From Clostridia bacterium (GTDB lineage: Bacteria > Bacillota > Clostridia > Christensenellales > UBA1242): a stretch of 42,806 nt of DNA. Made by a program: the position numbers and the translations under genes. The stretch spans positions 1 through 42,806 of the forward strand of contig JBKSNA010000049.1 of NCBI GenBank assembly GCA_046882085.1. Reading direction: 5' to 3'. Below are positions 1 through 42,806 of this stretch, piece by piece; within the stretch, counting starts at the first letter, position 1, and each line of letters opens with the position of its first letter. The notes beneath the pieces are model-generated. The model saw only the letters and a program-made list of their open reading frames with translations. It was not told the DNA's origin and made no database searches.

Positions 1-84
1 GACGACCCCTCTGTATTCTAATAATTCTCCATTGCTTTCTCCCATATCAATATTAACAAGCAAAGAACCTTTTGTCAGTACAAC

Positions 85-107
85 AAAAAAACCCGCACAA
101 ACGGGTT
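85..107 (-). terminator. intrinsic terminator after rplT
   Basis: Minus strand AACCCG-tttgtg-CGGGTT followed by a U-run, just after the rplT stop. Confidence 0.8.
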
Positions 108-115
108 CTTCCTTA

Positions 116-466
116 TTATTTAGCCTTCTTAGCAGTCTCTACTAATTTAGCAAAAGCAACTTTGTCAGTAGCAGCTAAATCAGCCAATACCTTTCTATTA
201 AGGTCAACATTAGCCTTCTTCAAGCCATTGATAAATACACTGTATGAGATACCATTCTCACGACAACCAGCATTGATACGAGTAATCCATAGAGAACGCA
301 TATCACGCTTTCTAAGCTTACGACCAATGTAAGCATATTGTCCAGACTTCATCACAGCTTCACGAGCAACACGGTAAAGCTTAGACTTAGCACCTCTGTA
401 ACCCTTAGCAGCCTTTAAGATAGCACGACGCTTCTTAACAGCATTAACACCACGCTTAATTCTCAT
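116..466 (-). CDS. rplT: 50S ribosomal protein L20
   Basis: MRIKRGV...[12 protein letters not shown]...[15 protein letters not shown]; infC-rpmI-rplT order. Confidence 0.99.
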
Positions 467-476
467 AGTCTTCCTC

Positions 477-665
477 CTATATCATTTCTTTTATGTTTCT
501 CTGAAATTGCTTAGAAACATAACCTGTCTTTCTTAGATTTCTCTTTCTCTTTCTTGACTTCTTAGTCAAAATGTGGCCCTTACCATCGTGCATCATCTTA
601 ATCTTACCTGTACCAGTAAGGCTAAAACGCTTAGCCACAGCCTTTCTTGTCTTCATTTTTGGCAT
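477..665 (-). CDS. rpmI: 50S ribosomal protein L35
   Basis: [23 protein letters not shown]...[15 protein letters not shown]; lies between infC and rplT. Confidence 0.98.
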
Positions 666-707
666 AATAAAATTCTCCTTTAATATTTTTTGTGTAAAAG
701 AAATAAA

Positions 708-1220
708 TTACTTCTTAGAAATAGGCGCTAAGAACATAAAGATATTACGTCCATTAATCTCAGGCTTCTTGTCGATCTGACCAACACTAGCACACAATTC
801 TGCAAACTTGTTCATATTGTCAATACCGATCTGTGGACGAATCTGAATTCTACCCTTCATGCGAATGCTAACCTTTACTTTGCTACCATCTGCTAAAAAT
901 TTGCAAACTTGTTTTGCCTTAATCTCAAGGTCGTGATCATCAATATTCATTGATAATCTCATTTCTTTTGTTTCTGCAATTTTCTGACCCTTCTTTTGTT
1001 CTTTGAGCTTCTTCATCTCATCGAACTTATACTTACTATAGTCCATAATCTTGCATACTGGTGGCTTCGCCTCTGGAGCGATTAGCACCAAGTCTAAGTC
1101 ATATCCTTCGGCTACTTCGAGTGCCTTAGCACTAGACATGATGCCGAGCTGTTCTGACTCTGGTCCGATAAGACGAACCTCAGGTAAAACAATTTGTTCA
1201 TTTTTAAGTGTTTCTCTCAA
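708..1220 (-). CDS. infC: translation initiation factor IF-3
   Basis: NEQI..EVRLIG, DLVLIAPEAKPPVCKIMDYSKYKF, KEMRLS..IDDHD; TTG start after AGGAGG. Confidence 0.98.
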   Translation of the reverse strand: MRETLKNEQIVLPEVRLIGPESEQLGIMSSAKALEVAEGYDLDLVLIAPEAKPPVCKIMDYSKYKFDEMKKLKEQKKGQKIAETKEMRLSMNIDDHDLEIKAKQVCKFLADGSKVKVSIRMKGRIQIRPQIGIDNMNKFAELCASVGQIDKKPEINGRNIFMFLAPISKK

Positions 1221-1236
1221 ATTCCCTCCTACCCAA

Positions 1237-1363
1237 AGAAAAATGGGTTACTTTATGTAAAAGCACCCACTTGACACTAAAAATTATATAGAAATATTCA
1301 ACATAATTTTATGACCATTGTCGCTCTATTGCTCCAAGGTGAGAAGTGGTACTCCTACTTTTA
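1237..1363 (-). promoter_or_regulatory. L20 leader (ribosomal protein leader with terminator)
   Basis: Minus strand AAGTAGGAGTACCACTTCTCACC...GTGTCAAGTGGGTGC...ACCCATTTTTT resembles the Firmicute L20 leader; directly 5' of infC. Confidence 0.85.
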
Positions 1364-1370
1364 CGATTTT

Positions 1371-1399
1371 ATTATACCAAATACTCTTCACCTTGTCAA
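1371..1399 (-). promoter_or_regulatory. sigma-A promoter of infC operon
   Basis: TTGACA-17nt-TATAAT with extended TG. Confidence 0.85.
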
Positions 1400-1417
1400 T
1401 AGTTTTTAATAAATAAA

Positions 1418-1801
1418 TTAAAATTTTATTTCTTCATCTGTCGAATAATATTTTTCGAGCAAATCAGCATAATCTACGAATTGTCCGCTCAACGTATCTT
1501 GCCATGCTTGAGTAAGCGTTGCATTTCTCACATACTCGTCTGATTTGGAATCATCAGTACTTACCAAGCAAGAAAATGTGCTAAGTAAGAAACTAGCATT
1601 CTTATGCTTATTCGCACGAGACACTAACGAAAATCTACCACATACAGTAGGACCGTCTTTCAACTTACACCTAATGTACTCGTCTACATTCTCAGTAGCA
1701 TTACCTTTTTTCTTAAGATATACTCTAATATGTTTATTGAAGAAATCGTCAAATACTTCATCAGGTAATGTTCTAATATCTATACTTTCCATATCTATCA
1801 T
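1418..1801 (-). CDS. orphan hypothetical protein (~127 aa)
   Basis: Open ORF with its own TTGACA(1839-1834)-17-TATAAT(1816-1811). The ATG at 1810 abuts the -10 box, so 1801 or 1792 is the likelier start. Confidence 0.7.
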   Translation of the reverse strand: MIDMESIDIRTLPDEVFDDFFNKHIRVYLKKKGNATENVDEYIRCKLKDGPTVCGRFSLVSRANKHKNASFLLSTFSCLVSTDDSKSDEYVRNATLTQAWQDTLSGQFVDYADLLEKYYSTDEEIKF

Positions 1802-1840
1802 CTCCACCATATTATACCATATTATTTTTATTTTGTCAAA

Positions 1841-3823
1841 TTAGTCTGTGATTAGTTGTGAAATATGTTTTCTAAAGAAGTCTTCTTTCTCTTTGATTTC
1901 TGTAATCTTGCCTTCTCTATTATTGTCTAAGATCTTATAAAAATCTTCAAAGATATACTCCCAACTGAACGCCTTATCTTTGTCTAGACCGATCATATCA
2001 GCAACATATTCACTACCTGTAGGCACAATAGGATGAAGTAAAATATCTGCAGTAATAATCATCTGGAATGTATCAATAGTTAGCTGAGCTAACTTCTCAG
2101 CAGTATCTGCTTCGTTCACGTATTTAGCCCAATGCTTATTCATATTACGAATGAATACATCGATAGTGTTATACACTTGGTGAAGTTTCTTATCATGCAT
2201 AAGTATTTCATACTTTAATATTGTAGATTTACATAATTCCATAATATCAGTAGATACTGTACCTACAGGAATAACCCCATCAAAATTCTTCTGAGTCGAA
2301 TAGAATATCGTACGCAAGATTCTATTGTATACATTAGTGAGTAGATTACCCTCCAACACCATAGAATCAAGTTCATCTTCTTTAGCATTAGGATCGAAAG
2401 CTTTAGGTGATAGGCTAACATTATTATTAGCAACATTCATCGCCAAGAAGTGCATTCTAAATTGTTCCTTAGTATAATGGTCTAAGAAATCCATAGCCAT
2501 TGGAGGCTTAATATTACCTGAACTACTAGCCTTGCTATTCATATATAAGATTGATTTGATAGGATTGATATTAGTAATCCTTAATTCTCCTTCTGCTGGA
2601 TCAATTGTAGGATTCTCTCCTTGCAATGACAAGAACATAGCCTGCTGTGCTGGTCCATAGAAATACAAGTTATCCTCCCCTAAGAACTGATGAACTTCTG
2701 CATCTTTGCTACACCAATATTTCTTCCAATCATTAATATCTTTGCCAGACTTCTCTAGATATGTCTTAGTAAAACTTATAGGTGCCCATAGACTCTCTGG
2801 CCAACAATAGAATGTTTTATCCTTCACTCCAAGGTACTCTGGACAAGGTACGCCCCACTCAATATCTCCTGTGAGTCTAAATGGAGTGAGCGTCTTACCT
2901 GTACGATAGCGAATAGAATTATTAGCAAATATTTCACAAGCCTTCTCACGACTAGTCAAATCTTTGAATATTAGCGTAACACTTGGAGCTTTTGGATTCT
3001 TATCCTCTATCTCGTATTCTGGCACATCTAGAGTCTTCACTGTGTCTAGGTATTCACGCTTTAAATACACTTCTGGCAATTTGAAAAACTCGTTAATTTC
3101 TTTAATCATAAATGAAGGAGTGTCTTTCTTTCTAGCGATTGAATCTGTCCATTCTCTTAGAATATCTACGCATTTATCTAGGTCAAAATAAATATTATCT
3201 CTCTCTACTAATATTGGTGTTTCGCCACTTAATTCAGATATCGGATTGATTAGATCTTGTGGAAGATACTGATGACCTAAGCCACATTCGTCGGCATAGC
3301 CCTTTTCGCTCTGACAACCTTCAATAGGGCACTTACCTACTACTTGACGGCCATTTAGAAGACAATTGCACTTCTTATCGAAGAATTGCCATGAAGAATA
3401 CTTAGTAATCATATTTGCACGACTCAAACCATCGATAAACTCTTCACTAGTCTTATGATGAATCTCTCCACTTCTACCTAATGCAGATGCTCCAAAATGA
3501 TCGAATACAATATCAAAAGCATTGAATATTTCTTCTTGCATCTTATGATTGTGCTCTAGGTAGTCTTCAATAGTTGGGAATCTAGTATCTCCAGACTCAA
3601 TTAATTTTCGATAACTCTCTACCGCTGTAGAGCCATAACAGTCGGTACCTGACACAAAGATAACATTGTCCTTGCCAATGCGATCCTTCAAAAATCTCGC
3701 CACAATATCAGCTCTAAGTGCCATACCTACGTGACCATGATGTAATAACTTATTTCCATAAGGCATACCTGCAGTAACTACTGCACGCTTAGGGAATTCA
3801 GGTCTTCTAATCTCAAAATCCAT
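1841..3823 (-). CDS. metG: methionine--tRNA ligase, divergent class I type
   Basis: VTAGMPYGN..HHGH (HIGH), SGTDCYGS, Zn-knuckle region GKCP..GC...ADEC..GH, DIEWGVP, FLGEDN..FY, KASSS (KMSKS equivalent). Confidence 0.85.
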   Translation of the reverse strand: MDFEIRRPEFPKRAVVTAGMPYGNKLLHHGHVGMALRADIVARFLKDRIGKDNVIFVSGTDCYGSTAVESYRKLIESGDTRFPTIEDYLEHNHKMQEEIFNAFDIVFDHFGASALGRSGEIHHKTSEEFIDGLSRANMITKYSSWQFFDKKCNCLLNGRQVVGKCPIEGCQSEKGYADECGLGHQYLPQDLINPISELSGETPILVERDNIYFDLDKCVDILREWTDSIARKKDTPSFMIKEINEFFKLPEVYLKREYLDTVKTLDVPEYEIEDKNPKAPSVTLIFKDLTSREKACEIFANNSIRYRTGKTLTPFRLTGDIEWGVPCPEYLGVKDKTFYCWPESLWAPISFTKTYLEKSGKDINDWKKYWCSKDAEVHQFLGEDNLYFYGPAQQAMFLSLQGENPTIDPAEGELRITNINPIKSILYMNSKASSSGNIKPPMAMDFLDHYTKEQFRMHFLAMNVANNNVSLSPKAFDPNAKEDELDSMVLEGNLLTNVYNRILRTIFYSTQKNFDGVIPVGTVSTDIMELCKSTILKYEILMHDKKLHQVYNTIDVFIRNMNKHWAKYVNEADTAEKLAQLTIDTFQMIITADILLHPIVPTGSEYVADMIGLDKDKAFSWEYIFEDFYKILDNNREGKITEIKEKEDFFRKHISQLITD

Positions 3824-3834
3824 ATACTCTCCTT

Positions 3835-3869
3835 AAAATAAAAGCACCCCAATTTTTGTTGGAGTGCCT
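3835..3869 (-). terminator. terminator hairpin in metG 5' leader (attenuator)
   Basis: GCACTCCAA-caaaaa-TTGGGGTGC then TTTTATTTT, between the promoter and the metG RBS. Confidence 0.75.
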
Positions 3870-3903
3870 AAAATCAATTCTTCACAAAAAAAGGTCTATA
3901 ACA

Positions 3904-3954
3904 TTATATAGATAACATGATATATTGTTGTTGCTGTTGAAGTCCTCTTTTCAT
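3904..3954 (-). CDS. putative leaderless leader peptide MKRGLQQQQQYIMLSI
   Basis: ATG lies 7 nt after the -10 box; CAA CAG CAA CAA CAA at 3939-3925; stop codon inside a hairpin followed by CC and U7. Confidence 0.6.
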   Translation of the reverse strand: MKRGLQQQQQYIMLSI

Positions 3955-3961
3955 TATTATA

Positions 3962-3990
3962 ATGATATCATAGGAAATTTCAATTGTCAA
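3962..3990 (-). promoter_or_regulatory. sigma-A promoter for leader peptide/metG
   Basis: TTGACA-17nt-TATCAT with extended TGn. Confidence 0.8.
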
Positions 3991-4020
3991 CGATTTTTGA
4001 AAATTAATATTTTTATTTAG

Positions 4021-4053
4021 AAAAAGAAAAACACTCGGTTGAGTGTTTTCTTT
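4021..4053 (-). terminator. intrinsic terminator after thyX
   Basis: AAAACACTC-ggtt-GAGTGTTTT inverted repeat with A/T tails. Confidence 0.8.
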
Positions 4054-5235
4054 CTATATTAATCTATCACCCTTAATCCCGTCAGTGAATCCGCATGGTT
4101 TGACACAGGTATAATCAGGGAATGTACATCTGGATCCTTTAGAATACTGCTCTAGCTCTTCCGCTCTTGGATGATTTTTCTTCTTCAATTCTGATATATA
4201 CATTTTGAGCAATAGATTAGTCTGATCGTTTATCTCGAGTTGGGCACAAGCACACATTCTCTCTTTCATCTTTAGAATAAACGCATCAAAATTACCAAAT
4301 TCATTGATGTTCACTAGTAATCCTTGAGGGAATTTAGATGCTTGAGATTCGCAATCCCTAATCCACTCAGATGCCAACGCATGACTCCTAACAAGTAATG
4401 GCGGAACAAAGAACTCTGGATCTTCGAGTAATGTCATATTGTATCTTATAGTACGATGTCTATGTGCTTGAGCGAGCTGTGCTAGACTACCCTTGTAGCT
4501 CACTGAATAAACATCTCCAAAGTACTGCTCAGGTTTGATTAGTCTACCTATAAGAGACAATTTTCTATTCTTATTCTCTACTCCTAACTCAATATCTCTA
4601 TCTAAATATTCTCCGCAAGTTTCTTCTAGTTGAGTGCAAAATTCTCTCATTGCGGGCTTTAATTGTGTCATGAATTCATCGCTCTCTTCAGAATTGATTT
4701 CATTAATTAACATTTCATATATGTAGTTTAGTTGTCTATAACTAACACTATACACCATAGTAGTAGGAGTGAATGCAGATATCAAATATCTAGCATTCTC
4801 TTGTGCTAATTTACCAATTTTCTCATCAGTGAAGAAATTTGGACATTTTTCTTTATACTCTTCTGTAATGAGTGTAGCGAATGTTTCTAGCCACTTGTCA
4901 TATAGTTTCTGTTCGCCCTCTTCTAACACCATCTTAGTGTATCTAGCAGACTTCTCACTGGTGGTATACATACCTTCGTTATTTAATACCATAGCTAGTG
5001 CCTTAGGAATATTCTCTAGAGACAAATTAATAGTTGGGTGATCAAAAACGCTGTGGTGTTGATTAGATTTGGTAAAATTCGCTCTACCTAGAGTCCTCTT
5101 CAATGGTTCGTTCAATAATGCGTCGAAATTATCCGGCATATAACACACACCACCAGCATGCCCGCTTAGACGCTCTAATTCTTCTTTGGTCGCCAAATAT
5201 CCTTCTTTGGTTGAACCTACTACTGATATTTTCAT
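4054..5235 (-). CDS. thyX: FAD-dependent thymidylate synthase, tandem two-domain type
   Basis: HHSVFDH, SEKSARY and AQENARYL in the N half; QAHRHRT and AQLEI in the C half; 393 aa. Confidence 0.8.
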   Translation of the reverse strand: MKISVVGSTKEGYLATKEELERLSGHAGGVCYMPDNFDALLNEPLKRTLGRANFTKSNQHHSVFDHPTINLSLENIPKALAMVLNNEGMYTTSEKSARYTKMVLEEGEQKLYDKWLETFATLITEEYKEKCPNFFTDEKIGKLAQENARYLISAFTPTTMVYSVSYRQLNYIYEMLINEINSEESDEFMTQLKPAMREFCTQLEETCGEYLDRDIELGVENKNRKLSLIGRLIKPEQYFGDVYSVSYKGSLAQLAQAHRHRTIRYNMTLLEDPEFFVPPLLVRSHALASEWIRDCESQASKFPQGLLVNINEFGNFDAFILKMKERMCACAQLEINDQTNLLLKMYISELKKKNHPRAEELEQYSKGSRCTFPDYTCVKPCGFTDGIKGDRLI

Positions 5236-5325
5236 AAAACCCTCCTAAAATTTTTGCTATTATAATTAAGAAATCAAAATTTGTCAACAAATTTAATACA
5301 CTATCACGTATAGAATTTTGACATC

Positions 5326-5354
5326 AAAAAAGACACTATATTAATAGTGTCTTT
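5326..5354 (-). terminator. intrinsic terminator after rplS
   Basis: AAAAGACACTAT-atta-ATAGTGTCTTTT inverted repeat. Confidence 0.8.
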
Positions 5355-5373
5355 TCTCATCAATCTCAAACGA

Positions 5374-5718
5374 TTAGGCTCTCTTTTCTTTAACTTTAGC
5401 AGCCTTACCAGAAAGATTACGAATGTAGTAGATCTTAGCACGTCTAACCTTACCCTGTCTAACAACAATCACTTTATCAATTCTAGGACTGTTCATAGGG
5501 AAAGTACGCTCTACTCCGATACCAAATGAAACTCTTCTAACTGTGAAAGTTTCTCTGATACCAGCACCTTTCTTCGCAATTACCACACCTTCGTATGCTT
5601 GGATACGCTCTTTGTCGCCTTCTTTGACTTTAACCATTACTCTAACGGTGTCTCCAATGTTAAAAGAAGCGATGTCACTACGTAATTGCTCTTTCTCGAT
5701 TTGGTCGATAATATTCAT
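5374..5718 (-). CDS. rplS: 50S ribosomal protein L19
   Basis: [27 protein letters not shown]...[18 protein letters not shown]...[12 protein letters not shown]. Confidence 0.99.
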
Positions 5719-5721
5719 AAT

Positions 5722-5770
5722 TTACCTCCTATTTGACGTTCTTGCGATTGGAACACAGCGGACCGCCAAC
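5722..5770 (-). promoter_or_regulatory. L19 leader
   Basis: Minus strand GGCGGTCCGCTGTG...AAGAACGTC just 5' of the rplS RBS; promoter TTGCAA-17-TATACT at 5805-5777. Confidence 0.7.
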
Positions 5771-5846
5771 AAATGTAGTATAACATAACTAAAATATATT
5801 TGCAAGGGTTTTTAGTAAATTTATTAAAATAAATTATCCATTTCTT

Positions 5847-6154
5847 TTAGTAGAGAATTAATATGATCTCTTTTAGCCTCTTCTTCTTTTCCAATTCTTT
5901 TGAATAAGCATTTATTAATTTATCCTTTATTTCTTTAGGGATATCTCCTGTATACAATTCACAACTATGCGTATGCTCTTTTAATAATTTTAATATAAAT
6001 ATTTTTCTTGAAGCAACCAATTCATCTGAGTCTGGTTCTTTTGACAAAAAATAATATAACGCTTTACACATAATAGCATCTATTTTTTTAGATAATCCCG
6101 ATACATCTTAATTTCATTCTTTTGTTCTTCTGTTAATAGTTCTTGGTTTTCCAT
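5847..6154 (-). pseudogene. orphan gene split by a 1-nt frameshift at an A7 run (pseudogene, phase-variable or recoded)
   Basis: Promoter TTGACA-16-TATAAT (6202-6175), AAGGAG RBS, ATG 6154 reads MENQELLTEEQKNEIKMYRDYLKK*; one extra A joins it to ORF 5847-6071 (102 aa). Confidence 0.65.
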
Positions 6155-6205
6155 ATTTTCTCCTTGATGACTACATTATATCAGAATTCTTAAATTTGTC
6201 AATAC

Positions 6206-6553
6206 CTAAAATGCGTCAACTATATGTCTAATCTCATGCTCGGCATCTCCTAGTACTGAAATCGCATCGAACCGACATGGCGAGTTCATTTTCTTATGTG
6301 TGATTAGATAAAGTGTCGCCACATTATGTATTTTAATTTGTTTTCGTTCGTCGATCGCCTCTAATGGATCGCCGAATTGTCTAGAGAATCTTCCCTTCAC
6401 CTCTACGAATACAATATAATCACCATCTTTTGCTATTATATCTATCTCACCGACTTTGTTCTTGTAGTTGGTCTCTAAGATTATATAGCCTTTCTTGATT
6501 AAATATTGCTGTGCTATTATTTCGCACTTCTTTCCGTAGTTATGCGAGTCCAT
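6206..6553 (-). CDS. yraN: YraN family (UPF0102) nuclease-like protein
   Basis: G..CE..A..YL..KGY.ILE.NY....GEIDIIAKD...VFVEVK.R...RFDAI; follows rnhB. Confidence 0.95.
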   Translation of the reverse strand: MDSHNYGKKCEIIAQQYLIKKGYIILETNYKNKVGEIDIIAKDGDYIVFVEVKGRFSRQFGDPLEAIDERKQIKIHNVATLYLITHKKMNSPCRFDAISVLGDAEHEIRHIVDAF

Positions 6554-7167
6554 TCGTCTTCTCCTAATATCTTTTTTAAGAAACTCATTCTATGTATAGG
6601 CGTAATGCCGTGAGCCATAATTCCCTCAATATGCTTCTTAGTACCATAACCGACATTGTTCTCAAAGTCGTAGTTTGGATAAACTAAAGCATAATCTTCC
6701 ATCATTCTATCTCTATATACTTTCGCCACGATCGAAGCACAAGCGATAGCATAACTAGTCGCATCTCCCTTGATTATAGCCTTTTCGTTCGGTGCAATAT
6801 TGAGTTTCACCGCATCTACAAGCAATAAATCAGGTTTGATAGTGAGCTTATCGTATGACTCTTTCATACATTCTTTAGTTGCATTGAGTATATTAATCTC
6901 ATCTATTCTATCCTGATCTCGTACTGATATGGATACCGCCTTTGCATTAGATAAGATCTCATCATACAATCGTTCACGATTCTTCTTGGTAACCTTCTTG
7001 CTATCGAACACCCCATCAATCATCTTGTCATAAGGCATAATAACACAGGCGGTTACCACTGGTCCAGCGAGAGGTCCTCGCCCTACCTCATCAATACCTG
7101 CGATTAGTTTAATTTCATCTGTAAGTAACGACTTATCAAAATCAAATATTTCTTTAGTGTTAATCAT
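6517..7167 (-). CDS. rnhB: ribonuclease HII
   Basis: AGIDEVGRGPLAGPVV, DSKK, IKGDA.S..IACASIVAKV.RD, GYGT..H, HRMSF; start taken at the TAATG overlap with rbgA. Confidence 0.97.
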   Translation of the reverse strand: MINTKEIFDFDKSLLTDEIKLIAGIDEVGRGPLAGPVVTACVIMPYDKMIDGVFDSKKVTKKNRERLYDEILSNAKAVSISVRDQDRIDEINILNATKECMKESYDKLTIKPDLLLVDAVKLNIAPNEKAIIKGDATSYAIACASIVAKVYRDRMMEDYALVYPNYDFENNVGYGTKKHIEGIMAHGITPIHRMSFLKKILGEDEWTRITTERSAK

Positions 7168-8003
7168 TACAACTCCAATTCCAAACAAATCTTGCCAAGT
7201 TTGCCTGTACGGAAATCTCCAAGAACGAGTCTACCCGTACGTTCGAGATCAATTCCGCCACCTTTGATCATACATCCACGCTTCTTACCAATCAATTCCA
7301 ATATCTCTAAATCTGTAGTATTATCATCGTATGATATACCATATCTAGTAGAAATACAATCTATAGCACGAAGTCGTGAAATCAATCTTTTACCCACTTC
7401 AACAAGGTTCAACACTTCATCTTTAACAGATCCTACGAATGCAAGATTATACGCACTATCTTCATTATCGAATGTAGGAAGAAGTACTCCCGGAGTATCC
7501 ATTACTTCGATATTGTTATCAATCTTGATCCATTGTTTACTACGAGTAACGCCCGCTTTATTGCCTGTCACTGCTCTACCTTTATTACATAGATTGTTGA
7601 CGATTGTAGACTTGCCAGAATTTGGTACACCTAGTACCATAGCACGAAGAATAAAGTTGACTTGATTCGTTCTATTCTTAGCGAGACGCTCAGCAAATAT
7701 CTTCTTAATTTCACTAACTATAATCTTCGCATTACCGCTAATAGTAGCATTCATTGATACGCAAGAATGTCCAAGAGAGATGAAGTATTCCTTCATTTTA
7801 TCTAGATCACTCTTCTCTACTGTGTCTGCCTTGTTTAGAACGAAAATAATAGGTTTGCCTTTCACTACCTTTACGAACTCAGGATTTATACTACTCTTAG
7901 GACATCTCGCGTCCACTACATAAATGAAACAATCGCAGAGTTTACTATCACTCTGCATTTGCTTCAAAGTTTTGTTCATATGTCCTGGAAACCAATTAAT
8001 CAT
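7167..8003 (-). CDS. rbgA: ribosome biogenesis GTPase RbgA/YlqF
   Basis: INWFPGHM, DARCP.SS.NP, NKAD, GVPNSGKST, GVTR..QW, DTPG, FRTGKLGK. Confidence 0.97.
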   Translation of the reverse strand: MINWFPGHMNKTLKQMQSDSKLCDCFIYVVDARCPKSSINPEFVKVVKGKPIIFVLNKADTVEKSDLDKMKEYFISLGHSCVSMNATISGNAKIIVSEIKKIFAERLAKNRTNQVNFILRAMVLGVPNSGKSTIVNNLCNKGRAVTGNKAGVTRSKQWIKIDNNIEVMDTPGVLLPTFDNEDSAYNLAFVGSVKDEVLNLVEVGKRLISRLRAIDCISTRYGISYDDNTTDLEILELIGKKRGCMIKGGGIDLERTGRLVLGDFRTGKLGKICLELEL

Positions 8004-8039
8004 TATTCTCTCCTATGTATCTTATTATCAACATTAATG

Positions 8040-8723
8040 CTACTCGTTTTCGTTGATATATTTCAAAAAATCTTTATATTCGAAGCTAAAAATCAACTTT
8101 TGATATTCATCTTCTAATTTTTTAGATATTATAACAGGAATTATTAATTCCAAAAAGAATAGTGCAATAATTATCGCAATTAAAATATTTAAGAATATTG
8201 TATCATAAACATAGCATAAAATTCCAATAATTATCATCAATGTAATATACAAAAACAATAATATAGTAAACCATTTTTTATTTAGAGCTAACATTTTGCG
8301 ATTTTTGATCGTTTTATTAAACAATTCTATATCGTTTTCTTTTAGTTCACTTAGTTCTATGCTGGGTTTTACACCAAAATATTTAGCATACTCCAATGCA
8401 TTTATCTCATTATTAAACTTTATGAACTCCTTAAATGTATATCCGTTTATTAACTGTTGTTTTTCTTTATTTAATTTGCCAGCTTTGTAGATAAAATAAA
8501 CTATCATACCAACTTCTAGTATTGAAATTATTATGAACATAATATCTAACGCTAACAATATCCCAAGCTCATCCACCAAAACACCATGAATAATCAAATA
8601 CGACATATATACAATAAACGAGATTATGAACGCTAAAAAAAGTAATTTCGTATCTCTTTTGTTCTTTATTATCTTATCATATCGTTCTTGTTGATTTGGC
8701 TGTCTTGTCATAAATTTTTTCAT
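8040..8723 (-). CDS. hypothetical membrane protein, 4 TM, internal tandem duplication
   Basis: Two pairs of hydrophobic segments, each followed by a similar KL..E.Q.LI....K(E/D)F.K..NE motif; very AT-rich. Confidence 0.75.
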   Translation of the reverse strand: MKKFMTRQPNQQERYDKIIKNKRDTKLLFLAFIISFIVYMSYLIIHGVLVDELGILLALDIMFIIISILEVGMIVYFIYKAGKLNKEKQQLINGYTFKEFIKFNNEINALEYAKYFGVKPSIELSELKENDIELFNKTIKNRKMLALNKKWFTILLFLYITLMIIIGILCYVYDTIFLNILIAIIIALFFLELIIPVIISKKLEDEYQKLIFSFEYKDFLKYINENE

Positions 8724-8733
8724 ATTTGTTAAC

Positions 8734-9396
8734 CTATTTCAATAAATCTGGTCTATTCTTCCTAGTGATTTCGAGCGATTGCTCTGCTCTAAATTCAGCG
8801 ATTTTCTTATGATTACCGCTAAGTAGTACCTCGGGCACTGCCATATCTCTAAATACTGCAGGGCGAGTGTATTGGTTATATTCTAGTAGATTAGTAGAGA
8901 AACTCTCATCTTGAGTACTTTCTTCTCGAATCACGCCGGGTATGAGTCTAATGATAGAGTCAGCTACCACCATCGCCGGTAACTCTCCACCTGTAAGCAC
9001 ATAATCACCGATAGATAATTCTTCAATATTAAAGTAATCAATCACTCGCTGATCTATGCCTTCGTAGTGTCCACAAATAAAAATCAAATGCTCTTCAGCA
9101 GACATTTCTTTAGCCATACCTTGATTGAAAACCTTGCCTCTAGGCGACATATAGATTATTCTACTATTCTCAGCCTTCACGCTCTCTATCGCACGGAAAA
9201 GTGGCTCACACAGCATAACCATGCCCGCACCACCACCAAAGGGTTCGTCGTCGCATTTAAAGTGAGGGGGATTCGCAAAATCACGAATATTAATAATATT
9301 AATTTCTATCTTACCATCATCAACTGCTCGTTTAATAATGCTTTCTTTTAGTGGGCTAAACATCTCTGGAAAAAGTGTCAAAATATCTATTCTCAT
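8734..9396 (-). CDS. trmD: tRNA (guanine-N1)-methyltransferase
   Basis: MRIDILTLFPEMF, DD.PFGGGAGMVM, CGHYEGIDQR, SIGDYVLTGGELPA, VPEVLLSGNH. Confidence 0.99.
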   Translation of the reverse strand: MRIDILTLFPEMFSPLKESIIKRAVDDGKIEINIINIRDFANPPHFKCDDEPFGGGAGMVMLCEPLFRAIESVKAENSRIIYMSPRGKVFNQGMAKEMSAEEHLIFICGHYEGIDQRVIDYFNIEELSIGDYVLTGGELPAMVVADSIIRLIPGVIREESTQDESFSTNLLEYNQYTRPAVFRDMAVPEVLLSGNHKKIAEFRAEQSLEITRKNRPDLLK

Positions 9397-9887
9397 ACTT
9401 TCATATCCTCAAATGTTTGTTGATTGATTACGAAAGAATTTTTCTCTCTATCAAATATGATTATATCTTCAACATATGGTATACTATATGATACTGCACC
9501 ACAGCGAATAGTTAGAATTACGCTAGCGCCATAATCATCATAATCTACCATTTCTCCGATTTTTCCGTCATTTTCATTAATTACATCACAACCGATCAAA
9601 TCACTCATGTATATTTTCTCTTTCATACTGTCGTATTCATCTCTATCGATATATACTGACTGATTTCTATATTTTTCAGCATCATCAATAGTAACAATGT
9701 TATCAATGTATACAGCATACGCATCATTATTAAGACTCTGTACTCGCTGTATATTGGCACTAATGCGTTTGTCCGTCAAATATATATGCTTAAATTTAGA
9801 CATTCCTTCATCTAAGTAGCACACAATCTTCACTGCACCCTTCACTCCATGTGGGCGCACGATTTTACCTATTTCTAATAAATTCAT
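9393..9887 (-). CDS. rimM: 16S rRNA processing protein RimM
   Basis: IGKIVRPHGVKGAVK...DLIGC.V...IPYV; start moved to ATG 9887 after a GAGGT RBS. Confidence 0.93.
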   Translation of the reverse strand: MNLLEIGKIVRPHGVKGAVKIVCYLDEGMSKFKHIYLTDKRISANIQRVQSLNNDAYAVYIDNIVTIDDAEKYRNQSVYIDRDEYDSMKEKIYMSDLIGCDVINENDGKIGEMVDYDDYGASVILTIRCGAVSYSIPYVEDIIIFDREKNSFVINQQTFEDMKV

Positions 9888-9904
9888 ATTACCTCTAAAA
9901 CTAG

Positions 9905-9929
9905 AAAAGCGGGTCAAAAACAACCCGCC
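9905..9929 (-). terminator. terminator-like hairpin between khpA and rimM
   Basis: GCGGGT-tgtttttg-ACCCGC then TTTT. Confidence 0.6.
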
Positions 9930-9933
9930 ATTC

Positions 9934-10161
9934 TTACTTCTCGTCAAATTTGATTACTAATCTTTCTTTACCGCCAGTAGAGCGTACTACTGTACGTATA
10001 GCATTGGCAATGCTACCACCACGACCGATGACATTGCCTAAGTCTTTGGCATCAACCTTGACCTTAAAAACCTTAGTCTTACCTTGATTCTCAGCAGAGA
10101 TCTCTACTGCTTCTGGATTAGACACTAGATTCTTAACAATGTACTCTAACATCTCTTGCAT
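9934..10161 (-). CDS. khpA: KH domain RNA-binding protein KhpA (YlqC)
   Basis: MLEYIVKNLV.NPE.V...DLGNVIGRGGSIANAIRTVV; between rpsP and rimM. Confidence 0.93.
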   Translation of the reverse strand: MQEMLEYIVKNLVSNPEAVEISAENQGKTKVFKVKVDAKDLGNVIGRGGSIANAIRTVVRSTGGKERLVIKFDEK

Positions 10162-10171
10162 AAATTACTCC

Positions 10172-10468
10172 TTATGCTTTCTTCTTTTTCTTATTATTAG
10201 TCTTAGGAGCGCTATTACCCTTCACTTCGATAACACCAGCTCTTTGAAGAAGAGTCTTAGCTGTCTCTGTAGGTTGAGCACCATTCTTTAGCCATTTCTC
10301 AGCTAATTCGTTATTGATCTTAATCTCAGCTGGGTTAGTAAGTGGATTGTAAGTACCGATTTGTTCAATATACTTACCATCTCTTGCTACTCTAGCATCA
10401 GCTACTACCACACGATAGAATGGAGACTTCTTGTCGCCTAAACGAGTTAATCTAATCTTAACTGCCAT
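10172..10468 (-). CDS. rpsP: 30S ribosomal protein S16
   Basis: [38 protein letters not shown]...[11 protein letters not shown]. Confidence 0.99.
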
Positions 10469-10696
10469 AATTTTTCTCCTTTTTAATTCTCTTTACCTCA
10501 TTCGCAAGCACTTCTCTACTTCACTAATCCTCTCAAAAAGGGGAATTAATGAAGGGGAAAGCCGGTTTGCCCCTTCATAAGAGGAGCTACCGAGCAAAAG
10601 GTCAATATTTGCGGTTAGCAAATTGACAACAGCGAAATTGCGATGCTGTAAAGTCTTTACGCTTTACATTATAGCACACTATTTTTTATTTGTAAA
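10469..10696 (-). promoter_or_regulatory. rpsP promoter and ~190-nt structured 5' leader
   Basis: TTTACA(10696-10691)-17-TATAAT(10673-10668); four successive inverted repeats before the RBS. Confidence 0.55.
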
Positions 10697-10801
10697 GGGT
10701 TTTTATTAAATTACTTAAAAATTTTCTTAAAATGCATTTCTGATTAGTTGACACAAAAACATGATTATGTTAAATTTGCATTAAATAAAAGAGGAGCAAA
10801 T

Positions 10802-11227
10802 ATGGGAAGACAAAACAAAAAACTTATATCACGCATGACAGATAAGGCTATGGAAAATGATTTAAGGAATCATATCGCAGAAGTAGAACTGCTAAATATG
10901 AATCTAAACAATCTACAAAAATTTCTTAGAGGTATTAAAATAGGAGAACATGAAACTAATACTACAATTAATACATATCAACGAGCTATTGACACATTCG
11001 ATCAAATCGGCAATAAATACAGCGTACTCAAGACTTATATGAAAGAATGTATTATAGCTTTCCAAGAATACGATTACGAAACTCTTCGTCCACTATTAAT
11101 GGAATATATTAGAAAATGTAGGAACTTAAATGACAGACTCGAAAGACTAGAAGTAACAACAATCGAGGACTTGTTCAAACGTACTCCCGCTGCAAAAGAA
11201 ATTCAAATGACATCAGTTACAGACTAA
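10802..11227 (+). CDS. orphan alpha-helical/coiled-coil hypothetical protein (141 aa)
   Basis: GAGGAG RBS before ATG 10802; promoter TTGACA(10748)-17-TAAATT with TGn; terminator follows. Confidence 0.75.
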   Translation: MGRQNKKLISRMTDKAMENDLRNHIAEVELLNMNLNNLQKFLRGIKIGEHETNTTINTYQRAIDTFDQIGNKYSVLKTYMKECIIAFQEYDYETLRPLLMEYIRKCRNLNDRLERLEVTTIEDLFKRTPAAKEIQMTSVTD

Positions 11228-11258
11228 AAAATACGCAGACTCATCTGCGTATTTTTTT
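11227..11258. terminator. bidirectional terminator (orphan / ffh)
   Basis: AAAAATACGCAGA-ctca-TCTGCGTATTTTT between convergent genes. Confidence 0.85.
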
Positions 11259-11307
11259 ATTGCGATAACTACAAACTAAATTAACGAACTGGGCAAAGTA
11301 AATTATT

Positions 11308-12654
11308 TTACTGTCCCATGAGTTTCTTCATGATCGCAGCGCGTCCTCCGAATGCTTTTGGATTCTTCATCATACGCATCATTTCTTTTGATTGATTAAA
11401 TTGTTTGATGAGTTGATTCACATCGCTAACAGGTACACCTGCACCTTTCGCAATACGTTGACGTCGAGAGCCATTAATAATATTTGGATCTTCTCTTTCT
11501 TTTACTGTCATTGATTGAATGATGGCTTTATTCTTTTCTAGCATTTTATCATCGATTTGGTCTTCGATTTGCTTTAGTTTACCACCGATACCTGGCATCA
11601 TGGATAATACAGTCTTGAGTCCACCCATCTTCTTTAGAGAGTTTACTTGCTCAATGTAGTCATTTAGATCAAAACTATTCTCTCTAAATTTCTTCTCCAT
11701 CTCTTGAGCCATCTTCTCATCTACTGCCTCTTGAGCCTTGTCAATAAGAGTTAGCACATCTCCCATACCAAGTATTCTAGATGCCATACGATCTGGATAG
11801 AAAGGCTCTAAATCAGTCAACTTCTCGCCCACACCTACGAACTTAATAGGCTTACCGATGACTGCACGTATTGACAAAGCCGCACCACCACGAGTATCAC
11901 CATCTGTCTTAGTAAGTACTACACCCGTTACATCTAGTGCCTCATCGAAGGCCTTAGATACAGCTACCGCCTCTTGACCAATCATCGCATCAATTACTAG
12001 CAATATTTCAGTTGGATTAATTGCTTTCTTGATTTCTTTGAGTTCTTCCATGAGTTTCTCATCGATCTGCAATCTACCAGCAGTATCTATTATTATAGTA
12101 TCAAGAGCAAACTTCTCTGCATAAGCGATAGCTTCCTTCGTGGTCTTCACAGGATTCTGTGTACCGCGCTCAAAGACATCTATTTGAATAGATTTGCCAA
12201 GTACTTTTAGTTGATCAATAGCGGCAGGTCGATATACATCACAGGCAACTAATAATGGTTTCTTACCTTCTTTCTTTAGTTTCAAAGCCAACTTTCCAGA
12301 CAATGTAGTCTTACCGCTACCCTGAAGTCCACACATCATAATAACTGTAGGTGGTTTAGGACTTACGTTGAGTTTTTGATTCTCTCCACCCATTAAAGTA
12401 GTTAACTCATCACGTACAATCTTGATTACTTGCTGAGTCGGAGTTAGACTTTTTAAGATCTCTTCTCCCTGTGCTAGTTCGCTAACGCGAGCGCAAAAAT
12501 CTTTCGCAACAGCAAAATTAACATCCGCCTCAAGAAGTGCTACACGAATTTCTCTCATTGCCTCCTTGATCTCTAGAGATGTTAGTTTGCCATGCTTAGT
12601 CATCTTGCTAAAAATATGATTAAGCCTTTCACTCAAATTTGAAAAAAATGCCAT
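11308..12654 (-). CDS. ffh: signal recognition particle protein Ffh
   Basis: ALLEADV, GLQGSGKTT, DVYRPAA, DTAGRLQ, TKTDGDTRGGAALS, PDRMASRILGMGD, Met-rich M domain. Confidence 0.99.
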   Translation of the reverse strand: MAFFSNLSERLNHIFSKMTKHGKLTSLEIKEAMREIRVALLEADVNFAVAKDFCARVSELAQGEEILKSLTPTQQVIKIVRDELTTLMGGENQKLNVSPKPPTVIMMCGLQGSGKTTLSGKLALKLKKEGKKPLLVACDVYRPAAIDQLKVLGKSIQIDVFERGTQNPVKTTKEAIAYAEKFALDTIIIDTAGRLQIDEKLMEELKEIKKAINPTEILLVIDAMIGQEAVAVSKAFDEALDVTGVVLTKTDGDTRGGAALSIRAVIGKPIKFVGVGEKLTDLEPFYPDRMASRILGMGDVLTLIDKAQEAVDEKMAQEMEKKFRENSFDLNDYIEQVNSLKKMGGLKTVLSMMPGIGGKLKQIEDQIDDKMLEKNKAIIQSMTVKEREDPNIINGSRRQRIAKGAGVPVSDVNQLIKQFNQSKEMMRMMKNPKAFGGRAAIMKKLMGQ

Positions 12655-12975
12655 TTAGTTGTCCTCCAATAATGCTATAATCTCTAACCTTGTCGCCATG
12701 TCAATTTGATTCAAAGGTTTATTTTCTAATAAATTTCTTAATTTTTCATCACGAGAAATAAATCCCAATTTTTCCTCTAGATTCTTAAGAGTAGTATATG
12801 AAGTATCTAGTGCATCTTTGACTGCCTGACGAGTAATATTTAGCTCGGCACTCACTTCTGCCAAAGATAAATTATTATCTACATACATAGATAAAATACC
12901 TTGTTGTTTATCTGTTAATAACTTTCCATAATATTTCATCAGTATCGCGATCTCGACACGCTCTTCTATGTTCAT
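12655..12975 (-). CDS. ylxM: YlxM family DNA-binding protein
   Basis: YYGKLLTDKQ...NLSLAEVS..LNITRQAV.D.L....L..LEEKLG; directly upstream of ffh. Confidence 0.92.
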   Translation of the reverse strand: MNIEERVEIAILMKYYGKLLTDKQQGILSMYVDNNLSLAEVSAELNITRQAVKDALDTSYTTLKNLEEKLGFISRDEKLRNLLENKPLNQIDMATRLEIIALLEDN

Positions 12976-12983
12976 ACTTCTCC

Positions 12984-13172
12984 TTAAAAAAACATTGTAC
13001 TAATACCGGCTACAATACCACCTAAACAAATCATAACTATTCCTAAAGGTTTTATAAATGATGAAACAAAAATACCACCAAATAAGATACATGCACCTAG
13101 AAACATAGCTAGTACAGCAATTAATTTTTTATTTACTTTTGGTTTATTATCTTCTTCTTTTTTATTTTTCAT
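12984..13172 (-). CDS. small two-TM membrane protein
   Basis: AGGAG RBS; basic N-terminus followed by a hydrophobic hairpin; fills the ftsY-ylxM gap. Confidence 0.7.
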   Translation of the reverse strand: MKNKKEEDNKPKVNKKLIAVLAMFLGACILFGGIFVSSFIKPLGIVMICLGGIVAGISTMFF

Positions 13173-13180
13173 ATGTTCTC

Positions 13181-14044
13181 CTACATTAATATCTTATCTA
13201 CAAAACTCTCCGCATCAAATACCTCTAGATCATCAACGCCTTCACCGAATCCTGTGAATACGATCGGTACATTAAGGTCATTAATGATAGGATACACGAC
13301 CCCACCCTTGGCTGTACCGTCAAGTTTAGTTAGAATAATACCATCAATATTCACACTATCCTTAAAAGCCTTGACCTGAGCAATCGAATTCTGTCCAATA
13401 GATGCATCTAGTACTATTAGATTGAGTTTCTTTGCCTCTGGATATTCACGATTAGTGATATTATTGATCTTCTCTAATTCTTTCATTAAATTAGTCTTGG
13501 TATGAAGTCGTCCTGCTGTATCTACTATTAATACATCGTTTTCTTTTGCTTTCATGCTAGCAATAGCATCAAATACGACAGATGCAGAGTCTGCACCTTC
13601 GCCTTGCTTTACTATCTTAGTCTTGAGTCGCTCTGCCCACATATTGAGTTGTTCGGTAGCTGCCGCACGGAAAGTATCTCCTGCGGCTAGCAATACTGAT
13701 TTCTTATTCTTAATGAAATACTTAGTCATCTTGGCAATAGATGTAGTCTTACCTACACCATTCACTCCGACAACCGTGATAATTAGCGGATAATCGAACT
13801 CGAACTTAGTTACATTTAATTTCTCGATTAAAATTCTTTTGAGTTCTTCTTGCGCTCTATCTGACTCTTTGATTAGTTTCTCCTTACAAATATCTCTAAG
13901 TTCGTCCATAATATCCATAGCAGTCTCTATGCCCATATCGCTGGATACCAAGATAGACTCTAGTTCATCATAAAAATCATCATTTAGTTCTGTCTTCTTA
14001 AAAGTATATTTCAGTTTATCAAAAAACTTTTTGAATATTCCCAT
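13181..14044 (-). CDS. ftsY: SRP receptor FtsY (NG domain only)
   Basis: GVNGVGKTTSIAK, GDTFRAAA.EQL, DTAGRLH, TKLDGTAKGG, GEGVDDL. Confidence 0.98.
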   Translation of the reverse strand: MGIFKKFFDKLKYTFKKTELNDDFYDELESILVSSDMGIETAMDIMDELRDICKEKLIKESDRAQEELKRILIEKLNVTKFEFDYPLIITVVGVNGVGKTTSIAKMTKYFIKNKKSVLLAAGDTFRAAATEQLNMWAERLKTKIVKQGEGADSASVVFDAIASMKAKENDVLIVDTAGRLHTKTNLMKELEKINNITNREYPEAKKLNLIVLDASIGQNSIAQVKAFKDSVNIDGIILTKLDGTAKGGVVYPIINDLNVPIVFTGFGEGVDDLEVFDAESFVDKILM

Positions 14045-14060
14045 GTTTGCTCCAATTTAA

Positions 14061-14108
14061 TAGAAGTAGATCCCATGCCTGTTTTTCAATGACATGGGAT
14101 ATATTCTA
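14061..14108. repeat. palindromic element / possible half copy of the REP-like family
   Basis: TAGAA..ATCCCATG-N15-CATGGGAT..TTCTA; resembles the AGATTCCCAT...ATGGAAT arm at 17872-17899. Confidence 0.45.
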
Positions 14109-14114
14109 ACTTAT

Positions 14115-17100
14115 TTATTCAGCATTGACAGCTTTTACTGCCTCTGCTAGTTTTACAGATACGATTTTACTTACACCCTTTTCTTCCATTGTTACACCAT
14201 ACAATGAATCCACTACTTCCATAGTAGGTTTACGGTGAGTGATGACAATGAATTGAGTATCATTACTGAATCTCTTCAAATAATTAGCATATCTATCGAT
14301 ATTCGCATCATCTAGCGCCGCCTCTATCTCGTCTAAGAAACAGAATGGCATTGGCTTCAATTTGAGTATTGCGAACAATATCGCGATCGCTGTCATAGTC
14401 TTCTCTCCACCGCTCAAAAGTGTAATATTAGATACTGCTTTACCAGGTGGTTGAGCGATAATGTCTACACCAGCGGTCAAAGGATCATCGCTAGGTAGAA
14501 GTTCTAGTCTAGCGTTACCACCACCGAATAGTTCTTTGAATACCTTAGTGAAGTTCTCTTGAATCTTCACAAATTCAGCATTGAACTGCTCTAACATCTC
14601 AGCAGATAGGTCTTTAATAATGCGAACTGCATCTTCTTCTGCCTTACGTAAATCTTCTATTTGAGCATTCATTTCTTCGTAACGAGCGCCCTCAGTCTTG
14701 TATTCTTCAATGGCATTGATATTCACATATCCAAGAGCGGTAATTTGACTCTTTATACGACTGATCTGAATCATTGTATCTTTGATATCAAATTCTTCGC
14801 CTTGATCTTTGAACTTCAAGCAATCATTATAAGTCAATTCATATTCTTCAAATATGCGTTCTTGCATTGTTTCGATCTCAATATCTACTTTTTGCAGTCT
14901 TGTCTCTTCTTGGAAGATTTTATTATTCATTTTAGCAATATCATTTGATATGGTAGATTTCTTGTCGTCAAGTTCTTTTAGTTCACTCATTAAGCTCTGC
15001 TTAAACTCGTCGAACTGTGCAAGTTTATTATTGAGATCATCAAGCTCTTTTCTAATCTCTCCTACACCATTTTCATCTTCTGCAGATTTATTCAAGCTAA
15101 TTGCTTCATCGTACAATTTTTGCTGTCCTGAGATTTCTGTCTTGAGTTGAGCTATTGATTTCTCTGTCAATTCTAATTGAGTTAGGTTATTCTCAATATC
15201 TTTGTCTAACGCACGAATTTTCTCTTCGGTAGAAGCAATCATCACCTTCACACTAGTTAATCTCTCTTGATATACTTCTCTTTTTGATTTAAGTTCTTCA
15301 TAGACATTCTTATTGTTCTCATTAAATTCACCAACTTTTGCCTGAGTAGCATTGTAGTCCATCTCGATTTGGTCGATTGAATTTATCTTCTTAGTGAGTT
15401 CATCAATTACCGCTTGCGCAACAGTCATCTGACTCTTCACAGAGAATATGTCTTCTTCGATATTTTGTGAATTTTGCTTAACGTTTTCCATCTTAGTATT
15501 ATTAGTATAATACTCACTATTTACACTTTGCAATTCACTATTAATACCGGCAATATTTGCCTTAGCATTAGTTAGTTTCGCTAAAATCACATCATAATCT
15601 CTTGATGCGCTATCTAATTCTTTAGTTCTAGCTTCAATATTCGCTTTGAGATTCTTAATCTCGTTTTCTTTACCTAGAAGTGAACTATCATTACTCTTCT
15701 TGCTACCACCTGATAAGCTTCCCTGAGGAGAGAACACTTCTCCATCTAGTGTAACAATTCTAAAGGCATAATTACTAGATTTCGCCAAATTTACAGCATT
15801 GTCATAATTATCACACACTACAGTAGATCCGAGCAAACTATCAATTACAGATTTGTATTGACTATCTACTTTGACTAGATCGCTCGCTATACCAAAGCAA
15901 CCTTTGCTAGTCAAGAATTTCATATCATTTGGACTAAGTCTTCTAGCCTTCACTGCACTGATTGGCAAGAAGGTAGCACGACCAGAATGATTGTCTTTTA
16001 GATAATTAATCAAAACCTTCGCATCATCTTCATCTTGTGTAACTATGTTCTGAATACTACCACCTAATGCGATCTCTATGGCAGTTTGATACTTGCTGTC
16101 TACTGATATAATATTAGCCACTACACCTTTAATCGCCTTACTAATGGTAGGATTTTTCTTACTTTCTTGCATGAGTCTTTTTACTGCATATTGATAACCT
16201 TCGTAGTCCATCTGCATATTTGATAAGATATTCATGCGGTTAGTATCATTTGATATACTAGTCTTCAATGCATAGATCTCATTAGATTTTTCTTCAACTT
16301 TATCATTCAATTCTAAGATCTCGGCATTAAGCTTTGATTGCTCTAATTCTAACTTATTCTTTTTCTGGCTTAAATTTTCGACTGCCTTTGATAATTCATC
16401 ACAAACCGTTTTAATTTCCGCTAGTTGAGTATTGAGGATTTCTAATTTCTCTTTATCTGTCTTTAGATTTTCTTGCATTGTATCACGCTTAGCGATATAT
16501 GATGCCAGATTAGTCTTGATATCTGTAAGTTTTGATAAATTATCAATGATATTTCTCTGATTTTCTTCTTTCTCGCCCTCGTTCTTAGTAAGCTCATCAA
16601 TGAGTTTCATATACTCATCTGCGATCTGTTGAGCATCACGATTGAGTTGCGCTAGCGACTTAGTCTCTTTCTCCCTCAATGCCTTGGCATTATCTATTAA
16701 TGTTGATCGTTGATTATAATCCATCTCATAAGCATTAAGCTGAGATGAGAGTCTATCCAACTGCTCTTTCAAATGTCTAGTCTGCTCATAAAGAATACGG
16801 CTATCGCTCTGTTTCTTCTCAAGTGCGACAGTATTAGTGAGAACCTTCTCATGTAGTTCGCTAGCACGTCTATCTAATTGATTGATTTCATTCAAAGCCT
16901 TGTCATACTTGGCTTGTTCTGTCTCTATGCTATTAGTTAGAATATTGAGATTATCTCTGTATCCTGCGAGCTTTGTATTGATCTCTTCCTTAGTTTGCGC
17001 AGCATGATCGTATTGATAAATATAAGCATTGATCTCGAGATTTTTTAGTTGATCTCTATACTCTAGATACTTCTTCGCATCTTCGCTCTGGCGCTTCAAT

Positions 17101-17714
17101 GGTCCTAGTCTACGCTCTACTTCAGTCAAAATATCAGTAGCACGACTTAGGTTATCTCTTACATGGACTAGACGATTTTCAGTCTCTACCTTACGTGCTT
17201 TGTATTTGGCAATACCAGCGGCTTCTTCAAATATTGAACGACGCTCTTCTGGCTTAGACTGAATAATCTCTTCTACTCGACCTTGTCCGATGATAGAATA
17301 TCCATCTTTACCAATACCGCTATCATATAAAATATCACGAATGTCTTTTAGTCTACAAGGCTTACGATTGATCATATACTCGCTCTCGCCACTGCGATAT
17401 AATTTACGAGTAAGTACAACTTCATCATATTCCACGTTAAACCACTTATTTGTATTATCGAATATCAATGATACTTCACAAAAACTAAGTTTCTTTCTCT
17501 TCTCAGTACCAGCAAAAATAACGTCTTGCATTGACTTACCACGCAAGGCTTTGCTTGATTGTTCTCCGAGTACCCAACGAATAGCATCACTAACATTAGA
17601 TTTGCCACAACCGTTCGGTCCTACGATACCGGTAATACCACCATCAAAGTTGATATGTGTGGTGTCTGCGAATGACTTAAATCCAGTCATCTCTATTTCT
17701 TTGAATGTTATCAT
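14115..17714 (-). CDS. smc: chromosome segregation protein SMC
   Basis: GFKSFAD, GPNGCGKSN, hinge GRATFLP, LSGGEK, LDEIEAALD, ITHR; start moved to 17714. Confidence 0.99.
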   Translation of the reverse strand: MITFKEIEMTGFKSFADTTHINFDGGITGIVGPNGCGKSNVSDAIRWVLGEQSSKALRGKSMQDVIFAGTEKRKKLSFCEVSLIFDNTNKWFNVEYDEVVLTRKLYRSGESEYMINRKPCRLKDIRDILYDSGIGKDGYSIIGQGRVEEIIQSKPEERRSIFEEAAGIAKYKARKVETENRLVHVRDNLSRATDILTEVERRLGPLKRQSEDAKKYLEYRDQLKNLEINAYIYQYDHAAQTKEEINTKLAGYRDNLNILTNSIETEQAKYDKALNEINQLDRRASELHEKVLTNTVALEKKQSDSRILYEQTRHLKEQLDRLSSQLNAYEMDYNQRSTLIDNAKALREKETKSLAQLNRDAQQIADEYMKLIDELTKNEGEKEENQRNIIDNLSKLTDIKTNLASYIAKRDTMQENLKTDKEKLEILNTQLAEIKTVCDELSKAVENLSQKKNKLELEQSKLNAEILELNDKVEEKSNEIYALKTSISNDTNRMNILSNMQMDYEGYQYAVKRLMQESKKNPTISKAIKGVVANIISVDSKYQTAIEIALGGSIQNIVTQDEDDAKVLINYLKDNHSGRATFLPISAVKARRLSPNDMKFLTSKGCFGIASDLVKVDSQYKSVIDSLLGSTVVCDNYDNAVNLAKSSNYAFRIVTLDGEVFSPQGSLSGGSKKSNDSSLLGKENEIKNLKANIEARTKELDSASRDYDVILAKLTNAKANIAGINSELQSVNSEYYTNNTKMENVKQNSQNIEEDIFSVKSQMTVAQAVIDELTKKINSIDQIEMDYNATQAKVGEFNENNKNVYEELKSKREVYQERLTSVKVMIASTEEKIRALDKDIENNLTQLELTEKSIAQLKTEISGQQKLYDEAISLNKSAEDENGVGEIRKELDDLNNKLAQFDEFKQSLMSELKELDDKKSTISNDIAKMNNKIFQEETRLQKVDIEIETMQERIFEEYELTYNDCLKFKDQGEEFDIKDTMIQISRIKSQITALGYVNINAIEEYKTEGARYEEMNAQIEDLRKAEEDAVRIIKDLSAEMLEQFNAEFVKIQENFTKVFKELFGGGNARLELLPSDDPLTAGVDIIAQPPGKAVSNITLLSGGEKTMTAIAILFAILKLKPMPFCFLDEIEAALDDANIDRYANYLKRFSNDTQFIVITHRKPTMEVVDSLYGVTMEEKGVSKIVSVKLAEAVKAVNAE

Positions 17715-17828
17715 ACGTTCCCCATTTATGTAGATACAATCTACCAAATTTAACTACATTATAGCAAAAAAGACACCAATTCTCCAAACAAAATAGCCCT
17801 ACTGACGAAAAATTCACCTGATTTTTTA

Positions 17829-17899
17829 TGTCGTTGCGAGAAAGACATAGTCTGACATAGCAATCTAGTGTAGATTCCCATGCTTCGTATGGAATAACA
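17829..17899. repeat. REP-like GTC(A/G)T palindromic element, copy 1
   Basis: TGTCGTTGCGAG..AGAC-ATA-GTCT-GAC..GCAATCT / AGATTCCCAT-GCTTCG-TATGGAATAACA; aligns with 23354-23449. Confidence 0.65.
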
Positions 17900-17964
17900 T
17901 TACAATTTCTGCTTGACATGATTTAATTTTGAACATATAATATTGTTACTAAAAGGAAATCCTT

Positions 17965-18393
17965 ATGTTAAAAAGACTAATTGAGAAACATCGTGATAAA
18001 AAACTAGAGAAAGAACGAAACAAACCTAAGTATTATGTAGACGAATTATACGTTGGTGAATTGGTACATATTGTAGACAAAAAATATGTAGGCCCTAACA
18101 CTAATACCACATATAGAATTAAGAAAAAATTTGTAATCTTAACATTACATGGCTTCGCATCTTATCGCCATATTAAGTCTGGAGAAATCATACACTCCAC
18201 TCTAACAGCACCCATAGGAGATTTCGCAATTAATAAAGAAATGGAATTTCGTAAAAAATGTCCTATTTTAGTTAGAAGACTCGGATTAGATGACAATACC
18301 AAATTAAGTGAAAATGTAATAGTTTCCCTTGAAGACGGATTAAATAATGGAAGTATTAATTATCTCCAAGGCGCAGATGCTATAATGTTTTAA
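17965..18393 (+). CDS. orphan hypothetical protein (142 aa)
   Basis: Own TTGACA(17913)-17-TATAAT(17936), AAGGA RBS, terminator follows. Confidence 0.78.
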   Translation: MLKRLIEKHRDKKLEKERNKPKYYVDELYVGELVHIVDKKYVGPNTNTTYRIKKKFVILTLHGFASYRHIKSGEIIHSTLTAPIGDFAINKEMEFRKKCPILVRRLGLDDNTKLSENVIVSLEDGLNNGSINYLQGADAIMF

Positions 18394-18400
18394 TAAATTC

Positions 18401-18429
18401 AAAAAAATCACTCAAATTGAGTGATTTTT
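18401..18429. terminator. bidirectional terminator
   Basis: AAAAATCACTCAA-a-TTGAGTGATTTTT inverted repeat between convergent genes. Confidence 0.8.
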
Positions 18430-18455
18430 CTACGAATAAATATCTTAAATTATAT

Positions 18456-18881
18456 CTATTGTTCTTTACCACAATAAGAACAAAATTTAGAGTCTGAATT
18501 TATTTTTTTGCCACAATGTCTACAAAATTTTGTATCATCAACACCATTTTTAACAGCCTTAGCAGTAGTCGAAATCGCATCGCTAGCTATCTCGGCCTGT
18601 GTATTCATAATATCTTTTATTTCTTCTTTATTTTGTTGTTGAATATACTTTGTAGAACGCGCAACCATTCTTGCCATTTCTGGACGGAAACCTAATAAAA
18701 TCATAGTTATTCCAACAAACAATGAAATAGGCCCTACAAATGCACCTATCATGAAGAGATTATTCTCAAAGTCTCCAAATCCCCTTACTGCTAAAATAAA
18801 TCCAATAATAGCACCTACTAAAAATACTCCACCTAAAATCTTAAATATTAAAAAATATTTTGGTTTTTGATTATTTTCCAT
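18456..18881 (-). CDS. membrane protein with C-terminal zinc ribbon
   Basis: Two TM segments; C-terminal FCRHCG...KFCSYCG; AGGAGG RBS. Confidence 0.85.
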   Translation of the reverse strand: MENNQKPKYFLIFKILGGVFLVGAIIGFILAVRGFGDFENNLFMIGAFVGPISLFVGITMILLGFRPEMARMVARSTKYIQQQNKEEIKDIMNTQAEIASDAISTTAKAVKNGVDDTKFCRHCGKKINSDSKFCSYCGKEQ

Positions 18882-18950
18882 CACTCCCTCCTACTATAAT
18901 GTATAGTACCATATTAAAATCTGTATGTTAAAGAATATTGTGTAATGTAT

Positions 18951-23175
<4,225 letters not shown>

Positions 23176-23262
23176 TATATCTCCAAAATAATAAATATTT
23201 CTATATTTTTAGTAAAAAAGAATTGTGCCTAAGAATTTAGATAGTTTTCTTGACACATTAGT

Positions 23263-23291
23263 ATTATAACAAATAAAAAGCGGAACTGCAA
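23263..23291 (-). promoter_or_regulatory. pcrA-ligA promoter, overlapping an upstream terminator hairpin (23275-23306)
   Basis: TTGCAG-17-TATAAT with TGn. Confidence 0.6.
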
Positions 23292-23353
23292 GCATTTCCA
23301 CTTTTTAATATTAAATTTATTTAATATTATTTGACTTAATCAAAACCTATAAA

Positions 23354-23449
23354 TGTCATCCTGAGGAACGACTCAGTCGTGACGTGAGGATCTTCAGTTA
23401 ATATTCAGTAGGACTTTGCGAAGATTGCCACGCTACGCTCGCAATGACA
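23354..23449. repeat. REP-like GTCAT palindromic element, copy 2
   Basis: TGTCATCCTGAG..ACGAC-TCA-GTCGT-GAC..GGATCT ... AGATTGCCAC-GCTACG-CTCGCAATGACA. Confidence 0.7.
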
Positions 23450-23462
23450 GACAAAATAATAT

Positions 23463-24056
23463 TTAATAGTCTTGACTGACAAGATCGAAGCCTTTCTCTA
23501 CTTGCCTATCTCCGTAATACTCATATCTAACCTTTCTAACAAATTGCAAGATATCCCCAAGATATAGATACTCAGCATGACTTAGCATATCATGCCAACG
23601 CCCATAACCATGAAAATAATGAGCAATTCTCTCCTCTACGCTATCGATAAGTAATAGATAATTGTTATCATTTTTATGATTATTGCTATTTTTTGCAATT
23701 CTAGATTTTCTAATAAAATCATCTACCATTGCTCTAGCGACCCATATAAGCTCTGCAATAGATTCTATCTTGCCAAACTTCACCGATACATCTTGCATAT
23801 AAATATACTTGTACATTATTATATCAAGGTTGTTTCTAATCTTTGTGAAGTTATTTCTTTTGTTAGCATCTCCTTTTTGCAATTCAAGATAACTAGTACC
23901 TATCGTATTTAATGTCATAGAGCCCATTCGATATCTGTCATATTCGAGTTGTTCCATTCTCTCTTTTGCATTTAATAATAAATCTTTGTTATCATTAATA
24001 ATAGCGTCGTCTACTTCACCTCGTATTTCCCAGAGTTCTTGTAATAATGTCTTCAT
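23463..24056 (-). CDS. orphan helical protein with internal repeat (197 aa)
   Basis: AAGGAG RBS; W-x2-R-x2-VDD-x-I motif occurs twice. Confidence 0.75.
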   Translation of the reverse strand: MKTLLQELWEIRGEVDDAIINDNKDLLLNAKERMEQLEYDRYRMGSMTLNTIGTSYLELQKGDANKRNNFTKIRNNLDIIMYKYIYMQDVSVKFGKIESIAELIWVARAMVDDFIRKSRIAKNSNNHKNDNNYLLLIDSVEERIAHYFHGYGRWHDMLSHAEYLYLGDILQFVRKVRYEYYGDRQVEKGFDLVSQDY

Positions 24057-24075
24057 ATGTCTCCTTGTTTAAATG

Positions 24076-24098
24076 AAAAAGAGTGCTGCCGCACCCCT
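24076..24098 (-). terminator. terminator after rpsU
   Basis: GGGGTGC-ggca-GCACTCT then TTTT. Confidence 0.75.
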
Positions 24099-24103
24099 TA
24101 TTC

Positions 24104-24292
24104 TTAATATCTAGATTTCTTCATAGCGCGCTTACGAGCAGCTTTTTCCTTCTCTTTCTTACGAACGCTAGGCTTTTGATATTCTTGTTTCTTCTTCAAA
24201 TCACCGATGATACCATCTTTTTGGCACTTACGCTTAAATCTCTTTAATGCACTATCGATAGATTCGTTCTCTCCACAACGAACAGTAGTCAA
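24104..24292 (-). CDS. rpsU: 30S ribosomal protein S21
   Basis: VRCGENESIDSALKRFKRKC...YQKPSVRKK.K..AARKR; TTG start at 24292 after AGGTGGTG. Confidence 0.96.
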   Translation of the reverse strand: MTTVRCGENESIDSALKRFKRKCQKDGIIGDLKKKQEYQKPSVRKKEKEKAARKRAMKKSRY

Positions 24293-24373
24293 CTTATTCA
24301 CCACCTTTATTTGTATAATCTATTTTAGTATAATAGAAAAAATACATATTGTCAATAGATTAGTACAAATTTA

Positions 24374-24712
24374 TTAAAATTCGCTTAGTTTCTCTCCGCC
24401 TAAGATATGAATATGCACGTGAGCTACAGTCTGCCCTGCATCTTCGCCTTGATTGATAAGTAGTCTATACCCATTAGTAAGTCCTAATTCTTGTTGCATA
24501 TGAGATACCTTACCTATGATTATACCAAGAAGAGCAGTCCCCTCATCAGTCATCATATCAATGTATGGCACATGGGCAGTAGGTATAGCAATGAGATGTA
24601 CTTTCGCCTGAGGGTTGATGTCCTTGATAATCATGAAGTCTTCATCTTTGTACAATGTAGTACTAGGTAATTCTCCTTTTCTAATCTTACAGAATACACA
24701 TTCATCTATCAT
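24374..24712 (-). CDS. HIT family (histidine triad) nucleotide-binding protein
   Basis: CVFCKI, DINPQA..H, GQTVAHVHIHILGG. Confidence 0.95.
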   Translation of the reverse strand: MIDECVFCKIRKGELPSTTLYKDEDFMIIKDINPQAKVHLIAIPTAHVPYIDMMTDEGTALLGIIIGKVSHMQQELGLTNGYRLLINQGEDAGQTVAHVHIHILGGEKLSEF

Positions 24713-24713
24713 A

Positions 24714-25964
24714 TTAATTCTCCTTTATTATTCCTTTCATACCTTGCAGATATATTTCAGCAAGTTCTACATTTACAATACTGCCAACTTCATATTTCCC
24801 TTCAAGATATGTATAAATATAATTATCAGTATACCCAAAAGAAAAGTTTTCGTCAACTTCTTCGATAAGTACTGAGTGAATCGTGCCGATATTTCTAGTG
24901 AAGAATGCTGATTTATTCGCTCTATTCATCTCTTGAAGTCTTTTTTCTCGCTGTTTCACTATACACTTATCTACCGTACCGCTAAGTTTACAAGCATTGG
25001 TACCAGATCTCTCGCTGTATGGAAATATGTGCATAAAATCGAATTTGATATCTAGTAGATTGTTGAATGTGTCTTCAAATTCTTCATCGGTTTCGCCCTT
25101 GAAACCTACTATAACATCAGTAGATATACATGGATTATCAAATGCTACTCTTAGTTTCACTACAATCTCTTTGAATTGTTCTATCGTATAGTGTCTATTC
25201 ATGCGTTTTAGAGTTTCGTTACACGCAGATTGTAGACTTAAGTGAAAATGCGGACAGAAATTCTTACAATTTTTTAGAATACTGATCATCTCATCATCTA
25301 ATGCCATACACTCTAATGACGAGATCCTAAATCGTTTGCCTAATTTATCTATTTCTCTCACTAAAGTCTTCAACGCCAATTCGCCATCTATACGATAATC
25401 GCTCATATTGATGCCGGTAAGTACGACCTCGTTAGCCTTAGTATGACTAATCTCATCTAAAACATCTAAATAATCCCTACTTCTACTCCTACCTCGAACA
25501 TAAGGTATCACACAATATGAACAAAAGTAATTACAACCATCTTGTATCTTAATATATTGTCTGGTACGAGTCTCGATCGGACGTGCAGTATCTTCATACT
25601 TTATATGCTCTAGATCTGGCAAAACCTTATTTTCTCGCTCAATGAACTTAATTATCTCATTCTTCCCTGCATTACCTGTAATAGCCAGAACATTCTTGTT
25701 TATTAAGAATTGACTAGGATTATTCTGCACAGCACAACCACAAACAATAATTTTAGCGTCGTTGTTTAACTTCAATATCTTGGTCATCACTTGTCTAGAC
25801 TTTCGCTCAGCGATGTTTGTTACAGCACACGTATTCACCACATAAATATCAGCGAACTCTAATCCTTCCACCACATCATAACCCGCCATTTTGAGTTGAT
25901 TCATGATAGATTGACTTTCATATTCATTGACCTTACAGCCAAGTGTAATAATGCTAGCCTTCAT
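24714..25964 (-). CDS. mtaB: tRNA t6A37 methylthiotransferase MtaB
   Basis: TLGCKVNEYES, NTCAVT, KIQDGCNYFCSYCVIPYVRG, TDVIVGF.GET, C-terminal TRAM; rsmE-mtaB-HIT-rpsU order. Confidence 0.95.
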   Translation of the reverse strand: MKASIITLGCKVNEYESQSIMNQLKMAGYDVVEGLEFADIYVVNTCAVTNIAERKSRQVMTKILKLNNDAKIIVCGCAVQNNPSQFLINKNVLAITGNAGKNEIIKFIERENKVLPDLEHIKYEDTARPIETRTRQYIKIQDGCNYFCSYCVIPYVRGRSRSRDYLDVLDEISHTKANEVVLTGINMSDYRIDGELALKTLVREIDKLGKRFRISSLECMALDDEMISILKNCKNFCPHFHLSLQSACNETLKRMNRHYTIEQFKEIVVKLRVAFDNPCISTDVIVGFKGETDEEFEDTFNNLLDIKFDFMHIFPYSERSGTNACKLSGTVDKCIVKQREKRLQEMNRANKSAFFTRNIGTIHSVLIEEVDENFSFGYTDNYIYTYLEGKYEVGSIVNVELAEIYLQGMKGIIKEN

Positions 25965-26649
25965 AATCCAACGCCCTCAAACTAGTTACCGCAGTAGCAC
26001 AAGCAACCTCTGCTCTTAGTATTGTCTTGCCTAACGAAATATTGCTGGCAAAGGAAGAAAAATAATCATTCTCACTAGGCGAAAATCCGCCCTCTGGTCC
26101 GATAATTACAGCAAAGTTACCCTTGAATGAACTTGGTTTATCCTTAGAATCTTCGTAAGCAAAGAATACATTATCATATTTACTACAATCAGCCTTAATA
26201 TCTTTCTTGTCAATGATACTGATATTCATGATATCAGCACGCTCACATTGTTTACTGGTTTGAATAGTAATTGCACGTAACTTGTCCAACTTCTTATCAT
26301 CAAATACCGCTTCTGTATAGTCTGATCTAAATAATTTCACACTCTTTACATTTAATTGCGCTAAACTATCTATAGCAGTCTTTAGTGCATCATTTTTGAT
26401 CATCGCTAGATATACGGTAATATCTAAATCATTAGTAGCCTTGTTAAGATCTTTGCTAATAACTGTCGCTTTTACCTTATCTTTAGAGATATCGTCTATT
26501 CTAAGTCGATAATCAAAACCATCGCCATTGAATGCCATAATCTCATCTGAGATCTTGACTCTTCTCACTTTGCTTAGATGATTAGCTTCGCCATTCTCAA
26601 TAATAACCTTATCTCCATCAATCATTTCAAAGTAATATCTATTGTCCAT
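25954..26649 (-). CDS. rsmE: 16S rRNA m3U1498 methyltransferase RsmE
   Basis: HLSKVRR, KQCER, IGPEGGFS..E, SLG..ILRAE.A; start moved to 26649. Confidence 0.93.
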   Translation of the reverse strand: MDNRYYFEMIDGDKVIIENGEANHLSKVRRVKISDEIMAFNGDGFDYRLRIDDISKDKVKATVISKDLNKATNDLDITVYLAMIKNDALKTAIDSLAQLNVKSVKLFRSDYTEAVFDDKKLDKLRAITIQTSKQCERADIMNISIIDKKDIKADCSKYDNVFFAYEDSKDKPSSFKGNFAVIIGPEGGFSPSENDYFSSFASNISLGKTILRAEVACATAVTSLRALDYEG

Positions 26650-27301
26650 TCTTACCTCTAAGTGATTGAATAGCAGTATATGTGTCGTTGTTATATATAT
26701 ATGATCCACTAACCAAAATATCAGCACCTGCTTTGACGCATAGACTAGCAGTCTTATCATTGATACCACCATCTACTTCGATCAAAATGTCTTCACTAAG
26801 AGATCTAACCTGCTTGATCTTCTTTATTGCATCCTTGTTAAACTCTTGACCATATTTACCTGTCTTAACACTCATTATTAGCACCAAATCTAAATAACGT
26901 AGATATGGCTCGATGACTGATACGTCAGTATGCAACTCTATAGCTAGTCCAACCATTGCGCCAGCACGTTTAATCTTCTTGAATACTTTTACTAGTTCAT
27001 TCTTATCTTCTACCGCTTCATAATGAATGGTGAGAATATTTGCCCCCGCTTTTAGATATTTATCTACTAATTTCTCTGGGCGAACAGTCATTAAATGCGC
27101 ATCAAAAAGCAGTGTAGACTTCTCTCTTAGTTGTTCAAAATATTTGTAATCAATGGATTTTTGCTTCACATATTCGCCGTCCATTATGTCTAAATGATAC
27201 ATATCTGCACCGAAAGATCCAATCTTCACAATATAGTCAATCTGCGCAGACATATTTCTACCCGCTGGCAGACTAGATGCTGAAATAACTACTTTTTTCA
27301 T
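26639..27301 (-). CDS. rpe: ribulose-phosphate 3-epimerase
   Basis: HLDIMDG, DAHLM, TIHYE, MSV..G..GQ.F, EVDGGIN, VSGS. Confidence 0.95.
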   Translation of the reverse strand: MKKVVISASSLPAGRNMSAQIDYIVKIGSFGADMYHLDIMDGEYVKQKSIDYKYFEQLREKSTLLFDAHLMTVRPEKLVDKYLKAGANILTIHYEAVEDKNELVKVFKKIKRAGAMVGLAIELHTDVSVIEPYLRYLDLVLIMSVKTGKYGQEFNKDAIKKIKQVRSLSEDILIEVDGGINDKTASLCVKAGADILVSGSYIYNNDTYTAIQSLRGKNGQ

Positions 27302-28338
27302 TAACTTTTACCCCCTTCTCTTAAGGTCTTGGCACGAAGCATTCCGCACGCGCCTTCAATATCACTACCCTGACTACGTCTAAGAGTCGCTGATACTCCC
27401 ATTTTGTTTAATCTCGCCACAAAATCCAATGCCTCTTCTCTAGTAGTGGCCTTGAGTGTGCCACCATTAGGATTTAGGCATATTACATTCACATGACTAA
27501 GTAGATTCTTGGTAATCTCTTTTAATCTCAATATATCGTCTTCGCTATCATTTACACCTTTAATAAGACAATACTCGAACACTACTCGTCTCCCATTCGT
27601 ATTCACATAATCATGTAATGCGGATACAATCTCAGCAATCGTATACCTATTAGCAATAGGCATAATCTCGCGTCTACGTTCATCAGTAGTAGCATGAAGC
27701 GATACGCATAATGTAATATTGTATTTTAATTTGGCGAACTCATAGATTTTATCTACCAAACCACAAGTTGATAGTGATATATTTCTCTCACTTAGATTAA
27801 ATCCATTCTCATCTGTGATTAGATCTAGCCATTTCACTACAGTATCATAATTATCGAATGGTTCACCACTACCCATTAGTACAATATTTGTAAAATTTCG
27901 CTCATTACATTTGCCATTATCAGCATTGACAATCGCTATTGCAGACAGCATCTCTCCTGCGGTTAAATTTCTAATGAGCCCATTATGTGTAGATGCACAA
28001 AACTTGCACCCCATACGACAACCTACTTGAGTAGACATACATATAGTATTACCATAATCTTGTGTTAGGAACACACATTCTATCAAATTATCATCATGCA
28101 ACTTGAGTAAATATTTCTTAGTGCCATCTTTGCTTGTTAGGACTTTATATATCTGAATTGGTTTTAGGATATATTCATTATTCAATTTTTCAATCATTGC
28201 TTTTGGAAGAGCGAGATTATCATAATCTTTGCCTTGAATTATCGCGTCAAAAATTTGTTTGGCGCGAAATTTCGGATAATCCGCCAACTCATTAGTCAAT
28301 TCTATTAATGAATAATCACTAAGAATTTTCAATAACAT
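27301..28338 (-). CDS. rlmN: 23S rRNA m2A2503 radical SAM methyltransferase RlmN
   Basis: STQVGCRMGCKFCAS, MGSGEP, SLHA, G.DI.GACG.L; the start may be TTG 28332. Confidence 0.95.
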   Translation of the reverse strand: MLLKILSDYSLIELTNELADYPKFRAKQIFDAIIQGKDYDNLALPKAMIEKLNNEYILKPIQIYKVLTSKDGTKKYLLKLHDDNLIECVFLTQDYGNTICMSTQVGCRMGCKFCASTHNGLIRNLTAGEMLSAIAIVNADNGKCNERNFTNIVLMGSGEPFDNYDTVVKWLDLITDENGFNLSERNISLSTCGLVDKIYEFAKLKYNITLCVSLHATTDERRREIMPIANRYTIAEIVSALHDYVNTNGRRVVFEYCLIKGVNDSEDDILRLKEITKNLLSHVNVICLNPNGGTLKATTREEALDFVARLNKMGVSATLRRSQGSDIEGACGMLRAKTLREGGKS

Positions 28339-29239
28339 CTCCTAGAGTAAATTTATTTGAATTCATAAATGCAAGTGCAAACATTTTTTGCTTTCCTTCT
28401 GGCTGAATTGTAACGATCTCTACCGCCTTATCTCTACAGCCAATAATCAATCCATCTTTGCCATTACATTTTAGTATTTCACCTACATTACCTATTGAAT
28501 CATTAGGCACTGCAAATGCCACTTTGTATCGACTACCTTTGTATATGAAATAACAATTTTCTAATGCTCTTATTTTATTGCATAGATCAAAGGCACACAT
28601 ATTAAAGTCTAGCAAGTAGTCTTCTTTCTTGATCATAGGAAAATACGTAGCCTTTGATTCATCTTGTGGCGTATGATTATTGATATAATAATCAAATCTT
28701 GAGAAAAATTCGTGAAGACACTCTACTCCTAGATTGGCTAGTTTCTCAAACAAACTAGATGAAGTATCTTCTGGCTCTATATCTATCTCACGCATTAAGT
28801 ATATATCGCCTGTATCTAGTCCCAACTCAGTCTTCATTATGGTAATACCCGTTTTCTTATCTCCATTGATTATAGATGCCTGAATAGGTGCTGGACCACG
28901 ATACTTAGGAAGTAAACTAGCGTGTACATTGATCGTACCGTATCTAGGTATATCTAAAATATTTTGCTTAATGATTTGTCCATAACTCGCAGTAACAAAC
29001 AAATCCGGATCAAAAGTTTTTAATATCTCTTCGCCTTCAAGATTTAATTTAGCAAACTGAAGACATGGTATACCCTTATCTAAACAATATTGTTTAATAG
29101 AAGAATATATAATCTTATTATTTCTAGCATTTGCTTTGTCTGGCTGAGTAACTACCGCAACCACATTCTGTCCGTCTTTAACCATACCATCGAGAACTAT
29201 AGTACTAAAATGACCTGTACCGAAGAACACTATATTCAT
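28319..29239 (-). CDS. fmt: methionyl-tRNA formyltransferase
   Basis: IVFFGT..F, VVTQPDK, INVHASLLPKYRGPAPIQ, GLDTGDI; start moved to 29239. Confidence 0.97.
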   Translation of the reverse strand: MNIVFFGTGHFSTIVLDGMVKDGQNVVAVVTQPDKANARNNKIIYSSIKQYCLDKGIPCLQFAKLNLEGEEILKTFDPDLFVTASYGQIIKQNILDIPRYGTINVHASLLPKYRGPAPIQASIINGDKKTGITIMKTELGLDTGDIYLMREIDIEPEDTSSSLFEKLANLGVECLHEFFSRFDYYINNHTPQDESKATYFPMIKKEDYLLDFNMCAFDLCNKIRALENCYFIYKGSRYKVAFAVPNDSIGNVGEILKCNGKDGLIIGCRDKAVEIVTIQPEGKQKMFALAFMNSNKFTLGDVIENS

Positions 29240-29709
29240 TATTCGTCGTCCTCCGCCATTCCTTTTGGAGGTACACAAGTCTTGTCTATATACAGCACTC
29301 CATCTAAGTGATCGCATTCATGACAAATGCAGACAGCAGTCCAATCTTCACAAGTGAGAGTAAATTTATTACCATATCTATCCCACGCCTGTACTGTTAC
29401 CTCGAATGGGCGACGCACGTACTCAAATGGAAGATTGACACTTAGGCAACCTTCTTTCTTATATTGCTCACCCTTGGTACTGATGATTTTAGGATTAACG
29501 AACTCTATCTTCATCTCATTAATATTGATGATGAATACTCTTTTCAATACTCCCACCTGCACTGCACTAAGGCCAGCACCAGGTTTCATATCTAGTGTAT
29601 CATGCATATCGTCTAATAATTCCCACAATTTTTCATCAAAAACTTTCACAGCTTTGCTGTGCTTTCTAATAAAATTATCAGAATGTGGTACTATTTCTCT
29701 TATTGCCAT
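29239..29709 (-). CDS. def: peptide deformylase
   Basis: GAGLSAVQVG, EGCLS, CHECDHLDG. Confidence 0.97.
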   Translation of the reverse strand: MAIREIVPHSDNFIRKHSKAVKVFDEKLWELLDDMHDTLDMKPGAGLSAVQVGVLKRVFIININEMKIEFVNPKIISTKGEQYKKEGCLSVNLPFEYVRRPFEVTVQAWDRYGNKFTLTCEDWTAVCICHECDHLDGVLYIDKTCVPPKGMAEDDE

Positions 29710-29712
29710 ATT

Positions 29713-31890
29713 TTACCTCAAATTATTCGGATTCTTCTCAACGAATATAGACACGTCTTTCTCTACTATATCGCTGATGGAATAAAACTCTTTAGTTATT
29801 GTATCATTTGGAATGTATCTAGTCAAGATTTGATAACGATATTTTGTCTGAATTTTTTTGACAGGGCTAGGCATAGCTTGCAAAAATATAATCTCTCTAC
29901 CATATTTTTCTTTTAACTCTAATGCACGGTCATATAATTTCTTCGTAACATCTTTTGCTCGATTATCACTCTCGCTAGATACTAATATTCGAAGTATTGT
30001 GCTGAAAGGTGGAAACATTGTTATTTCCCTAGTATTGATTTCTTTAGCATAAAAACTCTCATAGTCATAATTTGTCGCGAATCTGTACACATAATGTTTA
30101 GGCGAATAGGTCTGCAATATAACATAGCCATCGTTATTCTTTCTACCTGTTCTACCTGCTACTTGAGTAACTAATTGAAAGGTTCGTTCATTTGCTTTGT
30201 AATCACTATTATACAGACTCACATCAGCATCTAAAATGCCAACGAATGCCACATTCGGATAGTCGTGCCCTTTAGCGATCATCTGTGTACCTACCAATAT
30301 GCTTGGACTAATATCTGCGAATGATGATAAAATTTTCTTATGTCCATCTTTACCTCTGGTAGTATCATTGTCCATTCTAAATATTGGAATATCTGGGAAC
30401 ATCTCCTTTAGATCTTCACACACTCTCTCTGTACCCATGGCACCGAACTTAATATTATCGCTATTACAGTTCGGACAATTAGTAAGCGCGCGATAACGTT
30501 TACCACAAAAATGACATTTTAGTTCTTTATCTTCTTTATGATAAACTAGACTCACCTCGCAATCATCGCATTTCGCTCTATATCCGCATTCTCTACACAT
30601 CATGAAAGACGCGAATCCTCTACGATTGATGAATAATATCGCTTGTTTCTTATTCTTGATACATTCATCTAGTTTTGCCAATAATTTCTTACTATAAAAT
30701 GACGAATTACCGTCCATTACTTCGCCTAACATATCAATAATCTCTATCTTAGGCATCTCTAGTCCACCAATTCTCTCTGGCAGACGCACTAAATTATAAT
30801 GCTTGTCCTGTGCTTTTTTGAAACTTTCAATACTAGGTGTAGCACTACCTAATATCAGCGGACAATGATTATACCTCGCTCTAAACTCTGCCACGTCATG
30901 TGTGATGAATCTAGGGTTAGTCTCACTCACATAAGAATTATCATGCTCTTCATCAATGATTATAGCACCCACATTCTCGAGCGGAGCAAATATTGCGCTT
31001 CTCGCACCCAGCACCACCTTCACCTGACCAGAAAATATTCTATCCCACTCATCAAATCTCTCACCCTCACTGAGTCCACTATGCAATACTGCTACATTAT
31101 TAGGAAATCTAGAATTAAATCTATTCATCATCTGTGGAGTGAGCGATATCTCTGGTACTAGCATTATAGCAGTTTTACCTTGCGCTAGCGCGTCATCAAT
31201 AATGGACATATATACTTCAGTCTTACCACTACCAGTAACACCCTGCAATAAGAATGTCTTGTCTTGGTTCTTTATTTGATCCACTGCGGATTGTTGTAGA
31301 CCTGTCAAAATTTTCTTATCCGCACAGATCTTATCTACTGATGGAGCGCGATACTTTCTAATGCTAGTCTTCTCGACCAATCCTTTTTCGACCAGAGCAT
31401 TTACACTAGATCTACCAAATGCGTCAATAAGATAAGACATATTACACTCGCCCTGCTCTGTCAAATATGCGTATGCTGAGAGCTGACTTTTAGCACGCTT
31501 GCCTATCATAGACAAGGCAGTATCAATATCATATAAAGGCGTCAAAATATAAGCATTCAATTCATGCTGAGTATCTTGCCTAACACAAGATGGCAATACT
31601 AATTTAACACAATCACTTAGACGCAAAAAAAAGTGTCCTGCTAAAAACTTAGTGAGCTCCAAAATCTCCGGTTTTAGTTTAGGTACACTTTCTAGATTTG
31701 AAATAATAGATTTGATCTTAGTATTATCAAAGCTGGTATCACTCTTAAGTCCTATTACATACCCCAAAACCGTACGATTAGCGAATGGAACTCTCACTCT
31801 CATACCGACCTTAGTATCCGGTAGAGCCAAATAATCGAACACTCGATCGACAGCGTCATTGGAAATATCTACTATAACTTGTGCGTACAT
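29713..31890 (-). CDS. priA: primosomal protein N' (PriA helicase)
   Basis: GVTGSGKTEVY, LVPEISLTPQ, DEEH, GSATPS, Cys-rich double Zn, GTQMIAKGHD, QVAGRTGR. Confidence 0.98.
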   Translation of the reverse strand: MYAQVIVDISNDAVDRVFDYLALPDTKVGMRVRVPFANRTVLGYVIGLKSDTSFDNTKIKSIISNLESVPKLKPEILELTKFLAGHFFLRLSDCVKLVLPSCVRQDTQHELNAYILTPLYDIDTALSMIGKRAKSQLSAYAYLTEQGECNMSYLIDAFGRSSVNALVEKGLVEKTSIRKYRAPSVDKICADKKILTGLQQSAVDQIKNQDKTFLLQGVTGSGKTEVYMSIIDDALAQGKTAIMLVPEISLTPQMMNRFNSRFPNNVAVLHSGLSEGERFDEWDRIFSGQVKVVLGARSAIFAPLENVGAIIIDEEHDNSYVSETNPRFITHDVAEFRARYNHCPLILGSATPSIESFKKAQDKHYNLVRLPERIGGLEMPKIEIIDMLGEVMDGNSSFYSKKLLAKLDECIKNKKQAILFINRRGFASFMMCRECGYRAKCDDCEVSLVYHKEDKELKCHFCGKRYRALTNCPNCNSDNIKFGAMGTERVCEDLKEMFPDIPIFRMDNDTTRGKDGHKKILSSFADISPSILVGTQMIAKGHDYPNVAFVGILDADVSLYNSDYKANERTFQLVTQVAGRTGRKNNDGYVILQTYSPKHYVYRFATNYDYESFYAKEINTREITMFPPFSTILRILVSSESDNRAKDVTKKLYDRALELKEKYGREIIFLQAMPSPVKKIQTKYRYQILTRYIPNDTITKEFYSISDIVEKDVSIFVEKNPNNLR

Positions 31891-31891
31891 T

Positions 31892-32089
31892 CTACTTTGA
31901 TTGAACTCCTATCACTTCGCCCTTAAATAACTCAGTGGCTGCATAATCGATAGCTGCATTAGAACTACCATTGAGAAGAGTCGGAATCTTATTCTCCAAC
32001 ACCTTAGCTCTCGCCCCCACAATTACTGCTACTGCATATCTACAGCCTGCCACATTTACCAATTCATCAATAGGTGGTTCAAATAACAT
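31892..32089 (-). CDS. rpoZ: RNA polymerase omega subunit
   Basis: MLFEPPIDEL....CRY..AVIVG.RA...A..A..E...G; upstream of priA; own TTGACA-17-TATAAT. Confidence 0.85.
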   Translation of the reverse strand: MLFEPPIDELVNVAGCRYAVAVIVGARAKVLENKIPTLLNGSSNAAIDYAATELFKGEVIGVQSK

Positions 32090-32149
32090 ATTTAATTCTC
32101 CTTAATGCTTTCTATTCTTATTATACTTAATTTTAGATGGTTTGTCAAA

Positions 32150-32680
32150 TTATTTTGACTGATGTTCATCAATTATTTGCTTAATTTCCTTATATTCTTC
32201 ATATGGATTCTTGATATATGACAAAGTAAACTTAGCAATATTGTTATTCACCATTGGACTAGCCATGCTACCGAATGATAATGTACCTGTATTTTTGTGA
32301 AGTAATTTATCTAACCAATTCACACTAACAGTCATAGCTCCCAACAATGTGAAATCAAGACTTTTGTAATCAACACCAATATACCCTGTACGAATTAAAA
32401 TTCGTTTATTTGTGATGACATATACCGTCTTATTAAGCCACAAAGCAATCAACACCATTGTGAACATGATAGCAATAGCATACAATGTAATAATTGTAAT
32501 CAGTCCTGTCCAAATTCCCTGATCCCACAATGCACCTATTAATAATGGTACACAAAATACACTATATAGTAATATCATCACTATGGCATTAGCCCAAGTC
32601 CTAACCTTATTAGGTCTATATGTCTTAATGATTTCTTCATTTTTATCTAATATAAGTGAAAATAATTCTTTATCGTCCAT
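32150..32680 (-). CDS. membrane-anchored bacterial PH-domain protein
   Basis: L.KNEEII...RP, two TMs, YVITNKRILIRTGYIG...GTLSF. Confidence 0.8.
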   Translation of the reverse strand: MDDKELFSLILDKNEEIIKTYRPNKVRTWANAIVMILLYSVFCVPLLIGALWDQGIWTGLITIITLYAIAIMFTMVLIALWLNKTVYVITNKRILIRTGYIGVDYKSLDFTLLGAMTVSVNWLDKLLHKNTGTLSFGSMASPMVNNNIAKFTLSYIKNPYEEYKEIKQIIDEHQSK

Positions 32681-32681
32681 A

Positions 32682-33341
32682 TTATTCTCCTTTCTTTTTT
32701 AACTTAGTTAAGGTTAGTTTAGCCGAATTTTGCTCCGCCTCTCTCTTAGTAGATCCTTGTCCGAAGGCTAAGAATTCTCCATTAATAAAGCTACTCGCTC
32801 TGAAGTTTTCTTGTCCGCCTTTGGTTAAATATTTCTCTACTTTGTACTCCAATTTCATCTTACTCGCCTGAGCATACTCTTGAAGTTCGGACTTGTAATC
32901 ATTTGGCTTCATACCTGCTCGCAGTTGTTCTTTTACTTTCAGAGCATCTAATACTGCAGTGCTAATCGAATGCAGACCATATGTTAGATATATCGCACCT
33001 ATCATACATTCTATAATATCTGCAAGGATCGCATCTGAAATGTTGCCTTGAAAACTCTTGCCAAATTTGATTCTAGAAGATATATTGAGAGATTTTGCTA
33101 ATTCGCTTAAATTCTCAGTACATACAAATTTCGCACGAATTTTAGACATCTTACCTTCTGGCTTATTGTAATGCTTGTATAGATAATCACTAATAATAGT
33201 AGACAAGATCGAATCACCCAAAAACTCTAATCTTTCATTACTAAGAGTATTGTGCTGATTGGCATATGAAGAATGAGTGAAAGCCAATTCTTTCAACTCA
33301 TCACTACACTTCTCAAACAATTCCAAAAATCTATTCTTCAT
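32682..33341 (-). CDS. rnc: ribonuclease III
   Basis: AFTHSSYAN, NERLEFLGDSIL, AD..E..IGAIYL, dsRBD DYKSELQEY..G.G.TKREAEQ. Confidence 0.98.
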   Translation of the reverse strand: MKNRFLELFEKCSDELKELAFTHSSYANQHNTLSNERLEFLGDSILSTIISDYLYKHYNKPEGKMSKIRAKFVCTENLSELAKSLNISSRIKFGKSFQGNISDAILADIIECMIGAIYLTYGLHSISTAVLDALKVKEQLRAGMKPNDYKSELQEYAQASKMKLEYKVEKYLTKGGQENFRASSFINGEFLAFGQGSTKREAEQNSAKLTLTKLKKKGE

Positions 33342-34332
33342 CTTTATCTACTGCTTTCATTACCTTTTCTATCATCTTATTATTGGCTAACTTATAAGCC
33401 TGCTCAATAGTAGTAGCAATGCTATCAGCTTTGCTATTACCATGACACTTCAGTACTATCTTGCTGACACCAAGTAGTGGTGCTCCACCAACCTTTCTAT
33501 AATCATATTTCCCTTTGATTGAATATAGACCTTTCTTGAGTAGAAGCCCACCAATTTTATTTCTTAATCCTGCATGAGTTACATCTCTTAACTCTCCGAA
33601 CAAGATCTCTGCGGTACCTTCTATTGTTTTCAAGCAGATATTGCCAGAGAAACCATCGCTGACTACTACATCTACATTACCACGCATTACATCACGAGCT
33701 TCAATATTTCCTACGAAATTTAATCCTGATTGTTCTAGTAGAGCATATGCTTCTTTGATCATCTCGCTACCTTTCTCTGCCTCTGTACCGATATTTAGTA
33801 ATGCAATTTTTGGTTTCTTCACACCTGTCGCTTTCATATACTCATTACCCATAATGGCGAAATGGAGTAAATTCTCAGCCTTACACTCAGCATTCGCACC
33901 GCAGTCAAGTAACATTACATTGCCATCGTTAACTGTAGGAAGAAGAGGCGCTAATGCAGGTCTAGATATACCTTTGATTCTACCAAGTTTCAATACTGCA
34001 CCTGCAAGAGTCGCTCCGGTACTGCCCGCACTAATAAGTGCTACTGCATCATCGTTTTGTTTTAGATAATCAAACGCCACTACTATGCTAGAGTTCTTCT
34101 TAGTTCTAATAGCGACAGTTGGAGACTCGTCCATAGTAACCACATCTGGAGCATGCACGATCTCTAATCTATCAGATACGAATACTAACTTCTGGAGAAG
34201 TTCCGCTATTTTATCCTTATCACCTACTAAAACTAAATTAATTTTCTCATTATCTTGAAGTGCTTTTACTGCACCAGCAACTATCTCATCTGGAGCATAA
34301 TCTCCACCAAAAGCATCTAAAACTATTTTCAT
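33331..34332 (-). CDS. plsX: phosphate acyltransferase PlsX
   Basis: IVLDAFGGDYAP, SAGSTGA, RPALA, LLDCGAN, DGFSGN, GGAPLLG, KCHGNS; start moved to 34332. Confidence 0.97.
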   Translation of the reverse strand: MKIVLDAFGGDYAPDEIVAGAVKALQDNEKINLVLVGDKDKIAELLQKLVFVSDRLEIVHAPDVVTMDESPTVAIRTKKNSSIVVAFDYLKQNDDAVALISAGSTGATLAGAVLKLGRIKGISRPALAPLLPTVNDGNVMLLDCGANAECKAENLLHFAIMGNEYMKATGVKKPKIALLNIGTEAEKGSEMIKEAYALLEQSGLNFVGNIEARDVMRGNVDVVVSDGFSGNICLKTIEGTAEILFGELRDVTHAGLRNKIGGLLLKKGLYSIKGKYDYRKVGGAPLLGVSKIVLKCHGNSKADSIATTIEQAYKLANNKMIEKVMKAVDKDEE

Positions 34333-34426
34333 AAATACTCCCTTAAATGTCTTGATTATAGCAAATATATTAAAAAAAGTAAAACAAAATACCACTGCTA
34401 GTAAAATGTTTTACATTTTTCGCTAA

Positions 34427-35539
34427 TTATTTATTCTGTAATTCAAATAGTGTTTGTTTGAATTGGTATTTATTCATCAGATCTTCCACTCTCTTCAGGC
34501 TCTTTTGCTTGCTATTTAGCGTCGCTCTGATCATTAGATTTTTTGGCGAATGCGCGAAATCTACAAATTCGATCACATCAACTGAATATCCTTTACTACG
34601 TAAAATCTCAACTCTAACGCTATCGGTAAGCAACGCAGAGAATCTCTCCTTAATAAGACCATCTTCGAGTAGGATATCGTAGTCACCACCTTTTTTAATA
34701 GATAAGTTCACTTCATGCTGACAACATGGTACTGAGAAGATATTCTTGACGCCATTTTTAATAGCGAAGTCCAGTGCATAATCAGTCGCTGTATCACATG
34801 CATGAAGAGTGATAATCATGTCAATTTTTCCGTCGAAAAGTTTATCTTTTTTTACATCACTCAACACGAACTCTAACCCATCATAACCATATTTATTGGC
34901 TATGTTATTACAATTATACACCACATCTTGTTTGATATCATATCCAATAATCCTTGCCTTGACTCCCTTAATCTTGACGAAATAGTAATACACTAAGAAT
35001 GTCAAATATGATTTACCACAACCAAAGTCAAGAATGGTAATTTTATCTTTTTGATAAGTTTTATAAGCATCATCAATTATCTCAATGAATTTATTAATTT
35101 GCTTGAATTTATCATACATTGACTTAACAATTTTGCCATCACGAGTGAACACTCCTAGATCAACCAGCGCTGGCACATCATCGCCTTCTTTGATGAGATA
35201 ATTCTTCTCTTTATTGTGCGTTGATATTGTCTTAGACTGTTCATTCTTTACTGACTTAGATCTATAATCAACCTTACCCTTAGAATAAATAGTGGTAGTG
35301 CCGACTTTCTCCAATGTGATCTGCTTATAGTCCGCGAATGGAAGATTAGTGAGTTCGCCACTCTGAACATTTTCATGAAAGACTTGTGTACCTTTGAATC
35401 TCTCTATCTGCCACTTCACACCACTCTTGAGAGATATGGGTTTTGCAATTATCTTCTTAGTATCAGTTGATGAATCGCTGAGAATGAGTTTATTAAGCAC
35501 TTCAATATTTTCTTTAATATCTAAAATAATTTTATCCAT
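34427..35539 (-). CDS. class I SAM-dependent methyltransferase (Methyltransf_32-like), probably leaderless
   Basis: KFKQINKF.E, ILDFGCGKSYLTF, LHACDTATD, VPCCQHE, HSPKN.MIRA; TTGCTT-17-TAATAT 6 nt before ATG. Confidence 0.88.
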   Translation of the reverse strand: MDKIILDIKENIEVLNKLILSDSSTDTKKIIAKPISLKSGVKWQIERFKGTQVFHENVQSGELTNLPFADYKQITLEKVGTTTIYSKGKVDYRSKSVKNEQSKTISTHNKEKNYLIKEGDDVPALVDLGVFTRDGKIVKSMYDKFKQINKFIEIIDDAYKTYQKDKITILDFGCGKSYLTFLVYYYFVKIKGVKARIIGYDIKQDVVYNCNNIANKYGYDGLEFVLSDVKKDKLFDGKIDMIITLHACDTATDYALDFAIKNGVKNIFSVPCCQHEVNLSIKKGGDYDILLEDGLIKERFSALLTDSVRVEILRSKGYSVDVIEFVDFAHSPKNLMIRATLNSKQKSLKRVEDLMNKYQFKQTLFELQNK

Positions 35540-35602
35540 ATATTTATATTATCCTAAAATGTAATTTGAAGCAAGAAAAATCGCCCCATTGGGACGATAT
35601 CT

Positions 35603-35794
35603 TTACTTTTCTTCTTTCTTGTCCATGTTAACTACTTGTTCTCCATCATAGTAACCACAATTCTTACATACACGGTGTGCAATCTTCTTCTCATGACAAT
35701 GTGGACATTCTACTAAAGTAGGAACAGCAGCTTTCCAGTTAGCACGACGTTTGTCACGTCTAGCCTTTGACACTTTTCCTTTTGGAACTGCCAT
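35603..35794 (-). CDS. rpmF: 50S ribosomal protein L32 (Zn-binding C+ form)
   Basis: [18 protein letters not shown]...CPHC...[10 protein letters not shown]. Confidence 0.98.
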
Positions 35795-35905
35795 AAATTA
35801 CCTCCATACAATATTCGTGCTTCAATACAGCACTCGACAACATATGGCATCATTATAACAAAGATCAATCTATTTGTCAACTAGTTTTGTTATAATTATT
35901 CAAAA

Positions 35906-36587
35906 TTAGTTCACAAGCATGTCTTCTACGTCCTCAAACCTACTCTTTAATTTATTAAAAGCATACTTATTCAAAATACATTTTGCTTGGATATTGATCT
36001 TTGCAGAATATATTATATCCATAATCTCATAATAGTTTTCTTTGAAGAATGCCTTATCAATATCATGTAAAAGATATGGATTTTCTCTTAATTCGTCTAA
36101 AATTTTATCAGCCTTTAATGAGAACTGAATATTTTTCTTAGTTGGTAGAATATAGTTTGTTTTAGTATTGCCACTTAGTACATTTCTAAATGACTTAACT
36201 TCTTGATAATCATTGATTGCCAATCTTCGATTTCTCTCGATCATTTCAGTAATCAAATGTTTGTTTTTTATTTGATTATATTTATACATATTACCAAGTA
36301 GAACTAGTTCTTTATCTTCATCTGATAGGTGTATAAACTTTGGATTATGATTAGTTAGCACGAATTTGTCATCAATTAATTCATAACCTTGTTCAGCCAT
36401 TTCACTAATAACGGTATTATAAATACTTTGATATAATGCTTTTACTCTACCAGTTTCCCTCTCTATCCCATATTGTAATGAATATATTGAAGTAATTTTA
36501 CCCATTTCCAATTTTATACGTTCCATAACTATGTAAATCTTTCAGCGATGAAATATCTTTACCAATGTAAATAACTCTTGATTTCAT
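35906..36587 (-). pseudogene. orphan gene with apparent frameshift near the 5' end (or translationally coupled uORF + ORF)
   Basis: Promoter TTGACA-17-TATATT (36634-36606) and AAGGAG RBS lead to ATG 36587 (29-aa ORF); the main ORF 35906-36526 is 1 nt out of frame and lacks an RBS. Confidence 0.6.
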
Positions 36588-36646
36588 ATCTATCTCCTTA
36601 GCCACAATATATCACAGAAACAAATTCTTGTCAATGAATTTTTAAC

Positions 36647-36673
36647 AAAAAAGAGAGCATTGTAGCCCTCTTC
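36647..36673 (-). terminator. terminator after ackA
   Basis: AGAGGGC-tacaat-GCTCTCT then TTTTT. Confidence 0.7.
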
Positions 36674-36676
36674 ATA

Positions 36677-37858
36677 TTACTTAGATAATTCAGCAGTATC
36701 CATAGCGATAACGAACTCTTCGTCAGTAGGAATACGCCATACTTCCACCTTGCTACCCTCTTTAGTGAACTTAGTAACTTCGCCACGAGGAGCGGTGTTG
36801 TTCTTATCAAAGTCAAAATCAATACCTAGGTATTCCATATTCTTACATACAGCTTCACGAACTAAACTATCATTCTCACCAACACCTGCAGTGAATACGA
36901 TGTAATCCACACCATTCATTTCTGCAGAGTATGCACCGATGTATTTCTTGATAGAGTTAACAAGTAAATCAAATGCTAATTTTACTCTTGGTTGATCAAG
37001 ATTGTCATCAATATCTCTTAGGTCACTATAACCACAGATACCAGATAAACCACTCTTCTTATTAAGAATATCGATAGCACCGTTAATATCAACACCCTTA
37101 ATATCCATAATAGCCTTAACGATAGATGGATCGATATCTCCACTACGAGTACCCATAACAATACCTGCTAGTGGAGTGAATCCCATAGTAGTATCTAGGC
37201 ACTTACCGTCCTTGATAGCACATAAACTACTACCGCTACCGATATGACAAGAGATAATCTTCTTACCATTTAGGTCTCCAAACATCTTCTCGCATTGCAT
37301 AGCAATATATCTATGACTAGTACCATGAGCACCATATCTACGAACCTTATTATTCTCATAGAACTCATAAGGGATAGGATAGATATATGAGCTCTCTGGC
37401 ATAGTAGTATGGAATGAGATATCCAATACTACAACATTCTTGATATTAGGCATTAATTCTCTACATACTTCTACGCCTGTGATGATGGCTGGACTGTGAA
37501 GTGGAGCAAAACCAACATTTGCCTTCATATCTTCAAGAGCCTTATCTGTTACAACGAATGAATCCTTGTAATCTTCACCGAAGTTCACGCCTCTATGACC
37601 GATAGCCTTGATCTCATCTAGGCTAGAGATCACACCGATCTCACTATCCATTAGTGTATCAAATATGAGTTGGAATGCCTCTCTATGATTAGCAAGGTCC
37701 TTCTTAATCACTCTCTTCTCTGTAGTCTTGTAGTCAGTAAACGACTCACTAAGTCCTACTCTTTGACAATAAAATTTAGCAAATACTTCGCCTGTAGTAG
37801 ACTCCATTAATTGAGCCTTAACGCTACTACTACCAGCATTAACAACTAAAACTTTCAT
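36677..37858 (-). CDS. ackA: acetate kinase
   Basis: VLVVNAGSSSVK, GHR, APLH.P, RRYGAHGTSH, MGFTPL.G..MGTRSGDIDP, FTAGVGEN, IPTDEE. Confidence 0.96.
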   Translation of the reverse strand: MKVLVVNAGSSSVKAQLMESTTGEVFAKFYCQRVGLSESFTDYKTTEKRVIKKDLANHREAFQLIFDTLMDSEIGVISSLDEIKAIGHRGVNFGEDYKDSFVVTDKALEDMKANVGFAPLHSPAIITGVEVCRELMPNIKNVVVLDISFHTTMPESSYIYPIPYEFYENNKVRRYGAHGTSHRYIAMQCEKMFGDLNGKKIISCHIGSGSSLCAIKDGKCLDTTMGFTPLAGIVMGTRSGDIDPSIVKAIMDIKGVDINGAIDILNKKSGLSGICGYSDLRDIDDNLDQPRVKLAFDLLVNSIKKYIGAYSAEMNGVDYIVFTAGVGENDSLVREAVCKNMEYLGIDFDFDKNNTAPRGEVTKFTKEGSKVEVWRIPTDEEFVIAMDTAELSK

Positions 37859-37966
37859 TAATTTCTCCTTTAATTAGTATTGTGATGTATTATAGCACTT
37901 TAATTTAGATTTGTAAATAAATTTACCACATATTAAATTAAAAAAAGTAGATTGCAATAATCTACC

Positions 37967-38926
37967 TTATATCATAAGTTTAGTAATACTAATAGTATTT
38001 ACTATTTCATCTACTGTGCAGCCTCGACTAAGATCATTGACAGGCTTATTGAAGTTCAACATGATTGGTCCTACTGCTGTATAGCCACCAAGGCGTGCGA
38101 CCAATTTATATCCAATATTGCCAGCGTTTAGGTCTGGGAATACTAGAACATTCGCATTACCACCGACTTCACTAGTAATACCCTTCTTCTTCGCAGTATT
38201 TACATCAAGAGCCGAATCTACCTGCATCTCTCCATCTATCATATAATTAGAATTGGATTGTGCGATCTTAGTAGCCTCCGCCACCATATCTACCATCTCA
38301 CTCTTGGCGCTACCCTTAGTAGAATAACTAAGTAGTGCAACCTTAGGTTCGACACCTACCACTTTCTCCATAAACTCAGCATTGTCTATAGCAATCTCTG
38401 CGAGTTGATCTACGGTCGGTTTCTCGATTAAAGACACGTCACCAAATACCAATGGATCACAATCTTCCTTCAGCATTAGCATATTACCTGTTACAATCTT
38501 CTTATTCTGTTTAGTCTTGATGATCTGCAATGCAGGACGAAGTACATCAGCAGTAGAATATTTAGCACCCGCCACTACACCATCTGCTTGTCCATCTTTT
38601 AATAACATCATAGTGAAATATATAGGCTCATTTATAAGAGTAGAAGCCACATCTATAGTCATACCTTTAGCTTTTCTCAATTCGAAAAGCGAATTGATAT
38701 ACTCGTCTTTTTTCTCGAACGTAGCAATATCTATTATTCTACATTTAGGAGTATTATACTCGATAGGATAATCCTCTAATTTACCAAATACTATAATATC
38801 TGCAATGTTTTCTCGAAGAGCAATCTTGCCTGCCTCCATCACTCTCTCATCAGTGTGTGCTTCTGGCAATATAATTGTGCCATTAATCTTTTTTGCTTTT
38901 TCTTTTAGTTCTTCTAAAATTTTCAT
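37967..38926 (-). CDS. pta: phosphate acetyltransferase
   Basis: ILPEA.DER, ADVLRPALQII, VALLSYSTKGS, DGEMQ.D.A, NVLVFPDLNAGNIGYKL, PVNDLSRGC. Confidence 0.97.
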   Translation of the reverse strand: MKILEELKEKAKKINGTIILPEAHTDERVMEAGKIALRENIADIIVFGKLEDYPIEYNTPKCRIIDIATFEKKDEYINSLFELRKAKGMTIDVASTLINEPIYFTMMLLKDGQADGVVAGAKYSTADVLRPALQIIKTKQNKKIVTGNMLMLKEDCDPLVFGDVSLIEKPTVDQLAEIAIDNAEFMEKVVGVEPKVALLSYSTKGSAKSEMVDMVAEATKIAQSNSNYMIDGEMQVDSALDVNTAKKKGITSEVGGNANVLVFPDLNAGNIGYKLVARLGGYTAVGPIMLNFNKPVNDLSRGCTVDEIVNTISITKLMI

Positions 38927-39719
38927 CTGTATTTCCTTTTAACAACTTTATTATTTCATCTATATATTTTTCAGTTTCTTCTTCACCATGCCTAATTGCA
39001 TTCTGTACTGTATCTCTACTAAAATCTATCAAACTCACATTCGGCATTGTAAGTACAATCCTCAGATCTGATCGCTGAGGTTTTAGATTCACTATTTGAG
39101 TAGTCATCAGAGATATAGCGTTCACTAAGACTTCTATACTCTTCATCTTAATATGCTCTATTTGCTTAGGATATTCTCCTACCACATCTAGAGATACTAC
39201 TAACGCATCCGGCAAGATCTTTCTAGCAACATCTTCTGGTAGATTATTTAACAATCCACCATCACAATAATATCTATTGTCCACCTGTCTTCTAGGGAAG
39301 ATTCCCGGTATAGATATGCTCGCAATAATACCGTCTGACAGCAAGCCGGAAGAGAAATGTTTTTCTTCTCCTGTATACAATTCAGTCGCTACTGCCACGA
39401 ATGGTATACGACAATCATCAAATGTAAGATCTGACAACTCATCGACTATTAGATTCTGTATCTTATTAATATTCAATATGTTGTCCTTAAACAATGTAGA
39501 GAATATATCAAAATGACCTAGCGAATGAATCTTATCGCTAAGAGAGATTAGATCATCAATGCTTTTGCCACTAGCATACATACCACCTACTAATGCTCCC
39601 ATTGATGTTCCCACGATTAGGTCGGGTATGATTCCGTATTTCTCTAGTACTTTAAGGAATCCCAGATGTGCATATCCCTTAGAAGATCCTCCTCCAAGTA
39701 CTATTGCCAACTTCTTCAT
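38883..39719 (-). CDS. patatin-like phospholipase
   Basis: LGGGSSKGYAHLG, GTSMG (GxSxG), ASISIPGIF, DGG. Confidence 0.93.
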   Translation of the reverse strand: MKKLAIVLGGGSSKGYAHLGFLKVLEKYGIIPDLIVGTSMGALVGGMYASGKSIDDLISLSDKIHSLGHFDIFSTLFKDNILNINKIQNLIVDELSDLTFDDCRIPFVAVATELYTGEEKHFSSGLLSDGIIASISIPGIFPRRQVDNRYYCDGGLLNNLPEDVARKILPDALVVSLDVVGEYPKQIEHIKMKSIEVLVNAISLMTTQIVNLKPQRSDLRIVLTMPNVSLIDFSRDTVQNAIRHGEEETEKYIDEIIKLLKGNTDENFRRTKRKSKKD

Positions 39720-39749
39720 ATTTTCCCCTTACCTTAAATAATATTATAT

Positions 39750-40706
39750 ATGATTAAATCTTTAAAATCAAATAAAATCACTATTATATTTTTGCTCATT
39801 ATAGCAATATTATTCATCTCAAATCCAACAATTTATGTCAATTCTTGTTTGTCTGCTGTATCAGTATGGTCCACCAAGGTCTTCCCTACATTATTTCCAT
39901 TTTTTATAATCACTAGACTAATAGTATCTCTATCTGAATTTCGCCCTAATCCGTTGGACAAGTTTTTTTCAAAAATTTATCACACACCAACAGGCAGTCT
40001 AAATATTTTCTTGTTATCTGCTATATCTGGCTACCCCATGGGTGCTAAAATGATATCTAACTTGTACGATCAAAAACTAATCAGTACCGAAGACAGCAAA
40101 AAAATGTTATCATTCACATCAATCAGTGGCCCAATGTTCATGATCGGTACTATAGGAGTATCGGTATTAGGCTCATTTCGTGCTGGATTAGTGATCATGA
40201 TATCTAATGTACTAGCTGGATTAATTAATGGATTATTGTATAGAGGTTATTCAAATAACAAATCAATAGTATCTATCAAAAATCAACCCAAATCAAATCT
40301 CATATCAGATACCATCTATGATTCATTAAACTCAATTTTAATGGTTGGCGCTTATATAATTGTAGGATTCTTACTCATTCAAATAATAGAATCTACAAAA
40401 ATTTTACATACTATATCTAGTGTATTTCCTAATATATGTGACGGAAATGTAGTATCTAGTATATTGACAGGCCTGATCGAGATCACTCACGGATCTATCG
40501 ATCTTAGCACCACCAGCCTATCGCTCGTGTGGAAGACTATGATTACATCTACAATGATCGCATTTGGAGGATTATGCATACTACTACAGAGTATGTCTTT
40601 TATAAAACAATTAAATATCCCTACCAAAACTTTACTTCTTCAAAAGACCACTCAAGCATTAATAACTTTTATCATCAGTTTACCACTAGCATTTTTAATA
40701 TTATAA
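39750..40706 (+). CDS. ylbJ: sporulation integral membrane protein YlbJ-like
   Basis: W...VFPTLFPFFI, SGYPMGAK, GPMFMIGTIG, GLIEIT.G, FGGLCI..Q; adjacent to a patatin gene as for ylbJ/ylbK. Confidence 0.8.
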   Translation: MIKSLKSNKITIIFLLIIAILFISNPTIYVNSCLSAVSVWSTKVFPTLFPFFIITRLIVSLSEFRPNPLDKFFSKIYHTPTGSLNIFLLSAISGYPMGAKMISNLYDQKLISTEDSKKMLSFTSISGPMFMIGTIGVSVLGSFRAGLVIMISNVLAGLINGLLYRGYSNNKSIVSIKNQPKSNLISDTIYDSLNSILMVGAYIIVGFLLIQIIESTKILHTISSVFPNICDGNVVSSILTGLIEITHGSIDLSTTSLSLVWKTMITSTMIAFGGLCILLQSMSFIKQLNIPTKTLLLQKTTQALITFIISLPLAFLIL

Positions 40707-40766
40707 ATCACCCAAAAAGTTTGACAAACAATGTTTAGTTCTCTATAATTATTATAAGAGGTATGT

Positions 40767-41312
40767 ATGAATTTGAAAAAATTTGAGTTTCAACATAGAG
40801 ATGTTTCTTATTTGAAAAAAGATATTGCATATAGATTTTTATTTGCGCTTTTATTTCTATCTGTAGGTGTATGGCAAGCTATAACAATGTTTATTCATAT
40901 TTATAGCGATAGCATATCTGTTACTATGATAGCATCAAGTTTGTTTGTCTTAATATTGTCTATGCTAATGTTCTTCTGCTCTATTATGTACACATTTAAG
41001 AACTTTAGAATATTAGGCACTATCAAAAGACAAGGCAGATGCGTAAGTAACGTACAAGTATTATTTAATTTGGAGAAACGATCTTTTATTAAATTATATT
41101 TATTCATTACATTTATAATTTCACTACTTACAGCTCTAGTATTAATCGCTAGTCTAACCTATACAATCTTAGAGATCTCAATATACTCATCTATTTCGTA
41201 TTATTTACCTATTTTAGTAGTATTATGTTTGACAAGTTTCAATTCTACCTTCCATGTTAAGAATGAGATCAAAATACTAGAAACAGTACAACAATACCAC
41301 GCAATATATTAA
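40767..41312 (+). CDS. hypothetical 4-TM membrane protein
   Basis: Four hydrophobic segments; TTGACA-17-TATAAT and GAGGT RBS upstream. Confidence 0.8.
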   Translation: MNLKKFEFQHRDVSYLKKDIAYRFLFALLFLSVGVWQAITMFIHIYSDSISVTMIASSLFVLILSMLMFFCSIMYTFKNFRILGTIKRQGRCVSNVQVLFNLEKRSFIKLYLFITFIISLLTALVLIASLTYTILEISIYSSISYYLPILVVLCLTSFNSTFHVKNEIKILETVQQYHAIY

Positions 41313-41337
41313 AAAACGAGCACACTGCTCGTTTTTT
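41311..41337. terminator. bidirectional terminator
   Basis: AAAAAACGAGCA-cac-TGCTCGTTTTTT. Confidence 0.85.
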
Positions 41338-41340
41338 AAT

Positions 41341-41877
41341 TTAACTCTCTATTATTTTACTATAAACATATTCGTATACGTTGGCTGCCAACTCTCGCCA
41401 ATGTTTGCATGCAACTGTCGCATTATGTCTAGTATCAGTCTTCAGCGACAAAGTAAATATTGACTCAGTAGTAAGTGGCTCTAAGATCTTTAGATCCACA
41501 GTATAACTACCATCTTCATTCTTGTATGACTTTGCTACATATTCTTGATTTCTTTTGTATTGCAATTTATTATTCTGAGCGAACTCCGCTATCATGTCTC
41601 TCTTACTAGCTGGAATACGTGTATAGAATTGAGACAAACATTCTCTACCTGCTACTGTAATATTGTATCTATTCTCGTCATTATCTGTATTAGGTTTGTA
41701 TATAAACTTAGAAGTAATAAGCTGAGATAATAGATCTTTACAATCCATCCAATTCACCCAATTATTCTGACTAGAACAAATATCCAAGATAGAATTTTCT
41801 GTAAGCGGTATTTCCATCTTGTCTAACACATATAGCAATATTAACTTGTTTACCGTATTATCTGGTACAAAATCCAT
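41341..41877 (-). CDS. DUF4364 family winged-helix protein
   Basis: NKLILLYVLDKMEIPLT..., Y.IT..GRE.L..F..RIP.S.R, C..W......VY. Confidence 0.8.
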   Translation of the reverse strand: MDFVPDNTVNKLILLYVLDKMEIPLTENSILDICSSQNNWVNWMDCKDLLSQLITSKFIYKPNTDNDENRYNITVAGRECLSQFYTRIPASKRDMIAEFAQNNKLQYKRNQEYVAKSYKNEDGSYTVDLKILEPLTTESIFTLSLKTDTRHNATVACKHWRELAANVYEYVYSKIIES

Positions 41878-42022
41878 TATTAAACACCCTTTCGCATCTT
41901 ATTATACTATAAATCAAAATAAAAGACAACTTTTCTCCTATACTTTTCTTAATTGATGACCAAAAGAAAATAATGTAATTTTCTTGCGTAATATAGTCGG
42001 CATATGATATAATAAATTAGAG

Positions 42023-42718
42023 GTGAGCATGAGTACTATTCAAGAATTAATACCATTCAATAATGCCTGTGATGAATTTATCGCCGGCAAATATATCCTA
42101 GTAGACATTAAGATCGGATCTATTCTTAATATTATTAACAATGATGAGAAATTAAAATCTATCATTTCTGATAGTCTATCCAATTATGATTTTAATACTA
42201 AACTAAAAGAATTTATCGTAGACACAGATAATGGATATCGCCTATCCATGCCTGCTAATGATGATGAAATTATTGCATTTGTTTATTGTCTACTAACTAA
42301 TTTTAAGAAGAACGACATTGACTTTTACCAATTCTTATCTAAATTCTACAATAAGGAAGATGAGATAAATAATAAAGACTTCAATAACTTCGCGTCAATG
42401 ATTATTACTCCATTCAAGAATGCAATCAATTCACTCTACTCTAGACGTCATGTATTAATAAATTCTGACGACTATCAAGATAATTATTATAATAAAATTA
42501 AGACCACTATTCACTTAATTGTGGATAATATCGATAATTTCAAGTTGAAACTTAATGAGAAAGAAGAATTTTCTATGCTTCTAAATTCTCTATACTTAGC
42601 TAGTGAGAAAAATGATAAGAAACTTGTCTTCTCTCTTATGATAGGCCTAGATTACTTTACCAAGTGCAATAAAAAAGCACGCAACGCATACCTATCTTTA
42701 GAAGAATGTTTTGAGTAA
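42023..42718 (+). CDS. hypothetical helical protein (start 42023 GTG or 42029 ATG)
   Basis: 231-codon ORF, GAGGTG RBS, TTGCGT-18-TATAAT upstream. Confidence 0.8.
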   Translation: MSMSTIQELIPFNNACDEFIAGKYILVDIKIGSILNIINNDEKLKSIISDSLSNYDFNTKLKEFIVDTDNGYRLSMPANDDEIIAFVYCLLTNFKKNDIDFYQFLSKFYNKEDEINNKDFNNFASMIITPFKNAINSLYSRRHVLINSDDYQDNYYNKIKTTIHLIVDNIDNFKLKLNEKEEFSMLLNSLYLASEKNDKKLVFSLMIGLDYFTKCNKKARNAYLSLEECFE

Positions 42719-42806
42719 TATGTATCTTAAAATTGCAACTAATCATTAAATTTTGAAATTTTACAAAGTTTTTAGTGAAAATATGTTGCAATTTTATTTT
42801 TTATCA

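Follow-up and report, generated by a model that had tools for sequence, protein, structure and literature searches.

A putative glutamine-codon attenuator ahead of a methionyl-tRNA synthetase paralogue that most likely supplies Gln-tRNA(Gln) in a family of gut bacteria

Why should a gene whose product is labelled a methionine--tRNA ligase be preceded by a short open reading frame (ORF) carrying five consecutive glutamine codons? The question is raised by contig JBKSNA010000049.1 of a Clostridia bacterium (assembly GCA_046882085.1), the whole 42,806-nt stretch of which was analyzed and is referred to below as the window. The answer favored here, which is regarded as likely, is that positions 3835-3990 of the minus strand act as a ribosome-mediated transcription attenuator and that the protein encoded by the gene behind it (hereafter P) most likely makes Gln-tRNA(Gln). 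With a little less assurance, but still as the probable case, P may be a GlnRS evolved from MetRS (a statement about function and not about membership of the GlnRS family), i.e., a third route to Gln-tRNA(Gln) on which at least 67 of the 401 sampled genomes would depend exclusively and which would be autoregulated, in roughly one case in seven, by a leaderless Gln-codon attenuator, the first described for glutamine.

All leader elements, as well as the regulated gene, lie on the minus strand of the window:

3990-3985, minus strand: -35 hexamer TTGACA, read in the sequence, separated by a 17-nt spacer from the -10 element
3970-3962, minus strand: extended -10 element TGnTATCAT (TG at 3970-3969, TATCAT at 3967-3962), ending 7 nt before the ATG at 3954
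3954-3904, minus strand: leader-peptide ORF of 16 codons, MKRGLQQQQQYIMLSI, with its stop codon (3906-3904)
3954-3944, minus strand: region 1, AUGAAAAGAGG, which pairs with CCUUUUUUUGU (3894-3884)
3939-3925, minus strand: run of five Gln codons, CAA CAG CAA CAA CAA, the proposed sensing codons
3912-3895, minus strand: post-ORF hairpin UCUAUA-UAAUGU-UAUAGA (-4.1 kcal/mol), with the stop codon in its loop
3892-3886, minus strand: U7, preceded by CC, on the 3' side of the post-ORF hairpin
3894-3880, minus strand: region 2, the putative switching strand, CCUUUUUUUGUGAAG, aligning with the conserved AUUUUUGUUGCUUGUGAA of relatives
3869-3835, minus strand: intrinsic terminator (stem-loop 3869-3842, U tract 3843-3835; 11 pairs, 5 of them G-C; -15.0 kcal/mol)
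3834-3829, minus strand: Shine-Dalgarno (SD) sequence AAGGAG of the main gene, directly after the terminator U tract (main ATG at 3823)
1841-3823, minus strand: gene for P, a MetRS-family paralogue of 660 aa (Pfam PF09334, E 3.4e-59)

The promoter, the 16-codon ORF, the hairpin with its U7 tract, and the GC-richer terminator had all been noticed in a preliminary description of this DNA, and all are found in the sequence; the hairpin and U7, which that description had taken for a first terminator, are nevertheless better read as a post-ORF hairpin followed by region 2. Because the -10 element ends 7 nt upstream of the ATG, the 5' end of the RNA is predicted to fall at or next to the AUG at 3954, which would make the short ORF leaderless. 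The first site is overlapped by a second promoter-like one (TTGAAA-16-TATAAT, 3983-3956, minus strand), from which the RNA would begin within the ORF. Since promoter-like matches are no commoner than in shuffled sequences (21 found versus 20.8, sd 4.2), a consensus match alone is no proof of a promoter. An RNA ending at the terminator would measure ~115 nt, and the sequence between the terminator and the main gene contains no promoter for the latter.

The codon run is the only run of at least five CAR triplets on either strand of the 791-kb genome, in which runs of at least four number six. The leader folds better than its shuffles (z -2.36, with an equally good fold in 3 of 200), and both the minimum-free-energy and the centroid fold contain an 11-bp helix between region 1 and CCUUUUUUUGU, a duplex of -10.0 kcal/mol as compared to -7.3 (sd 2.1) for shuffles; the 5' arm and loop of the terminator, CUCCAACAAAAA, are similar to the codon-run region. 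As the preliminary description had it, no T-box is present: an Rfam scan of positions 3500-4300 at E<=10 returned 12 weak matches, all far under their gathering scores and none of them to the T-box, and the traits of the latter (RF00230), namely Stem I, the specifier loop, and the T-box sequence, are absent from the leader, while the same model detects six T-boxes elsewhere in this genome (G000). The sole match to the glutamine riboswitch (RF01739) scores 13.8 bits against a gathering score of 35 and lies on the opposite strand at 4225-4287, outside the leader.

The case for regulation draws chiefly on relatives, in which the ORF, codon run, hairpin, switching strand, and terminator are conserved. 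In 19 of the 125 upstream regions read (4 of 25 informative loci of the genus and 15 of 100 further loci of the family), spread over ~10 genera, a Gln-run short ORF with a hairpin and terminator behind it lies ahead of the P orthologue, and 18 genomes besides this one have a homologous short ORF; the P genes of the other 106 regions have no such leader, nor does a Gln-run leader stand before any of 39 glnS genes read from the host family. Among residue runs in short ORFs, Gln runs occur in 15 of 97 P regions versus 0 of 39 control regions, as against one Met run, one Asn run, and no Asp run. In all 15 CAR-run regions of the family set the run lies in frame within a short ORF, with an in-frame start codon 4-8 codons upstream and a stop codon 0-6 codons downstream. 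The leader peptides share only M(K) and the Gln run (3-5 Gln codons), the flanking codons varying with the frame kept, and a hairpin of differing sequence directly follows the stop codon. Exactly 6 nt separate a TAnnnT -10 hexamer from the start codon in 12 of 18 related leaders, and no SD sequence is present there (the spacing is 6-7 nt in 13 of 18, and an SD is found instead in 3 of 18), and a TTGACA-like hexamer lies 29-30 nt before the start of the short ORF in 12 of 18.

The comparison of upstream regions that the preliminary description had proposed thus finds the upstream ORF, codon run, hairpin, and terminator recurring before P orthologues, and the views it had put forward of a ribosome-dependent attenuator sensing Gln codons and of a leaderless ORF are supported by the 19 of 125 regions and by the 6-nt spacing in 12 of 18 leaders, respectively. 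Its further suggestion that Met or formyl-Met might be sensed finds no support, because Met13 is not conserved: it is replaced by Ile in strain variants from three runs (DNA contigs), and an internal Met is absent from the other leader peptides.

The leader of G019 is 94.5% identical to that of this genome, whereas the gene behind it is 84.3% identical overall and 64% identical at third codon positions. The two ORFs agree in 51 of 51 nt, silent sites included, and little has changed in the promoter, the stems of the hairpin and terminator, or region 2; what differences there are lie in the hairpin loop, linker, and U tract. Judged by leader versus gene identity in this pair of genomes, the leader is under selection. 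A hand count gives no link between the leader and the presence of GatB (8 leader genomes with GatB and 11 without). A consensus fold of the MAFFT alignment of 18 leaders predicted zero pairs, as the leaders are too divergent for a structure-free alignment, and among JGI metagenomes 11 loci were found, all at most 35% identical, with no close relative.

From these elements we infer the start site, the translation of the short ORF, the switch itself, and the substrate of the enzyme. Transcription would begin at the AUG of the leaderless 16-codon ORF or beside it. When Gln-tRNA(Gln) is plentiful, the ribosome would cross the five Gln codons and leave at the stop codon, upon which region 2, the U/G-rich strand following the small hairpin, would be paired with the start of the leader; the strong terminator would form and the RNA would end before the main gene. 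When Gln-tRNA(Gln) is scarce, the ribosome would stall on the Gln codons and cover region 1, leaving region 2 free to pair with the 5' arm and loop of the terminator, which would then fail, so that the gene would be transcribed. The regulatory loop would be homeostatic, given that P most likely makes Gln-tRNA(Gln).

The alternative pairings are clearest in relatives, which have the layout of a classic attenuator: a -10 element, a leaderless AUG, the Gln codons as region 1, then a hairpin, a GU-rich region 2 with a choice of two partners (the Gln codons or the terminator 5' arm), and the terminator. In 12 of 17 leaders the pairing with the 5' arm beats shuffles by 2 sd or more, and 7 of 7 similar leaders preserve the pairing of UGUUGCUUG with CAAGCAACA. 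Folding with the ribosome masked, another check that had been suggested at the outset, gives a divided result: the leader of G044, which like that of G344 has a strong predicted antiterminator, is predicted to switch, with its 5' arm sequestered at a probability of 0.17 if no ribosome is on the leader or one sits at the stop codon and of 0.68 if it is stalled at the Gln codons, whereas that of the window barely changes (from 0.23-0.24 to 0.37-0.38 with the stalled ribosome masked, the terminator being fully formed at equilibrium). In the window, region 2 has no counterpart of the GUUGCUU core of relatives, and its pairing with the terminator loop and 5' arm (-4.2 to -4.8 kcal/mol) is equaled by shuffles; the antiterminator of the window's own leader is, by these predictions, weakly supported. 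A pairing of codons 2-6 with the terminator 3' arm (-11.4 to -12.1 kcal/mol) was also considered and set aside, as it has the wrong regulatory logic and stands only 1.7 sd over shuffles.

That the enzyme might be no plain MetRS had likewise been suspected, and it falls under the curated cut-offs of the NCBIfam MetRS equivalogs, with 221.2 bits against 587 for NF001100 and 160.8 against 336.35 for TIGR00398, in addition to having changed pocket motifs and a distribution complementary to that of GlnRS. All sequence matches of P are to MetRS models, and databases label it as methionine--tRNA ligase or class I tRNA ligase family protein; 5411 database proteins match it at E<=1e-30, not all of them necessarily orthologues. 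A canonical MetRS is encoded in this genome as well, and in every P genome tested. By motif alignment, HxGH and the amino-group-binding Asp are retained in P, while KMSKS reads KASSS (with loss of the second Lys), the pocket His is replaced by Tyr, and (I/Y)WP is replaced by AQQ, changes that are conserved across the 25 paralogues aligned. The P-Y of the pocket is kept, the sequence after the pocket Trp reads PESLWAPISF, and TDEHG has become TDCYG; these positions were mapped by motif alignment and not by structure onto the methionine-pocket residues A12, L13, P14, Y15, D52, A256, P257, Y260, and F/H300-301 named in a published source (PMC10535265). The anticodon-binding N..R and W residues of MetRS are kept, with a 6-residue deletion before the W. 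An AlphaFold2 model (mean pLDDT 84.3, pTM 0.87) retrieved MetRS throughout among the Foldseek matches listed against the PDB (TM-scores 0.73-0.86 on target), and P is accordingly predicted to have the MetRS fold, including the helical anticodon-binding domain, a fold that is silent on which amino acid binds. As far as its sequence motifs tell, P is a divergent MetRS paralogue with a rebuilt amino-acid pocket.

Two other identities were entertained for P and its surroundings. In five congeners P is preceded by a T-box with an Asp (GAC) specifier in place of the Gln leader, a specifier reading calibrated on thrS, pheS, and valS leaders, and the GAC specifier and UGGC of these T-boxes prompted the idea of a novel AspRS or AsnRS. 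The idea was dropped because P there adjoins aspS under one T-box (it lies directly upstream, with a gap of ~100 nt and neither a strong terminator nor a T-box between) and because these congeners also have AspRS/AsnRS-type genes; the Asp T-box is probably explained by a T-box-P-aspS operon. A phage origin, suspected from the consensus promoters, ThyX, and the spare synthetase, was rejected as well: a phage collection gave no match, and the window holds ordinary bacterial housekeeping genes.

What P is likely to supply is suggested by where it occurs. Two routes to Gln-tRNA(Gln) are known, viz., GlnRS (glnS) and GluRS with GatCAB, as set out in a published account (PMC3927822). Of the 64 genomes of the host genus, 27 have P and 33 have GlnRS, none has both, and 21 have P without GatB. 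In the host family (401 genomes, which like those of the genus are metagenome bins), P occurs in 139 and GlnRS in 210, and only 2 genomes have both versus 72.8 expected, figures that ignore kinship; P is accompanied by neither GlnRS nor GatB in 67, and 7 have none of the three. On a LigA tree (a single-gene quick tree) the P and GlnRS states are interleaved, with well-supported branches forcing at least five changes of P and at least six of GlnRS. No GatA-family gene was found in five good P-only genomes, the GluRS-type gene is single-copy in the two P-only genomes tested, and GlnRS (TIGR00440) has no match in this genome at E<=1e-60. The tRNA-Gln is present and conserved in P-only genomes, and in the 29 of 30 loci read no change in it tracks P versus GlnRS: the acceptor and anticodon arms are the same, bar a changed 1:72 pair in G002, and full-length matches are 95-100% identical. 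The copy in this genome, tRNA-Gln(UUG), lies at positions 10908-10982 of its contig C38. The Gln-codon leader and the complementarity with GlnRS are indirect signs that P most likely supplies Gln-tRNA(Gln).

Several other explanations of the locus deserve consideration, the weightiest of which, though unlikely, is that in this one genome the attenuator of the family has decayed or been simplified, with a terminator that serves as a fixed leaky brake and an ORF that no longer switches. The missing GUUGCUU core, a region 2/terminator pairing at shuffle level, and masked folds that barely move would all fit such decay; it sits poorly with a promoter, ORF, set of hairpin and terminator stems, and region 2 that have hardly changed between this genome and G019 while the silent sites of the gene have fallen to 64% identity, as well as with a main gene that has no other promoter after the terminator. 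It is improbable to a greater degree that the CAA-rich stretch acts only as RNA, either by entering alternative helices or by being bound by a protein, tRNA, or ligand, with the ORF left untranslated. At the nucleotide level, too, the Gln run is conserved (UUCAACAACA), and it pairs with region 2; because the silent sites of the ORF are unchanged between this genome and G019, a constraint at the RNA level does exist. Against an exclusively RNA-based role stand the in-frame start and stop codons flanking the run at short distances in 15 of 15 regions, the -10 element or SD at a fixed distance from the start, and the codons before the run that vary with the frame kept; moreover, no Rfam family, T-box, or glutamine riboswitch is matched, and by eye a UGGN element is not conserved.

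It is very doubtful that P is a true second MetRS, e.g., an inhibitor-resistant or stress form, whose leader senses Met, formyl-Met initiation, or general starvation, with the complementarity to GlnRS a by-product of lineage. The fold, the exclusively MetRS sequence matches, the retained N..R and W anticodon residues, and the database labels would be expected of such an enzyme, but a canonical MetRS already accompanies P in every genome tested, the pocket changes are conserved, Met13 is Ile in variants, and other peptides have no internal Met. Lineage would also have to account for an overlap of 2 versus 72.8 expected across at least five independent switches, and 67 genomes would be left with no known Gln-tRNA route. 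The least credible possibility is that what precedes the synthetase gene is merely a small gene in its own right, for a protein or an RNA, made up of the promoter, short ORF, and terminator; its own promoter and terminator and the ~115-nt RNA they would delimit suit that description, whereas no separate promoter serves the main gene downstream of the terminator, such units occur exclusively before P orthologues, and the peptide is unconserved apart from the Gln run. An attenuator that responds to Gln-tRNA(Gln) and controls its probable supplier is the reading retained here.

Several consequences would follow. In a gut-bacterial family with ~1-Mb genomes, many species, all of them with P, seemingly have neither known Gln-tRNA route, and the leader provides independent cis-regulatory evidence that the cell treats P as a supplier of Gln-tRNA. 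If this is true, P would add a further lineage to the synthetases, as rarely happens (class I LysRS being a comparable case), and would offer a natural example of a methionine pocket re-specified for glutamine, with anticodon recognition moved from CAU to UUG; the label "methionine--tRNA ligase" would be corrected on thousands of database entries. The attenuator, for its part, would extend leader-peptide control to glutamine, to leaderless short ORFs, and to T-box-dominated Clostridia-like lineages. Literature searches of articles proper turned up neither a Gln-codon attenuator nor a MetRS-type GlnRS in print, and synthetases are not mentioned in the accessible part of one article (PMC12306168).

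Among known systems close to the locus described here, the pheST operon of E. coli, homeostatically controlled by the Phe-rich pheM leader-peptide attenuator, likewise has a synthetase gene placed behind a short ORF rich in cognate codons, alternative hairpins, and an intrinsic terminator. Unlike pheST, the present system has Gln codons, an ORF that appears leaderless in most members, and a terminator whose 5' arm imitates the codon run; its host is a reduced-genome member of the Clostridia, and the regulated enzyme comes from an unexpected family. In Bacillota, the T-box (RF00230) raises synthetase expression when charged tRNA is short; it does so by binding uncharged tRNA, whereas sensing here would need translation. 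As for the enzyme, class I LysRS and other synthetases have been recruited to a non-ancestral amino acid, leaving patchy, mutually exclusive distributions. P would be a similar takeover, although the family and the amino acid differ. Compared with GlnRS, P would make the same product and replaces that enzyme phyletically, yet it belongs to the MetRS family by sequence and predicted fold and is kin to GlnRS only as a class I enzyme. Finally, the trp, his, leu, thr, and ilv attenuators, as described in a published treatment, form 1:2, 2:3, and 3:4 pairings among which a stalled ribosome selects the antiterminator or the terminator (PMC1183508). The proposed switch has the same order of pairings and the same reliance on ribosome stalling at regulatory codons, but those attenuators govern biosynthetic operons through SD-led ORFs, whereas here a tRNA-charging enzyme would be controlled and the stop codon follows 0-6 codons after the run.

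The leader in front of P, the MetRS-like paralogue of the window, was studied by reading the sequence, by folding and by an Rfam search, and the elements reported in the preliminary description (promoter, short ORF, hairpin with U7, second terminator and no T-box) were all confirmed:

4054-5235, minus strand: thyX-like gene, upstream flank of the leader
3990-3985, minus strand: -35 hexamer TTGACA, followed by a 17-nt spacer with TG
3967-3962, minus strand: -10 hexamer TATCAT, 7 nt before the short-ORF ATG
ATG 3954, stop 3906-3904, minus strand: short ORF MKRGLQQQQQYIMLSI, the leader peptide
3912-3895, minus strand: hairpin UCUAUA/UAUAGA, its loop holding the stop codon, with CC and U7 behind
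3869-3842, minus strand: terminator of 11 pairs with a U tract, separated from U7 by a linker
between the terminator U tract and the main ATG (3823), minus strand: AAGGAG, upstream of P
1841-3823, minus strand: P, a 660-codon MetRS-family gene with its main ATG at 3823

Folding energies are -4.1 kcal/mol for the post-ORF hairpin, which is weak, and -15.0 kcal/mol for the strong terminator; the 12 Rfam matches at E<=10 all lie far under their gathering scores and include no T-box. Two caveats stand for the promoter: a second promoter-like site, TTGAAA-16-TATAAT (3983-3956), overlaps the first and would place the RNA start inside the short ORF, and this region holds about as many promoter-like matches (21) as its shuffles do (20.8).

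The Gln-run leader is not a product of chance. Its five-codon run is the sole run of at least five CAA/CAG triplets on either strand of the whole genome holding the window (G000), in which runs of at least four number six, and the fold of the leader is more stable than that of shuffles (z -2.36). Between G000 and its closest relative, G019, identity is 94.5% over the 165-nt leader and 51/51 positions over the short ORF, against 84.3% for the DNA of P (64% at third codon positions); the few leader differences fall in the hairpin loop, the linker, the foot of the terminator stem and the U tract.

The preliminary description had called for a comparison of the regions upstream of P relatives, and in this comparison ORF position, Gln run, hairpin and terminator recur in 19 genomes from about ten genus codes. 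Within the genus, 26 upstream regions were read, 25 of them informative (a 27th locus, in G011, is a gene fragment lacking the 5' end); four carry a Gln-run ORF with hairpin and terminator, five a T-box and 13 a promoter only, while two lie behind an asnS-like gene and one abuts another gene. The four Gln-run leaders are those of G000 and G019, which are of the same type, G044 (MKFSVQQQQQILSLLN, SD-led) and G063 (MKNLQVQQQQ). Among 100 further P upstream regions fetched from the family, three of which end early at contig ends, 15 show, 120-200 nt ahead of P, a short ORF containing three to five Gln codons (e.g., MKNVKIQQQQR, MSKNLQQQQY, MINFAQQQQQ, MKTNFQVQQQL and MVNICKRFQQQI), and wherever a run of CAA/CAG codons occurs there it is in frame within the short ORF (15/15). 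As a control, none of 39 usable regions upstream of glnS in the same family has a Gln-run short ORF; of the residue runs compared, Q alone separates the two sets (15/97 versus 0/39), with one run each of M and N and none of D. Three other P loci (L083, L085 and L082, in G047, G079 and G050) show a promoter, a very short transcript, a terminator and then a second promoter directly before P, possibly an attenuator relic that a newly arisen promoter now bypasses.

The 18 distinct leaders share a common plan: a TTGACA-like -35, a TAnnnT -10, a short ORF, a hairpin, a switching strand (region 2) and a terminator. In 12/18 the distance from the end of the -10 to the start codon is exactly 6 nt (in the window, 7 nt) with no SD, a fixed spacing that, judged from sequence, is leaderless-mRNA geometry; three of the 18 have an SD instead. 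The ORFs begin M(K), reach the Gln run after 4-8 codons and stop 0-6 codons after it, and directly behind the stop codon lies a stable hairpin of variable sequence. Region 2 is a conserved strand, AUUUUUGUUGCUUGUGAA, and the terminator 5' arm and loop (region 3) contain (C)AAGCAACA, which imitates the Gln-codon run (region 1), so that region 2 has two alternative partners. Pairing with the Gln codons would lengthen the hairpin into a single long stem, and pairing with the terminator 5' arm would form the alternative state. Of the 17 leaders with a script-called terminator, 12 have a region 2:3 duplex that beats shuffles by at least 2 sd; three of the terminator calls are judged wrong (G228, G333 and G175), and G201 received no call. 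For seven similar leaders, RNAalifold applied only to the part behind the Gln run predicts the post-ORF hairpin and a 9-bp antiterminator, UGUUGCUUG/CAAGCAACA, kept in 7/7. As modelled, these pairings fit the classic 1:2, 2:3, 3:4 attenuator scheme; by inference only, the hairpin and U-rich strand may in addition make the polymerase pause, letting the ribosome catch up with it.

Ribosome-masked folding, which had likewise been proposed, yields a predicted switch in G044 but only a small change in the window leader. In G044, predicted sequestration of the terminator 5' arm climbs from 0.17 to 0.68 once a ribosome stalled at the Gln codons is masked, and with the ribosome at the stop codon it stays at 0.17; the corresponding window folds move from 0.23-0.24 to 0.37-0.38. 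Region 2 of the window, CCUUUUUUUGUGAAG, is without the GUUGCUU core and is predicted to pair with the 5'-terminal 11 nt of the RNA, AUGAAAAGAGG; these nucleotides would remain covered under a ribosome stalled at the first Gln codons. With the A-rich terminator loop it would form about seven A-U/G-C pairs (-4.2 to -4.8 kcal/mol), no better than shuffles. Strong conservation against G019 argues that the window leader is still functional; a switch in its exact sequence is predicted only weakly and is the least secure step of the reading. Overall, the Gln-run ORFs and alternative pairings of the relatives support the proposed ribosome-dependent attenuator. Methionine sensing through Met13, the one internal Met noted in the preliminary description, finds no such support: the codon is ATT (Ile) in DNA contigs of three public runs (two studies), and none of the other leader peptides has an internal Met.

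The suspicion that the enzyme may not be a plain MetRS is supported by scores below equivalog cut-offs, changed pocket motifs and a coexisting canonical MetRS. P matches MetRS models only, far under those cut-offs (221 versus 587 bits), and its PDB sequence matches are all MetRS; databases name it "class I tRNA ligase family protein" or "methionine--tRNA ligase". Its AlphaFold2 model (pLDDT 84.3, pTM 0.87) superposes over its full length on MetRS structures (target TM-scores 0.73-0.86, 13-21% identity). With pocket residues mapped by motif alignment and their roles taken from passages of PMC10535265, P retains HxGH and the Asp holding the amino group, and in 25/25 aligned paralogues KMSKS is replaced by KASSS, TDEHG by TDCYG, the pocket His by Tyr and the following (I/Y)WP by AQQ, while the helix behind the pocket Trp reads PESLWAPISF. 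The anticodon domain keeps the N..R and W residues, with six residues deleted before the W. A canonical MetRS accompanies P in G000, on another contig, and in five further P genomes tested with a Pfam model, as well as in many others by a strict protein search. Compared with solved MetRS sequences, P has an insert of about 70 residues (245-315; about 2879-3091 in the DNA) that separates the zinc-knuckle region from the second half of the Rossmann fold and ends in an invariant block, YRTGKTLTPFRL; the zinc-knuckle region (residues 158-192) is the sole long low-confidence stretch of the model. Canonical MetRS occurs in the genus in two forms, of about 667 aa (73-100% identity to that of G000) and about 525 aa (46-50%); in G013 the MetRS family has a third member, an open frame of 601 aa (Pfam E 4e-132).

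Passages of a 2014 survey (PMC3927822) give the accepted routes to Gln-tRNA as GlnRS, GluRS2 with GatCAB or GluRS with GatCAB. Among the 64 genomes of the genus, P occurs in 27 and GlnRS in 33; no genome has both, and four lack both (GatB is present in two of the four, the others being 90% and 81% complete); GatB is found in 16, and 21 P genomes have neither known route. On a quick maximum-likelihood LigA tree of 61/64 genomes (three with fragmentary LigA excluded), P and GlnRS states are interleaved, well-supported branches forcing at least five changes of P and six of GlnRS (11 and 12 by parsimony). In the family sample (401 genomes; P 139, GlnRS 210, GatB 199), P and GlnRS overlap in two genomes versus 72.8 expected (Fisher 3e-59, relatedness ignored), one of them a bin (76% complete) that has two matches to GatB and the other with a P of only 41% identity; 67 genomes have P alone and 47 GatB alone, and seven lack all three. 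Five P-only genomes of good quality (3-20 contigs, 91-98% complete) have no amidase/GatA gene, and the two of them tested for GluRS-type genes have a single one each; genomes with P, with GlnRS and with GatB only all carry tRNA-Gln(UUG) in nearly identical form. The simplest reading of these distributions is that P supplies Gln-tRNA(Gln), for which the Gln-codon leader offers independent support. A GluRS2-like role, placing Glu onto tRNA-Gln, would be harmful to genomes lacking an amidotransferase. G000 itself has gatB directly upstream of aspS (C46:2208-5351), a pair also adjacent in other GatB-bearing congeners; as tblastn finds no AsnRS homologue in G000, its Asn-tRNA probably arises by the indirect route, and GatCAB would be needed at least for Asn. 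A deeper P-like branch, at 39-44% identity to the window's P, is present in 15 genomes (G237, G189, G319, G278, G304, G116, G129, G224, G348, G254, G187, G253, G309, G181 and G247), with GatB in 13/15 and a Gln leader in none; its function may differ from the one proposed for the main group.

The T-boxes before P in five congeners (L013, L014, L077, L078 and L081) score 78-84 bits (E about 1e-17), short of the Rfam gathering score (93). The six T-box leaders elsewhere in G000 all fall below that score too; the organism thus uses T-boxes, though not before P. With specifier reading calibrated on thrS, pheS and valS leaders of the same genomes, the specifier GAC (followed by A) and the bulge UGGC point to tRNA-Asp. 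The gene directly after P is a bacterial aspS in four of the five, with two AspRS/AsnRS-type genes in the fifth, and the gap of about 100 nt read between P and aspS holds neither a T-box nor a strong terminator. A T-box-P-aspS operon is therefore probable from gene order; it says little on the substrate of P and is a loose end.

All genomes analysed are metagenome bins; G000 is a bacterial bin of 791 kb, roughly 90% complete, and the window, one entire contig, carries housekeeping genes in Bacillota-typical order, including rplT, infC, rplS, trmD, rimM, rpsP, ffh, ftsY and smc. The ThyX-like protein (4054-5235, minus strand) has 393 aa, about twice the usual length, and scores 58 bits with Pfam and 46 with TIGR02170 (cut-off 87.9); its gene lies between rplS and the leader in G000 and is missing there in G019, where rplS and its terminator directly adjoin the same leader. 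Perfect 12/12 sigma-70 consensus promoters (TTGACA, 16-17 nt, TATAAT) precede several genes (1811-1839, 5259-5287 and 6175-6202, minus strand). One belongs to a 130-aa ORF directly downstream of P (1418-1810, minus strand), which has no Pfam or NCBIfam match; its listed start coincides with the -10 box, and the true start is probably an ATG about 18 nt further in, behind GGAG.

In summary, the initial observation is confirmed and its interpretation supported. The enzyme is a larger surprise than the leader and is directly testable; the literature search found no paper on a MetRS-type enzyme for glutamine, nor one on an attenuator with Gln codons. By Rfam search, the element is neither a T-box nor a glutamine riboswitch. 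It would work like the trp and his leader-peptide attenuators, and its closest likeness is to the attenuator of the E. coli pheST synthetase operon.
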